Shown here: positions 1 through 64,000 of the stretch, piece by piece | Position numbering within the stretch: position 1 is the stretch's first letter | How the letters are laid out: every line of letters starts with the position of its first letter | From: Bacillus subtilis subsp. subtilis str. 168 | GTDB taxonomy: Bacteria; Bacillota; Bacilli; Bacillales; Bacillaceae | NCBI RefSeq assembly: GCF_000009045.1 | Contig: NC_000964.3 | Location: 3,968,001-4,032,000, forward strand | DNA: 64,000 nucleotides | Direction: 5' to 3' | The notes under the pieces: model-generated | Told to the model about the DNA's origin: nothing | What the model saw: only the letters and a program-made list of their open reading frames with translations | The model's database searches: none | Made by a program: the position numbers and the translations under genes

Positions 1-720
1 GCACAGAATGGAGAAAGTGAGTGACCATCCGAAAAAATCTGCCCGCTCTCCATGAAGAAGGATATGCTCCGCCTGCTTGCAAATCTCAGCCGGAAGCCAC
101 TTCGCACCATCTGGAAATAGTGAAACAGCAAAGGAAACGGCTGCTGTGAGCCCGATCCCGCAAGCCGCAGCTGCTCCGACAGACCGGAATATCGTACTTC
201 CGGCAAGGCCGGCGGTCACAATAAATATCACCCAAAGAGCGTAAAGGCCAAGGCTTGCGGCAAAGCGGCTGAATGATGCGTCCTCAAACAGCAGCCGGAC
301 GTAATAGTAAGCAAGCCCGTATCCAGCTGCAAACGACATAATGCCGATCACGCTTTGGATGAGCCATTTACTCACGATATAATGGGCTGCCGTCACAGGC
401 CGCGACATAATCAGCGCTGTTACCCCTTGATTTCTTTCATTGGCTACACTGCCCATCACGCTAAAGATGACCAGAGCCATGCCAAGCGTGTTGAATTGAG
501 AAAGCGTGCTGACCATCACTTCAGACCCGGAGGGCATCGTAAAACTGATTTTCATGCCGTCAGGAAGGTTCCCTCCATGTGCGATGATTTCCGGCATATA
601 ATAAATGGTCAGCGGCTGTGTCAGCCCGACGATCATCATCGCAATCGGCAGCCAAATCAGCTTGCCGCTTTTCCATCCTTCCAGCCACTCCTTCTGCAAT
701 AGCGCCATCATCACCTTCAT
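1..720 (-). CDS. yxlG: ABC-2 type permease (3' end outside window)
   Basis: ATG at 720 overlaps yxlF TGA (ATGA). Reads MKVMMALLQKEWLEGWKSGKLIWLP...ANERNQGVTALIMSRP (ABC-2 permease-like). Frame checked over about the first 100 codons; presumed to run to the window edge, which would explain its absence from the ORF track. Confidence 0.88.
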   Translation of the reverse strand, partial: MKVMMALLQKEWLEGWKSGKLIWLPIAMMIVGLTQPLTIYYMPEIIAHGGNLPDGMKISFTMPSGSEVMVSTLSQFNTLGMALVIFSVMGSVANERNQGVTALIMSRPVTAAHYIVSKWLIQSVIGIMSFAAGYGLAYYYVRLLFEDASFSRFAASLGLYALWVIFIVTAGLAGSTIFRSVGAAAACGIGLTAAVSFAVSLFPDGAKWLPAEICKQAEHILLHGERADFFGWSLTFSILC

Positions 721-1604
721 GCGTGCACCACCTTTAGATAGACGTCTTCTAGAGACTCCGTTTTCTGTTCAAAGCGGGTGACGGTCAATCCCTTTCGGAT
801 ACAGTCACTTAATAATGACCGGCCAGCGTGTATATCAGGCAGCTCGAAAACCGCTTGGGACGGATTCTTATAGACAATAGCTGAGACGTAAGGCTTCTCT
901 TCAAGCCAACCTTCCAGCTTCTCTTTCACTGAAAGGGTAAAAACGTTCGTTTGCTGCTGTTGTTTCAGCTCCTGTAACTCGCCTTTCCATGAAATCTCAC
1001 CGTTTTTCATAATCACCACTTGATCACACACCTGTTCTGCATCGTGCAAAACATGTGTAGAAAACAGAACGGCCATATGCTTTTTCAGCTCCCGCATCAT
1101 GTCCAGCACCTCGAACCGTCCTGTCGGATCAAGCGCAGACACCGGTTCATCCAATATCAAAAACTTCGGTTTATGGAGCAGTGCCTGTGCCAGACCGAGT
1201 CTTTGTTTCATGCCTCCTGAATAGCCCCCGATCCTTTTGTGCGCCGCTTCGTGCAAACCGACAAATTCCAGCATCTCGCCGATTTTCTCTTGGCATTTTC
1301 TCTTCGAAAGGCCGGACAGTCTCCCCGCAAATGTCAAAAATTCATTTGCGGTCATCCACGAATAAAAAGCAGGATACTGCGGGAGGTACCCAATCAAACG
1401 CCGATCCAGCTTTTTCTCTCCTAACAGCTTTATGGTTCCAGAGGTTGGCGAAAGCAGTCCGGCCAGCATTTGCAGAGTCGTGGTTTTGCCGGCTCCATTA
1501 GGTCCTAATAGTGCGACACACTCATTTTCATTCACGTGAAAACTGACATTCTTTACAGCTTCATGGTGCCTGTACGATTTGCATAATGATTCAATAGACA
1601 GCAT
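717..1604 (-). CDS. yxlF: ABC transporter ATP-binding protein
   Basis: Walker A GPNGAGKTT, signature YSGGMKQR, Walker B LILDEP; 295 aa. Confidence 0.95.
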   Translation of the reverse strand: MLSIESLCKSYRHHEAVKNVSFHVNENECVALLGPNGAGKTTTLQMLAGLLSPTSGTIKLLGEKKLDRRLIGYLPQYPAFYSWMTANEFLTFAGRLSGLSKRKCQEKIGEMLEFVGLHEAAHKRIGGYSGGMKQRLGLAQALLHKPKFLILDEPVSALDPTGRFEVLDMMRELKKHMAVLFSTHVLHDAEQVCDQVVIMKNGEISWKGELQELKQQQQTNVFTLSVKEKLEGWLEEKPYVSAIVYKNPSQAVFELPDIHAGRSLLSDCIRKGLTVTRFEQKTESLEDVYLKVVHA

Positions 1605-1610
1605 ATCGGC

Positions 1611-1799
1611 TTACCTTTGCTTTCTGCCGACGGTGAAAAATAAAATCGGCCCGATAATATTGATACATACGATGATTGCAGCCCACATCCACTTTGGCCC
1701 GTTCGTCCGCTCTTCTTTTATACAGCTGATAAGGGCAAACACCGCCAAAGCCAGCTGTAATACAATCAGCGGCAAAATCATTTCCCAAGAAATATTCAT
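1611..1799 (-). CDS. yxlE: Small 2-TM protein, PLDc_N-like
   Basis: 62 aa, KWMWAAIIVCINIIGPILFFTVGR resembles PLDc_N motif; in sigY operon. Confidence 0.85.
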   Translation of the reverse strand: MNISWEMILPLIVLQLALAVFALISCIKEERTNGPKWMWAAIIVCINIIGPILFFTVGRKQR

Positions 1800-2002
1800 T
1801 GCTTGATCCCCCTTTTCTTCCGATCCGGCCTAATGACAAAAAAGTAATAACAAATCAGAGGCATCGGTGCTTGAATCAATCCGACAATCCCCCAAACCCA
1901 TGCCATGTGATTACGTTTTTTCGCATCAATAAATAAAAAGATTCCCTGCGCCAATACGATGAGACAAGCCGCAACCGTTATGATAATTTCTGTTTGTGTC
2001 AT
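1796..2002 (-). CDS. yxlD: Small 2-TM protein, SigY accessory/negative regulator
   Basis: 68 aa from ATG 2002 overlapping yxlC stop; WVWGIVGLIQAPMPLICYYFFVIRP. Confidence 0.85.
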   Translation of the reverse strand: MTQTEIIITVAACLIVLAQGIFLFIDAKKRNHMAWVWGIVGLIQAPMPLICYYFFVIRPDRKKRGIKQ

Positions 2003-2319
2003 CCGCGTTTCACCTCGCATTCGCCGAGATGCCTTTTTTTCTCAGCCGCAATCAAAATCGGCAGCACCGCAAGCACACAAACCTGAAGCACAATAAACAC
2101 AGCAGGAGCTTGAGTGAAAGCTAAGATTGCAGCACTCACAACCATCAGCGCGCAGAATACAAATAAAATGATCTCTTGAAGAAGTTTTTTTCTGTATTCA
2201 GCTTTCATTTGTGACAGCTGGTGAAGCAGTTCTTTTTGATTCGGTATAGAGGGATTGGCTGTTTGATCAATTTTTTTCCATTCTGACTTTAAATGATCAG
2301 AAAGCTTTTCTTTATTCAT
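1999..2319 (-). CDS. yxlC: Membrane anti-sigma factor for SigY
   Basis: Directly after sigY; soluble N-terminus plus 2 C-terminal TM segments; AAGGAG RBS favours second ATG. Confidence 0.85.
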
Positions 2320-2848
2320 CATCCCACTCCTTTCTGATTTGCTGGAGCCCTTTATGAACTCTGGACTTTACAGTGCCTTCTTTGATTTGAAGCATCACCC
2401 CGATTTCAGCGTAGGTATAGCCGTAGTAATGCCTTAATAAAACCGGTGTGCGCAGTTTAGGGTCCAGCTTTGAAAACAGATCGAGCGTTTCGCTCCACTC
2501 TGCCCCTTTCGCCGACACGTCCCACTTGATCTTGCGGATTGTTTCCTCCGTAACTGTCTGATTCCGTTTCCATTCTCTCTTTCTCTTTTTCTGGTGATCG
2601 AGATAGAGCCGCGATGCAATGGAGATCAGCCATGTGGAGAATTTTGAACGGCCCTGAAAGCTTCTTAAATGGATGTACCCTTTCAGAAAGGTTTCCTGAA
2701 CAAGTTCCTCGCTGAGATCGGGGTGAAGGGAAAGCTTTAACAAGTATTTATATAAGAAAGAATAGTGATAGTGGAAAAGGGCTGTAAACGCCTCGTCGTT
2801 TCCCTCTTTCGCCTGCTGGATCAGCCGCTGTTCTTCTTGTGTATCCAA
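2312..2848 (-). CDS. sigY: ECF RNA polymerase sigma factor SigY
   Basis: Region 2 ([12 protein letters not shown]...FSTWL) and region 4 HTH (YTYAEIG...[10 protein letters not shown]); 178 aa. Confidence 0.95.
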
Positions 2849-2886
2849 TGACCGTGATCCCCCCTTTTTTGTTTTTCTGCCTTATG

Positions 2887-2913
2887 AGACGACACCGGAT
2901 TCAAAAGCGTTCA
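2887..2913 (-). promoter_or_regulatory. SigY-type autoregulatory ECF promoter
   Basis: Minus strand TGAAC-gcttttgaatccggtgt-CGTCT upstream of sigY. Confidence 0.75.
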
Positions 2914-3059
2914 TCTTTTTTACAATTCTTTTCAGCCATTGACAGATCAGGCTTCCCGGCCGTTTGGCTGCATATCCTTATTTGTAAACCCCCTTATAGT
3001 CTGTTAAGCTATGACTTTATGTCGATTTCAAAAAAACATCCAATATGGAGGACGATGCA

Positions 3060-4433
3060 TTGAAAGTAGAAAGGCGAACGATTGAATATATTCCGAATGA
3101 AGAAAGACATGGTAAAGCGAAAGATTTATTTCCCGTATGGTTCGGGGCTAATATGCATATCACCACGTTAGTGACCGGCACGATTCCCGTTGCAATGGGA
3201 CTTAATCTGTTTTGGAGTGTTGCCGCTATTATTTGCGGAACCTTAATCGGTGCCATATTTATGGCTTCTCATTCCGCGCAAGGCCCTCAGCTAGGCATCC
3301 CGCAAATGATTCAAAGCCGTGCCCAATTCGGCGTAATCGGAGCGATTCTTCCCCTCTTCTTAGTCATGTTTATCTACCTTGGTTTCTTCGCAAGCAGCAC
3401 GATTCTGGCGGCCGGAACCTTAAGCAGCTTTGTTCCCATCCCGGGATCATGGAGCATTATAGGCTTAAGTGCCGTATGTTTTTTACTCACCATTTTCGGC
3501 CATGATTTGATTCACAAAATGCAAAAAATCCTTTCTTGGACCTCTTTTGCTGTATTTTTTGCTGCAACGATTCTCATTTTTCAATTGCCGATTCCGGCAG
3601 GCAGCTGGATACCCGGAGCGATTGATCTGCCAATTTTCCTAGTGGCAGTCAGCGCAGTTGCGACGTGGCAGCTTGCCTACGCGCCGTATGTTGCCGATTA
3701 TTCAAGATATCTGCCAGTTAAAACACCGGCTTCAAAAACATTTTGGTACAGCTATGCAGGTACATCTGTCAGCTCCATCTGGATGATGCTGCTCGGCGCA
3801 TTGCTGACAACCTCACTTCCTGACTTTACGGCAAACTCAGGCAGCCAGATTGTCCAATTGTTCGGTCCCTTCTCGTTTATTATGCTGATCATTGTGCTAT
3901 TTGGGCAAATGGCAATCAATGTTTTTAACCTGTATGGGGCTTTCATGTCCACGACAACAACGCTGGAGCCGTTTCTGAAATTAAAAGTCACGCCCAAAGT
4001 CAGAATCATCATGATCCTGGGTGTCACGCTTGTCGGCACAGTCTTAAGCCTACTGGGACAGAGCAATTTTATGGAACTGTTTTTGAATTTTATCTTTTTC
4101 ATCAGTTATTTCTTAATTCCGTGGACGGCAATCAATTTAGTCGATTACTACTTCGTCCGCCACGGAAAGTATCAAGTCAAAGCCATGTTCGACGTAAACG
4201 GGCCTTATGGAAAGGTCAATTGGATCACCACAATTGCGTTCGTTCTGTCTATCTTGCTGGAAATTCCGTTTATCAACACAAGCTTTTACATCGGACCGCT
4301 TGCCAAAATGTTTGGCGGCGGAGACATCGCATGGATTATCGGCTTGGCCGTGCCTTCTGTGCTTTACTATGTATTAATGAAACCGCGTCTGAAAAAACGG
4401 GCGGGGTATCAAGAAAAGCTGTCTTCTCTCTGA
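3060..4433 (+). CDS. yxlA: NCS1 family purine/cytosine permease
   Basis: About 12 TM; G.QLG.PQMIQSRAQFG and DYSRY motifs; TTG start at 3060 after GGAGG. Confidence 0.88.
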   Translation: MKVERRTIEYIPNEERHGKAKDLFPVWFGANMHITTLVTGTIPVAMGLNLFWSVAAIICGTLIGAIFMASHSAQGPQLGIPQMIQSRAQFGVIGAILPLFLVMFIYLGFFASSTILAAGTLSSFVPIPGSWSIIGLSAVCFLLTIFGHDLIHKMQKILSWTSFAVFFAATILIFQLPIPAGSWIPGAIDLPIFLVAVSAVATWQLAYAPYVADYSRYLPVKTPASKTFWYSYAGTSVSSIWMMLLGALLTTSLPDFTANSGSQIVQLFGPFSFIMLIIVLFGQMAINVFNLYGAFMSTTTTLEPFLKLKVTPKVRIIMILGVTLVGTVLSLLGQSNFMELFLNFIFFISYFLIPWTAINLVDYYFVRHGKYQVKAMFDVNGPYGKVNWITTIAFVLSILLEIPFINTSFYIGPLAKMFGGGDIAWIIGLAVPSVLYYVLMKPRLKKRAGYQEKLSSL

Positions 4434-4446
4434 AGACAGCTTTTTT
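4414..4446. terminator. Bidirectional intrinsic terminator yxlA/yxkO
   Basis: AAAAGCTGTCTTC-tctct-GAAGACAGCTTTTTT. Confidence 0.85.
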
Positions 4447-4447
4447 A

Positions 4448-5278
4448 TCATTCAAATCGTTTCCACACGCGGGGCAGGATGTCAGATAGCTCATGAGCGA
4501 GCAACGTATGAGCGGAGTGCTCGTCCGTCCAGAGCTCGGCGCACGCACCATGCAAATAGACCGCGTTTAATACGGCGTGCTTTGGATCTTCATGGCAGCA
4601 GAGCATCCCCAATATCATGCCCGTCAGCGTGTCACCGGTTCCGCCCTTGGCGAGCGCCCCGTTTCCGGTTGGATTGAGCCAGCAGTCTCCATCAGGAAAC
4701 GCGATGACGGTTTGGTTTCCTTTTAACACAATGACAGTCTGCAGCTGAGCCGCCCATTCCTTTGCATATTCCGCTCTTTTTTTCTGCAATTCGTTCACGG
4801 GCACCCCTGTCATTCGGAAAAACTCGCCCGGGTGCGGCGTGAGGATGACGGGGCCCTCCCGTTTCGGATATGTGCGCTTCGCCAGCGCTCCGGCATCCAA
4901 AATAACAGGACAATCAGCCGTAAGCACATGATCGACTGCCTGCTGTACGCTTTCCGTTTGCGGAAGGCCCGGTCCGATGGCAATGGCCCGGTACGTCTCT
5001 TCAAGCTGAGCATCCGCCGCCTTTTTCCAGCCGTCACGCCAATAGGTCGCCTCGGGCAAAACAGGAACAATTAGCGGGATTACGTTTTCTGATGTACCGA
5101 TGACAAGCTTGCCGAGACCGCTCCGCATGGCCCCAAGCCCTGCAAGCAGCGCTGCTCCCGGCATGTCGTCACTTCCAGCCAGCAGCAAAGCCGTACCGTA
5201 CGTGCCTTTATGGCTCTCCGCATCTCTTTCAGGAAGCGTGGCCCTTACATGCTCTTCCGTCCAAAATGGAACATTCAT
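4448..5278 (-). CDS. nnrD: ADP-dependent NAD(P)H-hydrate dehydratase (yxkO)
   Basis: SHKGTYG, AIGPGL, ILDAGAL, ILTPHPGEF, LAKGGTGD motifs of the YjeF C-terminal family. Confidence 0.93.
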   Translation of the reverse strand: MNVPFWTEEHVRATLPERDAESHKGTYGTALLLAGSDDMPGAALLAGLGAMRSGLGKLVIGTSENVIPLIVPVLPEATYWRDGWKKAADAQLEETYRAIAIGPGLPQTESVQQAVDHVLTADCPVILDAGALAKRTYPKREGPVILTPHPGEFFRMTGVPVNELQKKRAEYAKEWAAQLQTVIVLKGNQTVIAFPDGDCWLNPTGNGALAKGGTGDTLTGMILGMLCCHEDPKHAVLNAVYLHGACAELWTDEHSAHTLLAHELSDILPRVWKRFE

Positions 5279-5335
5279 CTCTATCCCTCCTCTGCTTTCT
5301 TTTCCTATTTTTCCTGTCCCTTTTCTTTTTCAAAC

Positions 5336-5365
5336 AAAAAAGACAGCCTTTTAGGGCTGTCTTTT
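5336..5365 (-). terminator. cydABCD terminator
   Basis: AAAAGACAGCC-ttttag-GGCTGTCTTTT at the cydD stop. Confidence 0.8.
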
Positions 5366-7091
5366 ATTTTACAGGAACATCAAGGTGATACAGGCGGCGA
5401 TATCGTTCGTTTGCCGCCAGCAGCTCCTCATGGGTTCCTTCCATTTCTGTTTTGCCGTTTTCGAGAAATACGATTTTATCGGCTGCTTCCACTCCCGCGA
5501 GATGGTGTGTAATCCATAAAATCGTTTTTCCTTTCAGCACCTCAAACACCGTTTCCATCAATTCACGTTCGGTAATAGGATCGAGGCCGACTGTTGGCTC
5601 ATCGAGGATGATGATCGGTGTATCCTGCAGCAAAATCCTCGCAAGTGCGATCCGCTGGCGCTCTCCACCGGAAAAACGGATGCCGGTTTCTTGTACAGAG
5701 GTATGATATCCGTCAGGCAATGACTCAATGTAGTCATGCAGCTTGACCTGCTTTGCGGCGCGGCGCACATCCTCGTCGCTTGCTTCTCCGTTTCCGAGCC
5801 TGATGTTGTTCAAAATGCTTGTATCAAACAGGTGCGGTTTTTGATTTAACACGGCCACCGCATCCGCAATCTGATCCTTTAACAGCGCTGTCTCCACTCC
5901 GTTTAACGTCACAGAACCGGAGTCCGGTTTCAAGGCGCCTTCGATTAATGCAAGCGATGTTGATTTCCCAGAGCCGCTTCGGCCGAGCAGCGCCATTTTT
6001 TCTCCTTGGCGCAGCGTAAAGGAAAAGTTGTGCAGCACTTGGCTGCTGTTGTCATAAGAAAACGTCACATCACGAAAGGCCAAGGTGACATCTTGAAGAT
6101 CGAGAATTTGATCCCCTGATTCAGTTTGTGACGCCTCCGGCTGAGGAGCCACATTGTTCATGCGTCTGATAGAATCCTGATAGCCCGGCACTTCGCCTAA
6201 GGCATCCGAAAGCGGCAAAAAGGCTTCCGTCAACGGAAACACCACTAGCACAAAAGCGGCAATCATCGTTTTAGCGAGCTCGCCGTCCGCTTGCTGTCCC
6301 GCTGTCCAAAACAGCATCAGCAAAATAAGGCCAGCGACAAGGCATTGCGCAGCAAAGTCCCGCCATCTTGTAAAGCGTTGTTTTTTCCGTTCAAGCTCAA
6401 ACCAATCACGTTCCTCTTTTTCATAAGCATCAATAAAAGCATGCCGGCGTCCGCTGAACATCCAGTCGCTGACACCCATCACAGCATCTGTCAGACGGCT
6501 GTACAGCACATTCCGTCCGCTTTTCAGCTTCGCATTCTTCGCTCTCGTCACGAGCAAAGACACAACCGGAAACAATACAACAAGAACAAACAAATACAGC
6601 GCAAGCAATATGGCAAACGGCCAAGAGAAGAAGCCGAGCGCTATCACTGACACAGCATACAGGAGCAAGGCTGAGATCGCAGGAAAAATCGTTTTTAAGA
6701 AAGCATCCTGCAAATGCTCAATATCCTCAGACAAAATGCCGAGCATATCCCCCGTGCGAAAACGGGAACGCAGCATCAAAGCACCCGGCTCAAGCATATT
6801 GTAAAGGCGGACGCGCATGTCAGATACGATTTTCAAAATGATGTGATGGCCGACGAGCCGTTCCACATATCGCGACACAGAGCGCGCAATCCCAAAGGTG
6901 CGCACAGCGACAATCGGCACATAAATGAGCAGAATGTTTTCCGGCCTTGTCGCCGCTTTAGAAATCAAAAAACCTGAGGTGAACATGAGAAAAGCAGCAG
7001 AAAAAATCGTCACCGCACCCAAAAAGATAACCAGAACGAACAGGCGGGCATTTTGCTTGATATACGGCAAAATCCATTCTTCTTTCTTCAT
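5364..7091 (-). CDS. cydD: Thiol-reductant ABC exporter subunit for cytochrome bd assembly
   Basis: TMD plus NBD (GRSGSGKST, FSGGERQR); RYVERLVGH motif; last gene of cyd operon. Confidence 0.92.
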   Translation of the reverse strand: MKKEEWILPYIKQNARLFVLVIFLGAVTIFSAAFLMFTSGFLISKAATRPENILLIYVPIVAVRTFGIARSVSRYVERLVGHHIILKIVSDMRVRLYNMLEPGALMLRSRFRTGDMLGILSEDIEHLQDAFLKTIFPAISALLLYAVSVIALGFFSWPFAILLALYLFVLVVLFPVVSLLVTRAKNAKLKSGRNVLYSRLTDAVMGVSDWMFSGRRHAFIDAYEKEERDWFELERKKQRFTRWRDFAAQCLVAGLILLMLFWTAGQQADGELAKTMIAAFVLVVFPLTEAFLPLSDALGEVPGYQDSIRRMNNVAPQPEASQTESGDQILDLQDVTLAFRDVTFSYDNSSQVLHNFSFTLRQGEKMALLGRSGSGKSTSLALIEGALKPDSGSVTLNGVETALLKDQIADAVAVLNQKPHLFDTSILNNIRLGNGEASDEDVRRAAKQVKLHDYIESLPDGYHTSVQETGIRFSGGERQRIALARILLQDTPIIILDEPTVGLDPITERELMETVFEVLKGKTILWITHHLAGVEAADKIVFLENGKTEMEGTHEELLAANERYRRLYHLDVPVK

Positions 7092-8791
7092 GCTCTTTCC
7101 CCCAGTTGTGCCTTCACGAGTTTGGTATACACACCGTTTTTCTCCAGCAGTTCATTGTGAGTCCCAATTTCCGCAACCCTGCCCCCGTCAAGCACGATAA
7201 TTTCGTCCATATCGAGCATCCAGTGAAGGCGGTGAGTCGCGAGAAAGACGAGCTTATCCTCAAATAAATCCAGCATCGTTTCTTTTATTTCATATTCTGT
7301 TTCGATATCAAGATGGGCGGTCGGCTCATCCAGCAGCAGGATCGGACGGTTTCCCAAAAAGGCGCGGGCCAGCGCGACACGCTGTGCCTGGCCGCCGCTG
7401 AGCGCCCGGCCGCCTTCCCCGATCCGCCCCTCTAATCCGTCAGGAAGGTTGTTCACCAGCTCCGTCAGTCCCGCTGAGGCAGCAGCACGTGTTGTATCCT
7501 CTGCCGAAGCGCTTGGATGGTAGAAGCGAATGTTGTTGCCAAGCGTATCATCAAAAATGTACGGATGCTGGGGAATGTAAAGAAGGTTCTTCTGCCAGCT
7601 GCCGTCCTGCAAATGGGACCGGCTTGTACCATTAACCTCAATCATCCCGCCATCCGGCTCTAAAAATCCGCCGAGAATATCAATTAATGTTGATTTTCCG
7701 GCGCCGCTTGCACCGATAATGCCGATTTTTTTCTTGCCTTTGAATGAGAGATGAATATCAGACACCGAACGGCCGACTGACACGCCTGACAGCTTCAGCT
7801 CATCCTGATCGGACCAAGCTTCGAGCTGAAGCGGCGTCTCTTCTTTAAAACCAGGCTGCGACAAAATCTCTTGAATGGTTTTTCCTGCTTCCTGGCCGTT
7901 CAGCGTTGCATGATAATCATTCCCCACTTCCCGCACCGGCAAAAAATACTCAGGCGCCAGAATAAGCGCCGTTAAAGCAGGGCCAAGCAAAATATCGCCG
8001 TCAATGAGGCGCAGGCCCAGAAATACTGCGACTGTCGCCACCGACAGCATCGTGAAAAAATCGAGGGCGAATGATGACAAAAACGCCACCCGGAGTGTGC
8101 TCATCGTTGCCTTGCGATACCGCTCACTCACATAGAAAATATTTTTGCTGTGTGACTTGCTCAAACCTAGGAAACGCAATGTCTCCAGCCCGCGAAGAGA
8201 ATCAACAAAATGATTGGAAAGTCTCTGATAGGATTTCCACTGACGATCCGCTTTTCTCTGCGCGACAAGGCCGAGGAGAATCATAAAGATGATCAGAATC
8301 GGCATAGCAGCGACTAAAATGATGGCTGATGTCCGATCCTGAAAAAACACATAAATGACAACTGCCGCAGGCACAATCGCCATGCTGACCATTTTCGGCA
8401 GAAACAGCTCCAGGTAGCGGCGGAACTGGCTGATGCCTTCCATCGCCAGCGTCACCATTTGCCCCGTCCCCTCTTTCTTTGCAAAGCGGGGGCCTAATCG
8501 GAACAGCTGATCAAGAAAACTTTTCCTCAAATCTGCTCCTGTCCGGGCGGCGTATTGATAGACGATTTTCTGTCGCGCCACCGTCATCCCGTGCCGGGCG
8601 ATAAAAGCGATGAGGAAAAAGCCGATCACCGGTAAAAGGGAGGTAATGCCCTTCCCGTTGAACAGTCCGGTTACGGCCTCACTCAGCCACTCTGCCTGCA
8701 TAATAATGGCGGCTGTCTGAATCAACGTTAAACAAGTAATCAAGGTGAGAATCCGCTTCATTCCTTTATATCGAAACAGGTCTTTTCCCAT
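7088..8791 (-). CDS. cydC: Thiol-reductant ABC exporter subunit for cytochrome bd assembly
   Basis: TMD plus NBD (GASGAGKST, LSGGQAQR); ILAPEYFLPVR motif. Confidence 0.92.
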   Translation of the reverse strand: MGKDLFRYKGMKRILTLITCLTLIQTAAIIMQAEWLSEAVTGLFNGKGITSLLPVIGFFLIAFIARHGMTVARQKIVYQYAARTGADLRKSFLDQLFRLGPRFAKKEGTGQMVTLAMEGISQFRRYLELFLPKMVSMAIVPAAVVIYVFFQDRTSAIILVAAMPILIIFMILLGLVAQRKADRQWKSYQRLSNHFVDSLRGLETLRFLGLSKSHSKNIFYVSERYRKATMSTLRVAFLSSFALDFFTMLSVATVAVFLGLRLIDGDILLGPALTALILAPEYFLPVREVGNDYHATLNGQEAGKTIQEILSQPGFKEETPLQLEAWSDQDELKLSGVSVGRSVSDIHLSFKGKKKIGIIGASGAGKSTLIDILGGFLEPDGGMIEVNGTSRSHLQDGSWQKNLLYIPQHPYIFDDTLGNNIRFYHPSASAEDTTRAAASAGLTELVNNLPDGLEGRIGEGGRALSGGQAQRVALARAFLGNRPILLLDEPTAHLDIETEYEIKETMLDLFEDKLVFLATHRLHWMLDMDEIIVLDGGRVAEIGTHNELLEKNGVYTKLVKAQLGERA

Positions 8792-9807
8792 TAATAAGTC
8801 ATAGGCTCCTTATGGCTGACGCGCTTCCGGAAGACATAATAGCTCCAGATCTGGCTGCCGATGACGAACGGCAATAGCGTTAATGCTGCAATTGACATGA
8901 CTTTAAGCGAATAATCTCCAGAAGAAGCGTTAGCTACTGTTAAATCGTATGCGCTATGAAGCGAGCTGACCATTACACGAGGGAATAGGGAAATAAAGAT
9001 CATTCCCACGGTCAGCGCCAGACCAGCGCCTGTCATCCCAAATGTCCAGCCGTCTTTTTTCTTACGAATAAATACAGCCGCGAGCATAAAGCAGATGACA
9101 ATCAAAACAGCGAGCGGAATGGTAATCTCGCCGCGGCGTGTAAACATGTCTGTCTGATACGCAGAAAGGGCCGCGAAGGCAAGAACCGCTACAAAAACAA
9201 CACCCATTATCTTTTGCGCCATTTTCCGGGCGCGGTTTTGCAAATCACCAATCGTACGCAGCGTGATAAACATTAATCCATGCTGGAAGCAAAGAAGCGT
9301 TACCGTCACACCGCCAAGTATAGAATATACATTGATATAATCAGATACATGTGCGTGAATGTTCATGTCGGCATCAATCGGCATCCCGCGGAATAATGTC
9401 GTGAACAGCACACCAAGCACAAACGGAGGAATTAGACTGCCGAAAAAAACGACCCAGTCCCAAACCTTTACCCATTTTAAATGATCCACCTTGCCGCGGA
9501 ACTCAAACGCGACCCCGCGGCCCATTAACGCAAGCAGCACTATGACAAACGGAATGTAATAACCGCTCAGCATCGTTGCATACCAGTTTGGGAATGCCGC
9601 GAAAATGGCGCCTGCGCCAGTCAAAAGCCACACTTCATTCGCGTCCCAGAACGGCCCGATCGTGTTGATCAGCACTCTGCGTTCTAATTCATTATGGCCA
9701 AGAAAACGGGTCGCCATGCCGACCCCGAAATCAAAGCCTTCCAAAAAGAAGAATCCTACAAACAATACAGCAACGAGTATAAACCAAAGATCATGAAGAG
9801 ATGCCAT
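8791..9807 (-). CDS. cydB: Cytochrome bd quinol oxidase subunit II
   Basis: LEGFDFGVG, GPFWDANEVWL; ATG 9807 after AGGAGG (338 aa). Confidence 0.96.
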   Translation of the reverse strand: MASLHDLWFILVAVLFVGFFFLEGFDFGVGMATRFLGHNELERRVLINTIGPFWDANEVWLLTGAGAIFAAFPNWYATMLSGYYIPFVIVLLALMGRGVAFEFRGKVDHLKWVKVWDWVVFFGSLIPPFVLGVLFTTLFRGMPIDADMNIHAHVSDYINVYSILGGVTVTLLCFQHGLMFITLRTIGDLQNRARKMAQKIMGVVFVAVLAFAALSAYQTDMFTRRGEITIPLAVLIVICFMLAAVFIRKKKDGWTFGMTGAGLALTVGMIFISLFPRVMVSSLHSAYDLTVANASSGDYSLKVMSIAALTLLPFVIGSQIWSYYVFRKRVSHKEPMTY

Positions 9808-11197
9808 GGTATACCTCCTGACTAAATGGATCTGTTGATACAGGCACATCATGATGATTATCATGCTCCGCACCTTTTTTAATCTCACGGATAAACAAGA
9901 AGACAAGCAGTGCACCAAGAATCATGTACATCACACCGAATGCGATGATTGAGAATAACAAGGAACCCGCTGTTACGTTAGGCGACACAGATTGAGCGGT
10001 TGTCATTAACCCCATAACCGTCCAAGGCTGACGTCCGATTTCTGTCATAATCCAGCCCGCGGAGTTTGCAAGAAACGGGAAGGAAATCAACGCGATCATG
10101 ATGCGCAAATACCATTTGCTGTTTTCAAGCTTTTTACGGCGGTTTAACCAAAGGCCGCCTAACGCAGCAAGAATCATGACAACACCTGCTCCTACCATGA
10201 TGCGGAAGCTCCAGAATGTCGTTTTCACTGGCGGAATGTAGTCGCCTTTTCCGTATATTTTTTCGTACTCAGCCTGAAGGGTTTTCATCCCTTTGACACT
10301 TCCGCTGAATTTCTGATAAGCCAAGTAGCTCAAGGCATAAGGAACTTTGATTTCATTTGAGCTTTTTTCATTTTTTGTATCGATCGTCGCAAAAGCGGTC
10401 CAAGCAGCAGGGTCACCGCTGTCTTCCCATAGGCCTTCACTGGCAGCCATTTTCATCGGCTGTGATTCCATCAAGTGCTCAGCCTGCATGTGTCCGCTAA
10501 GGCCGACGCCAAGACCGGCACAAAGACCGACGATCATTGCGAGTTTAAAAGATTGCTTAAAGAACGGCACTTCTTTTTTCTTCAGCAGTTTAAAAGCACT
10601 CACTCCGGCAATAAAGAAAGCTCCAGTGGCAAGCGCACCGAAAATAACGTGCGGGAATTCAACCCAAAGCTGAGGGTTTGTAATCAACGCGCCAAAATCA
10701 TTCATTTCCGCGCGGCCGTTTTTGATCGTAAAGCCGACCGGCTCCTGCATAAAGGAGTTTGCTGTTAAAATCCAGAAAGATGACATGATCGTTCCGAATG
10801 ATACGAGCCATATGCAGAGCGCGTGAATTTTCTTCGGCAGGCGGTCCCAGCCAAAAATCCATAATCCGATAAAAATAGATTCCATGAAAAACGCCAATAA
10901 TGCTTCAATCGCAAGCGGAGCGCCAAATACATCTCCGACAAAACGGGAGTAATCTGACCAGTTCAGTCCAAACTGGAATTCTTGCAAAATCCCCGTTACA
11001 ACACCGACTGCGAAATTTATTAAGAATAAGTGTCCCCAAAACTTTGCCATTTTGAGATACAGCTCATTTTTCTTTACAAGATAAAGAGTCTCCATCAACG
11101 CAACCATAAACACAAGCCCGATAGACATCGGCACAAACAAGAAGTGAAACAACGTTGTTGATGCAAATTGTATGCGGGCTAATACCAATTCACTCAT
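9791..11197 (-). CDS. cydA: Cytochrome bd quinol oxidase subunit I
   Basis: FHFLFVP, EFQFG, QPMKMAASEG, GWIMTEIGRQPW; ATG 11197 after GGAGGAG (468 aa). Confidence 0.96.
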   Translation of the reverse strand: MSELVLARIQFASTTLFHFLFVPMSIGLVFMVALMETLYLVKKNELYLKMAKFWGHLFLINFAVGVVTGILQEFQFGLNWSDYSRFVGDVFGAPLAIEALLAFFMESIFIGLWIFGWDRLPKKIHALCIWLVSFGTIMSSFWILTANSFMQEPVGFTIKNGRAEMNDFGALITNPQLWVEFPHVIFGALATGAFFIAGVSAFKLLKKKEVPFFKQSFKLAMIVGLCAGLGVGLSGHMQAEHLMESQPMKMAASEGLWEDSGDPAAWTAFATIDTKNEKSSNEIKVPYALSYLAYQKFSGSVKGMKTLQAEYEKIYGKGDYIPPVKTTFWSFRIMVGAGVVMILAALGGLWLNRRKKLENSKWYLRIMIALISFPFLANSAGWIMTEIGRQPWTVMGLMTTAQSVSPNVTAGSLLFSIIAFGVMYMILGALLVFLFIREIKKGAEHDNHHDVPVSTDPFSQEVYHGISS

Positions 11198-11231
11198 GCT
11201 TTCTCCTCCATTTCCGGTTAAAACTGTTAAT

Positions 11232-11316
11232 TTGCTCACTACTTCACAAATAGAACCGAGACTTTGATCAGTAATTCACAAAATAGACGAAAAAAATATT
11301 GCTCAATATTTCACAA
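11232..11316 (-). promoter_or_regulatory. Three Rex operator boxes upstream of cydA
   Basis: Minus strand TTGTGAAGTAGTGAGCAA (11232-11249), TTGTGAATTACTGATCAA (11264-11281), TTGTGAAATATTGAGCAA (11299-11316); consensus TTGTGAA-N4-TTCACAA. Confidence 0.85.
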
Positions 11317-11752
11317 ATGTGTCAAAAAGTCATCCAATATGATGCAAGATTGCCAGACTGACCAAATGACACAATCTCTGACTGGTTCATATTAAGTACT
11401 TTACAACGATTCATTTCAAAAATAAAGCCTAAAATACCTAAAAAGTCCCGCACTATGTGACGGATTTTTGTCTATTTTGTTGCTTATTTATGTCGGCTGC
11501 TAGGATAAATGACCCTTTATTATCGTACATCAACACATCGTTCCTTGCGAACAAAATGCTTGCCCCCGCCCCAGCACTCGAGTCTCAGCATTCCGTCTTA
11601 AACCGATTTTAGTCAGAATGCCTCTTTTCATTTGAACCGGTAAGAGGAGAAAAGTTGAATAGTAAATTTTTAATATATTAATAATTTCAATTTTTTAGTA
11701 TACTTAACATAGTGAACAATTTCACTGCATCAAGAATAGGGGAGGTTTTTCA

Positions 11753-13105
11753 ATGGGAGAGCTTCAAACACACATGCAATTGCAAACGGATACAATTCAC
11801 GAAGGGGTTCGAAAAGAGAATTGGTTTGCGAAAGCCATGAATATAAAAGTAGGCATCATACCGCTTCCTGTGTATGCCTTGCTGTTTATATTAATCACTG
11901 TTTTTGTTATGCATCACGATGTAAAAAGTGACATTTTGACATCCATTGCCGTCATGGCGTTTTTCGGGTTTACCTTTGCCCAAATCGGCAAATCGATACC
12001 GATTGTTCGTTCTATCGGCGGCCCGGCCATCCTAGCTACTTTTATTCCGTCCGCTGTCGTGTACTATCACCTGCTGCCTAATGATATCGTCAAATCCACC
12101 ACAGAATTTACAGAAAACTCAAACTTTCTATATTTGTTTATCGCCGGTATTGTCGTCGGAAGCATTCTCGGCATGAAAAGAGAAACACTCGTAAAAGCAT
12201 TCATGAAAATCTTTATTCCGCTTATTGTCGGTTCTGTCACAGCCGCTATTGTCGGACTGGCTGTCGGGACATTGCTCGGACTCGGATTTCAGCATACCCT
12301 GCTGTACATTGTCATTCCGATCATGGCTGGAGGAGTCGGAGAAGGCGCTATCCCGCTGTCCATCGGATATTCTGACATCATGCCCATTTCTCAAGGGGAA
12401 GCGTTTGCACTTGTTCTGCCATCGATTATGCTGGGCAGCTTGTGCGCGATTATTCTAGCGGGATTGCTGAACCGAATCGGAAAGAAAAAACCGGAATGGA
12501 CAGGCAACGGCAAAGTGGACCGCTCCGAAGAAGAGTCCCCTGCGCTGGAGGAATCTCAAAGCGGACAGCAAATGTTCAACCTTTCTTTATTTGCGTCAGG
12601 CGGTATCCTTGCTGTTTCTTTATACTTAGTCGGCATGCTCGCTCACGATTTTTTCGGTTTTCCGGCACCCGTTGCCATGCTGTTACTGGCTGTTCTAATC
12701 AAGCTGTTCAGATTGGTGCCTGCCTCAATTGAAAATGGCGCGTTTGGAGTGTCCCGCTTCTTTTCAACAGCTGTGACCTACCCGCTTCTCTTTGCGATTG
12801 GGGTATCCATGACGCCGTGGGACAAGCTTGTCGCCGCTTTTAACCTCAGCAATATTATCACGATTCTGTCTGTCGTTGTGACCATGATGGCCGTTGGCTT
12901 CTTCACTGGAAAATGGCTGAACATGTATCCGATTGAAACCGCCATTATTAATGCATGCCATTCTGGGCAAGGCGGCACGGGTGACGTTGCCATTTTAAGC
13001 GCCGCTGAAAGGCTTGAGCTAATGCCTTTCGCCCAGGTGTCTACCCGCATCGGGGGCGCGATTACAGTATCCTTAACCTTATTGCTGCTGCACCAGTTTT
13101 ATTGA
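11753..13105 (+). CDS. cimH: Citrate/malate:H+ symporter, 2-HCT family
   Basis: MAGGVGEGAIPLS, GQGGTGDVAILSA, QVSTRIGGA motifs; GGGGAGG RBS. Confidence 0.93.
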   Translation: MGELQTHMQLQTDTIHEGVRKENWFAKAMNIKVGIIPLPVYALLFILITVFVMHHDVKSDILTSIAVMAFFGFTFAQIGKSIPIVRSIGGPAILATFIPSAVVYYHLLPNDIVKSTTEFTENSNFLYLFIAGIVVGSILGMKRETLVKAFMKIFIPLIVGSVTAAIVGLAVGTLLGLGFQHTLLYIVIPIMAGGVGEGAIPLSIGYSDIMPISQGEAFALVLPSIMLGSLCAIILAGLLNRIGKKKPEWTGNGKVDRSEEESPALEESQSGQQMFNLSLFASGGILAVSLYLVGMLAHDFFGFPAPVAMLLLAVLIKLFRLVPASIENGAFGVSRFFSTAVTYPLLFAIGVSMTPWDKLVAAFNLSNIITILSVVVTMMAVGFFTGKWLNMYPIETAIINACHSGQGGTGDVAILSAAERLELMPFAQVSTRIGGAITVSLTLLLLHQFY

Positions 13106-13226
13106 TCCCCGCAAGCAAGTTCTTCGTCAAACGAAAGAGCTTGCTTTTTTGCATGTCCATGTTTTTGCAAGTTCCCATCCCATGCTATAGTAATAGTTGG
13201 AAATACTAGATAGAAAGGAATCTGGC

Positions 13227-14915
13227 ATGCCTATGGGAACTCATCTATTTCTCTTTATGCTTCTCGGGCTGGGATTTTATTTGATATCAGCCCTAGCTGC
13301 AAAACTCATTCCGGCCATAGACTTCTGGATTGATATTGTTCTATGGGTCGGCGCTGCGGCTTACATCTTCTCTCATCTCTCATTCATGGACGGCATTGTC
13401 TCACTCGCGACAATGTTCTACTGCTATTGGACCGCAATGGATCTCATTGTTTCAGAGCGTGTGGAAAAACCTTCGGGAGACTGGCAGGAAATCGAGCTTG
13501 CCAAAAACAAAACACGCCTCCTGTCAGACATTACGCTGACCGCCATTGTGTTTGCAGGGGCTGTCATTTTTTTCATCTATGGACCTGACACAAGCCCTCT
13601 CAAATATGTGATCCTTCTCGGAATGATCTCCGGCGGAGGGGCACTTGTGAAGCGAATACTGAATGTTTTTAGCGTAAAGGTTTTTTATTCAGCAGCCTTA
13701 GAAAAATTGCATATCAGCTCACACTATGAAACCCGTACATACCCGCTTTCCGATTTGAAGAACATTCAGCTTGAATCAACAGCAGATCTCTTAAAGCTCC
13801 ATCCGCTTCTGACGATGTATTCATCCCGTTTAGATTTGACAACAAGCTTTCAGCAAGTCATTAAACTGTCTCTTCCCGGCGAAACACTGTTTCTGACGGT
13901 GAAGGAACCGCAAAAATGGAAAACAATTCTTCAGGAATACACAGATGCAGAAAACAATGTGGACAATGTGATTTCTGTTTTGCCGTTTTATCATCGAAAA
14001 AATGTGAAGCGGCTGCTCGGTAAGCTTTATTTTGCCGCCAGCGTAAAAGGGGTATCCGCTTACGCCTTATTGGTGCTCGCGTTATACGCATTACACGCCT
14101 CTCCATGGGTCATGGCTGTTGCCGTAATCCTATATTGGGTATTCAACATGTATATGTCAGACCGTGTGTTGCGGGCGGCGATGGACGCCAAGTCTTGTCA
14201 TCATCCGCATGTACAGGCCGCGGCCGATAAGATTTTCAGATCGGCCGGCATTTCCCATGTCCGCATATACGAAACGGAGAGTGATGATTACAACGGAATG
14301 GCAGTAGGCATGAATGTCGGGAGGTCAATGGTCATCCTGACAAGCGCCACACTAACACTTCCACAGCGTGTCATTGAAGGCATTCTGGCCCATGAGGCGA
14401 TTCATATCAAAAAACGTGACGTTCTGTCATCACAGCTTTTGCGTTTTCTATATCTTGGAGCTGTCGTGGGGATTTTCCTCTTGTTTGAGCAGCATATCAC
14501 CCATCCCGAGGCCCACAAAATTGCGCTTTGGGCTTTCATTATGGCAATCATTATCCTATTCCAGCTCTATCAATCCTTTTGTTCACAATGGATGGAGGTG
14601 CGTGCTGACAACCTTGGCGCATCATTGCTGGACGGCGGTTACAAACAAATGGCTGAAGCCTTGAGAATCTTGGCGGTTCGGCAAGATGAGGATATACAGA
14701 AACAAAGTGCCTATAGCTCTGAAGCAGGTGAAGACGAGCTTCAAATTGATTCTCTCACCCGTGATAAAAGCTGGTTTTTCAGATTGATTGATTTTCAGTT
14801 CGCTCCTCATCCTCCTATGTATTGGCGTGTCGGCACTTTATTGTCAAACAAAGGACATGGGGTGCTAAAGCGCTGGCTCAGAGACCGACTGAAAGAATCG
14901 ATCACTTTGAAATGA
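13227..14915 (+). CDS. yxkI: Membrane M48 (HtpX-like) zinc protease with N-terminal membrane extension
   Basis: GILAHEAIH (HExxH), EVRAD, HPPMYWR; start at ATG 13227 after AAAGGA. Confidence 0.85.
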
Positions 14916-14938
14916 AACCGGTCAGCGTTTCATCCGTA
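14913..14938 (+). promoter_or_regulatory. SigW-type promoter of yxzE
   Basis: TGAAAC-N16-CGTA exact. Confidence 0.85.
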
Positions 14939-14972
14939 TAACAGATATGGTGAAAAAAGGGAGTGACGCGAA

Positions 14973-15173
14973 GTGATTGTGATCATCTTATTGTTTATAT
15001 CTATTATTGTTTTTCTTTCAGTCATTCAGCCGCAGCCCTCGAAAAACAAAAGCCGCCAGCAGGCGGACAGCGGGTATTTCGGTTATTCAGATCATAGCTC
15101 ACACCATGATGGATGCAGCAGTGACGGAGGTTTCAGCGATTCCGGCTGTGGCGGCGGAGGGGGCGGCGATTAA
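14973..15173 (+). CDS. yxzE: Small membrane-anchored protein with His/Cys/Gly-rich tail
   Basis: 66 aa, N-terminal hydrophobic segment, tail DHSSHHDGCSSDGGFSDSGCGGGGGGD; AAGGGAG RBS, GTG start. Confidence 0.8.
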   Translation: MIVIILLFISIIVFLSVIQPQPSKNKSRQQADSGYFGYSDHSSHHDGCSSDGGFSDSGCGGGGGGD

Positions 15174-15186
15174 ACGCCGCCTTTTT

Positions 15187-16026
15187 TTATTTCATTGATT
15201 CGATGTACGCACCAAAAGCCGAGCCTGACATGCCTGGGGACACGCGCACACGATGGAGGGCATACATTCCCTGGTCTCTCGAAGCCGCGCCCGGTTCTGT
15301 CGTCACGCCCATTTGATAGCCTGTTTTTTCAGCGGCCTTCAGCGTCTCCTCATTGTAGCGCCCTACCGGATAGCTGATGATGGTGGTTTGCTGATGAAAC
15401 ATGTTGTCGAACAGCTTTTTCGAATCAGCCATCTCACTTTGCTGCTGTTGAGGCGTTAATCCGTTCAGCTCAAGGTGGTCAATCGTATGGCTTTCAATCG
15501 ATATGCCGTGCTGTGCCATTTCCTTCATTTGTTCCTCTGTCAGATGGTGCTTATGTCCGATCGATTTGCCGATCATAAAAATCGTTGCCTTCATCCCGTA
15601 CTTTTTCAGCACCGGATACGCATCTTGATAATTGTCGGTGTACCCGTCATCAAATGTGATCAGCACGCACTTCTCACTCGGTTTTTTATCCTGCGTCAGC
15701 ATGAGAGATGCCTCTTTCGGCGTTAATGTCTGATAGCCGTTATCATGAAGCCACTTCATATGCGCCTCGAATTCTTTCTTTGGCACACGGAGGCTGTTTC
15801 CTGAAGAAATGCTGTGGTACATCAAAATCGGCAGCTTTGCCGGTTTCTCTGTTTTGATCCATGCGGATGTATCGTCTTCTTTTTTCTGAACTTGTACTGC
15901 CTTTTTTTCCGGTTTCTTTTGTTCCGCTTTTGGCATCGGCTGCTCTGCATTCGCCTCTTGATCAGCACAAGCCGCAAGAGCCAAACAGCTGCCCAAAAGA
16001 AAGATGCTTAAAAACAATCGTTTCAT
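15187..16026 (-). CDS. yxkH: Polysaccharide deacetylase (CE4) lipoprotein
   Basis: Lipobox LALAAC; PILMYH, ITFDDG, ESHTIDH, SYPVG. Confidence 0.9.
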   Translation of the reverse strand: MKRLFLSIFLLGSCLALAACADQEANAEQPMPKAEQKKPEKKAVQVQKKEDDTSAWIKTEKPAKLPILMYHSISSGNSLRVPKKEFEAHMKWLHDNGYQTLTPKEASLMLTQDKKPSEKCVLITFDDGYTDNYQDAYPVLKKYGMKATIFMIGKSIGHKHHLTEEQMKEMAQHGISIESHTIDHLELNGLTPQQQQSEMADSKKLFDNMFHQQTTIISYPVGRYNEETLKAAEKTGYQMGVTTEPGAASRDQGMYALHRVRVSPGMSGSAFGAYIESMK

Positions 16027-16093
16027 CGTTCTCCTGCTTTCTGTCTATTTCTTCCTCCTTTTTCATCGGTTTGATTCTGAGATTTTCAATAGC

Positions 16094-16128
16094 AAAAAAC
16101 CGGACATGTCTCCATGTCCGGTTTTTTT
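16094..16128 (-). terminator. msmX terminator
   Basis: AAAAAACCGGACATG-tctc-CATGTCCGGTTTTTTT. Confidence 0.85.
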
Positions 16129-16132
16129 GATC

Positions 16133-17230
16133 TTATCGGATTCTCACTTCTGTCTCACTGTCAAAGAAATGGCCTTTATTCATATCAAATGCAACCGTCA
16201 GCTCATCGCCCGATTGAATATCGAGGCGGGCGTCGATCCGCGCAATAAAGTCTTGGTTGTCTATCTGCGAATAAATCATAATTTCAGAACCGAGCAGCTC
16301 TGCAACATTAATTTTCGCCTTAATCGAAGAGTTCTTATATGATTCCACGACAATCAATTCATCATGTATATCCTCAGGACGGATGCCGAAGATGACCTCT
16401 TTGCCGATGTAGCCTTTTTCACGCAGCACTTTCATTTTTCCTTCCGGGACGGTTAATGCCGCAGAACCGATTTTGATTAAGCCATCCGTGAGCTTTCCTT
16501 TGAAAAAATTCATCGCCGGTGATCCGATAAACCCGCCGACAAAGACGTTTTCAGGGAATTCATATACATCCTTCGGCGTCCCGATCTGCTGAATTTTCCC
16601 ATCTTTCATGACTACAATCCGTGTCGCCATTGTCAGCGCTTCTGTCTGGTCATGCGTCACATAAATCGTTGTAGTCTGCAATCTCTGGTGGAGCTTAATG
16701 ATTTCCGCCCGCATTTGCACCCTCAGCTTCGCGTCCAGGTTTGACAAAGGCTCATCCATCAGGAACACCTTTGCATCCCGCACGATTGCCCGGCCCAGCG
16801 CAACCCGCTGTCTCTGTCCGCCTGACAGCGCTTTCGGTTTACGGTGCAAATATTCCTCAAGCCCGAGAATTTTAGCGGCTTCTTCGACTCTTTTTTTGAT
16901 TTCAGGCTTCGGCATTTTCCGAAGCTTGAGCCCGAACGCGATATTATCGTAGACCGTCATATGCGGATAAAGCGCGTAGTTCTGAAATACCATCGCGATA
17001 TCCCTGTCCTTTGGCGCTACATCATTGACCCGTTTTCCTTCAATATAAAAATCACCTTTCGAAATTTCTTCAAGTCCTGCGACCATTCGCAGCGTCGTTG
17101 ATTTCCCGCAGCCGGACGGGCCGACGAATACGATAAATTCCTTATCGGCAATATGAAGGTTAAAGTCATCAACCGCCGGTTCCTTCTGATCATAAAATTT
17201 ATAAATGTGCTCCATCCGCAATTCAGCCAT
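16133..17230 (-). CDS. msmX: Multiple-sugar ABC transporter ATPase
   Basis: GPSGCGKST, LSGGQRQR, MalK-type C-terminal TOBE region. Confidence 0.95.
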   Translation of the reverse strand: MAELRMEHIYKFYDQKEPAVDDFNLHIADKEFIVFVGPSGCGKSTTLRMVAGLEEISKGDFYIEGKRVNDVAPKDRDIAMVFQNYALYPHMTVYDNIAFGLKLRKMPKPEIKKRVEEAAKILGLEEYLHRKPKALSGGQRQRVALGRAIVRDAKVFLMDEPLSNLDAKLRVQMRAEIIKLHQRLQTTTIYVTHDQTEALTMATRIVVMKDGKIQQIGTPKDVYEFPENVFVGGFIGSPAMNFFKGKLTDGLIKIGSAALTVPEGKMKVLREKGYIGKEVIFGIRPEDIHDELIVVESYKNSSIKAKINVAELLGSEIMIYSQIDNQDFIARIDARLDIQSGDELTVAFDMNKGHFFDSETEVRIR

Positions 17231-17250
17231 CTAACATCCCCCTTTGTTAT

Positions 17251-17264
17251 TGTAAACGCTTTCT
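17251..17264. promoter_or_regulatory. CcpA cre site upstream of msmX
   Basis: TGTAAACGCTTTCT vs TGWAANCGNTNWCA. Confidence 0.75.
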
Positions 17265-17350
17265 TATATTGAGTGTAACAGCAATTCCCTCTCGCTAAAA
17301 TGGGCAGCGTTCATAAAATCACCCAGCCATTTTTCGTGCATATTTCCAAT

Positions 17351-18244
17351 TTATTCTGAACTTTCATTTTGCAGGCAGATAAAATAGGCAAGAAGCGCGC
17401 CTTTGTACGATTTGATATCTATCCCTGACCGCTCAATAAATTTATCAATCCGATATTGCAGGCTGTTGCGATGCAGATGCAGCTTTTTCGCTGTTAATGT
17501 GACGTTTGAGTTGTTTTCAATAAACAGCTTAATGGTCTTCCTTAGCTCAGATTCACTTCCAAATAAAAGCTCAGCTTCTTCAGAGAGCAGTGTTTCCAGT
17601 TTTTCTTTTTCTGTTTCTAATAATAGAAAAGGAAAGATCATCTCAAAGGTCACACTCTGCACCTGAGGCAGCCGTTTTTCAGCAAACAGGAAATACGCCT
17701 GTTCACGAGCGTAATGTTTTCGCAGACACTCATCCGGCTCGTAAAATCTTCCGGCGTAAAAACGGACACTGAAGTAGAAATCACTTTCAAGAACCTTAGC
17801 GAGCGATTCCAGTTCGTCCTTCTCCGCCGCCGCTTCACTTTCCTGCTCGACAATCACACCTCTGTCCTCATGGATCCACACAATCACAAAAGACACCGGC
17901 CAAAAATGGCGAACCGCTTCCGTAAAGGACGTCCTTTCTATTTTGCCGAATAAATGAAAGTGAACAAATCTCGTCCGTTTCTTTATATACGCCGGCAATT
18001 CCCCTCTGGAAAAAAGGAACGAAAACCACTTGTTTTCCTCAGGTGATTTCATAGACAGTTGATTGCCCTCATCCGCAGGCGTCAAAAATGACTGCAGCAC
18101 CAATACTTCTTTTTCACTGATCTCTGTTTTCGGAATGGAGATATATCTCTGATTGCTCTCATCAAAAAAACATAGACAGCCTTCCCTTATGCAAAGCTCC
18201 TCAGACACAATCGAACCGGGATAAATAGCCAGCAGCGATTTCAT
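17351..18244 (-). CDS. yxkF: PucR/CdaR-type C-terminal HTH regulator
   Basis: FIENNSNVTLTAKKLHLHRNSLQYRIDKF HTH. Confidence 0.85.
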   Translation of the reverse strand: MKSLLAIYPGSIVSEELCIREGCLCFFDESNQRYISIPKTEISEKEVLVLQSFLTPADEGNQLSMKSPEENKWFSFLFSRGELPAYIKKRTRFVHFHLFGKIERTSFTEAVRHFWPVSFVIVWIHEDRGVIVEQESEAAAEKDELESLAKVLESDFYFSVRFYAGRFYEPDECLRKHYAREQAYFLFAEKRLPQVQSVTFEMIFPFLLLETEKEKLETLLSEEAELLFGSESELRKTIKLFIENNSNVTLTAKKLHLHRNSLQYRIDKFIERSGIDIKSYKGALLAYFICLQNESSE

Positions 18245-18427
18245 AGAGTCTCCTCTCTTATGTAAGGATCTGTATATTCAGTATAAGGCGAAACACACAT
18301 GTTCTCCACTAAAAAAGAGTATATCCGGTATAGATAGACGAGAAACTGAAAGGGAAACCTCATTCGTTTACATATTGGCTTCAGCGGAAATAGAAGAAGA
18401 CATGCAGGACCAAAGGAGGGTCATCTT

Positions 18428-19885
18428 ATGAGTTTCGAAACGTTAAACAAAAGTTTTATCAACGGAAAATGGACTGGGGGAGAAAGCGGACGTACGGAGG
18501 ACATTTTGAATCCGTATGACCAGTCTGTGATCACAACAGCATCTTTGGCAACGGGCAAACAGCTTGAGGATGCGTTTGACATTGCACAGAAAGCCCAAAA
18601 AGAGTGGGCCAAGAGCACGACGGAAGACCGAAAAGCCGTGCTGCAAAAAGCGCGCGGCTATTTACACGAAAACCGTGATGACATCATTATGATGATCGCC
18701 CGCGAAACTGGCGGAACGATCATTAAATCAACAATCGAGCTGGAACAAACGATTGCGATTTTAGATGAAGCCATGACGTATACTGGTGAATTAGGCGGCG
18801 TCAAAGAGGTGCCATCCGACATTGAAGGGAAAACCAATAAGATTTACCGCCTTCCGCTAGGTGTCATTTCATCGATTTCTCCATTTAATTTCCCAATGAA
18901 TCTATCCATGAGATCCATTGCGCCCGCAATTGCGCTGGGTAACAGCGTTGTTCACAAGCCTGATATCCAAACTGCTATTTCCGGCGGGACCATCATTGCG
19001 AAAGCGTTTGAACACGCCGGTCTTCCTGCCGGTGTCCTTAACGTCATGCTGACGGATGTAAAGGAAATCGGGGACGGCATGCTCACCAATCCAATCCCGA
19101 GATTAATCAGCTTTACAGGGTCAACAGCAGTCGGGCGCCACATCGGTGAAATCGCCGGTCGCGCCTTCAAACGAATGGCACTTGAGCTCGGCGGCAACAA
19201 TCCATTTGCCGTTCTTTCAGATGCGGATGTCGATCGTGCTGTGGATGCCGCGATTTTCGGAAAATTTATTCACCAGGGACAAATCTGTATGATTATCAAC
19301 AGGATCATCGTTCATCAAGATGTATACGATGAGTTTGTAGAAAAATTCACCGCCCGTGTCAAACAGCTTCCGTACGGCGATCAAACCGATCCGAAAACCG
19401 TTGTCGGCCCGCTGATCAACGAGCGCCAAATCGAGAAAGCGCTGGAGATCATTGAGCAGGCAAAGACAGACGGCATTGAGCTTGCGGTTGAAGGAAAACG
19501 CGTCGGAAACGTGCTGACGCCGTACGTCTTTGTCGGTGCGGACAACAACAGCAAAATTGCCCAAACGGAGCTGTTTGCCCCAATCGCAACCATTATTAAA
19601 GCTGGCAGCGACCAGGAAGCGATTGACATGGCAAATGATACTGAATACGGCCTCAGCTCTGCGGTTTTCACTTCTGATTTAGAAAAAGGCGAAAAGTTCG
19701 CCCTGCAAATTGACAGCGGCATGACCCATGTCAACGACCAGTCCGTCAATGATTCGCCGAATATTGCCTTTGGCGGAAACAAAGCAAGCGGTGTCGGCCG
19801 TTTCGGCAATCCGTGGGTCGTCGAGGAATTTACCGTGACGAAATGGATTTCGATACAGAAGCAATACCGCAAATATCCGTTCTAA
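18428..19885 (+). CDS. aldY: Aldehyde dehydrogenase
   Basis: ISPFNFP, SFTGST, ALELGGNN, catalytic GQICM, ELFAP. Confidence 0.93.
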   Translation: MSFETLNKSFINGKWTGGESGRTEDILNPYDQSVITTASLATGKQLEDAFDIAQKAQKEWAKSTTEDRKAVLQKARGYLHENRDDIIMMIARETGGTIIKSTIELEQTIAILDEAMTYTGELGGVKEVPSDIEGKTNKIYRLPLGVISSISPFNFPMNLSMRSIAPAIALGNSVVHKPDIQTAISGGTIIAKAFEHAGLPAGVLNVMLTDVKEIGDGMLTNPIPRLISFTGSTAVGRHIGEIAGRAFKRMALELGGNNPFAVLSDADVDRAVDAAIFGKFIHQGQICMIINRIIVHQDVYDEFVEKFTARVKQLPYGDQTDPKTVVGPLINERQIEKALEIIEQAKTDGIELAVEGKRVGNVLTPYVFVGADNNSKIAQTELFAPIATIIKAGSDQEAIDMANDTEYGLSSAVFTSDLEKGEKFALQIDSGMTHVNDQSVNDSPNIAFGGNKASGVGRFGNPWVVEEFTVTKWISIQKQYRKYPF

Positions 19886-19888
19886 ATG

Positions 19889-19924
19889 AAAAAATCCCTC
19901 TGTTTCAAGTACAGAGGGATTTTT
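19889..19924. terminator. Bidirectional terminator aldY/yxkD
   Basis: AAAAATCCCTCTGT-ttcaagt-ACAGAGGGATTTTT. Confidence 0.85.
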
Positions 19925-19926
19925 CT

Positions 19927-20763
19927 TTATTTAGATATATCCACAAACCCTTCGCCAAACACATCGCGTACGTCATGTACGATCACAAACGCTTTTTTGT
20001 CGCAGCTTCTAATGATTTTTTTCAGCATAGACAGCTCCTGTTTGTTAATGACGATATACAAAATCTCTTTTGACTGGCCCGTATAATTTCCCTTCCCTGA
20101 TAAAATCGTCACGCCCCGATCCATCAAGGTATTTACCTGCTCTGCAATCTCACTCTTATTTTCTGAAATGACCGTAATGGCTTTTTTCGTATTCAAACCT
20201 TCAATAATGAAGTCCATCACTTTGGTACCGATATACAGCATCACGATCGTAAACATCATTTTTTCTGCACCAATAATAAAATAAGAGCTAAATACTACGA
20301 TTAAATCAAAAAACAAGAGTGCATAGCTGATATTCCAGTCTAAATATTTATTAGCAATTCTGGCCAGAATCGCGGAACCGGCCGTCGTCCCGCCGACCCG
20401 GATAATCATGCCGATCCCGACTCCGGCAAATACACCTGCGAAAATCGTATTAATGATCAATTCATCAGACGGAATGCTCCACCCATGTGTCAGATGAAGA
20501 AAAAGCGAATTTGCCGCAACCGCAATGATCGTATAAACCGTTGTTTTTCCATCAAGAAACTTGTAGCCGATTAAAAGCAAAAACGCATTTAAGATAAAGT
20601 TCGTGACACCAGGAGACCATTGAAACAGATAATACAAAATCAGCGTAATCCCAGTGACTCCGCCTTCCCCAAGATCATTGGGAATCGCAAATAAATTAAC
20701 CGCAAGCGCGAAGAAAAAAGCGCCAATCACAAGCATAAGTACATCCAGCATTCTCTTTTTCAT
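19927..20763 (-). CDS. yxkD: YitT family membrane protein (DUF161/DUF2179)
   Basis: IPNDLGEGGVTG, GGTTAGS, RGVTIL.GKGNYT, DKKAFVIVHDVRDVFGEGF; ATG 20763 after AAGGAG. Confidence 0.88.
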   Translation of the reverse strand: MKKRMLDVLMLVIGAFFFALAVNLFAIPNDLGEGGVTGITLILYYLFQWSPGVTNFILNAFLLLIGYKFLDGKTTVYTIIAVAANSLFLHLTHGWSIPSDELIINTIFAGVFAGVGIGMIIRVGGTTAGSAILARIANKYLDWNISYALLFFDLIVVFSSYFIIGAEKMMFTIVMLYIGTKVMDFIIEGLNTKKAITVISENKSEIAEQVNTLMDRGVTILSGKGNYTGQSKEILYIVINKQELSMLKKIIRSCDKKAFVIVHDVRDVFGEGFVDISK

Positions 20764-20802
20764 CACGAAAACACTCCTTTTCATTGTTCTGTTCTAGCAA
20801 AT

Positions 20803-20940
20803 AAAAAAACCCAGGAGAACGCTCTCGAAAAAGAGCAGAAACTCCTGGGCTTTTATCCCACCGTGTCATAACAGCCAAGCTGCTATGTGTTTTCTCTCGG
20901 TCACAGTCCAATTTGCATTGCGGAACCCTAGAAAACCACT
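20803..20940 (-). ncRNA. ykkC/yxkD-family riboswitch (variant) with intrinsic terminator
   Basis: Minus strand GGTTTTCTAGGGTTCCG...GACTGTGACCGAGAGAAAAC...ACACGGTGGGATAAAAGCCCAGGAG; the 3' CCCAGGAG is the left arm of terminator CCCAGGAG...CTCCTGGG-TTTTTTT. Confidence 0.92.
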
Positions 20941-21059
20941 GTTTTTATCATATCCTTTTCACTTTCCAATATTAGCATTATAAGGGACGGTTCGAATTGG
21001 TTCAAGGGGTATTTGCGGAGTTTTCATCAGATAAGCTGGAAAAAAATACGATTTATCTA

Positions 21060-21086
21060 TTAAAAAAGAACAGATATAACCGATAA
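21060..21086 (+). promoter_or_regulatory. SigD-type promoter of yxkC
   Basis: TTAA-N15-ACCGATAA vs TAAA-N15-GCCGATAT. Confidence 0.6.
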
Positions 21087-21231
21087 GAAAAAAAGCATAT
21101 ATTTTACAAGCGAATGTAACTATAAATGATAATAATTATAAGAAATTCATAATTTTATATTGACTAAGAGAAATAATATAGGCATTATAGTACATATGTT
21201 TCGTACATTTTATTACATAGGAGGAAATATA

Positions 21232-21873
21232 ATGGCAGGAAAACTAGTACCCTGTAAAGCTTGCGGTCAAGAAATTGCAAAGGGTGTAAAAAAATGTCCT
21301 AACTGCGGTAAGGATCAACGTAACTTTTTTATGCGACATAAAATCATTACGTTTATTCTCGCAGTTGTTGTCATCATTATTATCGGTAATATGATTGGCG
21401 GCGGAGGCGGCTCAGAAGCCACTTCCAAAACATCAAGCAGCAGCAAAGCAGAAACTGAAAAAACATACAATATCGGTGATACCGTAAAAACTGAAAAAAC
21501 TGAAGTGACGGTTACGAAGGTAGAGGACAGAGATACTGTCGGTACTCAATATGTTGAAAAGAAAGCATCTGAGGGAGGTACAATTGTAGCTGTTCAATAT
21601 ACAATTAAAAACGTATCTAAAAAGCCGATTAGCTCTTTTTCAATTCCAACTGTTAAATTAGTTGATGCTGATGGTACTTCTTATGATTCTGATATTGATG
21701 CTTCTGTAAACTATGCAACTGAGACAAAAGTTGATAACTCTAAAATTTTGAGTGATCTAAATCCTAATATTAAAGTAACAGGTGTAAAAGCATTTGAAGT
21801 TGACAAGGAAGCTTATGCAAAAGGCACTTGGAAACTAAAATTCAGTAATGATGTTATTGTGAAAATCAAATAA
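21232..21873 (+). CDS. yxkC: Zinc-ribbon / TM / DUF4352-like surface protein
   Basis: ATG 21232 with AGGAGG RBS; CKACG...CPNCG, one TM, Ser/Gly linker, beta-rich C-terminal domain. Confidence 0.8.
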   Translation: MAGKLVPCKACGQEIAKGVKKCPNCGKDQRNFFMRHKIITFILAVVVIIIIGNMIGGGGGSEATSKTSSSSKAETEKTYNIGDTVKTEKTEVTVTKVEDRDTVGTQYVEKKASEGGTIVAVQYTIKNVSKKPISSFSIPTVKLVDADGTSYDSDIDASVNYATETKVDNSKILSDLNPNIKVTGVKAFEVDKEAYAKGTWKLKFSNDVIVKIK

Positions 21874-21878
21874 CAGCT

Positions 21879-21940
21879 AACAAGGGTGCCTGTTTAGGCA
21901 CCCTTGTTCTTTAAAAAAGGCCTTCTCAATTGAGAAGGCC
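21879..21940. terminator. Two adjacent hairpins between convergent yxkC and galE
   Basis: AACAAGGGTGCCT/AGGCACCCTTGTT and GGCCTTCTC/GAGAAGGCC. Confidence 0.75.
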
Positions 21941-21947
21941 TCCATTC

Positions 21948-22967
21948 TTATTCCGCACTCTTATACCCATTCACATTAGAAGACTGCCATCTCCAGGAAT
22001 CAGCACACATTTCCTCAAGGCCGCGTTTCGCTTCCCAGCCTAGTTCTCGCTTGGCTTTCGCAGGATCTGCAAAGCATGTGGCGATGTCTCCCGGACGGCG
22101 GTCCGCAAAACGGTATGGAACCTCTTTCCCTGACACTTTTTCAAAGGCTTTGACCATTTCCAGCACGCTGTAGCCTGTGCCTGTTCCAAGGTTGTATGCA
22201 TCGGCTCCTGTAGAGTTCAATACTTTTTCCAGCGCCTTGACGTGGCCTTCTGCGAGATCAACGACGTGAATATAATCGCGTACGCCTGTCCCGTCTTTTG
22301 TCGGATAGTCATTTCCGAATACGCTTAATTGCTCGAGCTTCCCGACTGCTACCTGTGCCACATACGGCATAAGGTTATTTGGGATTCCGTTCGGGTCTTC
22401 ACCGATCCGTCCGCTTGGATGCGCGCCGAACGGGTTAAAGTAACGAAGCAGCGCAACGCTCCACTCATTGTCGGCTGTATGCAAATCACGCAATATTTGT
22501 TCAAGCATGAGCTTCGTCTGCCCATAAGGATTTGTCGCGCCTAATGGAAAGTCTTCCGTAATCGGCGATGTTTCCGGAACGCCGTATACTGTCGCAGATG
22601 AACTGAATACGATTTTCTTGACGCCGTATTTCTCCATGGCCTCGCATAAAATAAACGTTCCTGTCAAATTGTTATGATAATATTTGAGGGGAATCGCCAC
22701 AGATTCGCCGACTGCTTTTAACCCTGCAAAATGAATCACAGCTTCGATTTCATTTTCAGCAAAAACGGAATCTACCGCTTCCCGGTCCAATAAATCCGCT
22801 TCGTAGAACGTTAAATCTTTTCCTGTAATCTCCTTGACACGGTTCAGCGCTTCAGCTGAACTGTTGGACAGATTATCAAGAACAACAATCTCGTAGCCGC
22901 TGTTCAATAGTTCAACACATGTGTGGCTGCCAATGTAACCGGCACCGCCAGTAACAAGTATTGCCAT
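21948..22967 (-). CDS. galE: UDP-glucose 4-epimerase
   Basis: [39 protein letters not shown]. Confidence 0.97.
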
Positions 22968-23081
22968 GATGTAAACCCTCCTAAAAAATGACCTGTTTTC
23001 ATTATATAGTGTTTAGAACCGGTCCACATCCATTTTTAAGAAGTTTAATCGTTTATTAATAGTTTTTTCATATTTTTTAGC

Positions 23082-23588
23082 TTAAACCCTTGCCAGCAAT
23101 TCGATAGAGGTTTCAGCAAGAATGTGCTCTTTCATTTCTTGATAGAGCTCATTCAAGTAAAAGCCCGGCTGAAGATTCAGCTCAGCATCTAAAGCATAGA
23201 CCGTCAATGTATACGCATGATCCTTGTCAGGCGGTGTCGGCCCGCAATACTGGTGAATCACCTTTGGATCGTTGCTTCCCGCAAGCGGTGAAGCAAAGCT
23301 GTTTTGCCCTTGTATCATCAAGTCCTGTCTTTCCTCACTCGCATGTTCAGGAAGCTCTCCGATGTAAGCCGGAATATTAGCCGCTGTCCAGTGAATCCAG
23401 CTGAATCCGCATACGGGAATGGCGTCATGATCGATGAAAGTAAGTGCGAGCGTCTTTGCTCCGGACGGGATGTCATCAAAATGAATTGGAAAGGATACAA
23501 ATGGGTTTCCTTCTCTCTTATATTTTTCATCCGCGTATTTTGAATACTTGTCATGTAAATATGGATTTGCTTCTACGTATATGTTCAT
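23082..23588 (-). CDS. yxkA: YbhB/YbcL (PEBP/RKIP-like) protein
   Basis: D.DAIP...WIHW...N, YCGPTPP...HAY...VYALD. Confidence 0.88.
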   Translation of the reverse strand: MNIYVEANPYLHDKYSKYADEKYKREGNPFVSFPIHFDDIPSGAKTLALTFIDHDAIPVCGFSWIHWTAANIPAYIGELPEHASEERQDLMIQGQNSFASPLAGSNDPKVIHQYCGPTPPDKDHAYTLTVYALDAELNLQPGFYLNELYQEMKEHILAETSIELLARV

Positions 23589-23675
23589 ATGAATCCCTCT
23601 CTCTATTTTCTCGTTCTATAGGTATACTAAACGAATCGATGTATAATCAGTGATAAACAAATACGCATGTAAACG

Positions 23676-23688
23676 TAACAATTTGTTA
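23676..23688. promoter_or_regulatory. Putative LysR recognition site (T-N11-A palindrome)
   Basis: TAACA-ATT-TGTTA between divergent yxkA and yxjO. Confidence 0.55.
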
Positions 23689-23717
23689 TGGATAACTTGC
23701 AGTGAAGGAGATATTTC

Positions 23718-24593
23718 ATGGATTTAAAATGGCTGCAAACCTTTATTGCCGCAGCGGAATCAGAGAGCTTCAGGGAGGCGGCTGAGCATCTGTATCTCAC
23801 ACAGCCTGCCGTTTCTCAGCATATGAGGAAATTGGAAGATGAACTGGACATGAGGTTGTTTTTGCATAGCGGAAGACGAGTCGTACTGACTGACGAAGGC
23901 AGGCTCTTTTTGCCTTATGCCAAAGAAATGATCCATGTTTACCAAGCTGGAAAGCAGAAAGTCAGTCAATGGAAACAGGGGTACAGCCGATCACTCACGC
24001 TGGCCGTACACCCCTACATTGCGTCCTATATCTTGCCTCGCTTTCTGCCAGCCTATATCCAAAAACATCCGCATGTCGAGCTTTCAACTCATGTGGCTGG
24101 ATCTGACGCTATTAAACAAGCGGTGGAACACAATGAAGCTGATATTGGTTTGTCGCGGAAAGACCCGAACACCAACACTCTTTATTATCAGCATATATGC
24201 GAAGGTACGCTTTGTCTGGCGGCTCCTTTCCAAGAAAGCAGACCGGATGCTGCATCCGTCTTAACCCGCTATCGGCTGCTAACGCATGATCATCCGTCAT
24301 ATGGGGATGCCTTTTTAGATAACATCCGATCACATTACCCGTATCTTCAAATGATGGCTGTCGGGCAGACGGATACGGCTGTCCACATGATGAAAGCGGG
24401 AATGGGGGCATCTTTCCTCCCTACCTACATTATCAAACAGGAAGAAGCCGAAAAAAAGCTGATGGCTGTCAGCACGCCTGCACATCTAGAATTGCCTGCG
24501 TCCCAAACGTTTATGATGTGGAAAAGAAACAGCGAAGACATTCAGCATTTTCACGCCATGTTACATGACTTTATGCAGCGCGAACAAGTATAG
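23718..24593 (+). CDS. yxjO: LysR family transcriptional regulator
   Basis: SFREAAEHLYLTQPAVSQHMRKLE...LTDEG. Confidence 0.93.
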   Translation: MDLKWLQTFIAAAESESFREAAEHLYLTQPAVSQHMRKLEDELDMRLFLHSGRRVVLTDEGRLFLPYAKEMIHVYQAGKQKVSQWKQGYSRSLTLAVHPYIASYILPRFLPAYIQKHPHVELSTHVAGSDAIKQAVEHNEADIGLSRKDPNTNTLYYQHICEGTLCLAAPFQESRPDAASVLTRYRLLTHDHPSYGDAFLDNIRSHYPYLQMMAVGQTDTAVHMMKAGMGASFLPTYIIKQEEAEKKLMAVSTPAHLELPASQTFMMWKRNSEDIQHFHAMLHDFMQREQV

Positions 24594-24670
24594 AGCTGAA
24601 AAATCAATCTGCCGGTTGACGTTTTTCTTTCCTATTTTCGCTATGCTTAATGCAGAAAGGATTTGATGAC

Positions 24671-25144
24671 ATGGCGATGAGCCCTTATATTTTTATTGTA
24701 TTGATTCTTATTATTTTATCGATGTATCGAGAAAGAACGGTAAAGCCCGGGAAGTTGCTGATCATTCCACTGTTGCTCTTATGGGGCGTATCTGCATCGT
24801 TTCAGCCGGCGTATTTTCATTCCGTATTACATGTGGCGATCAGCGGCATTTTATTACTGATCGGGCTGGCCTGCGGGTTTGGCATTGGGAAGATGGTAAA
24901 TGTACGGATTCACCCGGAAACCGGAAAGGTCACTTCACGCGGCTCACTTGGGAGTGTTATCCTCATTCTAGTGATACTTTCTTTGCGCATGGCCGCGAGA
25001 ACATGGCTGCCTGAGAGCAACGAGATGTTTATTGCCATTATTCATTCTATGTTCTTCGTTCCCCTCGGCACCATCACAGCCCGCAACATCATGCTTTACA
25101 AAGCATACAGACGACTGACCGCTGGCAAAGTATCCATTCAATAA
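24671..25144 (+). CDS. yxjN: DUF1453/CcdC-like membrane protein
   Basis: About 5 TM, R.V.P.KLLIIPLLL; ATG 24671 after AAAGGA. Confidence 0.75.
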   Translation: MAMSPYIFIVLILIILSMYRERTVKPGKLLIIPLLLLWGVSASFQPAYFHSVLHVAISGILLLIGLACGFGIGKMVNVRIHPETGKVTSRGSLGSVILILVILSLRMAARTWLPESNEMFIAIIHSMFFVPLGTITARNIMLYKAYRRLTAGKVSIQ

Positions 25145-25161
25145 CCGAAAGAAGGACCAGC

Positions 25162-26382
25162 ATGAACGGACAAACTCCGGCTCGGCACTACTACAAGAAG
25201 CTTGTGCCGAGCCTTATTCTCATTTTGAATTGCATACAATTTTTATCTCATCCAACTAAGGCTGATCCCATTTTGTTAGCATTTGTATTTGCGGTATACT
25301 TAGCATTCATTTGGATCATTCCCTATGTGGCATCCACTGCTGTTAGTTTGAGCATATTCATCGGACTCTGGCTCCTGACCGATTTCTTTTGGGCTGTTTC
25401 CGGCCAAGAGCAGGGTGCCGCCTATTTTTTGATTGTATTTTTAATGATATATGCCGCCTTTAGACTCCCTTCACGGCTATCCTTGATCTTCACAGCATGT
25501 TTAATTGGAGGCAACATATTACTCCTATCCTCACAAGGGGGAAGCTTGAATACCATCATCAGCAACATCTCGATCATGCTCGGTCTGTACGTCCTCTTCT
25601 CCTCCATGCGTTTCAGACGAGAAGCGAGAAGGGAGGCTGAACGGAATCATGCTGAATTGGCAAAAATGCATGTGCAGCTGGAGCATGCTCATAAAGAACT
25701 CCAGAAAGCGCATGCAGAGCTGCAGGAGGCTTCTGTTCTTTCATTAAGGTACGCGGTCCTTGAGGAACGTACAAGAATTGCCCGCGACATTCATGACAGC
25801 ATCGGTCACGAGCTGACTTCTGTGATTGTTCAGCTTCAATCCCTTCCCTATATCCTTAAAAGCAGCAAGGAGGATTCAGAAAAAGTCATTCAAAATGTAC
25901 TGAGTGTCGCCAGGGAGTGTCTTCAAGAAGTGCGGTCTGTTGTTCACCAAATGGGCCGTAGTGAATCGATGGTGGGGCTTACCGCTTTGCGGGGGCTCAT
26001 TCATCAAGTGGAGGAACGGAGCGGCTTGCACGTTTCTTTAGATACTGCCGGACTGTCAGAAGAGTCTTGGCCTCCAAACGTGAGCGAAACGATCTACCGC
26101 ATCTTGCAGGAAGCGCTGACCAATATCATTCGTCACGCTGACGCTTCTCATGCGGCGGCCGTCATTTCTAATGACAAGTCCCATCTCTATGTCACAATCA
26201 CCGACGACGGACAATTCACCGGCAGCCTTACTTATGGATTTGGCCTGACAGGAATGAAAGAGCGCGCAGAAAAAGCAGGCGGTTCCCTTACTTTCAGTGC
26301 CGTACAGCCGAGCGGCCTGAAAATTGAGCTGTCATTGCCGCTCATGACAACGAATAAGGAGCAAAAAGATGAACAAAGATAA
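25162..26382 (+). CDS. yxjM: Membrane histidine kinase, HisKA_3 (DesK/LiaS-like)
   Basis: EERTRIARDIHDSIGH, RILQEALTNIIRHA, DDG, GFGLTGMKER. Confidence 0.93.
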   Translation: MNGQTPARHYYKKLVPSLILILNCIQFLSHPTKADPILLAFVFAVYLAFIWIIPYVASTAVSLSIFIGLWLLTDFFWAVSGQEQGAAYFLIVFLMIYAAFRLPSRLSLIFTACLIGGNILLLSSQGGSLNTIISNISIMLGLYVLFSSMRFRREARREAERNHAELAKMHVQLEHAHKELQKAHAELQEASVLSLRYAVLEERTRIARDIHDSIGHELTSVIVQLQSLPYILKSSKEDSEKVIQNVLSVARECLQEVRSVVHQMGRSESMVGLTALRGLIHQVEERSGLHVSLDTAGLSEESWPPNVSETIYRILQEALTNIIRHADASHAAAVISNDKSHLYVTITDDGQFTGSLTYGFGLTGMKERAEKAGGSLTFSAVQPSGLKIELSLPLMTTNKEQKDEQR

Positions 26383-27025
26383 AATACGCGTAGCGCTTGC
26401 CGATGATCAGCCGCTTGTGCGTGAAGGCTTCCGCTACGTCATCAACGCACAGACGGATATGACGGTTTCTGGCGAGGCCGGCGACGGTCACGATATTATA
26501 GCACTCGCAAAACAAACAAAACCCGATGTCATCCTCATGGATGTCCAGATGCCGCGTTGCTCAGGCATCGAAGCGGCGAAAGACATTATGTCCGCACTTC
26601 CAAATACAAAGATAGTCATTTTAACCACCTTTGACACGGAAGAATACGTATTTGAAGGCATCCGTGCGGGCGCAGTCGGCTATCTGCTGAAGGATACACT
26701 TCCTGAGGAGTTGATAGATGCGATTCGCGCTGCGGCCAGAGGCGAGGCGATTTTCCGTACAGTCACAGCTGCTAAAATCATCAGTGAGACATTTCGGGCG
26801 AAACAGCAAACTCATGCCGAAGAACTGGCAGAGCCGTTCACCAAAAGAGAGCTTGAGGTTCTTCAGCAAATGGCCTACGGACTGAGAAATGAGGATATTG
26901 CTGAAAAGCTTTTCGTCAGTGAAAGCACTGTGAAAACCCACGTGCACCGCATCCTGCAAAAATGCAATGCCCAAGACCGGACACAGGCAGTCGTTTTTGC
27001 CATTCGAAACGGTATTGTGCAATAG
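26369..27025 (+). CDS. yxjL: NarL family response regulator
   Basis: LADD, DVILMDVQMP, LTTF, FTKRELEVL...KTHVHRILQK. Confidence 0.94.
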   Translation: MNKDKIRVALADDQPLVREGFRYVINAQTDMTVSGEAGDGHDIIALAKQTKPDVILMDVQMPRCSGIEAAKDIMSALPNTKIVILTTFDTEEYVFEGIRAGAVGYLLKDTLPEELIDAIRAAARGEAIFRTVTAAKIISETFRAKQQTHAEELAEPFTKRELEVLQQMAYGLRNEDIAEKLFVSESTVKTHVHRILQKCNAQDRTQAVVFAIRNGIVQ

Positions 27026-27074
27026 AAATCTCTCATCCCGCCATGCTAAAATAAGACAAAGGAGATGATTGGAA

Positions 27075-28307
27075 ATGAAAGAAGAAATCATTGAACGGTT
27101 TACTACATATGTAAAAGTCGATACACAGTCCGATGAATCCGTTGACACTTGTCCTTCCACACCCGGCCAATTGACATTAGGAAACATGCTAGTTGATGAA
27201 TTGAAGTCCATCGGCATGCAGGATGCAGCCATTGATGAAAACGGCTATGTCATGGCAACTCTTCCCTCCAATACTGAAAAAGACGTGCCGACAATCGGCT
27301 TTCTCGCTCACGTCGACACCGCTACAGACTTTACCGGCAAAAATGTGAATCCGCAAATCATCGAAAGCTATGATGGAAAAGACATCGTTCTTAACGAACA
27401 GCTGCAGGTCACCCTGTCACCTGATCAATTCCCTGAGCTGTCCGGCTATAAGGGCCATACACTCATCACCACAGACGGCACCACCCTTCTCGGCGCAGAC
27501 AATAAGGCCGGTATCGCTGAAATCATGACAGCCATGGATTACCTCATCAAACACCCTGAAATCAAGCACGGCACAATCAGAGTCGCCTTTACGCCTGATG
27601 AAGAAATCGGAAGAGGGCCGCACAAATTTGATGTGAAACGGTTCAATGCATCCTTTGCCTACACGGTTGACGGCGGGCCGCTCGGCGAGCTTGAATATGA
27701 AAGCTTCAATGCCGCTGCCGCAAAAATTACGATTAAAGGCAACAACGTACATCCCGGAACAGCTAAAGGAAAAATGATCAACTCTGCGAAAATCGCGATG
27801 AAGCTGAACAGCCTGCTGCCGGCAGACGAAGCGCCTGAATATACGGAAGGTTATGAAGGCTTCTACCACCTGCTGTCGATTCAAGGAGACGTAGAGGAAA
27901 CAAAGCTCCACTACATTATCAGAGACTTTGACAAAGAGAATTTCCAAAACAGAAAAGAAACAATGAAGCGTGCCGTTGAAGAACTTCAAAACGAATACGG
28001 GCAAGACCGGATTCTGCTGGATATGAACGACCAATACTACAACATGAGAGAGAAAATTGAACCTGTCATCGAAATCGTCAACATTGCCAAGCAAGCGATG
28101 GAAAACCTCGGCATCGAACCGAAGATTTCCCCCATCCGCGGCGGAACCGACGGATCACAGCTGTCCTACATGGGGCTTCCGACGCCAAACATCTTTACAG
28201 GCGGGGAAAACTTCCACGGCAAATTTGAATACATCTCAGTTGACAACATGGTCAAAGCCGTAAATGTCATCGTTGAGATTGCAAAGCAGTTTGAAGCGCA
28301 AGCATAA
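27075..28307 (+). CDS. pepT: Peptidase T (tripeptide aminopeptidase)
   Basis: [37 protein letters not shown]. Confidence 0.96.
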
Positions 28308-28311
28308 CGCC

Positions 28312-28343
28312 AAAAGCCAGTCCAAAAAAGGACTGGCTTTTTT
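28312..28343 (+). terminator. pepT terminator
   Basis: AAAAGCCAGTCC-aaaaaa-GGACTGGCTTTTTT. Confidence 0.88.
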
Positions 28344-28352
28344 GTGTGAAAA

Positions 28353-28379
28353 TGAAACATTTTAAACACGTCCTCCGTA
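28353..28379 (+). promoter_or_regulatory. Putative ECF (SigW/SigM-type) promoter for the 28412 small ORF
   Basis: TGAAAC-N17-CGTA (canonical spacing is 16). Confidence 0.5.
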
Positions 28380-28411
28380 AAACAAGTATCAACAAATGAG
28401 GAGGAAAAACA

Positions 28412-28540
28412 ATGACAAAACATGCAATCGCTGCCAAGAGTCTCTTGAAAAAATGGATCATTTCCAGGCCGCTTAACATGAAAAAGAAATCCAGCCCATT
28501 TCAAAAAATCAGAAAAATGTTCAAACGCTTCTTCAAATAA
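28412..28540 (+). CDS. 42-aa cationic amphipathic peptide, function unknown
   Basis: GAGGAGG RBS (28398-28404), ATG 28412; MTKHAIAAKSLLKKWIISRPLNMKKKSSPFQKIRKMFKRFFK; below the ORF-track length cut-off. Confidence 0.7.
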   Translation: MTKHAIAAKSLLKKWIISRPLNMKKKSSPFQKIRKMFKRFFK

Positions 28541-28582
28541 AACATCAAATCCCCTAAATACAATCCGTATTCACCCGTACCG

Positions 28583-28610
28583 CCCAAATGCTCCGTAATT
28601 TGGGTTTTTT
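28583..28610 (+). terminator. Terminator after the 42-aa ORF
   Basis: CCCAAAT-gctccgta-ATTTGGG-TTTTTT. Confidence 0.65.
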
Positions 28611-28612
28611 GT

Positions 28613-28636
28613 GTTCAATTCCGCAAAATAGGGTAT
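28613..28636 (+). promoter_or_regulatory. Putative SigB promoter upstream of yxjJ
   Basis: GTTCAA-N12-GGGTAT. Confidence 0.55.
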
Positions 28637-28828
28637 AAACCAAACAAGCAAGAAAACAGCACCCAAAAACAGGTAATTCGAATTACGTAAACTTAGGTTA
28701 AAAGTTATATAAAGGAATTTATTTTATCGTCGATAGTAACTATAGAACCAATCATCAACAAGAGCAAACAGCGTAATTCAAGACTATTTTCAGGTCATCA
28801 GGTAATACTGTTTTAGAGGGACAGTTTC

Positions 28829-29092
28829 TTGTTATTTATTGATTTAGAATTTTTTGAATACTTTTTGGCATTTTATCCGTACAATAGAGAGTACCAAAAC
28901 TTTTTTTGGGAGGTATGTAATATGATCCTATTTATTATCATCGCATTATGCGGCTATCTTCTTTTTTCTTTCAGCAAGGACAATCGCCGCAAACCGCAAA
29001 AGACAAGCCCTCTGCCAGCAGCCGCACCTCATCACAACAACCTAATCGACCTTGACGCCATCCGCCAAAAACGCCGGATGCATCTTTCCTAA
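28829..29092 (+). CDS. yxjJ: Small single-TM protein (alternative start 28922, 56 aa)
   Basis: TTG 28829 with AGAGGGA, and in-frame ATG 28922 with GGGAGGT; hydrophobic MILFIIIALCGYLLFSF then basic tail. Confidence 0.7.
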   Translation: MLFIDLEFFEYFLAFYPYNREYQNFFWEVCNMILFIIIALCGYLLFSFSKDNRRKPQKTSPLPAAAPHHNNLIDLDAIRQKRRMHLS

Positions 29093-29158
29093 TTCTATAT
29101 TTCAAACGAAAAGGCTGCTGAATCACGCAGCCTTTTAAAATTGTTTTGATTTAGAGCC

Positions 29159-29184
29159 TGAAACCTTTTCGCCACCTATCCGTA
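29159..29184 (+). promoter_or_regulatory. SigW-type promoter of yxjI
   Basis: TGAAAC-N16-CGTA exact. Confidence 0.85.
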
Positions 29185-29220
29185 ATTTCATACAAGGCAA
29201 ACCCAAAGGAGACTTCAGCA

Positions 29221-29709
29221 ATGATCGAGTTATTTATGAAACAAAAAATGTTCTCATTTAAAGATGCATTTCACATTTATGACCGGGATGAACAAGAAAC
29301 ATTCAAGGTGGAGGGGCGTTTTTTCTCGTTAGGAGACTCATTACAAATGACAGACTCATCTGGGAAAACGCTCGTTTCCATAGAACAAAAACTAATGTCT
29401 TTATTGCCGCGCTATGAGATTTCAATTGGCGGGAAAACAGTTTGTGAGGTAACGAAGAAAGTAACGTTTTCCAAACCGAAATTTGTGATTTCCGGGCTTA
29501 ACTGGGAAATAGATGGTGATTTATGGAGGGATGAATTCCAACTGACGGACGGGGAAAATGTCCGGATGTCAGTGAGCAAAAAGTGGCTCAGTTGGGGTGA
29601 TTCCTATCACTTGCAGATTGCATACGAGGAAGATGTTCTGATTTGCACTGCCATCGCTATCGTGCTTGATATGGTTTTATATAACGATGAAGATGAAAGT
29701 ATTTTCTAA
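29221..29709 (+). CDS. yxjI: LURP-one-like (tubby C-terminal/scramblase fold) protein
   Basis: LFMKQKMFSFKDAFHIYD, KKWLSWGDSY; AAGGAG RBS. Confidence 0.82.
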   Translation: MIELFMKQKMFSFKDAFHIYDRDEQETFKVEGRFFSLGDSLQMTDSSGKTLVSIEQKLMSLLPRYEISIGGKTVCEVTKKVTFSKPKFVISGLNWEIDGDLWRDEFQLTDGENVRMSVSKKWLSWGDSYHLQIAYEEDVLICTAIAIVLDMVLYNDEDESIF

Positions 29710-29775
29710 AAAGCATTGACAATTGATCCAAAAGTAATAATATTAAGATAATTGAAATCTGAATATGAAGTTGTA

Positions 29776-29929
29776 CCTTATCAAGAGAGGTGGAGGGACT
29801 GGCCCTATGATACCCGGCAACCGCTGTTTCAAACAGAATGGTGCTAAATCCTTAAGAACATTGCGTTCTTGCAGATGAGGCGGAGATTTGATCGTTCAAG
29901 CTCTTCCTTACACAAAGGAAGAGCTTTTT
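29776..29929 (+). ncRNA. SAM-I (S-box) riboswitch 1 with terminator
   Basis: CCTTATCAAGAGAGGTGGAGGGACTGGCCC...GGCAACC...GGTGCTAAATCC...GATGAGG; terminator AAGCTCTTCCTT/AAGGAAGAGCTTTTT 29898-29929. Confidence 0.97.
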
Positions 29930-29963
29930 ACATGCTTAATATTTCAGAAAAGAGGCGAATAAC

Positions 29964-31097
29964 ATGGCTCAACAAACGAATGTTGCAGGACAAAAAACAG
30001 AAAAACAACGCAAAGCACCTTTCCGCGCCGATCATGTCGGCAGCTTGCTTCGTTCCGTTCCGGTAAAGGAAGCCCGGCAAAAAAAAGCGGCTGGTGAGAT
30101 GACAGCGGAACAGCTTCGTGATATCGAAAATCAAGAGATCACCCGCATCGTGGAAAAACAAAAAGAAATCGGTCTCGATGTGGTAACAGACGGGGAATTC
30201 CGGCGTTCCTGGTGGCATTATGACTTCCTGGAAGGGCTTGACGGTGTGGAACCGTTCATCCCGGCTGAGGGGATTCAGTTCCATAACACAAAAACGAAAG
30301 CGCGCAGCATCAAAGTGACGGGAAAACTCGATTTTACGAGCCACCCAGCGCTCGGTGATTATCAATTTTTACATGAGATTGCCGGTAACGCGACGCCAAA
30401 ATTGACCATTCCCAGTCCAAATATGCTGTTTTTTGGCGAAAAGGCGGATAAAGGGATTTATGACGATCAAGAGGAATACTTTCATGATATGGCCCAAGCG
30501 TACAAAAAAGCAATCAAAGCCTTCTATGATGCTGGCTGCCGTTATCTCCAGCTTGATGATACGTCATGGTCTCTCTTCTTTGAGGACAAAGGCAGAGAGG
30601 TTGTCCGGGCGCTCGGCGGTGATCCAGAAACATTGCCAGCCATATTTGCCAAAACAATTAACGATGCCGTCGCAGACCGGCCTGACGATTTAACGATCAC
30701 AATGCACATTTGCCGCGGCAACTTCCGCTCAACCTGGGCGGCATCAGGAGGGTACGACGCTGTAGCGGAAACGATTTTGGACGGCTTAAACCTTGACGGC
30801 CTTTTCTTGGAATACGATGATGACCGCTCCGGAAACTTTGATCCGCTCCGTTTTGTGAAGCGCAAGGATCTGCAAATTGTGCTCGGCTTGATCACATCGA
30901 AATACGGCGAGCTTGAAAATCCTGAGGATGTGAAACGCCGTATCAATGAAGCCGCGCGTTTTGTCAGCTTGGACCAGCTATGCCTGAGCCCGCAGTGCGG
31001 TTTCGCCTCTACAGAAGAAGGCAACCTTCTGACAGAGGAGCAGCAATGGGCAAAGCTGCGCCATGTCATCGACATTGCCAACGATGTGTGGAGATAA
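29964..31097 (+). CDS. yxjH: MetE C-terminal-domain-like (core methionine synthase family) protein
   Basis: RADHVGSLLR, TDGEFRR, Zn ligands MHICRGN and SPQCGF. Confidence 0.9.
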   Translation: MAQQTNVAGQKTEKQRKAPFRADHVGSLLRSVPVKEARQKKAAGEMTAEQLRDIENQEITRIVEKQKEIGLDVVTDGEFRRSWWHYDFLEGLDGVEPFIPAEGIQFHNTKTKARSIKVTGKLDFTSHPALGDYQFLHEIAGNATPKLTIPSPNMLFFGEKADKGIYDDQEEYFHDMAQAYKKAIKAFYDAGCRYLQLDDTSWSLFFEDKGREVVRALGGDPETLPAIFAKTINDAVADRPDDLTITMHICRGNFRSTWAASGGYDAVAETILDGLNLDGLFLEYDDDRSGNFDPLRFVKRKDLQIVLGLITSKYGELENPEDVKRRINEAARFVSLDQLCLSPQCGFASTEEGNLLTEEQQWAKLRHVIDIANDVWR

Positions 31098-31166
31098 TCT
31101 ATCATTGACAGAAATAGAAAATGTGTGAATAATAGATACTATCAGAAAATTTAATAAAAAGGTTTT

Positions 31167-31319
31167 CCTTATCAAGAGAGGTGGAGGGACTGGCCCTGCG
31201 ATACCCGGCAACCGCTGTTTAACAGAATGGTGCTAAATCCTTTAGAGCAATGATTGCTCTTGAAGATAAGGTTGAGATTGTCACGCAAGCTCTTCCTTAT
31301 CCAAAGGAAGAGCTTTTTT
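31167..31319 (+). ncRNA. SAM-I (S-box) riboswitch 2 with terminator
   Basis: Same conserved core as copy 1, P1 CCTTATC/GATAAGG; terminator 31287-31319. Confidence 0.97.
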
Positions 31320-31349
31320 ATATTTGAATGGAAAGAAGGAATGGACAAC

Positions 31350-32486
31350 ATGTCACAACAAACAACACCCGCAGAACAAAAATCACTTCAAAGAAAAAAA
31401 CCGCCGTTTCGCGCGGATCAAGTCGGAAGCCTGCTAAGATCTGAGCCCGTCAAAAAAGCGCGGCTGCAAAAAGCGGCCGGCGAAATGACCGCTGAGCAGC
31501 TTCGCCAAATTGAAAACGACGAAATCATCCGCATTGTGGAAAAACAGAAGGAAACCGGCCTGAACGTCGTGACAGACGGTGAATTCCGCAGAGCATGGTG
31601 GCACTTTGATTTCCTGGAAAACTTAGATGGCGTTGAGCCGTTTACTCCTGAGCAAGGCATTCAATTCCATAACGTACAGACAAAAGCACGCGGCATTAAA
31701 GTCACAGGCGATATCGACTTTTCAACTCACCCAATGCTTGAAGATTACTCATTTCTCCATAGCATTGCCGGTGACGCGACGCCAAAGATGACGATTCCAA
31801 GTCCGAATATGCTGTTTTTCCGCGGAAAACTGGAAAAGGATGAATACAAAAACGATTATCAACTTTTCCAGCACGATGTATCCAAAGCATATAAAAAAGC
31901 GATTCAAGCGTTTTATGACAGAGGCTGCCGCTACCTCCAGCTTGATGATACAGCGTGGGCCGTTTTCTTATCAGAAAAAGGCTTAAAACAAATCGAAGCG
32001 TTCGGAACAACGCCTGACGAGCTTCGCCAGCTGTTTGCGAAATCCATTAACGACGCGATTGCAGACCGCCCGGATGACTTGACGGTAACCATGCATATTT
32101 GCCGCGGCAACTTCCAGTCCACTTGGACAGCGGAAGGCGGCTATGACGCAGCAGCCGAAACCATTTTTGACGGCTTGAATCTTGACGGACTTTTCTTAGA
32201 GTATGATGATTCACGCTCAGGCGGATTTGAGCCGCTCCGTTACGTAAAACGGTCTGATCTTCAGCTTGTTCTTGGCTTAGTGACATCTAAATTCGGTGAG
32301 CTTGAAAATCCGGATGACGTGAAACGCCGTATCGAAGAAGCGTCCCGTTATGTAAGCTTAGACCAGCTTTGCCTCAGCCCTCAATGCGGATTCGCTTCAA
32401 CTGAGGAAGGCAACAAGCTGACTGAAGAACAGCAATGGGCGAAGCTCCGCCATGTGGTTGAGATCGCTAATGATGTTTGGAAATAA
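31350..32486 (+). CDS. yxjG: MetE C-terminal-domain-like protein, paralog of yxjH
   Basis: ATG 31350 (378 aa); RADQVGSLLR, MHICRGN, SPQCGF. Confidence 0.9.
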   Translation: MSQQTTPAEQKSLQRKKPPFRADQVGSLLRSEPVKKARLQKAAGEMTAEQLRQIENDEIIRIVEKQKETGLNVVTDGEFRRAWWHFDFLENLDGVEPFTPEQGIQFHNVQTKARGIKVTGDIDFSTHPMLEDYSFLHSIAGDATPKMTIPSPNMLFFRGKLEKDEYKNDYQLFQHDVSKAYKKAIQAFYDRGCRYLQLDDTAWAVFLSEKGLKQIEAFGTTPDELRQLFAKSINDAIADRPDDLTVTMHICRGNFQSTWTAEGGYDAAAETIFDGLNLDGLFLEYDDSRSGGFEPLRYVKRSDLQLVLGLVTSKFGELENPDDVKRRIEEASRYVSLDQLCLSPQCGFASTEEGNKLTEEQQWAKLRHVVEIANDVWK

Positions 32487-32538
32487 GCAAAGAAAAAAAC
32501 ACACTTGATTCCCTAGCGGAGCAAGTGTGTTTTTTATG

Positions 32539-33312
32539 TCATTGTGCGGTGTAGCCCCCATCAAGGACGACAGCCTGCCCAGTGACGCCCTTCGCCTTCT
32601 CGCTTGCCAAAAACACGGCATAATCCGCAATTTCCTTGACGGAAAGCAGTCGCTTTTGCGGCACAAGCGGAAAAATGACTTGTTCAAGTACAGAGTCGTA
32701 AGGGACATTTCTAGTTTTCGATAGATCGCTAAGCTGATTGCGTACAAGCTGGGTATCGACATAACCCGGACAGAGCGCATTGACTGTTATGCCGTGGGGC
32801 GCGCCTTCCAGCGCCCCTACTTTTGTGAGTCCAATGACGCCGTGCTTGGCGCTATTATAAGCGGATTTCCCTGCAAAGCCCACTAATCCATTAACAGACG
32901 CAATATTAATGATTCTGCCAAACTGCTGTTTTTTCATGATCGGAAAAACATGCTTCATTGCAATAAAGGGAGCCGTCAGCATGACCTTGATCAGCTGTTC
33001 AAAGGTGTCTGTCGGAAACTCTTCAATCGGAGCGACGTGCTGAATACCGGCATTGTTCACCAGAATATCCAAGCGGCCGTATTGTTTTTGGATGACGTTC
33101 ACCGTATCAGCAACTTGCGCTTCCTTTGTCACATCATACGGAATGGCCGCCGCGTCAAAGCCTTCTTCTGCAAGCTTGGAGGCTGCTTTTTCACATGCTT
33201 CCGGACGGAGGTCTGAAACGATGACGCTGGCACCTTCCCGGGCGAATTCTCTTGCGATTTCGAATCCGATTCCGCCGGCAGCCCCTGTCACCAAAGCGAC
33301 TTGTTTTCTCAT
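32539..33312 (-). CDS. yxjF: 3-hydroxybutyrate dehydrogenase (SDR)
   Basis: TGAAGGIG, NNAGIQHVAPIEEFP, YNSAKHG, CPGYVDT. Confidence 0.9.
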   Translation of the reverse strand: MRKQVALVTGAAGGIGFEIAREFAREGASVIVSDLRPEACEKAASKLAEEGFDAAAIPYDVTKEAQVADTVNVIQKQYGRLDILVNNAGIQHVAPIEEFPTDTFEQLIKVMLTAPFIAMKHVFPIMKKQQFGRIINIASVNGLVGFAGKSAYNSAKHGVIGLTKVGALEGAPHGITVNALCPGYVDTQLVRNQLSDLSKTRNVPYDSVLEQVIFPLVPQKRLLSVKEIADYAVFLASEKAKGVTGQAVVLDGGYTAQ

Positions 33313-33328
33313 GTCAAACACCTTCCCA

Positions 33329-33979
33329 TTAAGAATTGAGTACAGACTGGCTTACAGCGAAATCAGCTTCTGTTTTTTCATAAACCTCTTCAATTGTGAC
33401 ACCATCCTGAAGCTCCGTCAGTGTCATGCGGCCGTTCACAAAATCAAATACAGCCAAATCCGTAATCAGCCTGTGTACGACTTTCTGGCCTGTCAGCGGA
33501 AGGGAGCATGTTTTTTTCACCTTTGATTCACCATGCTTATTGACGTGCTCCATGATGACAACGATTCGTTTCGCCCCGTTGACGAGATCCATGGCGCCGC
33601 CCATCCCTTTTACCATTTTGCCCGGGATCATCCAATTGGCCAAATCCCCCTGCTCCGAAACCTCCATTCCGCCGAGAATAGCTAAATCGATATGCCCGCC
33701 TCTTATCATCGCGAATGACTCAGCGCTGTCAAAATAAGAGGCGCCTGTCACTTCAGTGATCGTTTCCTTTCCCGCATTGATCAAATCCGCGTCTTCCGTT
33801 CCTTCCAGAGGATAGGGGCCAATTCCGAGCAAGCCGTTTTCCGACTGAAGCATGACGTGAACGCCATCGGGTATCTCATTTGCGACAAGCGTCGGCATTC
33901 CAATCCCGAGATTCACATTCATGCCGTCCTTGATTTCTTGTACAGCCCGTTTGACCATTCGTTTTCTCGCTTCCTTCAC
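33329..33979 (-). CDS. scoB: Succinyl-CoA:3-oxoacid CoA-transferase subunit B
   Basis: [10 protein letters not shown], catalytic [12 protein letters not shown]. Confidence 0.94.
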
Positions 33980-34692
33980 TTGGCCTCACCCTTTCCCGAT
34001 GCTTGCTGAACTGTTCGTTTTTCAATCCGTTTTTCTTGGCTCGCGCCAAGCACGACATGCTGTACGTAAATTCCCGGCGTATGGATGTGATCTGGATCGA
34101 GCTCTCCTGCTTCCACGATTTCTTCCGCCTCGGCAATCGTGATCTTGCCTGCCATGGCGGCAATGGGATTGAAATTTCTCGCCGTTTTCCTAAAAATCAA
34201 ATTGCCCATGGTGTCCGCTTTCCACGCTTTGACGATCGCCACATCGCCGGTAATGCCTCGCTCCAGCACATAAGTCCGGCCGCCGAATGTTTTATGTTCT
34301 TTTCCCTCGGCTATGGAGGTGCCGACGCCTGTCGCCGTATAAAATCCCGGTATGCCTGCACCGCCTGCACGAATTCTCTCAGCGAGCGTTCCTTGGGGAA
34401 CAAGCTCTACCTCAAGCTCTCCGCTTAAAAACTGCCGCTCAAAAATTTTATTTTCACCGACATAGGAAGCGATCATTTTCTTGATTTGCTTGTTAGCCAG
34501 AAGCAAACCAAGCCCCCAGTCATCGACTCCGCAGTTATTGCTGACAACGGTTAAATCCTTTACTCCCTGATCTCTTATAGACAAAATGAGCTGTTCAGGG
34601 ATGCCGCACAGCCCAAACCCTCCCGCGATCAGCGTATCCCCATCATGAATCAGTTTCGCAGCTTCCTTGCTTGATGACAGCACTTTTCCCAT
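33976..34692 (-). CDS. scoA: Succinyl-CoA:3-oxoacid CoA-transferase subunit A
   Basis: [36 protein letters not shown]. Confidence 0.94.
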
Positions 34693-34715
34693 ATTGATGC
34701 CCCTTTCGTTTTCTT

Positions 34716-36134
34716 CTACACTAGACCAGTCAGGCTGTAAATCGCGATCACAGCAAATACGGCAGCCGTTTTAATGAGCGTGATCGCAAAAATATCGCGA
34801 TAGGATTGCCGGTGGGTCAAACCCGTCACGGCCAGAAGCGTGATAACGGCGCCATTATGCGGCAGTGTATCCATCCCGCCTGATGCCATTGAAATGACCC
34901 GATGCATCACCTCTGGCGGAATATTGTAAGCCTGAATCGCCTGTAAGTATTGTTCTGACATCGCGCTTAACGCAATGCCCATTCCTCCCGAAGCCGAGCC
35001 GGTGATTCCCGCCAGCGCAGTTGTCGTAACGGCGCCATTTACAAGCGGATCGGTAAAAGTATGTGAAATTCCGCTGCTCAGCTTATGAAACCCCGGCAGC
35101 GCGGCGATAATGCCGCCGAACCCGTACTCAGCACCCGTATTCATAGATGCCAGCAAGGCGCCGCCAATTCCTTCATTCAGCCCTTCCTTCAATTGGGCAA
35201 ACACACTTCTCCAATCAAATAATATCGTTGTGATGATGCCAATCACTAAAGCAATCTCCACCGACCAAATAGCAGCCGCTGAAGAAATATCAAGCCTGCC
35301 GAACTCCTTTAATCCTATGGAAGAAAAATCAAATCCATTCGGATACCACTTTGGCAGGTAAATGGTGAAATATTTATTCACTGCACCGACGAGAATAAGC
35401 GGGACAAAGGCAAGCGCGTGCCGAATCGGGCTTTTGTCCGGTTCAGCCGCGGACTCAATCGATTCAGGAGCAGGAGCATTCTGCGAATCAAAACCGCCAT
35501 AGCCTTCGCCAGATGCCTGCGCTTTCTTCCGCCTTGATTCCAAATAGAGCATCCCAGCTGCCAGCACAATCACTGCGCCCATCAAACCCAGCCAAGGGGC
35601 GGCATAAATGTCTGTTTTGAAAAACGACGTCGGGATGACATTTTGGATTTGCGGCGTTCCCGGAAGTGCGTCCATCGTAAACGTAAAAGCTCCTAAAGCA
35701 ATCGTACCCGGGATGAGGCGTTTTGGTATGTTTGCTTCTTGGAACATGTTTTTCGCAAAAGGATATACAGCAAATACGACAACAAACAGGCTGACACCGC
35801 TGTACGTCAAGACAGCACCCATCAGCACAATGGCAAGTATCGCTCTTTTTGCCCCGACAAGCCGGACAATTGTTTTCGCGATTGATGCCGCAAGCCCGGC
35901 CATTTCAACGACCTTTCCAAAAATAGCACCGAGCAAAAACACTGGGAAATACAGCTTAATAAAACCCGCCATCTTCTCCATAAAAATTGATGAAAAAAAA
36001 GGAAGCACATGGCTTGGATCTGTCAGCAGCACCGCGAATAACGCGCAAATCGGCGCAAACAATATGACAGAAAATCCCCGATACGCCGTAAACATCAGCA
36101 AACCTAACGCCAATAGAATGATGATCAGTTCCAC
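34716..36134 (-). CDS. yxjC: GntP-like permease, probable 3-hydroxybutyrate/acetoacetate uptake
   Basis: Multi-TM; [24 protein letters not shown]; first gene of the sco operon; GTG start. Confidence 0.85.
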
Positions 36135-36160
36135 ACACACATCCCCCGTTTCCGCGAACT

Positions 36161-36174
36161 AGAAAGCGTTTACA
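36161..36174. promoter_or_regulatory. CcpA cre site upstream of yxjC
   Basis: AGAAAGCGTTTACA (= TGTAAACGCTTTCT on the coding strand). Confidence 0.75.
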
Positions 36175-36287
36175 AAAACCTGTCCGCATCGGCTGTTTCC
36201 GTCCCCTTTCCATATGTACGAGAAGCGTGGGCCAACTATTCCGATTAAAAAAGGAAAGCTCCTTTTTTCGGAGCTTTCCTCTACCAT

Positions 36288-37136
36288 TCATTTCATTCCT
36301 ATTAGGATATCAACATCAACCGTAATATCGGCTGATTTCATCTCTTTCAGCAGGCTGACTCGATCTTTCGGCGCCGACCAGGCAAGCGGCGTCATCTTGA
36401 GAAGCCAGTGGATCGCCTGCTGGTCAAGCGTTTTAACATAGCGCAGCCTGACAGGACGGCTGTGTGCTGCATTTGCTGTAAAACGCTCAACTGCTGCCGT
36501 ATTGGAATACGTGCGCCTTGGTGAATCAGTATATAAAAATTGCCTTAATTCTATTAAATAGTCGCTTCGCGGCACTACTTTTATGAGCATGCCATCATTC
36601 TTCAGCAGTCTATGAAACTCTGCATAATTGGACGGCGAAAAAATAGACAGAACAACATCAAATTGGCGATCATGAAAAGGAGCACGCGCCACATCGGCAA
36701 CCGCCCACATCAGATCTTTGAATGCCTTAGAAGCTTTTAAGATCCCGTCCTTCGAAAGATCTATGCCGGTTCCTATCGCTGCTTTCCCTGCATAATCAAA
36801 CCCGCAAAGCGCATTCAAATGAGAACCCTCACCGCAACCGCTGTCCAAGATGGTGAATGCCTCATGACCAGATTTGGGATGACTGATGAGCTCTGCAATC
36901 GCATCATGGAGCGGGTCAAAAAAACCACATTCTCCAATCAGCCTGCTCCTCGCTTCAAAAAGCTCGGCACCGTAACTGGTTTTGACCGGCTTCGTCAGAA
37001 AGTTCACGTAGCCGTGCCGAGATAGATCAAATGTATGTCCTCGTTCTGTACAAATCAAGCTTTTCCCTGATGCCGCATCCATAGAAGAATCGCAGAGCGG
37101 GCATCGAAACATGCTGAAATCAACTGTTCGCTTCAT
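36288..37136 (-). CDS. tlrB: 23S rRNA m1G methyltransferase, RlmA family (yxjB; tylosin resistance)
   Basis: N-terminal CP.C...C..GH.FD zinc finger, ILDSGCGEG, GIDLS; ATG 37136. Confidence 0.9.
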   Translation of the reverse strand: MKRTVDFSMFRCPLCDSSMDAASGKSLICTERGHTFDLSRHGYVNFLTKPVKTSYGAELFEARSRLIGECGFFDPLHDAIAELISHPKSGHEAFTILDSGCGEGSHLNALCGFDYAGKAAIGTGIDLSKDGILKASKAFKDLMWAVADVARAPFHDRQFDVVLSIFSPSNYAEFHRLLKNDGMLIKVVPRSDYLIELRQFLYTDSPRRTYSNTAAVERFTANAAHSRPVRLRYVKTLDQQAIHWLLKMTPLAWSAPKDRVSLLKEMKSADITVDVDILIGMK

Positions 37137-37173
37137 GATAAAAAACACCCCATTCATTCATTTTTAGATAAAT

Positions 37174-37243
37174 GAAAAAGGCATAGACAAATAAACCTAG
37201 GCCTATCTCAAAAATTGGCCAGGTCTGGCAGTTTGTCTACACC
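37174..37243 (-). terminator. Leader attenuator of tlrB
   Basis: Minus strand GGTGTAGACAAA ... TTTGTCTATGCC-TTTTT (12 bp including 2 G-U). Confidence 0.65.
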
Positions 37244-37248
37244 TGTCA

Positions 37249-37278
37249 TTATCTATAACGAATGAATTGGATAATCAT
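37249..37278 (-). CDS. tlrB leader (arrest) peptide MIIQFIRYR
   Basis: AAAGGGAG RBS, ATG 37278, ends in the R-Y-R (R/K-x-R/K) macrolide arrest motif before TAA. Confidence 0.85.
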   Translation of the reverse strand: MIIQFIRYR

Positions 37279-37539
37279 GAAAAAAACTCCCTTTCTGCTG
37301 TATGGGTTTCCCCGTTTCCATCATACAACAAATATCCAGGAGCTGGAACCTTATAGTGAAGAAAAATCAGTACTGACATGCTGGTATCCCGCCAACATCA
37401 TATCAGCATAGCAATCCAGCATGTTTTTCCTTTATTTTCTCATTTTAGAATATAAATTTTATTATTGTGAAAATAGTTAAAAAGGTTGATTTTCAAAAAG
37501 TGAAAGGATAAAATACTGCTATCATCTTAGAAAAAGACA

Positions 37540-37718
37540 TTCTTGTATATGATCAGTAATATGGTCTGATTGTTTCTACCTAGTAACCGTAAAAAACTAG
37601 ACTACAAGAAAGTTTGAATAAATTTGAACGAGTTGAAAAGGACAAGTTCTTTTCTGTTTGCTCTTATTTTTCACACTTTCTGCACTTCCAGAATTTGTGA
37701 AGGATAAGAGCTTTTTTT
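37540..37718 (+). ncRNA. Guanine riboswitch with terminator upstream of nupG
   Basis: P1 TTCTTGTA/TACAAGAA, AATATGG, GTTTCTACC, CCGTAAA, GACTA (C discriminator = guanine); terminator GCTCTTAT...ATAAGAGC-TTTTTTT 37660-37718. Confidence 0.93.
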
Positions 37719-37751
37719 GTTTCCATAATAACCCTCATAGGAGTTGCTATC

Positions 37752-38945
37752 ATGTACTTTTTACTAAACCTTGTCGGTCTCATTGTGATTATGGCAGTTG
37801 TATTCCTATGTTCTCCGCAGAAAAAGAAAATCAAGTGGCGCCCGATCATTACGTTAATTGTTCTGGAATTGCTGATTACTTGGTTTATGCTGGGAACAAA
37901 AGTCGGAAGCTGGGCCATCGGTAAAATCGGTGATTTCTTCACTTGGCTGATTGCTTGCGCCAGTGACGGTATCGCGTTTGCCTTTCCGTCAGTGATGGCG
38001 AATGAAACAGTAGACTTTTTCTTTAGTGCGCTTCTTCCAATTATCTTTATCGTCACATTCTTTGATATTTTAACGTATTTCGGCATTTTGCCTTGGCTGA
38101 TTGATAAAATCGGATGGGTGATTTCAAAGGCTTCCCGCTTGCCGAAATTAGAAAGCTTTTTCTCTATTCAAATGATGTTCCTTGGAAATACCGAAGCACT
38201 TGCGGTCATCCGCCAGCAGCTTACGGTTTTAAGCAACAACCGCCTGCTCACATTCGGTTTAATGAGCATGAGCAGCATCAGCGGCTCCATTATCGGATCT
38301 TATCTTTCAATGGTGCCTGCGACATACGTGTTTACAGCCATTCCTTTGAACTGCTTAAACGCGCTGATTATCGCAAACCTGCTGAATCCTGTTCACGTGC
38401 CGGAGGATGAAGATATCATCTATACACCGCCTAAAGAAGAGAAGAAAGACTTTTTCTCTACGATTTCTAACAGTATGCTTGTCGGCATGAACATGGTTAT
38501 CGTTATTTTGGCAATGGTGATCGGATATGTCGCATTAACGTCAGCAGTTAATGGCATTCTTGGCGTTTTCGTACATGGCCTGACCATCCAGACAATTTTT
38601 GCTTATCTGTTCAGTCCGTTCGCATTCCTGCTTGGACTGCCAGTGCACGATGCGATGTATGTTGCTCAGCTGATGGGCATGAAATTAGCAACGAACGAGT
38701 TTGTTGCGATGCTTGACTTGAAAAACAATCTCAAATCCCTTCCGCCTCACACCGTTGCGGTGGCGACGACATTCCTGACGTCCTTTGCAAACTTCAGTAC
38801 TGTCGGCATGATTTACGGCACGTACAATTCGATCCTTGACGGAGAAAAGTCAACGGTCATCGGGAGAAACGTGTGGAAACTGCTCGTCAGCGGAATTGCG
38901 GTATCTTTATTAAGTGCTGCGATTGTCGGCCTGTTTGTGTGGTAG
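37752..38945 (+). CDS. nupG: CNT family purine nucleoside transporter (yxjA)
   Basis: FFFSALLPIIF, FLGNTEAL, KLATNEFVAM, SFANFSTVG. Confidence 0.93.
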   Translation: MYFLLNLVGLIVIMAVVFLCSPQKKKIKWRPIITLIVLELLITWFMLGTKVGSWAIGKIGDFFTWLIACASDGIAFAFPSVMANETVDFFFSALLPIIFIVTFFDILTYFGILPWLIDKIGWVISKASRLPKLESFFSIQMMFLGNTEALAVIRQQLTVLSNNRLLTFGLMSMSSISGSIIGSYLSMVPATYVFTAIPLNCLNALIIANLLNPVHVPEDEDIIYTPPKEEKKDFFSTISNSMLVGMNMVIVILAMVIGYVALTSAVNGILGVFVHGLTIQTIFAYLFSPFAFLLGLPVHDAMYVAQLMGMKLATNEFVAMLDLKNNLKSLPPHTVAVATTFLTSFANFSTVGMIYGTYNSILDGEKSTVIGRNVWKLLVSGIAVSLLSAAIVGLFVW

Positions 38946-38952
38946 AAACATT

Positions 38953-38984
38953 GAGCCATATCCCTTTTCGGATATGGCTCTTTT
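38953..38984. terminator. Terminator between nupG and yxiT
   Basis: GAGCCATATCC-cttttc-GGATATGGCTC-TTTT. Confidence 0.8.
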
Positions 38985-38986
38985 CA

Positions 38987-39658
38987 TTATTGATAAATAG
39001 AGGCTGGCACCTGCACATCCCGGATTCCCGCTGCATAAGGCCCCAAGTCATACTGGCCGAAGACGATGGCGATCCCGTTTGCCGTAAAGTAAAACATTGT
39101 GTCTCTGTTTAGGGTTATATCCTCTTTCTTTACATCAGAGAAAAACAGCACATCGTGTTTTTTGATATAGCTATATAGGTAATCTCTCGTTTTGCTGACT
39201 TTTGTTTTGGTGTTCAGAATCTGATCCAGCGTCACCCGCTTTTGTGCTTTCAAGTCATAGTTGAAGGACTGGACAGACGTTAGACCGTGGGCGCCCCCTG
39301 AATAGATATAATTGAGTGTTTGAATGCTGAGCTTGCCTGCCGCATTGTATTTGACGCTGAAGGATGTTTGATATTCCCGTTTTAAAGCCCTGCTGTTCGC
39401 CTGCTTTTTTGTTTTTCAGGTATTCCTGATACGATTGTTCATGTAGGCTTTCAGCTCTTGATTGATTTTCTTTTCAAACGCGGCATTCCCGACGTGATGC
39501 ACTTGTGGATACGTTAACTCCTTGATCTTTTTGTACGTATGGGTGCTGACAGTCGGTGTTTTCGCTTGAACTGCTTTTAAAGATGGGGCCGCATATGCAA
39601 ATACAGAAAAAAGCAAGACTGCAATGCCCGCGGCTTTCAGCATGTTATTCCATTTCAT
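38987..39658 (-). pseudogene. yxiT: Secreted DUF4163/DUF3298 (RsiV/PdaC-like) protein interrupted by TGA at 39416-39418
   Basis: Signal peptide MKWNNMLK...AVQA; the frame continues after the stop into YIYSGGAHG...FYFTANGIAIVFGQYDLGPYAAG; 672 nt = 224 codons. Confidence 0.85.
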
Positions 39659-39773
39659 ACAATCTACTCCTTTGATGTCGTTGTTTATCATTCCCTTATT
39701 TAAGCAATACACACTTTTATAGACTGATTAAATCGAAAGAAGTTTCTAGGTCTAACAGCATGATTTTTCCAAT

Positions 39774-39804
39774 AAAAAAAGAGACACAGGATGTCTCTTT
39801 TTTT
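39774..39804 (-). terminator. katE-yxiS terminator
   Basis: AAAAAAAGAGACA-cagga-TGTCTCTTTTTTT. Confidence 0.8.
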
Positions 39805-40093
39805 ACTGTTTGCGCCCAGAAATCGCTTCATGAAGGGCTTGTGCCAAATCTGTATTTCCGAACATCTCTAATACCGCAATGACAGTCTGGTCCGGAATGT
39901 GCTCTGCTTCGTGTTTTGGCACGACCAGATCGTCCATGGTTTTTTTCAAGCTTTCATTCAGCTTTTGCTGCGGATACGCTTTGGCGTACAGCTCCATCGG
40001 ATCAAGATCATGGTTCACGCACCACTGGGCAAACACCAAAATCATCATATTTTCATCGCGTTCGTAAGCTTCAGTGAGCTGTTTTTCGTTCAT
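39803..40093 (-). CDS. yxiS: Conserved small protein, general stress
   Basis: 96 aa, AAGGAG RBS, downstream of katE. Confidence 0.78.
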   Translation of the reverse strand: MNEKQLTEAYERDENMMILVFAQWCVNHDLDPMELYAKAYPQQKLNESLKKTMDDLVVPKHEAEHIPDQTVIAVLEMFGNTDLAQALHEAISGRKQ

Positions 40094-40142
40094 TTGTCAT
40101 GCTCCTTATGAAAAGTATCTTCCTTAAAGATACAGGAGCCGA

Positions 40143-42203
40143 TCAAATTCGTCTATCCCAATGGCGATGAGCAGCAACCGCATCGATAAATGCCTTGCTG
40201 AAAGCGGTGTAGTCAGGTTCATCTTTAGCCGTTACGATGCCTAGCCCCTCTGTTGTCCCGACAGAGGATTGAAGAAGGTCAATTCCTTCATTTGCCGCAC
40301 CGATCGCCTTGTAGTGATTGTAAGCTTCTCTGATAAACGCCATCGCTTGTTTGTTGTCTTTTAACTCCAGTCCTCCTGCGGCATAGACGGCATCATACAG
40401 AACAGAATCAACCGTCAGGAACGTGCCGCTGGCCTCAAGCTGCTGTCCGCTGCCGCTTGTCATATACCCCAGATTTTGACTGATGATATCCACTGTGATT
40501 CCTTCTTGCTTTAAGGCTTCCAGTACTGTTTGCAGCTCTTTTTCATGAAATCCGTTTCCGGCGAGTACAGCGACTTTTCTTGTTGACGCGGTTTTCACTG
40601 TACGGGCTTGGCTTAACGCAGGCGAAGTAAGAATTTCTTTAGATGCTTTACGCTTCGCGGGCGCCGCCACGCCTACTCCTTTGGCGATTTCTTCTGCTAA
40701 ATCTGCATCGACATTGCTGAAGACATCAACGACCTGCCGCTGTACGTCTTTGCTTTTGACCTTCCCGACCTCGAAGCAGAAAGCAGAAATGATGTGCTGT
40801 TTCTCCACAGGAGACATGCTGTTCCAGAAAAGCTTCGCCTGTGAGTAATAATCGTTGAAGCTGTCGCTTCGCTGGCGGATTTTTTTGCCCTCGACTTTTT
40901 CCTGATAGTGGACGTAGCCGCCTTCTTCAGCTGTCGCAGGCGACGGATCATTGTTTTGCAGTGAGTTTTTATGATAAGCGACAGGTCCCTTATTGATCGT
41001 CATCCGGTGATAGCCGTCGTATTGGTTGTTATGGAATGGACAGACCGGCCGGTTAATCGGAATCTCATGGAAGTTCGGGCCGCCAAGACGGATGAGCTGT
41101 GTATCCGTATAAGAGAAAAGCCGCCCCTGCAATAGCGGGTCATTGGTAAAATCGATGCCCGGCACGACATTTCCCGGGTGGAATGCGACTTGTTCTGTTT
41201 CCGCAAACACATTATCCTGATTGCGGTTCAGCGTCATTTTTCCAATGATCTTCACCGGCACAAGCTCTTCCGGCCACAGCTTAGTTGGGTCAAGAATATC
41301 AAAATCAAACTTGAATTCATCTTCCTCATCAATCATCTGCACGCCGAGCTCGTATTCAACCTTGCCGCCGTTTTCAATTGTTTCCCACAGGTCACGGCGG
41401 TGGAAATCTGGATCTTTCCCGGCAATTTTTTGCGCTTCATCCCATACGAGAGAATGCACGCCGAGCACCGGCTTCCAGTGAAATTTCACGAAACGTGCCT
41501 TTCCTTGTTCATTGACAAAACGGAACGTGTGAACGCCGAAGCCTTCCATCATTCTGTAGCTGCGCGGGATGCCTCTGTCAGACATCGTCCACATCACCAT
41601 GTGGGCAGACTCAGGGTTATTGGCGACAAAATCCCAAAATGTATCGTGAGCAGTCGCAGCCTGAGGCATTTCATTGTGTGGCTCAGGCTTAAACGCGTGA
41701 ACCAAATCCGGAAATTTGATTGCGTCCTGAATGAAAAACACCGGAATGTTATTTCCCACAAGGTCATAGTTTCCTTCTTCAGTATAAAATTTTGTCGCAA
41801 AGCCTCTGGCATCCCGCACCGTGTCTGCGGAGCCTTTAGAACCCGCAACCGTAGAAAAACGGACAAATACCGGTGTCTTCACCGAAGGGTCCTGAAGAAA
41901 TTTGGCCCGTGTGTATTCCGTCATTGGTTCGTAAACCTGAAAAAAGCCATGCACGCCAAATCCGCGCGCATGCACAACGCGCTCCGGAATCCTCTCATGG
42001 TCAAAGTGCGTCATTTTCTCCCGGAAATGAAAATCCTCCATCAGCGTCGGGCCGCGAACCCCGGCTTTTAACGAGTGCTCATCCTCTGACACTCGCAAGC
42101 CTTGGTTTGTCGTCATTTTCTTCCCGCTGTTATCGGTCCTGTACTGCTCAAGCTGCTCGTCCTTTGAGTGTTCATTTACACGTTTGTTTTGGTCATCACT
42201 CAT
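40143..42203 (-). CDS. katE: Large-subunit catalase (HPII type)
   Basis: [25 protein letters not shown]-terminal DJ-1-like domain. Confidence 0.97.
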
Positions 42204-42244
42204 GTCTGCTCCCCCTTTTTAAAACGAAACATTCTACAGCACAT

Positions 42245-42270
42245 TTACCCGTGGCGTTCTTCATATAAAC
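42245..42270 (-). promoter_or_regulatory. SigB promoter of katE
   Basis: GTTTAT-N14-GGGTAA. Confidence 0.85.
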
Positions 42271-42358
42271 TGCTAATCCGCTCATTAGGATTTTTGGTCT
42301 ACATATAAATATGCGGTCATACACATTTGAAATAAGCCTTCTTCACAGAAAGAAAGGA

Positions 42359-42372
42359 TGGAAGCGCTTACC
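42359..42372 (+). promoter_or_regulatory. Putative cre site upstream of citH
   Basis: TGGAAGCGCTTACC. Confidence 0.55.
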
Positions 42373-42403
42373 AAAAAAGCTGTTGAATAGGGGAGGTCAT
42401 ATC

Positions 42404-43684
42404 ATGCTTGCCATACTCGGTTTTGTGATGATGATTGTCTTTATGTACCTTATTATGTCTAACCGGCTTTCCGCTCTTATTGCTTTGATTGTCGTTCCTA
42501 TTGTGTTTGCCCTGATCAGCGGATTTGGCAAAGATCTCGGCGAGATGATGATTCAGGGCGTTACAGACCTCGCCCCTACCGGTATCATGCTGTTATTCGC
42601 CATCCTGTATTTCGGCATTATGATTGACTCAGGCCTGTTTGATCCTCTCATTGCCAAAATCTTATCGTTTGTCAAAGGAGATCCGTTAAAAATCGCCGTA
42701 GGCACAGCGGTTCTGACCATGACCATTTCGCTGGACGGAGATGGGACAACAACCTATATGATTACCATTGCAGCGATGCTGCCTCTCTACAAACGGCTCG
42801 GCATGAACCGTTTGGTGTTAGCGGGAATAGCGATGCTTGGTTCGGGGGTTATGAATATTATCCCGTGGGGCGGGCCGACTGCGAGGGTTTTGGCTTCCTT
42901 AAAATTGGACACGTCAGAGGTCTTTACACCGCTGATTCCCGCTATGATCGCCGGCATTCTCTGGGTGATCGCCGTTGCTTATATCCTCGGAAAGAAAGAG
43001 CGGAAGCGGCTCGGCGTCATTTCGATTGATCACGCACCGTCTTCCGACCCGGAGGCCGCACCGCTCAAGCGTCCCGCTCTTCAATGGTTTAACCTGCTGC
43101 TGACTGTCGCTCTGATGGCCGCACTGATCACCAGCCTGCTGCCGCTCCCTGTTCTTTTTATGACTGCGTTCGCCGTTGCCTTGATGGTTAACTATCCAAA
43201 TGTCAAAGAGCAGCAGAAACGAATCTCGGCGCATGCGGGTAATGCGTTAAACGTTGTCTCAATGGTGTTTGCTGCGGGCATATTCACAGGCATTCTCTCC
43301 GGCACAAAAATGGTGGATGCCATGGCGCATTCTCTCGTTTCACTCATCCCTGATGCCATGGGCCCGCACCTGCCGTTGATCACTGCGATCGTCAGCATGC
43401 CCTTCACCTTTTTCATGTCGAATGACGCCTTTTACTTCGGTGTCCTTCCCATCATCGCCGAAGCCGCTTCCGCTTACGGAATAGACGCCGCTGAAATCGG
43501 GAGGGCCTCCTTGCTGGGGCAGCCTGTGCATCTGCTCAGCCCGCTTGTGCCTTCCACCTATCTATTGGTAGGAATGGCAGGCGTCAGCTTTGGCGACCAT
43601 CAAAAATTCACTATTAAATGGGCCGTGGGAACAACGATTGTGATGACCATTGCGGCGCTTTTGATTGGGATTATTTCTTTCTAA
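42404..43684 (+). CDS. citH: CitMHS family citrate/divalent-metal transporter (yxiQ/citN)
   Basis: LDGDGTTTY, NIIPWGGPTAR, SNDAFYFGVLP; ATG 42404 after GGGGAGG. Confidence 0.9.
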   Translation: MLAILGFVMMIVFMYLIMSNRLSALIALIVVPIVFALISGFGKDLGEMMIQGVTDLAPTGIMLLFAILYFGIMIDSGLFDPLIAKILSFVKGDPLKIAVGTAVLTMTISLDGDGTTTYMITIAAMLPLYKRLGMNRLVLAGIAMLGSGVMNIIPWGGPTARVLASLKLDTSEVFTPLIPAMIAGILWVIAVAYILGKKERKRLGVISIDHAPSSDPEAAPLKRPALQWFNLLLTVALMAALITSLLPLPVLFMTAFAVALMVNYPNVKEQQKRISAHAGNALNVVSMVFAAGIFTGILSGTKMVDAMAHSLVSLIPDAMGPHLPLITAIVSMPFTFFMSNDAFYFGVLPIIAEAASAYGIDAAEIGRASLLGQPVHLLSPLVPSTYLLVGMAGVSFGDHQKFTIKWAVGTTIVMTIAALLIGIISF

Positions 43685-43841
43685 ATGTATGAGCTTGATC
43701 GTAGCATTGAGTGAGTACGTGATTTACAGAGGGGAGAAGATCAAATAGGATATTATGAGTGAATAGAAGATTCATGCCAACAACTTCTCATTACAATCAT
43801 AAGAGCCTGCTATATTGCAGCAGGCTCTTTCACATTTGGCA

Positions 43842-44570
43842 TTATTTTTTTGTATAGCGCACCCAGTCATAATGAGCGTATAGCGGATTTACACCATTGT
43901 AGGAGCCAAGCCATTCATCGACACCCGTGCCATTCCACAAGTTCATCATGATCTTTCCAGGTGTTGTCGGAATTTGGTTTGTTGCAGTATGTTTTAATTG
44001 CCCGTCGACATACCATTTAATAGAGTTTGGCTGCCAATCGAATGCATACGTATGATAGGCATTGGCTGCATCAAACCCGAGATCAACAATCTTCTCATGG
44101 TTTCCTGCACCATTTGTATAATAGTTAAATTGAACCTTCGTTGTGTCTTTTCCTAAAAATTCGATATCAATCTCATCCCAAGGAGTTCCATCTGTTGGAC
44201 CTGTGTAAGTGAAGAACGATGAAACGATCCCTGTGTTTTTAGCTGGTTTCATTCTGACTTCATAAAGTCCATAGCCATATGTTTGAACAGAACGGTTTTC
44301 CCCGCAGTCAAACTTGTTATAAGCTGGGCTTGTTAGCGCTAAACGCATTTCACCCAATGACGTCATTGATACGTTATTAGCCCGCCACGTGCAGTTGAAC
44401 ATATTTCCATTCGAATAACCATCTGCTTTTTGCCAAAAACCGGAGTTATAGCCGTTAAAAGGGTCAAAAAACGATCCACCTGTTTGAGCTGAGGCAGTAG
44501 CAGTGACTGCAAACAAACTCATAAACAATCCAGTGACAAGAAGCAGCAACACTCGTTTCAGATAAGGCAT
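43842..44570 (-). CDS. bglS: Endo-beta-1,3-1,4-glucanase (lichenase, GH16)
   Basis: Signal peptide, catalytic WDEIDIEF. Confidence 0.97.
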   Translation of the reverse strand: MPYLKRVLLLLVTGLFMSLFAVTATASAQTGGSFFDPFNGYNSGFWQKADGYSNGNMFNCTWRANNVSMTSLGEMRLALTSPAYNKFDCGENRSVQTYGYGLYEVRMKPAKNTGIVSSFFTYTGPTDGTPWDEIDIEFLGKDTTKVQFNYYTNGAGNHEKIVDLGFDAANAYHTYAFDWQPNSIKWYVDGQLKHTATNQIPTTPGKIMMNLWNGTGVDEWLGSYNGVNPLYAHYDWVRYTKK

Positions 44571-44589
44571 ATTGGCATTCCCCTTTCAT

Positions 44590-44603
44590 TGAAAGCGTTT
44601 TCT
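44590..44603. promoter_or_regulatory. Putative cre site upstream of bglS
   Basis: TGAAAGCGTTTTCT; a second match TGTCAGCGCTCTCA lies at 44852-44865. Confidence 0.55.
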
Positions 44604-44709
44604 ATGTTGATCTTACATGATTCTTTTAAAAGGGAACATCGGTCAAAATAATGATAATATCGAATCTTACTAACTTGAATCCTGTAACTATCATCATCTT
44701 CCCTCTGAA

Positions 44710-44800
44710 AAAAATAAAAACCTAAATTACCATCAGCACAGACAGAGATGATCCGCACTCATTGCAATTTAGGTTTTGCCTGCTTTATCAGTAACAATCC
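44710..44800 (-). promoter_or_regulatory. RAT (ribonucleic antiterminator) overlapping a terminator between licT and bglS
   Basis: Minus strand GGATTGTTACTGATAAAGCAGGCAAAACCT (44800-44771), overlapping stem AAAACCTAAATT/AATTTAGGTTTT plus U-tract. Confidence 0.92.
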
Positions 44801-44865
44801 TACCATTTTCATATGTGAATGTAAGAAAAAGTGAACACAAGGAAACACAAATGTCAGCGCTCTCA

Positions 44866-45699
44866 TTATGCTTGTTTAACTACCCTTTCTATGTGAATGG
44901 TTAAATACAGCAGCTCGTCACTTGTGAGCTTGTGCTCATACTCCCGCTCAATGTAGGTTTGGATTTTCTTCGTGCATTCATACGCGCGATGATACTTTTC
45001 TTTCACTGTATCCAGCAAAAAATCGTCCTGGCTTTCCATGTGAGTGCCGTTAAATAGACGCTGCGCGAAAAACTTTAAGTGGGTGACGAACCGATAATAG
45101 TGAAGCGATTCTTCGTTGAATTCAATCTTAAAATGGTATTTTACAATACTCAAAATCTCTTGCATGACTTTTGTAATGTTGATAATATTGGGCATCTCTT
45201 CATTCAGCTCGGCATTTACAATATGCAGAGCAATAAAGCCTGCTTCATCCTCTGGCAGAGACACACCAGTCTTGTTTTTTACCATAACCAACGCTTCTTT
45301 GCCGATCGCAAATTCGTCTTTGTAGAGCCGTTTTGTTTCCCACAGCAAGGCGTTTTTGATATCAAGCCCTTTCTGGTTGCGCTGGATGGCAAAGTTAATA
45401 TGGTCGGTCAGCGACACATAGATGCTGTCGTTGAGCTTTTTGCCGAGCTGTAATTTTGCGTAGCTGATAATCTCTTCGGATACTTCCATACACTCGATCG
45501 GTATATCATACAAAAGGGTTTTGAACTTTTCTGATACATCCTTGTTATCGAGCGTGAACACTTTCTCAATGCGGGCTTCATCGACATCATCGCCGGACTT
45601 TTTCTGAAACGCGAGCCCCCTGCCCATGACGACCAATTCTTTCCCCTGTTCATTGACCACGCTGATCACATTATTGTTGATCACCTTCGCAATTTTCAT
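44866..45699 (-). CDS. licT: BglG family transcriptional antiterminator
   Basis: CAT domain MKIAKVINNNV...MGRGLAF, two PRD domains (LTDHI, RFVTHL). Confidence 0.96.
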   Translation of the reverse strand: MKIAKVINNNVISVVNEQGKELVVMGRGLAFQKKSGDDVDEARIEKVFTLDNKDVSEKFKTLLYDIPIECMEVSEEIISYAKLQLGKKLNDSIYVSLTDHINFAIQRNQKGLDIKNALLWETKRLYKDEFAIGKEALVMVKNKTGVSLPEDEAGFIALHIVNAELNEEMPNIINITKVMQEILSIVKYHFKIEFNEESLHYYRFVTHLKFFAQRLFNGTHMESQDDFLLDTVKEKYHRAYECTKKIQTYIEREYEHKLTSDELLYLTIHIERVVKQA

Positions 45700-45794
45700 G
45701 GCATGTCCCTCCAAATCTACTAAGAACAGACTATATCTTGATTGTACATTCTTTTTGTACTAGGTCAATATCATCAGGGAAAGACGGAAGCTGG

Positions 45795-46475
45795 TCAGTA
45801 CAATTCACTCCGTACCTGCTGCCCGGGCTGTTTTTGAAGCAGCGCCTCCAGATGGCGTTCAAATGATGCCTTGTCAGCTTTCTGCTTTTTGACAATGCTG
45901 TTCATGATTTTAATGCTTTCAGCACTGTATTGTGTATATTGTTTTTTCAGCTGATCCAGCTGCTGTCTTGTCTTCTTCGCGTTTTTCGGTGTGACTTGGT
46001 TGATGAGTTTGATCATACTGTCTGCGGTCTCAAAAAAACCGGCTCTATTTTCTGTCAGCTGCTGAATTTCGATGCGGCTCATATCTTGATTACGCGTTTT
46101 TTGAAGCAAGGCAACCGCCTCGCTGTTTTGTTTTTTGAGCGATTTGTTCTCAAGCTTAATCGATTCGAGATTCTCCTTCGCAATGTCTGCTTCTTCTTCA
46201 GTCATGCTGATTCGCACGAAGTATTCTGGATTGCCGATTCCATAATCAAATGCTTCGCTCACTTGTATCATGGAACTGAACACAATGGCCAGCTGCCTGT
46301 CGCTTGCGAGGGCTTGGAAATCCTGCTTTTTCTTACTGCTCATCGGTTTGGCTGCGGTTTGTTTTACTGTCTTTTGATCACAGTCTGCGAACATCTGAGC
46401 CTCACCTTCACTTTCGCATGCGCTCATCACAAGAACTGTGACCAGCAGGCTTATACACAAGCCTATTCGCCTCAT
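45795..46475 (-). CDS. yxiP: Helical lipoprotein, unknown function
   Basis: Lipobox LVMSAC after MRRIG... Confidence 0.8.
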   Translation of the reverse strand: MRRIGLCISLLVTVLVMSACESEGEAQMFADCDQKTVKQTAAKPMSSKKKQDFQALASDRQLAIVFSSMIQVSEAFDYGIGNPEYFVRISMTEEEADIAKENLESIKLENKSLKKQNSEAVALLQKTRNQDMSRIEIQQLTENRAGFFETADSMIKLINQVTPKNAKKTRQQLDQLKKQYTQYSAESIKIMNSIVKKQKADKASFERHLEALLQKQPGQQVRSELY

Positions 46476-46681
46476 GCTCTGTCTCCTCTCTGCTGAATCC
46501 CTTCTGGAAAATACCATAAAATATAGTTAAATGGTACCAGATGCACCTAACCCCAGCAATAAATCAAAAGTATGATTTGAAGCGAAAAAACATAAATATT
46601 TTGTAAAAATTGACGTGCATTCCATTCTTTTCAGGCCCATTTCTCGTACAATAGAAGTATCGTTACCGGAGAGGGGCTCTG

Positions 46682-47968
46682 ATGATGAAACGTTTTACGA
46701 AACAAGAAAACAGCTGGGTGTTATATGACTGGGCAAATTCAGCTTACTCAATTGTCGTGACCACCGCGGTATTTCCGTTATTTTATAAATCAGCAGCTGC
46801 GGAAAGCGGTGTCAGCGCCGCTCAATCGACTGCCTATCTGGGCTATACCATTGCGATTTCAACGTTTATTCTTGCGATGCTCGGCCCTATTTTAGGCACA
46901 ATCGCCGACTATGAAGGGTGCAAGAAAAAGTTCTTCGGTTTCTTTGTGTCAGCCGGTGTCGCCAGCACCGCGATGCTCGCCTTTATCCCTAGTGAACATT
47001 GGCTGCTATTGTTGCTGTTTTATACGGTATCGGCTATCGGTTTTTCCGGCGCCAATGTGTTTTATGATGCCTTTCTCGTGGACGTCACGCCTGAGAAGCG
47101 GATGAATCTCGTCTCGGCACGGGGTTTTGGCTTAGGATACATTGGAAGCACGATTCCATTTATCATCAGTATTGCTGTCATCCTGCTCGCACAAGCAGAG
47201 ACTATTCCAGTGTCTGTATCGGCCGCAAGCCAGCTGTCCTTCTTCATAACGGCTGCCTGGTGGGGGCTGTTCACCATCCCAATGATTAAACATGTCCATC
47301 AACGCTATTACATCAAAAAAGAACCTCATATTGTCATCAACAGCTTTAAGCGGCTCGGCCAAACGATGAAACGGATCAGGCAATACCGGGCACTTTTCCT
47401 CTTCTTGCTCGCTTATTTCTTTTATATCGACGGAGTCGGCACGATTATTACGATGTCGACATCCTATGGATCAGATTTAGGGATCGGCTCCTCAAGCCTT
47501 CTGATCATCCTATTTGTCACCCAGGTAGTCGCCGCGCCGTTTTCGATTATATACGGAAAACTGGCAGAACGCTTCACGGGGAAGACCATGCTGTACGTCG
47601 GGATCGTCATTTATATGATCGTCTGCGTGTATGCCTATTTTATGGAGACAACGCTTGATTTCTGGATACTGGCTATGCTTGTCGCCACCTCGCAAGGCGG
47701 TATTCAAGCCCTAAGCCGTTCCTATTTCGCCAAGCTTGTGCCAAAGCGCCACGCCAATGAATTCTTTGGCTTCTACAACATTTTTGGAAAATTCGCCTCA
47801 ATTATGGGGCCGCTGCTCATTGCCGTTACCGCCCAGCTGACCGGTAAATCCTCGACTGCGGTGTTCAGCCTGATCATTTTGTTTGTGATTGGTATTGTGA
47901 TTCTTGCCTTTGTTCCCGAGGAAACCAGCACAGATGTCAGCCAGCAGCAAAATGACCTGCCCCTTTAA
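46682..47968 (+). CDS. yxiO: MFS transporter (UMF1/ATG22-like)
   Basis: WVLYDWANSAY, GFGLGYIG, YIDGVGTII, QALSRSYF. Confidence 0.88.
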   Translation: MMKRFTKQENSWVLYDWANSAYSIVVTTAVFPLFYKSAAAESGVSAAQSTAYLGYTIAISTFILAMLGPILGTIADYEGCKKKFFGFFVSAGVASTAMLAFIPSEHWLLLLLFYTVSAIGFSGANVFYDAFLVDVTPEKRMNLVSARGFGLGYIGSTIPFIISIAVILLAQAETIPVSVSAASQLSFFITAAWWGLFTIPMIKHVHQRYYIKKEPHIVINSFKRLGQTMKRIRQYRALFLFLLAYFFYIDGVGTIITMSTSYGSDLGIGSSSLLIILFVTQVVAAPFSIIYGKLAERFTGKTMLYVGIVIYMIVCVYAYFMETTLDFWILAMLVATSQGGIQALSRSYFAKLVPKRHANEFFGFYNIFGKFASIMGPLLIAVTAQLTGKSSTAVFSLIILFVIGIVILAFVPEETSTDVSQQQNDLPL

Positions 47969-47986
47969 CTGGGAGCAGGTCATTCA

Positions 47987-49426
47987 TCATTTATTCGCTT
48001 TATTCACCTTCAGCTGTTTCCCTTTGACGGTTGTGTTCTTCATCACTTTGAGAACATGAGGGCCTTTACCATTTAAAATCTCAACGTATGAGGCGTTATC
48101 CATGATCGTGATGATGCCGATGTCGTCAGCTGACACACCGTCAATTTTGGCAATCGTTCCTACAAAATCAACGGCTCTGATTTTCTTTTTCTTTCCGCCG
48201 TTAAAATACAGCTTCATAATGTCTTTATTCAGCTCTTCGCTTTTGTCCTTTTTGCTTTCCGGACGGTCATTCAGTTTAGCTAGAAATTCTGGTTTCTTCC
48301 TTGCCACTTCCTCTTGAGAAGGTGCTTCTATTTTTTGGATTTCAAATCCGATATATTCTTCAATGTCGGCTAAAAACCGTTTTTCGAAGGCCGTGACAAA
48401 CGAAATGGCCTTTCCTTTGTTCCCTGCGCGTCCCGTTCGGCCCGTGCGGTGGACATAGCTTTCTTTTTCAAGCGGCAGATCATAGTTGATGACAAGGGAG
48501 ATATTTTCAATATCAATCCCGCGCGCGGCGACATCCGTCGCCACTAAGTAACGGTACTCGCCACGTTTAAATTCATTCATGACGTCGAATCGGTCTTCCT
48601 GAATCATTCCGCCGTGAATTTTATCGCATGGATATCCCAAGTCATCCAATTCATCGGTCAGCTGATTGACGTGCTCCTTCGTTCGGCAGAAAATGATGCA
48701 GCTGTCGGGATTCTCCGTCATCAGCACATCTTTCAGCAATGAAAACTTATTCTCTTCTCTTACTTGAATCACCGCATGTTCAATATTTCTTGTGGTTAGG
48801 CCGGCCGCTTTGACCTCGATATGCTCGGGGTTTTGCATATATTGACGGCTCAGCTTCTCGATATCCTGCGGAAGCGTCGCTGAAAACAGCATCGTCGTAC
48901 GCTCAGTCGGCAGATGCTTGATAATCGCCTCCACCTGCTCAATGAAGCCCATATTCAGCATCTCATCCGCTTCATCAATGACCAAATAAGAGAGACGATC
49001 CAACGGCAGCGTGCCTTTTTCGATATGATCCAGAACACGTCCCGGCGTGCCGACAACAATGTGGCTTTTTTGCTTAAGCTCAGCTTTTTGTTTATCAAAG
49101 GAGGATTTTCCAAATACGGCTGTCGCTTTGATCCGTTTAAATCGTCCGATGTTCGTGATATCTTCCTTTACTTGCACCGCAAGCTCACGGGTCGGTGTTA
49201 AAATAAGCGCCTGCGGCTTGTTTTCATCCCAATTCGCCAGCTCACAGAGAGGAATCCCGAACGAAGCCGTTTTCCCGCTTCCTGTCTGTGATTTGACGAC
49301 AAGATCCTTTCGTTCAAGGGCAGCGGGGATCACACTCTGCTGCACCTTGGTCGGTTCTGTATATCCCAGTCCTTCCAATGCTCGTAAAATGTCATGACTG
49401 ATTTGATAGTTTTTAAAATGACTCAT
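47987..49426 (-). CDS. dbpA: DEAD-box RNA helicase with 23S rRNA-binding C-terminal domain (yxiN/deaD)
   Basis: [30 protein letters not shown]-terminal [11 protein letters not shown]; ATG 49426. Confidence 0.94.
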
Positions 49427-49507
49427 GTATAAACTCCTGTCTCTTGCAGATGTTCTCATTATACTCTAATTGACCAAGGCATATGTGTTTTGTCGAAAAA
49501 TGATGTA

Positions 49508-50656
49508 TTAAAAGCCAGCGATTCCCTGGCGTTTTAGCTCCTGAACAGCCAATCGCGCCAGTGCGTCGGCCCCCGCGCGATTCGGGTGCAGCGTATCTCC
49601 ATCCATATAAAGCCCGAGTGTTCTTTCCGGACCGATCGATGTAAAGTATGCCGAGCTGAGGACATTTAAGTCAATGAGATATGTTTTTTCCTCTTCGGCC
49701 AAAGCTAAAATAGAGGCCCTGTACCATCTGTTTACAGACGAATGGATGCCTTCAGAAGTAAAATCGGTTGCCCGGCCCTGAGGCGTTGATAGGATGACGT
49801 CCGCTCCTTTCGCTTTTACCTGACGAATCATATCACGCATCACCTCTTTAAACTCCGCTTCAGATTCTTTATGCTTCGGATTTGTGTCATTAATGCCAAG
49901 CTGCAACATAAAATAATCTCCGGGTTTAATATACTTCAGAATCGCCTCAAGCTGTCCATCATTTCTGAACCCTCTCGCGATCTGCCCGCCAGACGCCATG
50001 TTTCTCACTTGAAAGGTGTGTTTATCGATATAGTGAGGCAGCATCTGCCCCCAGCCCGCCTGCTTGCTGCTGTTGAGCGGATAATAATTGCACACCGTCG
50101 AGTCGCCGCCGACATAAATGGTTCGATTCGTTACCGGCTGATCAGACAATTTCTTTATTTTCAAGGCGCTGAGCGTAAAAGCGGTGCCTGCCTTTCCCTC
50201 TGTCACCAGCAGATTCAGCTGCCCGTCGGTGACGGGAATTTGGAACGTATCCTCCGCGCCATCCCCTGTCATATTGATGACCTGAAACACGCCCTCCGCT
50301 GCCACACTGGCCCTTGCCGTATTGCCAAGCGTCACCTTCACCTCATAAAGGCCATTCGGGAGATCAACATTAAACGTGTTATTGCTTTTCGTCCCATACG
50401 CTAAAAACTGAACCGCATCACTCTTCACACCAGCCCCGGATGCCGCCACATCCCTCATATTCTCCGGTGTTTGAAAACCGTAGCCCTTTGACCGGTCATA
50501 CCGATCAGACGCCCTGACACCAATATAACCAGGCTCCATCGAACCGCTTCCAAAGTCAAACTGATACACCTTCGGCTCCGCCGCCTTCACATTCTCAATC
50601 CCGCCAAAACACAGCATCAGCATCATCACAAAAACCGCTGCCATCCATTTTTTCAT
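49508..50656 (-). CDS. yxiM: Secreted SGNH/GDSL esterase, rhamnogalacturonan acetylesterase (CE12)-like
   Basis: Signal peptide, GDSTV, GWGQ, GINDT, DTLHPN. Confidence 0.88.
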   Translation of the reverse strand: MKKWMAAVFVMMLMLCFGGIENVKAAEPKVYQFDFGSGSMEPGYIGVRASDRYDRSKGYGFQTPENMRDVAASGAGVKSDAVQFLAYGTKSNNTFNVDLPNGLYEVKVTLGNTARASVAAEGVFQVINMTGDGAEDTFQIPVTDGQLNLLVTEGKAGTAFTLSALKIKKLSDQPVTNRTIYVGGDSTVCNYYPLNSSKQAGWGQMLPHYIDKHTFQVRNMASGGQIARGFRNDGQLEAILKYIKPGDYFMLQLGINDTNPKHKESEAEFKEVMRDMIRQVKAKGADVILSTPQGRATDFTSEGIHSSVNRWYRASILALAEEEKTYLIDLNVLSSAYFTSIGPERTLGLYMDGDTLHPNRAGADALARLAVQELKRQGIAGF

Positions 50657-50785
50657 CAAGACTCCCCCTCTATGAAAACGAATACATTAATGCATACTCG
50701 GTGATTGTTTCTTTATGATGACTGAATTAAGAAAAAAATTGCGTTGAGGAATAAAAATGAGGGGAGAGTCTCAAGAAGGGGAAAA

Positions 50786-51136
50786 TCAGTGTGACTTCTT
50801 GTCACACTTGATCACATCCCAACCTCCGCAATAGAAGCTTATTTGGTTTTCTTCGTCATACACATAATAACGGAGTCTTTCCCATTGATCGTCAGTCGGT
50901 ACAATCTCCAATGCAACCGAATCGATGGATTCAAGGTCATCCAGCTTTGATGCACTAATGTTTTCAAACCGCAATTGAATGTCACAGGTTTGAGCAGATC
51001 GTTTTCATTCAAACACAGGAATATGAATATAACGATCATCTTCTTTCATATAGAAAGAAAACTCGTTTAATGTAAATGGACCTGTATCCTCATCAGAAAG
51101 ATGCTGTTTCAATTTCTCGTATTGTGTGATATTCAA
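50786..51136 (-). pseudogene. One reading frame split by in-frame TGA (yxzJ 51005-51136 + yxzI 50786-50974); immunity-like
   Basis: TTG 51136 after AGAGGGA; 43 aa, TGA 51005-51007, then KRSAQTCDIQ in frame into LRFENISASK... Confidence 0.75.
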
Positions 51137-51147
51137 ATGAATTCCCT

Positions 51148-51609
51148 CTATTTATATGATTCACCGCCAATCATATAAATGTCCACAGCATCGTATTCAA
51201 ACCATATGATCCGTTCGCCTGAGTCCGTTAGGCATTGGAGCTTCCCTTCTGAAAAATAGCTTTTATCCGGTTGAGGATCAGTGATCAGAAAAACATCATC
51301 ATTGATGGAAGCTAGCAGAAAGAGAAAATCTGCAATATCCCGGTCTGCTTCCTGTAATATGGATTGGAAATGGAATTCCCTTTTGGCCAGCTTCGTCACC
51401 TTGTAAGCATGACCTTCAAAATACTCGGACAGGTCTTCTATAAATGAACCAGTCGTTATTACCTGTATCATGATTCGATCGTAGGCAAGCCCTGCCCAAA
51501 AACGATAAAACGACTCTGCATCTTCAAGTTCGCATGCCATAACGGTTTGGTCAGGCTTAAGCTCGATCATGTCCAAATTGCCAATACTGCTTATAGAGGT
51601 TATTTCCAT
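51148..51609 (-). CDS. yxiK: Acidic hypothetical protein, wap array
   Basis: 153 aa, AAGGGG RBS, D/E-rich. Confidence 0.75.
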   Translation of the reverse strand: MEITSISSIGNLDMIELKPDQTVMACELEDAESFYRFWAGLAYDRIMIQVITTGSFIEDLSEYFEGHAYKVTKLAKREFHFQSILQEADRDIADFLFLLASINDDVFLITDPQPDKSYFSEGKLQCLTDSGERIIWFEYDAVDIYMIGGESYK

Positions 51610-51624
51610 AAAATCTTCCCCTTA

Positions 51625-51921
51625 TCAGTTGGATAGCGCAACGCAAATCTCTTGTCTGACTTGTTCATACAAGAGAATGTGATGATACAGATCCTTATCG
51701 TTTTTGATCATATCCGGAAGTATGTCAGGATACAGCTCAAAAAAGCTTTTCTCCAACGAACGCCGCTGATGCCGGGGTATCCTTTTATTCGCCAGCACAT
51801 AATCCAAACTGCCAGCAACAAGCATAAAAAACTCATAGATTTCCGCTTCAAAGCCGTACAATTCATCAGGGTACTGCTTTTCTTCAAGCTCTCGCTGTCT
51901 TTTTCTCAGTTTTTGAAGCAC
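51625..51921 (-). CDS. yxiJ: YxiJ-like helical protein, wap array
   Basis: 98 aa, GGAAGGGAG RBS, GTG start. Confidence 0.75.
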   Translation of the reverse strand: MLQKLRKRQRELEEKQYPDELYGFEAEIYEFFMLVAGSLDYVLANKRIPRHQRRSLEKSFFELYPDILPDMIKNDKDLYHHILLYEQVRQEICVALSN

Positions 51922-51948
51922 GTTGATCCTCTCCCTTCCGCAATAATC

Positions 51949-52437
51949 TCATTTATTTCGAAACAGAATAGGCGGATCATTATCTATCGCCTCCAACAGC
52001 TCTTCACCAAACACAGTGATTGCACATTTCCACGGGTCTCCCAAAAGTCCCCAGGAGAAGTCCTGATGAAAAAAGAAATAATAGTCTCCATTTGGAAATA
52101 CGGGAACAGGCCATTCGCCAAATTCATCCTTAGGCATTGCCTGATGAGGACTAAAGGTATATCCGTCATGCTGCCAATCTAGTGCGTACATTACATCGTT
52201 CTTTCCAGTACCTAATTGAAATGCTTTTAAAATAGAAGTCTCTAAATCACTTAGCACTCCGCTCACATCATTATGACCAGCTTTACTGCTCATCGCGCTT
52301 GAGATATCAAACACTCGATATGGATCAGGCGGGATGATGTGATGACATCTGCTTCCGGGCTTCCATTTTATGATCTTGTTCACTTCTGACCAGATGCGGT
52401 CTTGTTTTGTCTGACTTAAAGCGCGCCAATTCATCAT
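51949..52437 (-). CDS. yxiI: DUF2716-like putative immunity protein
   Basis: MYALDWQHDGY.F.P...P.FPNGDYYFF...GLLGDPW. Confidence 0.78.
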   Translation of the reverse strand: MMNWRALSQTKQDRIWSEVNKIIKWKPGSRCHHIIPPDPYRVFDISSAMSSKAGHNDVSGVLSDLETSILKAFQLGTGKNDVMYALDWQHDGYTFSPHQAMPKDEFGEWPVPVFPNGDYYFFFHQDFSWGLLGDPWKCAITVFGEELLEAIDNDPPILFRNK

Positions 52438-52454
52438 AATCTCATCCCTACACC

Positions 52455-53306
52455 TTATTGGATATCCTGCTTATAAACACCAGAAGAGGCCACTGCGTAA
52501 ACAGCGTAACTTGTCAGTTTCAGCTGTTGAACATCTAGGCCTTCACCGTTCGAATCACAGCATGTTATCTCTTCCATCTCTTGACTCACATCGGCAGAAA
52601 TCAAATAAAGAGACGACTTAAGGTCTGCACTGTAACAATTGAACGTCCCAACCAAAAAACCTTCTTCGGATATCGCGAGCTGATCAAATGCTTCTGAGTC
52701 CGGCTCTTTATCCGACAGAATCCACACCCGTCTCACGACCGTTTCATCAAATGCGGCAATGACTGCATCTCCGTAATACAGCATATAAATCAAGCCGTTT
52801 TTTTCTGCAAGTCCATAACAATCATCTACAGCAGGCGCATCCATTTCTTCAAGCTTTCTATCAATGTGTATTTCCTTCTGCTGACCATCTAACGTAAAAC
52901 ACCACACACTATGGCCGTTGGGATTCTCATCATGATAAATCCCTTCATCACATAAACCGACCCAAAGCTGTTGTTTCTAATCCAAAAGACAGCAGGAAAC
53001 CCCTGAAGGCAAGTGAAAAACACTTTTCACCCTTCCCTCTTCTGAAAAAACCTTTACCTTCGGCTCGTACGATTCGTAATAAACGAAGACATAGCCATCT
53101 GCACATTGTTGAAAGAGCAGAATATCACTGTATGAAATCTGCTCTTTCACTCTAAAATCCCGAACATCACCGGAAGGATCATAGATTGTAATGGTGATAC
53201 CACCTTTCAACCCTTTTCCAATGTAGACACGCCCCTGTGGATCAGCATGGAAAAAACAATCTTGGGTGTTCTCGTTGATGATTTTATTCAATTTTAATTT
53301 TTTCAT
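52455..53306 (-). pseudogene. One 283-codon frame split by in-frame TAG (yxiH 52977-53306 + yxzG 52455-52907)
   Basis: After TAG 52977-52979 the frame reads KQQLWVGLCDEGIYHDENPNGHS directly into the GTG at 52907. Confidence 0.8.
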
Positions 53307-53428
53307 TGGTTATGCTCCTAGGTTCGAAATGAAATGATAAGAATAAACCATTTATTAGCTATTAGTAACGGACAACCTAGTTTCATTAATCGTTTTGGGA
53401 TAAATCTACTTTCCAATTCAGCCTTAAA

Positions 53429-53845
53429 TCATTTAGTGTTTAATTGGTATGCATAAAACGATTGATCATCAAAGCGAACTGTTTCAGCTTCTATAGCAAT
53501 CAGCATTCTGTTCATGTCAATAAGAAAGTTAGCATTTGATTGATACTCCGGAATTATAGAATTTGATAGATTCCCGATTCCTTCTGGATGATAACTCATC
53601 TCAAATACTTGCCAATTGTATTCTTCCGGATCTATTTTTTCCAATCTCATGTCGCCAACATCTGCACTATAATAAGCGGATGCCACATTTTGAAATGAAA
53701 TTTTATGCGTATATTCACCTTCATCTTCAAAAACCTTAATATCAAGTGAGAGTTCTTTTTTAAACACATTAAAATCTAAATGAAGGACACTGCACCCCTT
53801 ATCTATATAATCAACCCATTCATTAATCGTTTGATACATTGTCAT
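53429..53845 (-). CDS. yxiG: YxiG-like acidic protein, wap array
   Basis: 138 aa from ATG 53845 (AAGAGG/CAGGGG RBS). Confidence 0.75.
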   Translation of the reverse strand: MTMYQTINEWVDYIDKGCSVLHLDFNVFKKELSLDIKVFEDEGEYTHKISFQNVASAYYSADVGDMRLEKIDPEEYNWQVFEMSYHPEGIGNLSNSIIPEYQSNANFLIDMNRMLIAIEAETVRFDDQSFYAYQLNTK

Positions 53846-53895
53846 CCCCTGCCTCTTTTTAAACAATAACGCCTTGCCACCAAGCAGAAAACAAA

Positions 53896-54141
53896 TTACT
53901 CCGTATATTGTTTGATCCAATCATTTAAATCATCTGTTGAATGCAAATAAGTTTCTGATGAATCTTTCAAATCAATCCCACTTAGAAGGATTAACATATC
54001 CCAGACTCTATCGTCTTCTACTTCGGGGTCATCCGCATAAACATAAGTTCCAGCCCAATCCGACACTTCTTCTCTTGTTGTTTGTCCATTTAAGACACTT
54101 TTGATTTTATTTATGCATTCTATTAGATTTGTCTCGCTCAA
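53896..54141 (-). CDS. yxzC: Small acidic helical protein, wap array (annotated start may be 54264)
   Basis: TTG 54141 after GTGGTGA gives 81 aa MSETNLIECINK...REEVSDWA... Confidence 0.65.
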   Translation of the reverse strand: MSETNLIECINKIKSVLNGQTTREEVSDWAGTYVYADDPEVEDDRVWDMLILLSGIDLKDSSETYLHSTDDLNDWIKQYTE

Positions 54142-54257
54142 TTTGATCACCACGTATTCAAGTACTAAATGATTTTTTATTAGTATGCAAAGCACCGTAC
54201 TGATATTTAGATATTGAAGCTTTTTCCGTAAAAGATATGTTCCAAAAGGTTTCCAAT

Positions 54258-54728
54258 CTACCAATAAACAAGCTCACATCCGTATTCCGTGTGCAATATA
54301 CATAAACCAAACTGGCACTTAGGCTCAACCAAAATAAAACTATGATTGAGAATCCCTTCATCGAACTCAATACACTCCAATAAGCAGTCAAGGTGCTCGA
54401 GACATTTTCCAAAAGAACAAACTAACGCACCAATTTCGCTGCTGTATTGATGAAACAGCAGAACGTCCCGGTCATCGTAAGCAACATATGACTGAGATAT
54501 TTTCCAGATCAGCTGTTTCGCTTCCGTTTTTTCGAGGGCATCAACCTCACGGGTGTTGGCTGGTATTGAATTTGATAAAACCAGCTCAAGCAATTGCCTG
54601 CTTTGCGCCAGATCAGCAAAACGATAAGTGAAGCCTCTTTCTGCACAAGGGACTAGTTTTTCTTTGATTTCGCTCATCAATAAACGTCTTTTATTCTCGG
54701 CGAGTTTTTCGATCAATCTTTTTTGCAT
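54258..54728 (-). CDS. yxiF: YxiF-like putative immunity protein
   Basis: 156 aa from ATG 54728, GGAGGG RBS. Confidence 0.75.
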   Translation of the reverse strand: MQKRLIEKLAENKRRLLMSEIKEKLVPCAERGFTYRFADLAQSRQLLELVLSNSIPANTREVDALEKTEAKQLIWKISQSYVAYDDRDVLLFHQYSSEIGALVCSFGKCLEHLDCLLECIEFDEGILNHSFILVEPKCQFGLCILHTEYGCELVYW

Positions 54729-54822
54729 GAGCCGCATTCCCTCCGCTGTCAATTTCTCAACTTCTTTTAAATTGATTCATCATTCTCTTGTTTTCGTTGT
54801 CGTTCATGTTTAGATTTGTTCT

Positions 54823-54856
54823 AAAAAAGCTTGTATCGCTTATCGATACAAGCTTT
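54823..54856 (-). terminator. Intrinsic terminator between wapI and yxiF
   Basis: Perfect 13-bp stem AAAGCTTGTATCG/CGATACAAGCTTT, 5-nt loop, U-tract on the minus strand. Confidence 0.8.
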
Positions 54857-55053
54857 ATCTTCAACTGCTTAAAACTCACCCAGTGGGCTTTTCACAAAAC
54901 GCTGGGAACCTTTTTGGCAAATCCTCTTCATCCCAATCAATTCTATATTTTTAGATTCTTTTGTCATACAAATAAGAGAGGATGGTAACATCTCTTATTT
55001 AATGTTCCATCAATAAATGCCCCATTTTTATCCAATGCAGAAATTATTTATAA

Positions 55054-55482
55054 TTAAGGAAGTTTAGAAGGATTTTTTGTATTTTCAAGATTTAATTTTA
55101 AAGCGGTCACAAAAGACTCTAGCTTTTCTTCATTACAATTAATTTCGAACAAGTTGGAGTTCGACTTACTTTCTTTATAATCATCAAATATAATTTTAAT
55201 CTTAATTCTGTAATTTCCGTTTTCTTGATCAATACTAAGAAATAAGAATGGTTCAATAGTCTCTAAACTGATACTGTCTTGATTTCCTTTTATCATAGTT
55301 TCGATCCCAGATATCAACACCTTATATTCACTTTCTAATAAAACAGCAGAAAAATCGCGAACGACGGCTTTCTTATTTTCCAACAATTCAAATACAGATA
55401 AAATAAATGGATCATCGTCCAACTCTTGATACCTTCTCGGTGTTAATTCAAGTTCTATACAATCATCTTTTATTTTGGCCAT
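55054..55482 (-). CDS. wapI: Cognate immunity protein of the WapA toxin (yxxG)
   Basis: Immediately after wapA, GAGGAGG RBS, acidic 142 aa, AT-rich. Confidence 0.9.
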   Translation of the reverse strand: MAKIKDDCIELELTPRRYQELDDDPFILSVFELLENKKAVVRDFSAVLLESEYKVLISGIETMIKGNQDSISLETIEPFLFLSIDQENGNYRIKIKIIFDDYKESKSNSNLFEINCNEEKLESFVTALKLNLENTKNPSKLP

Positions 55483-55543
55483 ATTTCCTCCTCATTTAAA
55501 GTTTAAGTGAGGGTAGTTGTCATCCCCCCCTCGCTTAACCTTA

Positions 55544-58500
55544 TTAACGCCTTCTCTTAGATTTATTTCCTTTTCCGTGTGTATGGAATACGTGTTTAGA
55601 ACCCTTAGCTCTTGAACTTCCATAAGCTGTGATTACTTTACCCCTTTTATTTAAAACAACTGTAGCTTTTTTTCCAACATATTTCGTTGCCCCATTAGGT
55701 TGTTTTATTACTTTTTTAGGGCTTCGCACAGCATTCAGTTTGGCCCTTAAATTGACTCCACGGCCTCCATTTCTTCCTATAGATTGATTAAGTCCATGTC
55801 TTGTATGACCTGTGATTTTAACTGCCTTCTTCGTAAACTTATAGGCGCGACTAGCACCCTTAAATATCTTCCCAGGACCAAAATTAGAAGCAGCTGCCCA
55901 AGCAGCACCTTTCCATCCTTTACCTGATTTATATGCCTTATATCCATCATAGGCTGCAAATCCGGCATTTACCACAAGCCATACCCAATGCCCGTCCGGA
56001 TCAACATTCATCACTGGGTTATTATTTCCATAAGCATACCCATTCTGATCCAATGAATCTCCGTCGCTGCCCGGGTCTGGGTCGAGCGATAGGAACACGC
56101 CGTTTCTTGGCTCGTAGTAGCGGGCCATGAGATAGTACAGGCCGGTTTCTTCGTCGTATTGGTAGCCTGCGTAGCGGTAGCGATTGTCTTTTACTTCGTC
56201 GCTTGCTTCGGTTTTTGTTGGATTTCCCCATGCGTCGTATTGATACTTGGCAACGGTTTTTCCAGTGCTGTCTGAGATCGCGATGATGTCGCCGTGAGCG
56301 TTGTAGTGATAGAAATATTTCTTACCATTTTCTGTGTAGGATAACAGCTGGCCGCTGTCTCCGTACGTGTATGATTTTGTGACGTTGTTGTCCGCGTCTG
56401 TTTCATACAAGACGTTCAAGCTGTCTCCGTCGTAGAAGTAGTTCGTGACTTTTCCGTTGACGGTTTTTTGGATTCTGTTTCCTTTTTCGTCATACTTATA
56501 TGTTGCGAATGGCTTGTCTTCGCCTTTTTTGGTAACGGCGGTCAGGTTATCTTCTGCATCCCACGTATATGTGAATTTGCCGTCGGATGTGCGGTTGCCG
56601 TTTTTATCGTAAGAGATGCTTTCATCATTGACTTTTGTCAGCTGGTTCATGATGTTGAAGGAAGCGTTCACCGTTTTGCTTGAGCCGTCTTTTATAGTTG
56701 TAACGGTTTTCCGGTTTCCGAATCCATCATATGTGTATTCAATAACAGTACCGTCTTCATGGGTTTCTTTGACAAGCTGATTCAGCTTCCCATACTCATA
56801 TTGCACCTTGCCGCTTGCTGAGCTGTTTATCGTTGTGCGGTTGCCGTTGGCATCATATTCATAGCTTTCCGTCAGAATGTCTCCGCCGTTTTTGTCACCG
56901 ATATGCAGCGAGCTTACAAGGTTTCTTTCGTCATATGAAAAACTTGTTCCGCCGCCGTTGCCCGTAATAAAGGTTTGGACGTTTCCATTTTCATCATAAT
57001 CAAATGAATATGAGGATGTACTGTCTTTCATCTCAATCATTTGATCCAGCTTGTTATACGTAAATTGATTCGTTCCTTTTTGGTCCCCATGAATCCACGA
57101 GAAGGTTTTCAGCTTATCGGAGTCACTAGGATATGTCCAAGTTTGGCTGCCGCCGCGGTCTGTCAGTTCGGTTAAACGGTTTTTGTTGTCAAATGTCCGT
57201 TTCTTTGTGGTGTTCTGCTCTTTATTGACGACCGACGTTTCATTTCCATTTTTGTCATACGTGAAAATGTACTTTTCTGTACCGTTATACGACTTTGATT
57301 TCACCCGGTCTGTTCCATCATAAGAAAGAGACACTTCGTTGCCATTTGGTGAAATGGTTTTGGTCAGGTTGCTGTTGGCATCATATTCGCTTGCTAACAC
57401 ATTGCCGAGAGGGTCAGTTGTTTTGACAAGCTTGCCCATGACATCATATTCGAATTTATAGGTTTGATCTGCTCCTGCCCGGATGGTTTTGCTTACCTCA
57501 TTGCCTTCCTTATCATAGCTGTGAAGGATAGACGTGCCGTTAGAGAGCGTCATGTTTGTCAATTGGTCTGCCTGATCATACGTATAGGTTGTTTTTTCAC
57601 CTTTTGCATCTGTTTCAGACGTTTTCTTACCAGTTTCATCGTAATCAGTTGAAGTGGCGTAACCTAGTTCGTCCTCTTCCTTGGTCACATAGTTGCCATT
57701 ACTGTCATACGTGCTTTTAGTCAGAAGGCTTCCTTCAATCAAACGGATATCATCAAACCAGACTGTGCCTGTCGCACTCTTTTGGAACAGAATACTGATA
57801 TCGACTTTATTGATCGGCTTTGTTTTAGGGATGACGACAGCTGCTCGGTTCCATTCCTGTGTTCCAGAAGGGAATTTCGCATTGTAGATGCCTGTGCTGC
57901 CGTCAGCGTAAGTGACATTCGCCTGCAGAGAATAGTCTTTTTCATCTGTAAATTTGACGCTGCTTGCTTTCGACATTCCTGTCAGTGTGAGATAAACCGG
58001 TTTGTCATTTGCGCTTTGCCCTAAGACAACGGTTTGTTTTGTTACTGATCCGGCTTGGGACGCACTGGTCCGGGCAGCTTTTAATGATACATCATCATTA
58101 AAGCCTTCTTCAGAATCAACGGATGCTCCGCTTACATTCCAGTTTTCCGTTGCTGATGTGAAGCTGCTGTTTTGAACTGGGTTATAGCTTGATGATACTT
58201 CGCCTTTTTCCAGCTGGACTTCATCAAACCATGCTTTTCCTTTGCCATCTTTATCTTTATGATCGACTTCCATATACACAACAGCTTTGCCTGCATTCGC
58301 TGGAGTCGTAAAAGTGATTTGCCGTTTTGTCCAGTCATTTTTTCCGGCTAATGCACTGTATTCATTGTGAATCCATTGAATTCGTTTTTGATCTTTGTCT
58401 CGCAAATCAATGTTAAAATAGGCTCTTGATTTCGCAAGATCTGTTTTGATTTTCCCGCTTAATGTATAGGTTGTATTCGGCTCCAGCTCAACTGTTTGTG

Positions 58501-61500
58501 TTGCTGACGAATACCCATGATCTGTTCCGGCAGACGTTGATTGGCTCAAGACCTCCAATGCCTTTGATCCGGAAAGAACTCCGCTTTTATCGGCGATGAC
58601 TGAAATTTTGCCGCTGTCTTTAGAGGCAGTCAGATTCCAGCCGGATTTTTGAGCTTCAAAGCTTCCATCTTTCAAAATATTAGTTGAAGCTGATAAATCT
58701 TTGCTCGATTGAATCTGGTTTCCATATTTATCATAAACAGCTGCTGACGATGATTTTCCGCTCTGATCGGTTTCGGATACAGCATCCAGTCCGTCATAAG
58801 CAATATCCGTGACATTGCCCTCGGTATCCTTCATCTTTGTGACATCGTTGTTTTTGTTGTATTCGTATGTCTCAGTTCCATATGCATCTTTAACCGACGT
58901 AACGTTGCCATCTTTGTCATATTGATAGCTTTCCGTTGCTTTTCCGGTGCCGACGTCATTTGGATCTACATCTTCTACAACATTGTTGCCTTCATACTTT
59001 GTATTCGTTGTAATTTTTAACCCTTCCGCATCATCAATGACCTGAATCGGATTTCCCGCTTCATTATAGCCATACTGTACTTTCCGGCCATTTGGCTGTG
59101 TCATGAGAAGCGTCTTTTTATCAGCATCATAGCTGTAGACATATGTTTCTTTTTTAGCGTTGATCGCTTTTTCGAGACGGTGACCGCTATACTGATATTC
59201 GGTAAAGACAGGCTTTGCTTCGGTACTGTTAGCTGAATATTGTTTGACAAGGCGCCCTTCACTATCGTAGTCATAGCTTGTGACAGTCCCGTCTGTATCT
59301 GTAACCTTCTTCAGCAAATCATTCTCATATGAGTAGGTGACTTTCTTATTCTTAGGTCCTGTGATGGACGTCACATGGCCGTTTTCATCATAGGTAAATG
59401 TAAGCTTGCGGCCTGATGCATCTGTAATGGCGGTCAGTTGATTTTTGTCATTGTAAGTATAGACAGTTGCATTGTTATGGCCATCCACTACCTTTTGGAG
59501 TTTGCCGCCTTTTTTATTGAAATAAGCGTTGGTTTGATCCTTTGTTTTTAATATGAACTGATCAGCTGTTTCTGTTAATTCAAGATATACACCGGTCGGC
59601 GGCTGATACGTGCCATCGGCTTTTTTCGTGAATCGATGTGTCGTAGCGTCTTCATCGATATACATTGCCCCGCCATCCGTTGAGATGACAGATGTTTCTG
59701 CATCAGCATACCAGCCTTGTCCAAATAAGTGATCAGAGCTGTCAAGACTGTTGTAGGTTCTCGATAAGCCAAGTCCCGGACCGCGTCCATCAATTGACAA
59801 ATCTTCTTCATTCACAATGACATTGCCTGTCGCACCATTTAACTGGCCGCTTGGGATATCAATGATAGACCAGTACTCTTCTGTACCTAGGAATTCTGCG
59901 CCTTCATGGAACGTTGGGTTAAAGGGCGCCGTTGGAATCGTTTCACCATTCGCATCATAGGCGACAAGCGTGAAAGAATAATTCTTCTTCCCTTTGTAAT
60001 TCCCATTTGCATTGTTATAGACAGGTGATGGATCGAGGGCTAATTCCCCGCCTTTTCCATCTGTATGAAGCTTATAGCTTCCGGCTTTGATTTCCTCAGA
60101 AGTCGGCCAGATGTTTTTATTTTGGGTTGTCCAATGATCAGCATCACCAACATCAAAGGACTGATATTCTTTACCGTTGTAAATGTTAACTTTATAGCCC
60201 TTCGCATTTTGAACCTTTTCCCATATCAAATTCACATAACCCGTTTGACTCGATTTTGTATTTGTATACAAATAGCCAGTTACATTCTTTGGCCTAGCGA
60301 TATCAGGAAGTGCCGGGGTAGCAGCCGGGGATGCAATGGCTTCGCCGTCTTTGTTGTATGCGATAATTTTAAACGAGTAATTTCTTTTGGCTCCATCTCC
60401 CCCGGCGTTTTTATAGGTTGGTCCGGGATTGATCGGCAGCTCTGCTCCGCTTCCGTCCTTTAGGTGAAGAGCATATTTTCCCGCCTTGATTTCTGCACTT
60501 GTCGGCCAGATCTTTTTCCCTTTTGTGGTCCAAGACGTCTGATTTCCGAGATCAAGTGTCTCAAAGCCTTTCCCATTGAACACCTGAACCTTATAGCCGG
60601 TTGCACCGGATACAGCTTTCCAAGAAAGGTCGAAGTATCCTGTGGCATTCCCATTATTGTAGCCCTTTGCTGACGGTGCTTGTGCTTTTCCTACATTAGG
60701 GATAACGGGCTTTGCCGGTGCGGACATCGCTCCTTCACCTTGGTCAAATATCGCACTGACGCCAATCCAATAGTTTTTGCTTGTAGCATAGCTTCCGCCG
60801 GAATTCTTATAGACCGGGGATGGATCTAATGCCAATTCAGCTCCATCCTTGCCGTCCAGATGCAGTTTATATCTCTTGGAGGCAATTTCTGCGCTCGTAG
60901 GCCAGATTTTTTTACCTTTTGTGCTCCACGACGTGACGTTGCCTGCAGAAATCGCTTGATATTCCTTACCATTGTAAATCCATACCTTATATCCTTTTGC
61001 GCCTTCAACCTTTTTCCAGCTGATATCGAAATAACCAGTGGAATCGCCGTTGTGATAGGCTTTGATTGTAGGTGTGTTTCCCTTTGGAATGGTATACGTC
61101 ACTTCAATATATGGTTTATTGGCGGAGTTCGCTGAAGAAATTAGTTTTTTCCAATATTCCTTGCCGTTTCCGTTTGTATGAAGCTTAAATCCATAGTTGG
61201 CCCCGCCGGAGTTCCATGACTTTACAGCAGCGGTCACATCATAACTCGCCCACTGTCCTTTATGGACGTCGGCTTTTCCGATATTTTTAGATGCCGGTTT
61301 GGTGTTCCATGTCACTTTTGCATTATCATAATTGCTGTTGACCGTATCCAGCCAAAGGCCGGTTGCCTTTGTTCCATAATAGGAATGGGCTACGTATGTT
61401 TTTAATGTAGCTTTAGTGACAGTCATATTTTGAATTGGCTTTAGGTTGTTAAATTTCATGAACGCATAGTTTGTGCCTGTTGTTTTGTCATAATAGCCCG

Positions 61501-62548
61501 TTTTCAGTACATAGGCCTTTAAATTAGCATCCCATTTTTGTGAGGAGGCCGAATAGTTCGTCGTCGGGTAGGCACTCATGACAAACGTATCCGATGAAAC
61601 AGATAAAGAAGTTGACGGGTCGATAGATACTGGATATACGCGTTCTGGGTCTTTCAGCCAGTTCTCGTCTGCCGTAAGATGAAGCAAATACCCTTCTTCA
61701 TTCTTTTCCAGCTTATAGCTGACTTTGTCTGACCGTTCAACCTCGCCGGAAAGCTCATCTAGTTTTGAATCCGTCATAAAAGGCTTAGGCACAGAAAAAA
61801 CAACTTTTCCTTTTTCATCAGAAAAATCAATGGATCCATCCTCTTGTTCTTTAGCCTGCAAATCGGTTTTTAACTGAAATGTAAATGTGTTGTATCCATT
61901 ATACTGATGAAGGACTAAATCTTCTTTTATGTTTTCATTGAATGTGAAAGTCTGAAGATCAATATTCGGAAACACATCCGGATACACAATCTCATTACTG
62001 TCAGTCTTATAATCTGCTGAGGTATCTTTCGGAGTAAGTGAAGTTTTATTCGGGCCTTTCGCTTCTGCTAGTGAATATGTAACCTTATGGTCATTATGCT
62101 CAAAAGTCGCATAAAGCCCGTTCTTCATTTGCTTTTGAAAATCTGAATTCAAAATAGCGTTCTCTGTCTCGACTTGTTTGCTTGTCGACTCTTTTAACTC
62201 AGGAGAAATGTCTTCCCAGTCGGCATCCGGTGTTTCCTTTGTATGAATAGGATCAAGGTATACTTCCTGTTTATAGACACCGTCACCTTCATAATAGAGT
62301 TTTGTATTTTCTGTTCTTTCAGAGGTGATCTCACCCTCTTTGTTTATATCTTTTGGATCAAAAGGTACAGCTTCCTCAGTTTGTTCTTTCTGAAGAGTTT
62401 CTTCTGGATCATCGGCAGCAATACGGTTTCCATTCTCTTCTTCTGTAGATTTTGCTAGTACATCGGCTGGCACTAATGAAATCATTAAAGCCAACACTAA
62501 AAATGCTGCAATGAACCTTTTAAAGTTTCGCCTCTTTCTTTTTTTCAT
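55544..62548 (-). CDS. wapA: Wall-associated Rhs/YD-repeat contact-dependent toxin, C-terminal tRNase
   Basis: 2334 aa from ATG 62548 (AAAAGGAG); signal peptide, 3 wall-binding repeats, YD repeats, Rhs core RYRYAGYQYD..TGLYY..ARYY, NP..N.DPDG junction at 55991-56002, basic C-terminus. Confidence 0.97.
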   Translation of the reverse strand: MKKRKRRNFKRFIAAFLVLALMISLVPADVLAKSTEEENGNRIAADDPEETLQKEQTEEAVPFDPKDINKEGEITSERTENTKLYYEGDGVYKQEVYLDPIHTKETPDADWEDISPELKESTSKQVETENAILNSDFQKQMKNGLYATFEHNDHKVTYSLAEAKGPNKTSLTPKDTSADYKTDSNEIVYPDVFPNIDLQTFTFNENIKEDLVLHQYNGYNTFTFQLKTDLQAKEQEDGSIDFSDEKGKVVFSVPKPFMTDSKLDELSGEVERSDKVSYKLEKNEEGYLLHLTADENWLKDPERVYPVSIDPSTSLSVSSDTFVMSAYPTTNYSASSQKWDANLKAYVLKTGYYDKTTGTNYAFMKFNNLKPIQNMTVTKATLKTYVAHSYYGTKATGLWLDTVNSNYDNAKVTWNTKPASKNIGKADVHKGQWASYDVTAAVKSWNSGGANYGFKLHTNGNGKEYWKKLISSANSANKPYIEVTYTIPKGNTPTIKAYHNGDSTGYFDISWKKVEGAKGYKVWIYNGKEYQAISAGNVTSWSTKGKKIWPTSAEIASKRYKLHLDGKDGAELALDPSPVYKNSGGSYATSKNYWIGVSAIFDQGEGAMSAPAKPVIPNVGKAQAPSAKGYNNGNATGYFDLSWKAVSGATGYKVQVFNGKGFETLDLGNQTSWTTKGKKIWPTSAEIKAGKYALHLKDGSGAELPINPGPTYKNAGGDGAKRNYSFKIIAYNKDGEAIASPAATPALPDIARPKNVTGYLYTNTKSSQTGYVNLIWEKVQNAKGYKVNIYNGKEYQSFDVGDADHWTTQNKNIWPTSEEIKAGSYKLHTDGKGGELALDPSPVYNNANGNYKGKKNYSFTLVAYDANGETIPTAPFNPTFHEGAEFLGTEEYWSIIDIPSGQLNGATGNVIVNEEDLSIDGRGPGLGLSRTYNSLDSSDHLFGQGWYADAETSVISTDGGAMYIDEDATTHRFTKKADGTYQPPTGVYLELTETADQFILKTKDQTNAYFNKKGGKLQKVVDGHNNATVYTYNDKNQLTAITDASGRKLTFTYDENGHVTSITGPKNKKVTYSYENDLLKKVTDTDGTVTSYDYDSEGRLVKQYSANSTEAKPVFTEYQYSGHRLEKAINAKKETYVYSYDADKKTLLMTQPNGRKVQYGYNEAGNPIQVIDDAEGLKITTNTKYEGNNVVEDVDPNDVGTGKATESYQYDKDGNVTSVKDAYGTETYEYNKNNDVTKMKDTEGNVTDIAYDGLDAVSETDQSGKSSSAAVYDKYGNQIQSSKDLSASTNILKDGSFEAQKSGWNLTASKDSGKISVIADKSGVLSGSKALEVLSQSTSAGTDHGYSSATQTVELEPNTTYTLSGKIKTDLAKSRAYFNIDLRDKDQKRIQWIHNEYSALAGKNDWTKRQITFTTPANAGKAVVYMEVDHKDKDGKGKAWFDEVQLEKGEVSSSYNPVQNSSFTSATENWNVSGASVDSEEGFNDDVSLKAARTSASQAGSVTKQTVVLGQSANDKPVYLTLTGMSKASSVKFTDEKDYSLQANVTYADGSTGIYNAKFPSGTQEWNRAAVVIPKTKPINKVDISILFQKSATGTVWFDDIRLIEGSLLTKSTYDSNGNYVTKEEDELGYATSTDYDETGKKTSETDAKGEKTTYTYDQADQLTNMTLSNGTSILHSYDKEGNEVSKTIRAGADQTYKFEYDVMGKLVKTTDPLGNVLASEYDANSNLTKTISPNGNEVSLSYDGTDRVKSKSYNGTEKYIFTYDKNGNETSVVNKEQNTTKKRTFDNKNRLTELTDRGGSQTWTYPSDSDKLKTFSWIHGDQKGTNQFTYNKLDQMIEMKDSTSSYSFDYDENGNVQTFITGNGGGTSFSYDERNLVSSLHIGDKNGGDILTESYEYDANGNRTTINSSASGKVQYEYGKLNQLVKETHEDGTVIEYTYDGFGNRKTVTTIKDGSSKTVNASFNIMNQLTKVNDESISYDKNGNRTSDGKFTYTWDAEDNLTAVTKKGEDKPFATYKYDEKGNRIQKTVNGKVTNYFYDGDSLNVLYETDADNNVTKSYTYGDSGQLLSYTENGKKYFYHYNAHGDIIAISDSTGKTVAKYQYDAWGNPTKTEASDEVKDNRYRYAGYQYDEETGLYYLMARYYEPRNGVFLSLDPDPGSDGDSLDQNGYAYGNNNPVMNVDPDGHWVWLVVNAGFAAYDGYKAYKSGKGWKGAAWAAASNFGPGKIFKGASRAYKFTKKAVKITGHTRHGLNQSIGRNGGRGVNLRAKLNAVRSPKKVIKQPNGATKYVGKKATVVLNKRGKVITAYGSSRAKGSKHVFHTHGKGNKSKRRR
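59940..61065 (-). repeat. Three tandem ~130-aa wall-binding repeats in WapA
   Basis: Repeated GYF/V.L.W.KV..A.GYKV..YNGK.........WTT..K.IWPTS.EI....Y.LH. Confidence 0.9.
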
Positions 62549-62589
62549 TTCCTCTCTCCTTTTGTAATAAAAGTAATATTTACTCAATA

Positions 62590-62618
62590 ATCTTAACTAG
62601 ACTGAAATATCATTACAA
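62590..62618 (-). promoter_or_regulatory. SigA-type promoter of wapA
   Basis: TTGTAA-N17-TAAGAT. Confidence 0.6.
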
Positions 62619-62677
62619 TATTTTTCTAGAAAATTTATCTTATTTTAAGGATTAGCGAGAGTCAATTGACCTAAAAC

Positions 62678-62702
62678 AAAAAAAGGCCGCATAGGCCTTT
62701 TT
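62678..62702 (-). terminator. yxxF terminator
   Basis: AAAAAAAGGCC-gcata-GGCCTTTTT. Confidence 0.75.
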
Positions 62703-62709
62703 ACATTTT

Positions 62710-63645
62710 TTATTGTATTTGTTCAATATCCGTACCCTCAGCTGTCACATTCGCCTTCCCCTGCCTCCTGACAAGCGTCAAGGCCATGCCCGCAAAGATC
62801 ATTACGATGCCAAGCGTTTGATAGAGGTCAGGGCGGAAGCCTGTGAAGACGGTATCGAGCACGATCGCGACAGCGGGGTCGAGAAATACAATGATTGAAA
62901 TAAATTTCGTTGATAAAAATCGTAAACTGTCAAAAAACAGCAAATATACAATACCCGTATGGATGATGCCGGTAGATACCACCATAATCCAGTTTCCCTG
63001 AGATAGGTCCGCAAAAGCGCCAAAGTGAATAAACGGAATCAGGATGATAACCCCTAAACCTGTCTGCAAGAAGGTGGTCGTGTAAGGACTGAGATTGTGA
63101 ATGCCTTTTCCCAATAAAGTGGTGAACGCATAAAACAGTGCGGCGAGAACTGCCCATATGATCCCTGATCCCATCAGCTGTGTCAATGATGTGCTGCCGT
63201 TAATCCCGGAAATCAGCGCAGTCCCAAGAAAGCAGATGATAATGGAGCTGACGGAGATCACATTTAATTTCTCTCTGTAGAAGAAGCTCCCCAGAAGAAG
63301 AACAAGCACCGGCGCTAGATGATAAACAGAGATGGCAATTGTAACGGACGTTTCTTCAAAAGACTTAAATAAGAACACCCAGTTGAATACAAGAAAGAAA
63401 CCGCACGCCAATGTTTGCAGCACGTCTCTCTTGCTCCATTTTTCAGTTTTATACTGGCCGGACGCCAGCCAGCAAAAGCCTAAAAACAGCGTCGCGCAAA
63501 GGCAGCGGACAAAGACCAATTCAAATGACGGCAGATTGGTATGCTCTGAGAAAAAGCCGATGGAGCCGAAAATCACCATAGAGATGACCATTTTGATTAC
63601 GGCTGTTGATTTTTGTTTTGACGATATGGAAGGATCCTGTTGCAT
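62710..63645 (-). CDS. yxxF: DMT/EamA family transporter
   Basis: About 10 TM in two repeats; FGSIG, YHLAPV, FLDPAVA; ATG 63645. Confidence 0.87.
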   Translation of the reverse strand: MQQDPSISSKQKSTAVIKMVISMVIFGSIGFFSEHTNLPSFELVFVRCLCATLFLGFCWLASGQYKTEKWSKRDVLQTLACGFFLVFNWVFLFKSFEETSVTIAISVYHLAPVLVLLLGSFFYREKLNVISVSSIIICFLGTALISGINGSTSLTQLMGSGIIWAVLAALFYAFTTLLGKGIHNLSPYTTTFLQTGLGVIILIPFIHFGAFADLSQGNWIMVVSTGIIHTGIVYLLFFDSLRFLSTKFISIIVFLDPAVAIVLDTVFTGFRPDLYQTLGIVMIFAGMALTLVRRQGKANVTAEGTDIEQIQ

Positions 63646-63761
63646 CAAACGTATTCTACCTCCAATACTGCATAGCATAAACTGTTTTTTGTGAATTCAG
63701 AAATCTACACATAGAATTCCTCTTTTTTACATGTAGATATTATAACACTTCTATTCTAAAT

Positions 63762-63790
63762 AAAAAAAAGCGCCCAAGGGCGCTTTTTTT
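63762..63790. terminator. yxiE terminator
   Basis: AAAAAAAAGCGCCC-aa-GGGCGCTTTTTTT. Confidence 0.8.
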
Positions 63791-63796
63791 ACAAAT

Positions 63797-64000
63797 CTAT
63801 CGAACAATCAAAACCGGGCATGTTGATAATTGAGACACTTTATGGCTGACGCTTCCAAGCATCATTTCTTTCAGGCCGCTGATCCCCCGGCTGCCAACTA
63901 CAATCAGGCTGACGCCTTTCTCTTTTGCGTGATTTAGTATCTCATGCGCCGGCTCGCCATTCGCGTAAATGGTTTCAGCTTGAACGCCTTTTTCGGCTGC
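63797..64000 (-). CDS. yxiE: Universal stress protein (C-terminal 67 aa only)
   Basis: GEPAHEIL...LIVVGSRG...MLGSVSHKV....CPVLIVR*. Confidence 0.88.
   Translation of the reverse strand, partial: AAEKGVQAETIYANGEPAHEILNHAKEKGVSLIVVGSRGISGLKEMMLGSVSHKVSQLSTCPVLIVR

Follow-up and report, generated by a model that had tools for sequence, protein, structure and literature searches.

The leader of Bacillus subtilis yxkD is very probably an ordinary guanidine-I riboswitch, placed before a YitT-family membrane protein gene

The ykkC class of riboswitches was assigned to guanidine in 2017. The ligand and mechanism of the class have been established on representatives other than the yxkD RNA, including the leader of B. 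subtilis ykkC, which was validated by reporter and binding assays, responded only to guanidine among about 2000 conditions, and precedes genes (ykkCD) that encode a Gdx-type SMR exporter. The ykkC and yxkD loci together gave the ykkC-yxkD motif its name, and the Rfam family RF00442 (Guanidine-I) was earlier called the "ykkC-yxkD leader". The element upstream of yxkD is therefore not a new one: together with ykkC it founded the motif, and yxkD supplies half of the motif name. Seen purely as RNA, it brings no novelty; two modest points of interest are left, the graded series to which its J-region belongs and the gene that it precedes.

Two kinds of described RNA are relevant to this comparison. 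The first are the crystallised guanidine-I aptamers of Dickeya dadantii and Sulfobacillus acidophilus (PDB 5T83). According to the structure papers, a single nucleotide suffices to divide the ykkC class almost completely into guanidine and other contexts. In S. acidophilus this marker is A46 and in D. dadantii it is A38 (in GAGAG, the second A), an A in guanidine-I and a pyrimidine in subtypes 2a and 2b; a second marker, on the pocket's floor, is G67 of CACGG, which is a pyrimidine in subtype 2. In the D. dadantii numbering that we follow, CUAGGGUUC corresponds to C6-C14, GUCCGAGAG to G31-G39, CACGG to C64-G68 and GGGAG to G83-G87. Within the internal loop, U32 is one of the bases of the G11-U32-U13 triple; this triple forms part of the scaffold on which the A-loop docks and lies outside the pocket. 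A terminator-based ON mechanism has also been described for the class in the structure literature. The second kind are the subtype 2 RNAs, which comprise the riboswitches for ppGpp (2a), PRPP (2b) and NDPs (2c) and subtype 2d, the remaining orphan, which has been described as the subtype most similar to guanidine-I and which controls a transporter gene.

The stretch of DNA that we analysed (the window) comprises 64,000 nucleotides of the B. subtilis 168 chromosome. Its minus strand carries, from 20942 to 20840, a complete ykkC-type aptamer of 103 nt with P1/P1a/P1b, P2 and P3, which matches RF00442 over model positions 1-107 and scores 72.8 bits where the gathering score is 63 (cmscan; E 5.2e-11 for the entire 64-kb window and 4227 families). 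No competing RNA family was found: a permissive Rfam scan of 20700-21050 returned no rival and, apart from RF00442, only chance-level eukaryotic lncRNA, miRNA and snoRNA models. The features of the leader are the following:

20977-21005, minus strand: promoter-like site with -35 TTGAAC (21005-21000), a 17-nt spacer and -10 TATAAT (20982-20977); 10 of 12 positions agree with the consensus, and the assignment is a consensus match only
20840-20942, minus strand: guanidine-I-type (ykkC subtype 1) aptamer, from the RF00442 score, compensatory changes in P2 and conservation above that of synonymous sites
20894-20909, minus strand: 3' strand of the internal loop, GGACUGuGACCGAGAG, with the diagnostic A present (numbering after the D. 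dadantii structure)
20842-20866, minus strand: P3 and binding pocket, with ACACGG, AUAAAA as A-loop and GGAG (20845-20842) as S-turn, all pocket residues being kept
20803-20853, minus strand: predicted intrinsic terminator, from folding, with left arm AAAGCCCAGGAG, inner hairpin 20836-20822, right arm CUCCUGGG (20817-20810) and U7 (20809-20803)

From sequence comparison, we consider it very likely that yxkD is preceded by an ordinary riboswitch of the guanidine-I class (ykkC subtype 1), which acts as an ON switch of transcription. Like the ykkC leader of the same organism group, it belongs to RF00442, has a terminator-based ON design and precedes a gene for a membrane protein; unlike the ykkC leader, it precedes a YitT/DUF2179 gene and has A32 and one extra U. 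Its expression platform is of the guanidine-I kind, in which an intrinsic terminator offers the 3' strand of P3 an alternative partner: the aptamer ends with this strand, CCCAGGAG (20849-20842), which is complementary to CUCCUGGG, and U7 comes next. The terminator hairpin has a predicted energy of -30.2 kcal/mol (z = -4.65 relative to shuffles). Folding of the entire leader to minimum energy yields the terminator together with P1 and P2 and no P3, and therefore the default without ligand is termination.

The predicted promoter would start the transcript ~25-35 nt ahead of the aptamer. In the absence of ligand, CCCAGGAG would then pair with CUCCUGGG to form the U7-tailed terminator, and transcription would halt before yxkD. 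Guanidinium would enter a pocket built from the internal loop's G-A bulge together with the CACGG/GGAG S-turn of P3; the occupied pocket would hold P3 together and sequester CCCAGGAG, so that the terminator would be blocked and RNA polymerase would read into yxkD.

Much of this had been claimed in the initial annotation of the locus, made from the letters alone. The full ykkC scaffold, the aptamer tail that doubles as the left arm of a terminator (from which an ON switch had been deduced) and the YitT gene downstream are all borne out, and the strings that it had quoted from the J-region and the 3' part are present, GACUGUGACCGAG at 20908-20896 and ACACGGUGGGAUAAAAGCCCAGGAG at 20866-20842 (region read on both strands). 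The RF00442 search and subtype assignment that it had proposed as a check give RF00442 and subtype 1. Its range for the feature, 19927-20940, needs two small corrections: the aptamer reaches 20942, and the promoter-like site lies beyond.

Mapped on the D. dadantii numbering, both subtype markers are in the subtype-1 state. The equivalent of A38 is an A at 20895, preceded by the G37 equivalent, a G at 20896, and the equivalent of G67 is a G at 20862 within an intact ACACGG. The equivalents of C64, C66 and G68 (at 20865, 20863 and 20861) and of G84, G85, A86 and G87 (at 20845-20842) are all in the guanidine state, and the residues of the S-turn and of the long-range pairs of P3 (C64-G84, G68-G85, G67-A86 and C66-G87) are present together with the A-loop AUAAAA. 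The C6-G39 closing pair, the G37-A38 bulge and the GGG-CCC core of P3 are likewise common to the yxkD RNA and the crystallised aptamers. The differences lie in the G11-U32-U13 triple, where the yxkD RNA has A32, in the extra U before G31, and in the 69-83 pair, which is C-G in the crystallised aptamers and U-A here. The residues of the S-turn and long-range pairs and the A-loop are invariant in 15 aligned yxkD leaders, with the exception of G68 in B. velezensis, and the weak 69-83 pair is U-A in the B. subtilis leader and A-U in that of B. swezeyi. These conserved residues suggest that the yxkD RNA would itself bind guanidine, and, with the U32 scaffold position set aside, each sequence feature of the guanidine-I class that could be tested in this analysis is consistent with membership. 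No report that the yxkD RNA itself binds guanidine or mediates induction by it was found in the searchable literature, which did not cover Nelson et al. 2017.

The non-A marker and the altered pocket residues of subtype 2 are not found in the yxkD leader. The PRPP riboswitch (2b) shares the overall scaffold, and A32 is common in it, whereas its GAGCG, its ACACC, its P0-forming tails and its purine biosynthesis genes are absent at yxkD. Conversely, neither CCGAGAG nor ACACGG occurs in any aptamer of the published PRPP alignment, which has GAGCG and ACACC instead. Nothing like the AGGA-CAGAUUCACUUGAG tail of that alignment is present in the yxkD leader, and a search for conserved 5' and 3' tails of the P0 type known from 2a-2c found none, CCCAGGAG being directly followed by the terminator loop (UUUCUGCUC...). 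As described for guanidine-I, the terminator begins inside P3, so that a P0 helix would find no conserved 3' tail. We also considered a hidden assignment to subtype 2d, judged here from its published description, and rejected it on the marker-nucleotide split and the gene context: 2d has its marker nucleotide on the other side of the split and is associated with EamA (phn_DUF6) and TauE genes, whereas at yxkD the marker is that of guanidine-I and the gene is of the YitT family. The gene contexts of subtype 2 as a whole (branched-chain amino acid genes or natA, purine synthesis, NUDIX, and EamA/TauE) do not match the YitT_membrane and DUF2179 domains encoded downstream.

The J-region of the yxkD leader is unusual. 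It reads CUGUGACC instead of CUGGUCC, that is, U32A plus one additional U, and in the RF00442 alignment the window has GACUGuGACCGAGAG where the consensus is GuCUG-GUCCGAGAG. The A in place of the consensus U32 is at 20901, and the inserted U, at 20903, stands ahead of G31 and costs ~10 bits. U32 without insertion, a conserved position of the scaffold that does not define the class, is therefore missing from this leader. Among the listed matches of a metagenome pattern scan, which demanded exact CTAGGGTTCC and CCGAGAG and gives rough frequencies, position 32 of guanidine-I-type aptamers is U in 118 of 124, A in 5 of 124 and A with an extra U in 1 of 124; the A-form aptamers among these matches score 65-92 bits as RF00442. 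The PRPP alignment has GACC in 63 and GUCC in 98 of its 161 pattern matches (A in ~39%), and one of its members has CUGUGACC itself. Position 32 tolerates A across the whole ykkC fold, and the counts do not show A to be a subtype marker.

The initial annotation had described the J-region as resembling the nucleotide-binding type 2 variants, and had inferred an orphan ligand. The first statement is right in that the J-region deviates from the consensus and that A32 is more frequent in PRPP aptamers (63/161) than in the guanidine-I sample (6/124, among the matches listed), but position 32 does not separate the subtypes. The second is unsupported because it was based on this non-diagnostic position and on a mistaken premise: the yxkD-linked orphan subtype that it had invoked does not exist, orphan 2d being linked to EamA/TauE, and, with subtype-1 bases at both markers of the B. 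subtilis RNA, the orthologous yxkD leaders include canonical guanidine-I aptamers.

A related proposal, which we regard as very unlikely, is that A32 and the extra U reshape the fold and that the ligand is not free guanidine but, for instance, a guanidine with substituents, some other small cation or a derivative of a nucleotide, which YxkD would then transport. The ykkC fold is known to switch ligand through very few mutations, A32 occurs in ~39% of the PRPP alignment and in ~5% of the guanidine-I sample (among the matches listed), the gene partner is unusual, and direct binding data for the yxkD RNA were not found in the literature searched. Against this, the nucleotides that contact guanidinium and form the pocket are unchanged, both subtype markers are in the subtype-1 state, and a terminator that starts inside P3 leaves no conserved 5' or 3' tail for a P0 helix. 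If the ligand is guanidine, as we think very likely, the RNA may still respond more weakly or differently than other members, given that U32 is present in ~95% of the guanidine-I sample (among the matches listed) and that the insertion costs ~10 bits. A32 and the extra U might at most tune affinity or folding kinetics, and may in this way tune the threshold of the switch.

The history of the J-region can be followed in orthologous leaders. A genome scan for YxkD returned 80 loci; among them, only those of the B. subtilis, B. amyloliquefaciens and B. licheniformis clades have an aptamer before yxkD. The 18 aptamer-bearing leaders form a graded series. Those of the licheniformis clade have the canonical CUGGUCCGAGAG and score 87-94.5 bits; those of the amyloliquefaciens/atrophaeus group (B. 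velezensis, B. siamensis and B. atrophaeus) show U32A only, in CUGGACCGAGAG, and score 83-88 bits; and all 11 representatives of the subtilis clade have CUGUGACCGAGAG, with U32A and the insertion, and score 72.8 bits, the lowest value among yxkD leaders. This low score is in keeping with an altered specificity, whereas the canonical aptamer found before the same gene in the licheniformis clade speaks against it. The pocket, the terminator design and the gene are constant over the series, except for the G68 equivalent, which is U instead of G in the representative of B. velezensis (L016). This constancy suggests that the J-region variant arose by stepwise drift within one orthologous guanidine-I leader; judged from the alignment, the change is lineage-specific drift that would alter a scaffold base triple outside the pocket. 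The passage from a canonical J-region to U32A and then to U32A with the insertion, all in one orthologous leader, offers a natural experiment on how far the scaffold triple can be changed with the pocket untouched.

In every one of the 18 species, aptamer identity to the window is higher than the identity of yxkD at third codon positions (0.933 vs 0.692 in B. halotolerans, 0.876 vs 0.452 in B. velezensis and 0.826 vs 0.487 in B. glycinifermentans), and the yxkD aptamer is under purifying selection. The 15 aligned leaders have compensatory changes in five pairs, which belong to P2 and to the 69-83 pair; P1 is invariant among them and hence uninformative on covariation, and P1b varies in length and sequence. 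Beyond the B. subtilis group the association is not seen: an Rfam search found no riboswitch, of the guanidine-II, III or IV classes or any other, before orthologs at 50-72% identity (B. cereus group, Paenibacillus, Lysinibacillus, Priestia and others), and the upstream regions of aptamer-free orthologs, when compared, have nothing in common.

The variant J-region also occurs once in the metagenome scan. The metagenome locus L125 carries the identical CUGUGACCGAGAG, the sole case of A with an extra U among the matches listed, in an aptamer that scores 87.6 bits as RF00442. Its P1b and P2 differ from those of the yxkD leader, and for this reason we take the variant to have arisen there independently. 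The L125 aptamer is immediately followed by an SMR gene of 106 aa, for which SugE is by a wide margin the best NCBIfam match (124.4 bits, just below the cut-off of 126). Of the other A32 aptamers, L095 precedes an SMR pair and L147 an arginase-family gene accompanied by one for an NMT1-type ABC binding protein. Genes for SMR exporters and for arginase-family and ABC binding proteins are typical guanidine contexts, so that three of the six A-form aptamers among the matches listed precede guanidine-type genes. That an identical variant precedes a SugE-like exporter gene further argues against a new ligand specificity.

About equally improbable, in our view, is that the subtilis-clade aptamer has lost its ligand response and that the leader is now a constitutive attenuator that keeps yxkD low: a scaffold position conserved at ~95% (in the sample among the matches listed) has indeed been changed and an insertion added, and the B. 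velezensis representative has in addition the G-to-U change at the G68 equivalent, but the aptamer is far better kept than synonymous sites across 18 species, the variant is fixed in 11 of 11 subtilis-clade representatives, P2 pairing has been retained through compensatory changes, and the same variant is retained before an exporter gene in an unrelated lineage (L125).

The gene behind the presumed guanidine-I switch has the following features:

20772-20779, minus strand: ribosome-binding site AAGGAGUG, its GGAG placed 10 nt ahead of the ATG, conserved in orthologous leaders
19927-20763, minus strand: yxkD coding sequence, 278 aa, with YitT_membrane (residues 8-210) and DUF2179 (residues 216-270), from domain search and public gene calls
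19890-19924, no strand assigned: hairpin with a 14-pair stem, from a stem search, between yxkD and a convergent aldehyde dehydrogenase gene

The 278-aa reading frame lies in the yxk-yxj region of the B. subtilis map, so that the gene is yxkD. Its start is the ATG at 20763 and not the upstream ATG at 20784, because GGAG lies 10 nt upstream, the N-terminal MKKRMLDV is conserved and public gene calls agree. The exact 278-aa protein is found in thousands of public assemblies, including complete genomes, with the start codon as here. It is a member of the YitT family (COG1284), with 209.8 bits for PF02588 (YitT_membrane) and 80.2 bits for PF10035 (DUF2179). An AlphaFold2 model built from 29 orthologs (mean pLDDT 81.6) has a helical membrane domain and, C-terminal to it, a beta-alpha-beta domain. 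In a Foldseek search of the PDB, the C-terminal domain matched first 3hlu (DUF2179), to which it is also similar in sequence, and then PstA, GlnK and other PII-type signal proteins; the membrane domain found no solved fold there. We read YxkD as a multi-helix membrane protein whose PII-like DUF2179 domain would be cytoplasmic and, given the lack of a solved-fold match for the membrane domain, as a putative transporter.

Nothing functional was found on YxkD, YitT or DUF2179 in the literature searched, which also shows no transport by any YitT protein; the orphan substrate that the initial annotation had inferred stands in this sense only. Recent reviews on guanidine make no mention of YxkD or of the YitT family, YitT-family genes are not a recognised class of guanidine genes, and none was found near the guanidine-I aptamers at 119 metagenome loci (among the matches listed). 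A 2026 preprint reports that CRISPRi of the yxkD leader leads to a colony-expansion phenotype and terms the leader "guanine-responsive"; this label is probably a slip for guanidine, and the present analysis corrects it.

For a large family of membrane proteins that has no known function, a guanidine switch before a YitT/DUF2179 gene is a clean and inexpensive point of entry. By analogy with other membrane proteins under such switches, YxkD most likely relieves guanidine stress, and would probably do so by exporting guanidinium. The model for this possible role is provided by the Gdx/SugE SMR exporters, which are membrane proteins induced by guanidine riboswitches. Gdx, however, has ~105 aa and four helices, and YxkD, with 278 aa, a YitT membrane domain and a PII-like DUF2179, has no sequence or fold relation to it. 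The analogy with Gdx and MepA-type proteins would give the exporter role as such a chance slightly short of even, and caution is advisable because the pairing of this riboswitch with a YitT gene is restricted in its distribution. More tentatively, and with rather less chance of being right, YxkD could be the founding member of a guanidine-related group of transporters or tolerance proteins in the YitT family (COG1284), gated by the PII-like DUF2179, with ykkCD and yxkD under two B. subtilis guanidine-I switches, of which that of yxkD would owe a different threshold to its J-region variant. If true, a guanidine-related role would be the first function for a widespread and uncharacterised membrane protein family.

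The aldehyde dehydrogenase gene occupies 18428-19885 on the plus strand, convergent to yxkD, and the hairpin between the two genes is probably a two-way terminator that also ends the yxkD transcript, its role on the minus strand being a predicted one. Other neighbours of yxkD, besides the aldehyde dehydrogenase gene, are galE, two S-box leaders and a purine riboswitch.

Control of yxkD by a guanidine-I riboswitch is limited to the clades of Bacillus subtilis, B. amyloliquefaciens and B. licheniformis, since no Rfam riboswitch was found upstream of the orthologs of the gene (48-72% identity) from the B. cereus group, Paenibacillus, Lysinibacillus, Priestia and others (loci L019-L080). Some genomes of the B. 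cereus group carry two yxkD paralogs, as illustrated by L025 and L060, both from one strain.

The yxkD aptamer of B. velezensis NRRL B-41580 (locus L016, around positions 2410-2416) reads CACGUU rather than CACGGU, a G-to-U change at the equivalent of G68, a residue that helps to wall the guanidinium pocket. The G is retained in the sister species B. siamensis. The change in L016 could mean that the switch has been weakened or lost in this strain. In B. mojavensis (locus L007, around 2349-2362), the P1b hairpin is longer by a 6-nt duplication, GCAUAUUGGCAUUGG, with the aptamer otherwise unchanged.

In a CRISPRi screen described in a preprint (bioRxiv 10.64898/2026.06.23.734000), knockdown of the yxkD leader, termed 'BMR60', is reported to alter macrocolony expansion in B. 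subtilis, and the authors label this element as a potential guanine-responsive riboswitch. Contrary to that label, the leader is, by its sequence, a guanidine-I aptamer.

The DUF2179 domain of YxkD (residues ~193-270; window 19927-20120, minus strand) is predicted, by comparison of its modelled structure with known folds, to adopt a PII/PstA-like fold, with TM-scores to target of 0.55-0.65 for folds of this type and of 0.89 for the DUF2179 crystal structure 3hlu. This points to a regulatory domain that binds small molecules and lies on the cytoplasmic side.

The divergent neighbour of yxkD was described from its domain content:

21232-21873, plus strand: gene for a zinc-ribbon and DUF4352 protein

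Its product contains a low-complexity Gly/Ser linker. The gene is variably present, since in one public genome (L202) galE replaces it directly upstream of yxkD.

The Rfam scan of the window detected three other aptamers, all far over threshold:

29775-29881, plus strand: SAM (S-box) riboswitch aptamer, 93.9 bits
31166-31272, plus strand: SAM (S-box) riboswitch aptamer, 87.2 bits
37523-37624, plus strand: purine riboswitch aptamer, 85.4 bits

The two S-box aptamers, separated by ~1.4 kb, and the purine aptamer are consistent with the B. subtilis yxjG/yxjH and nupG (yxjA) leaders.

Among the matches listed by the pattern scan for guanidine-I-type aptamers, two metagenome contigs carried two matches each, ~11 kb apart in L128 and ~1.4 kb apart in L142.

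Follow-up and report, generated by a model that had tools for sequence, protein, structure and literature searches.

A conserved small open reading frame, apparently coding for a polycationic peptide, in the SigW-dependent transcript S1495/ncr1421 of Bacillus subtilis

Introduction

In 2010 a 223-nt sRNA candidate, ncr1421, was reported at positions 3996388-3996610 on the + strand of the Bacillus subtilis chromosome, between pepT and yxjJ. The + strand transcript alone is given for the locus and, by the authors' own statement, ORFs were not examined (Irnov 2010). The tiling-array segment S1495 (Nicolas 2012; Zweers 2012) was described two years later as an 'independent ncRNA' of the core SigW regulon (Zweers 2012). 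Its log2 change was -2.89 in a sigW mutant (q<0.05), -1.16 in a rasP mutant and -1.19 in a prsW mutant; it groups with sigW in cluster C9, was assigned a predicted sigma-WXY promoter, and is written with its neighbors as a single unit, 'S1495-yxjJ-yxjI' (Zweers 2012). An ORF within S1495 was not considered in that study (Zweers 2012). S1495 is among the strongest SigW-dependent features of B. subtilis, comparable to fosB and yoaG. The products of the SigW regulon are mostly membrane-related, and immunity functions against peptide antibiotics are found among them (Zweers 2012).

There are precedents for short, stress-regulated 'sRNAs' of B. subtilis that were later found to encode proteins of about 40 amino acids. 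SR1 and SR7 encode SR1P and SR7P, both of 39 aa, and SR7, which comes from the same list as ncr1421 (Irnov 2010), is under the control of an alternative sigma factor. SR1P and SR7P bind soluble partners (GapA, enolase), while the SR1 and SR7 RNAs have demonstrated base-pairing or antisense functions. Two other groups of known peptides resemble the product discussed here. SpoVM and the C-terminal membrane-targeting sequences of MinD and FtsA are short cationic amphipathic alpha-helices that carry bulky hydrophobic residues on one face and lack both a transmembrane segment and a signal peptide. A helix-hinge-helix form is found among cationic helical antimicrobial peptides and leaderless bacteriocins.

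The locus was analyzed in a window of 64,000 nucleotides of the genome of B. subtilis subsp. subtilis str. 168. Within it, a 42-codon ORF lies in a unit that corresponds to S1495/ncr1421 in locus, strand, 223-nt size, position between pepT and yxjJ, and SigW dependence. The difference is that the transcript is treated as non-coding in the literature, whereas the comparisons given below point to a conserved coding sequence under purifying selection. An initial annotation of the window gave no existing entry for this ORF and implied that the transcription unit was new. Neither holds, for the transcript had been published and catalogued as non-coding RNA under the names ncr1421 and S1495, and the 42-aa peptide is already deposited in GenBank as a 'hypothetical protein' in many genomes. 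A literature search gave no paper treating S1495/ncr1421 as coding, and the peptide sequence itself occurs in none of the papers that could be searched in full text. The transcription unit was already known; what is new is the strong comparative evidence for protein coding.

The transcription unit

With a window offset of 3,968,000, which we infer, ncr1421 begins 9 nt past the CGTA element and extends to the end of the T-run (Table 1). S1495 is taken to be the same unit because of its position and because the promoter listed is the sole sigma-W-type promoter between pepT and yxjJ. The SigW dependence of the unit is taken from the papers cited above.

Table 1. Features of the small-ORF unit and its upstream boundary, in window coordinates.
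Feature	Position	Strand	Remark
pepT end	28307	+	read from sequence
pepT intrinsic terminator, GCCAGTCC-AAAAAA-GGACTGGC with T6 tail	~28312-28343	+	conserved in 10 species
ECF/SigW-type promoter, TGAAAC (-35) and CGTA (-10)	28353-28379	+	-35 at 28353-28358, -10 at 28376-28379, spacer 17
Transcript of ~223 nt, ncr1421 = S1495	28388-28610	+	published coordinates minus 3,968,000
Shine-Dalgarno (SD) sequence GAGGAGG	28398-28404	+	7 nt before ATG
Small ORF, 42 codons + TAA, product MTKHAIAAKSLLKKWIISRPLNMKKKSSPFQKIRKMFKRFFK	28412-28540	+	ATG at 28412
Amphipathic C-terminal helix, codons 30-41, FQKIRKMFKRFF	28499-28534	+	proposed membrane-docking element
C-rich motif UCCCC in 3' UTR	28550-28554	+	UCCUC in other species
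Intrinsic terminator of the unit, GCCCAAAT / ATTTGGGT stem, 8-nt loop, T-run	28582-28611	+	stem 28582-28605

The initial annotation had described a self-contained unit with a SigW-type promoter. Its promoter, SD sequence, 42-aa ORF and hairpin with T-run lie exactly where it had placed them, and the drop of S1495 signal in the sigW mutant (Zweers 2012) agrees with its assignment of the promoter. The two other promoters that it had noted, with N16 spacers, were found at 14913, before a small membrane-protein ORF, and at 29159, before yxjI. Five copies of TGAAAC-N15-18-CGTA occur in the window against 0.43 expected, a number reached in 0 of 100 shuffles. The N17 spacer of the small ORF's promoter differs from the usual SigW spacer of N16 and is invariant in 12 of 12 lineages, the same layout being present in the L093 lineage and in B. 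atrophaeus. Across 10 species GAAAC, N17 and CGTA do not vary, and the first base of the -35 element is T in five and C in five. The SD sequence is GAGGAGG in 9 of 10 species, GAGGGGG in the tenth, and AGAGGAG in B. atrophaeus; the start codon is kept in all species, in one as GTG. An in-frame TGA at 28397-28399 precedes the ATG, so that no longer N-terminus is possible for the 42-aa peptide. The terminator of the small-ORF unit is essentially invariant in the alignment of 10 species, and the pepT terminator insulates the unit from pepT. The surrounding genes are those of the two-component system yxjM/yxjL, pepT, yxjJ (56 aa), yxjI, whose product has a LOR domain, and yxjH. Both yxjJ and yxjI have promoter-like elements of their own.

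Evidence for coding

Each of 11 lineages belonging to the B. subtilis species complex has the ORF uninterrupted, and B. atrophaeus has a copy that has diverged; the orthologs range in length from 40 to 43 aa. Substitutions are concentrated in third codon positions. In 10 species the variable columns at the three positions number 10, 6 and 26 of 40, and with 11 species they number 13, 10 and 28 (Fisher p = 3e-5). Conservation of the frame and dN/dS, proposed in the initial annotation as a check on the ORF, are in its favor: dN/dS of the orthologs against the window sequence is 0.07-0.24, with dS values (0.2-1.8) similar to those of the neighboring pepT (0.30-0.75). The sole indel within the ORF is an in-frame AAA, while the 41-nt 3' UTR has several indels whose lengths are not multiples of three. 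Each of the two alternative frames contains 0-4 stops, and no sequence has both of them open. On this comparative evidence the small ORF appears to be a genuine coding sequence under purifying selection, and it is very probably protein-coding and functional as a peptide. The ORF is frameshifted in three public sequences (P0033, P0036 and P0037), each a single contig, compared with about 340 intact contigs. The ORF is full of A-runs, which invite sequencing errors and may bear on these three sequences.

Distribution among relatives

The gene occupies the same core-genome syntenic position in every species examined, with yxjM/yxjL, pepT, yxjJ, yxjI and yxjH as its neighbors. The small ORF is independent of yxjI because it is intact in one lineage in which yxjI is deleted (L085) and in another in which it is fragmented (L093). 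The B. atrophaeus locus has an insertion of about 500 nt, with a further ORF, separating the small ORF from yxjJ.

Beyond this group, the matches listed by a contig scan anchored on PepT were mostly distant Bacillaceae, with one close relative (L001) among them; in the 79 other species among these matches, tblastn detected nothing related to the peptide next to pepT. In B. paralicheniformis an unrelated convergent gene stands at this place beside pepT. For the B. amyloliquefaciens group the indications are indirect: a profile search of 1.84 billion proteins gave no match from the group, and no YxjJ homolog was found there. The PepT homologs listed were dominated by B. subtilis variants, and B. 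velezensis was not among the matches listed. The viral contigs scanned held no relatives of the peptide, and the metagenome scan gave three B. subtilis-like loci and no others. As judged from these searches, the gene seems not to extend beyond B. atrophaeus and the species complex of B. subtilis. Because of this restricted distribution any function would be lineage-specific, which limits its general impact. Two database entries were set aside as artifacts. The third match of the profile search (P0039) comes from a 419-nt contig in which C has been replaced by G, and the 90% cluster that contains the peptide has as its 'representative' an unrelated 390-aa protein, placed there by clustering.

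Properties of the predicted peptide

The 42-aa peptide has 11 K, 3 R and 1 H, and D, E and C are absent, as the initial annotation had counted (14 K/R, no acidic residue, no Cys). Lysine and arginine make up 33% of the residues, giving a net charge of +14, and the charge is +12 to +14 in all orthologs, including that of B. atrophaeus. AlphaFold2 predicts helices at residues 3-18 and 29-41 joined by a linker at 19-28, with a mean pLDDT of 80 and a Pro in the hinge between the two helices. The amphipathic periodicity read from the C-terminus in the initial annotation is borne out by a hydrophobic moment of 0.80-0.84 (about 0.83) that peaks at exactly 100 degrees and is matched by just 0.3% of shuffles of the same residues; in the same test the amphipathicity of the N-terminal helix was not significant. 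F30, I33, M36, F37, F40 and F41 lie on one face of the C-terminal helix and five K/R on the others, the helix carrying a charge of +5 to +6, and K42 follows directly after it. The C-terminal part is the most constrained segment, with a pN/pS of 0.08 over codons 26-41, and the C-terminus in B. atrophaeus, FKKIRRLFKRLF, retains the hydrophobic and basic pattern.

No transmembrane segment is present in the 42-aa peptide, in which lysines break every hydrophobic run and no 15-residue window has a Kyte-Doolittle value above 0.61, and it has no signal peptide. The HeliQuest-type lipid-binding discriminant is 2.4-2.8, the threshold being 1.34. Its predicted helix, with a high moment and positive charge, and its lack of both a transmembrane segment and a signal peptide would place the peptide in the class of peripheral membrane-binding amphipathic helices. 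Its binding to membranes is a prediction, and it differs from SpoVM and the MinD and FtsA targeting sequences in being non-homologous to them, much more charged (+14), provided with a second helix, and SigW-controlled. It also has no sequence similarity to SR1P or SR7P. Searches of Pfam, NCBIfam, PADLOC, PDB sequences and Foldseek-PDB gave no match to the peptide, which was not seen to resemble any family of ribosomal or RNA-binding proteins.

Features of the transcript

The folding energy of the transcript is not beyond that of shuffled sequences (MFE z-score +0.34). Of 34 predicted pairs, one, which belongs to a weak helix of 3 bp, has changed in a compensatory manner, and the terminator does not vary; conserved RNA structure other than the terminator was not found in the alignment. 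The 3' UTR is fast-evolving except for a C-rich motif, UCCYC in all aligned species and CCCTCC in B. atrophaeus, which is unpaired in the predicted fold and may just possibly be an RNA-level, anti-SD-like element. In its last third, toward the 3' end, the ORF shows somewhat less synonymous divergence (pS 0.36 vs 0.55). Pairing of the SD sequence GAGGAGG with CUUCUUC at the last codons, which appears in both the MFE and the consensus fold, is considered coincidental; it shows no covariation and is lost in B. atrophaeus (CGAUUAUUC). Rfam matches to Thr_leader, Atu_C9 and STnc390 were rejected, as they score far under the gathering scores and lie over terminators. On the minus strand, a scan of 28350-28620 for the sigma-70-type consensus revealed no promoter-like site.

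Proposed mode of action

The reading that best accounts for these observations is that of a SigW-induced, leaderless, polycationic peptide of 40-43 residues that would bind the cytoplasmic face of the membrane, and as a whole it is given an even chance of being correct. Envelope, alkaline or salt stress would lead SigW to fire the TGAAAC-N17-CGTA promoter, and the strong SD sequence would drive translation of the small ORF. The product is predicted to fold as helix-linker-helix and, because it has no signal peptide and no transmembrane segment, would most likely stay in the cytoplasm. There the near-invariant C-terminal amphipathic helix may dock flat on the anionic inner leaflet, and, as one component of the SigW program for protecting the membrane, the docked peptide could alter packing or surface charge or engage a membrane protein. 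For binding to a membrane surface, physical chemistry alone furnishes the argument, and the case stands in balance. Any specific downstream role is, at best, rather unlikely. As part of the same overall reading, S1495/ncr1421 would be a monocistronic mRNA and not primarily a non-coding RNA.

Alternative explanations

A basic cytoplasmic peptide might act elsewhere than at the membrane, by binding RNA or ribosomes through its K/R residues and so tuning translation or RNA decay in envelope stress. Small basic ribosomal proteins offer one parallel for such an activity, and SR1P and SR7P acting on RNA-degradation partners another. A net charge of +14 over 42 residues, a third of which are K/R with none acidic, would suit it, as would the conservation of this charge in all orthologs and the example of 39-aa peptides from B. 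subtilis 'sRNAs' with cytosolic partners. The basic residues, however, are mostly Lys (11 K vs 3 R), and six bulky hydrophobics, four of them Phe, on one helix face are like a membrane or protein interface and unlike RNA-binding arms. Together with the lack of similarity to ribosomal or RNA-binding families and the mostly membrane-related products of the regulon, this makes the explanation improbable. It is quite improbable that the peptide is an exported antimicrobial, akin to a leaderless bacteriocin and directed against competitors or at the producer's envelope from outside, although the initial annotation had raised such a defensive role. Size, absence of a leader, a Lys-rich and strongly amphipathic helix, and a Pro-containing hinge between two helices are shared with peptides of that kind, and immunity to peptide antibiotics is among the functions of the SigW regulon. 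Against this, transporter, export, immunity and modification genes are absent from the locus; the charge density is unusually high; the fixed core-genome position and purifying selection are unlike those of accessory bacteriocin loci; and the peptide has no signal peptide, no family match in Pfam, NCBIfam, PADLOC or PDB, and no viral-contig relative.

The remaining explanations give the RNA itself a part. A dual-function RNA would encode the peptide and also base-pair as an sRNA, for example through the C-rich 3' UTR motif with the SD sequences of targets. SR1 and SR7 are precedents, UCCYC is the best-kept piece of the 3' UTR, present in B. atrophaeus and unpaired in the predicted fold, and the slightly lower synonymous divergence in the 3' part of the ORF points the same way. 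But apart from the terminator no stable or covarying structure was found (z-score +0.34), the 3' UTR has many substitutions and indels, and the apparent SD-CUUCUUC pairing is not kept in B. atrophaeus; a second function of this sort is unlikely. The operon notation 'S1495-yxjJ-yxjI' (Zweers 2012), the very conserved residues before the stop codon and a KKK run, loosely recalling arrest peptides, would fit a regulatory leader peptide, in which translation of the Lys-rich sORF controls terminator read-through into yxjJ-yxjI. The stop codon, however, precedes the terminator stem by 41 nt, too far for a terminating ribosome to touch the terminator, and no alternative antiterminator pairing is predicted. 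The promoter-like elements of yxjJ and yxjI, the survival of the sORF where yxjI is deleted or decayed, and the ~500 nt and additional ORF that separate it from yxjJ in B. atrophaeus leave this explanation very improbable. It is barely credible that the transcript is an sRNA that codes for nothing and contains the ORF by chance, or that it is a type I toxin. The labels ncRNA (Zweers 2012) and sRNA candidate (Irnov 2010) and the few frameshifted public sequences favor a non-coding RNA, but the bias among codon positions, the low dN/dS, an indel that keeps the frame, and the conservation of SD sequence and start codon argue against it, and the sRNA label was given without examination of ORFs (Irnov 2010). 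A type I toxin would not be expected to lack a hydrophobic transmembrane stretch, and no opposite-strand promoter-like site was seen within the unit in the sigma-70-type consensus scan.

Returning to the membrane-binding peptide, a more far-reaching proposal is that the SigW response includes an 'inside-out antimicrobial-like peptide', which would coat the inner leaflet or a membrane protein (YxjJ, or the RasP/PrsW machinery) and change surface charge, displace peripheral proteins or feed back on SigW activation; its mRNA might also base-pair via the C-rich 3' UTR. This is offered as a speculation that is rather unlikely to be right in full.

Implications and related small proteins

A coding status shifts the study of S1495 from the hunt for sRNA targets to peptide-directed work, and the gene merits addition to the reference annotation. 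Like SR1P and SR7P before it, the peptide would be a small protein hidden in the 'sRNA' lists of B. subtilis, and a very unusual product, with a charge of +14 and no transmembrane segment, would join a regulon with a membrane-protection logic.

Within the window, two other small products of the SigW regulon lie behind or beside TGAAAC-N16/17-CGTA promoters. One, an ORF of 66 aa that follows the SigW promoter at 14913, is probably yxzE, and the second is the 56-aa YxjJ; both have an N-terminal hydrophobic transmembrane segment, unlike the 42-aa peptide, which has none. YxjJ is co-conserved with the small peptide.

The transcript and its promoter

The transcription unit that carries the 42-codon ORF under study (the sORF) is already known and is no discovery. 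In 2010 Irnov et al. reported ncr1421, an sRNA candidate of 223 nt (3996388-3996610) that lies in the pepT-yxjJ interval and is transcribed in the direction of the sORF; by their own statement, ORFs were not looked for (Irnov et al., 2010, PMC2965217). If the window is taken to begin at 168 coordinate 3,968,001, the offset being a multiple of 64,000, ncr1421 covers 28388-28610, beginning 9 nt past the CGTA and including the whole terminator T-run. What is probably the same transcript was later described as S1495, an "independent" segment of the unit "S1495-yxjJ-yxjI" with a predicted sigma-WXY promoter, which shares expression cluster C9 with sigW and was classed as "core sigma-W" under the label "ncRNA". 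Its log2 change was -2.89 in a sigW mutant (q<0.05), -1.16 in a rasP mutant and -1.19 in a prsW mutant (Zweers et al., 2012, PMC3498285).

The SigW-type promoter proposed in the initial annotation thus agrees with published experiment. That annotation named no earlier record of the locus, which needs correcting: the transcript was in print under both names, and the peptide had been deposited as a "hypothetical protein". NCBI nr contains the exact peptide, with calls on 266 contigs, and its close homologues are "hypothetical protein" records from B. subtilis, spizizenii, tequilensis, stercoris, mexicanus, vallismortis, inaquosorum and others. A search of the accessible literature found no paper naming the peptide or treating S1495 as coding. 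The transcript, how it is regulated and a "hypothetical protein" entry without further detail were thus public before; what is new is the evidence for coding, a family defined over 12 lineages, B. atrophaeus among them, and the interpretation of the structure. SigW dependence is taken from the papers; the SigW-type promoter, the strong SD, the conserved ORF evolving under purifying selection, the unit's dedicated terminator, the predicted helix-linker-helix fold and a C-terminal helix that is extremely amphipathic, cationic and near-invariant are findings of the present analysis.

ORF calls and published neighbor names place the sORF in the yxjM-yxjL-pepT-yxjJ-yxjI-yxjH region. The promoter, ribosome binding site, ORF and terminator first read from the DNA are present in every detail, and the SD region contains an in-frame TGA, which fixes the peptide N-terminus.

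Features of the sORF unit (window positions)
Feature	Position	Strand	Remark
pepT end	28307		
pepT terminator	~28312-28343		hairpin + T6
TGAAAC (-35 element)	28353-28358	+	
CGTA (-10 element)	28376-28379	+	17 nt after TGAAAC
SD GAGGAGG	28398-28404	+	7 nt before ATG
sORF start ATG	28412	+	
sORF end	28540	+	42 codons
sORF terminator	28582-28605 (hairpin)	+	8-bp hairpin, then T-run

A pattern scan of the 64 kb found five copies of TGAAAC-N15-18-CGTA, with 0.43 expected. The two SigW-type promoters with N16 spacing that had been claimed for the window were found at 14913, before a small membrane-protein ORF, and at 29159, before yxjI. Two further matches with N17/18, at 20621-20647 (+) and 25588-25615 (-), each lie within an opposite-strand ORF (19927-20784 (-) and yxjM (+), respectively), and are probably due to chance. 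Behind the promoter at 14913 lies a 66-aa ORF (14973-15173), probably yxzE, with a hydrophobic segment at the N-terminus and a tail rich in Gly, Ser, Asp and His that ends in GGGGGGD. Zweers et al. (2012, PMC3498285) list yxzE, along with S1489, as under SigW control.

Evidence for a coding gene

The sORF is very probably a functional protein-coding gene. Eleven lineages within the B. subtilis species complex supplied the locus, and that of B. atrophaeus was reached with the neighbor yxjJ as anchor. The comparison suggested in the initial annotation, ORF conservation together with dN/dS, found the frame intact in all of these, with dN/dS relative to the window of 0.07-0.24 (Nei-Gojobori). Since the dS of the sORF (0.2-1.8) is comparable to that of the adjacent pepT (0.30-0.75), its low dN does not merely reflect slow-evolving DNA. 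In a ten-species DNA alignment the GAAAC core, N17 spacing, CGTA, SD, start codon (GTG once) and terminator are conserved. The sole indel within the sORF is an in-frame AAA, and the 41-nt 3' UTR has several indels with lengths that are not multiples of three. Variable columns at the three codon positions number 10, 6 and 26 of 40, and 13, 10 and 28 when the more distant lineage L093 is added (Fisher p = 3e-5). Constraint is uneven, with pN/pS of 0.13 in codons 2-16, 0.43 in the linker and 0.08 in codons 26-41. Frameshifted public versions (P0033, P0036 and P0037) occur on one contig each, versus ~340 contigs with the intact ORF; since the sORF is full of A-runs, sequencing error is likely, though not proven.

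The transcript folds no better than its shuffles (z = +0.34), and the alignment fold has no meaningful covariation, the invariant terminator alone standing out. The SD seemingly pairs with the final codons, CUUCUUC; this complementarity is absent from B. atrophaeus. The coding evidence re-labels one of the strongest SigW-dependent "ncRNAs". S1495 in this respect resembles SR1/SR1P and SR7/SR7P, "sRNAs" of the same catalogues that proved to encode peptides of ~40 aa.

Distribution

A profile search over 1.84 billion representative proteins gave only three matches: the B. subtilis-group cluster, the version of the L093/L094 lineage (P0038, 78% identical) and one artefact. The last, P0039 (E = 4e-9), was rejected as a homologue; it derives from a corrupted public contig of the same locus (GCA_007677815.1, VEDJ01000114.1, 419 nt) with G in place of essentially every C. 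The B. atrophaeus copy has diverged (53% identical, 40 aa) and lies behind the same TGAAAC-N17-CGTA, with AGAGGAG as SD. The DNA next to pepT in 79 further Bacillaceae and Paenibacillaceae holds no relative, and neither do viral contigs; B. paralicheniformis has an unrelated gene at the corresponding place, and three metagenome loci were all B. subtilis-like. On these searches the gene is limited to a single species group; the B. amyloliquefaciens group was covered by the protein profile search, without a hit. Cluster-level look-ups for the peptide are misleading because its 90%-identity cluster (P0001-P0007) is grouped under an unrelated, peptidase-like representative of 390 aa from Logan assemblies.

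Structure and possible function

The peptide has 11 K, 3 R and 1 H; D, E and C are absent, in agreement with the initial counts of K/R, acidic residues and Cys. AlphaFold2, run with a 13-sequence alignment, predicts residues 3-18 and 29-41 to be helical and to be joined by a basic linker (19-28) that contains Pro (mean pLDDT 80). The C-terminal amphipathic periodicity noted at the outset was upheld: the hydrophobic moment of the helix at 29-41 is 0.80-0.84, peaks at exactly 100 degrees per residue and is reached by 0.3% of same-residue shuffles. F30, I33, M36, F37, F40 and F41 share one face, the others being occupied by five K/R. Every orthologue keeps this pattern and a net charge of +12 to +14; in B. 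atrophaeus the helix is FKKIRRLFKRLF, with µH 0.89. The N-terminal helix is hydrophobic-rich, and its amphipathicity is not significant. Over 15 residues the hydrophobicity never reaches what a transmembrane helix needs, no signal peptide is present, and searches of Pfam, NCBIfam, PADLOC, PDB sequences and Foldseek-PDB gave no match. Physically, though not by homology, the peptide resembles SpoVM and the MinD membrane-targeting sequence, which are peripheral membrane-binding and amphipathic.

We give about even chances to binding of the peptide to a membrane surface. Activation of SigW would lead to its translation, and it would stay in the cytoplasm, since there is neither leader nor transporter. 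The C-terminal helix would then dock on the anionic inner leaflet, which fits a regulon dominated by membrane-protective functions, and the docked peptide could alter surface charge or packing, or bind a membrane protein. A basic peptide might instead bind RNA or the ribosome, but four Phe, together with Ile and Met, are segregated on a face that calls for a hydrophobic partner, so that an interface with a membrane or a protein is favored over one with nucleic acid, leaving this alternative unlikely. Equally unlikely is a dual-function RNA, which would act through the conserved C-rich motif of the 3' UTR.

An exported antimicrobial peptide is somewhat less probable again. The leaderless bacteriocin-like option raised initially fails at the level of the locus, which has no export or immunity genes, and the gene has a fixed core position and is under purifying selection. 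A leader peptide governing read-through into yxjJ-yxjI is very improbable: 41 nt separate stop codon and terminator, an antiterminator was not found, and the sORF is kept in lineages without yxjI. Least probable, by a little, is a pure ncRNA or type I toxin; the peptide lacks the transmembrane helix expected of the latter. The peptide reading is a directly testable hypothesis.

Neighboring genes and spacer

In some lineages the SigW-controlled yxjI (LOR / LURP-one-related domain) is undergoing decay: most of it is deleted in L085/L086 (L085 3227-3356), L093/L094 have it split into fragments (L093 3811-4231), and at the B. atrophaeus locus it is just 121 aa long (L096 3851-4216). The flanking sORF, yxjJ (56-aa core) and yxjH are intact in all of them, and the function of the peptide is therefore independent of yxjI.

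The conserved part of yxjJ (28829-29092) is a 56-aa ORF from ATG 28922 (MILFIIIALCGY...), preceded by the SD GGGAGG; its product has a single transmembrane helix at the N-terminus and a basic tail. Every lineage with the sORF, B. atrophaeus among them, also has this core. Gene callers give yxjJ 56, 61, 75, 84, 87 or 92 aa in different genomes, and the 87-aa version from TTG 28829 may be over-extended.

The spacer from the sORF terminator to the yxjJ ATG (28606-28921, ~310 nt) is 83-91% identical over 11 lineages, with long invariant blocks; it matches no Rfam family and shows little covariation in an alignment fold. In B. atrophaeus (L096 2640-3170) an insert of ~500 nt separates the sORF from a terminator remnant and GGGTAT element, and as a result the sORF there does not have the same terminator behind it. 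The insert holds a called 69-aa ORF (2758-2967) without a counterpart in B. subtilis. Immediately past the sORF terminator of B. subtilis lies GTTCAA-N12-GGGTAT (28613-28636), which we take to resemble a SigB-type promoter. A start ~9 nt past GGGTAT would agree with the 183-nt "long leader" ncr1422 of Irnov et al., provided that this leader is measured to TTG 28829.
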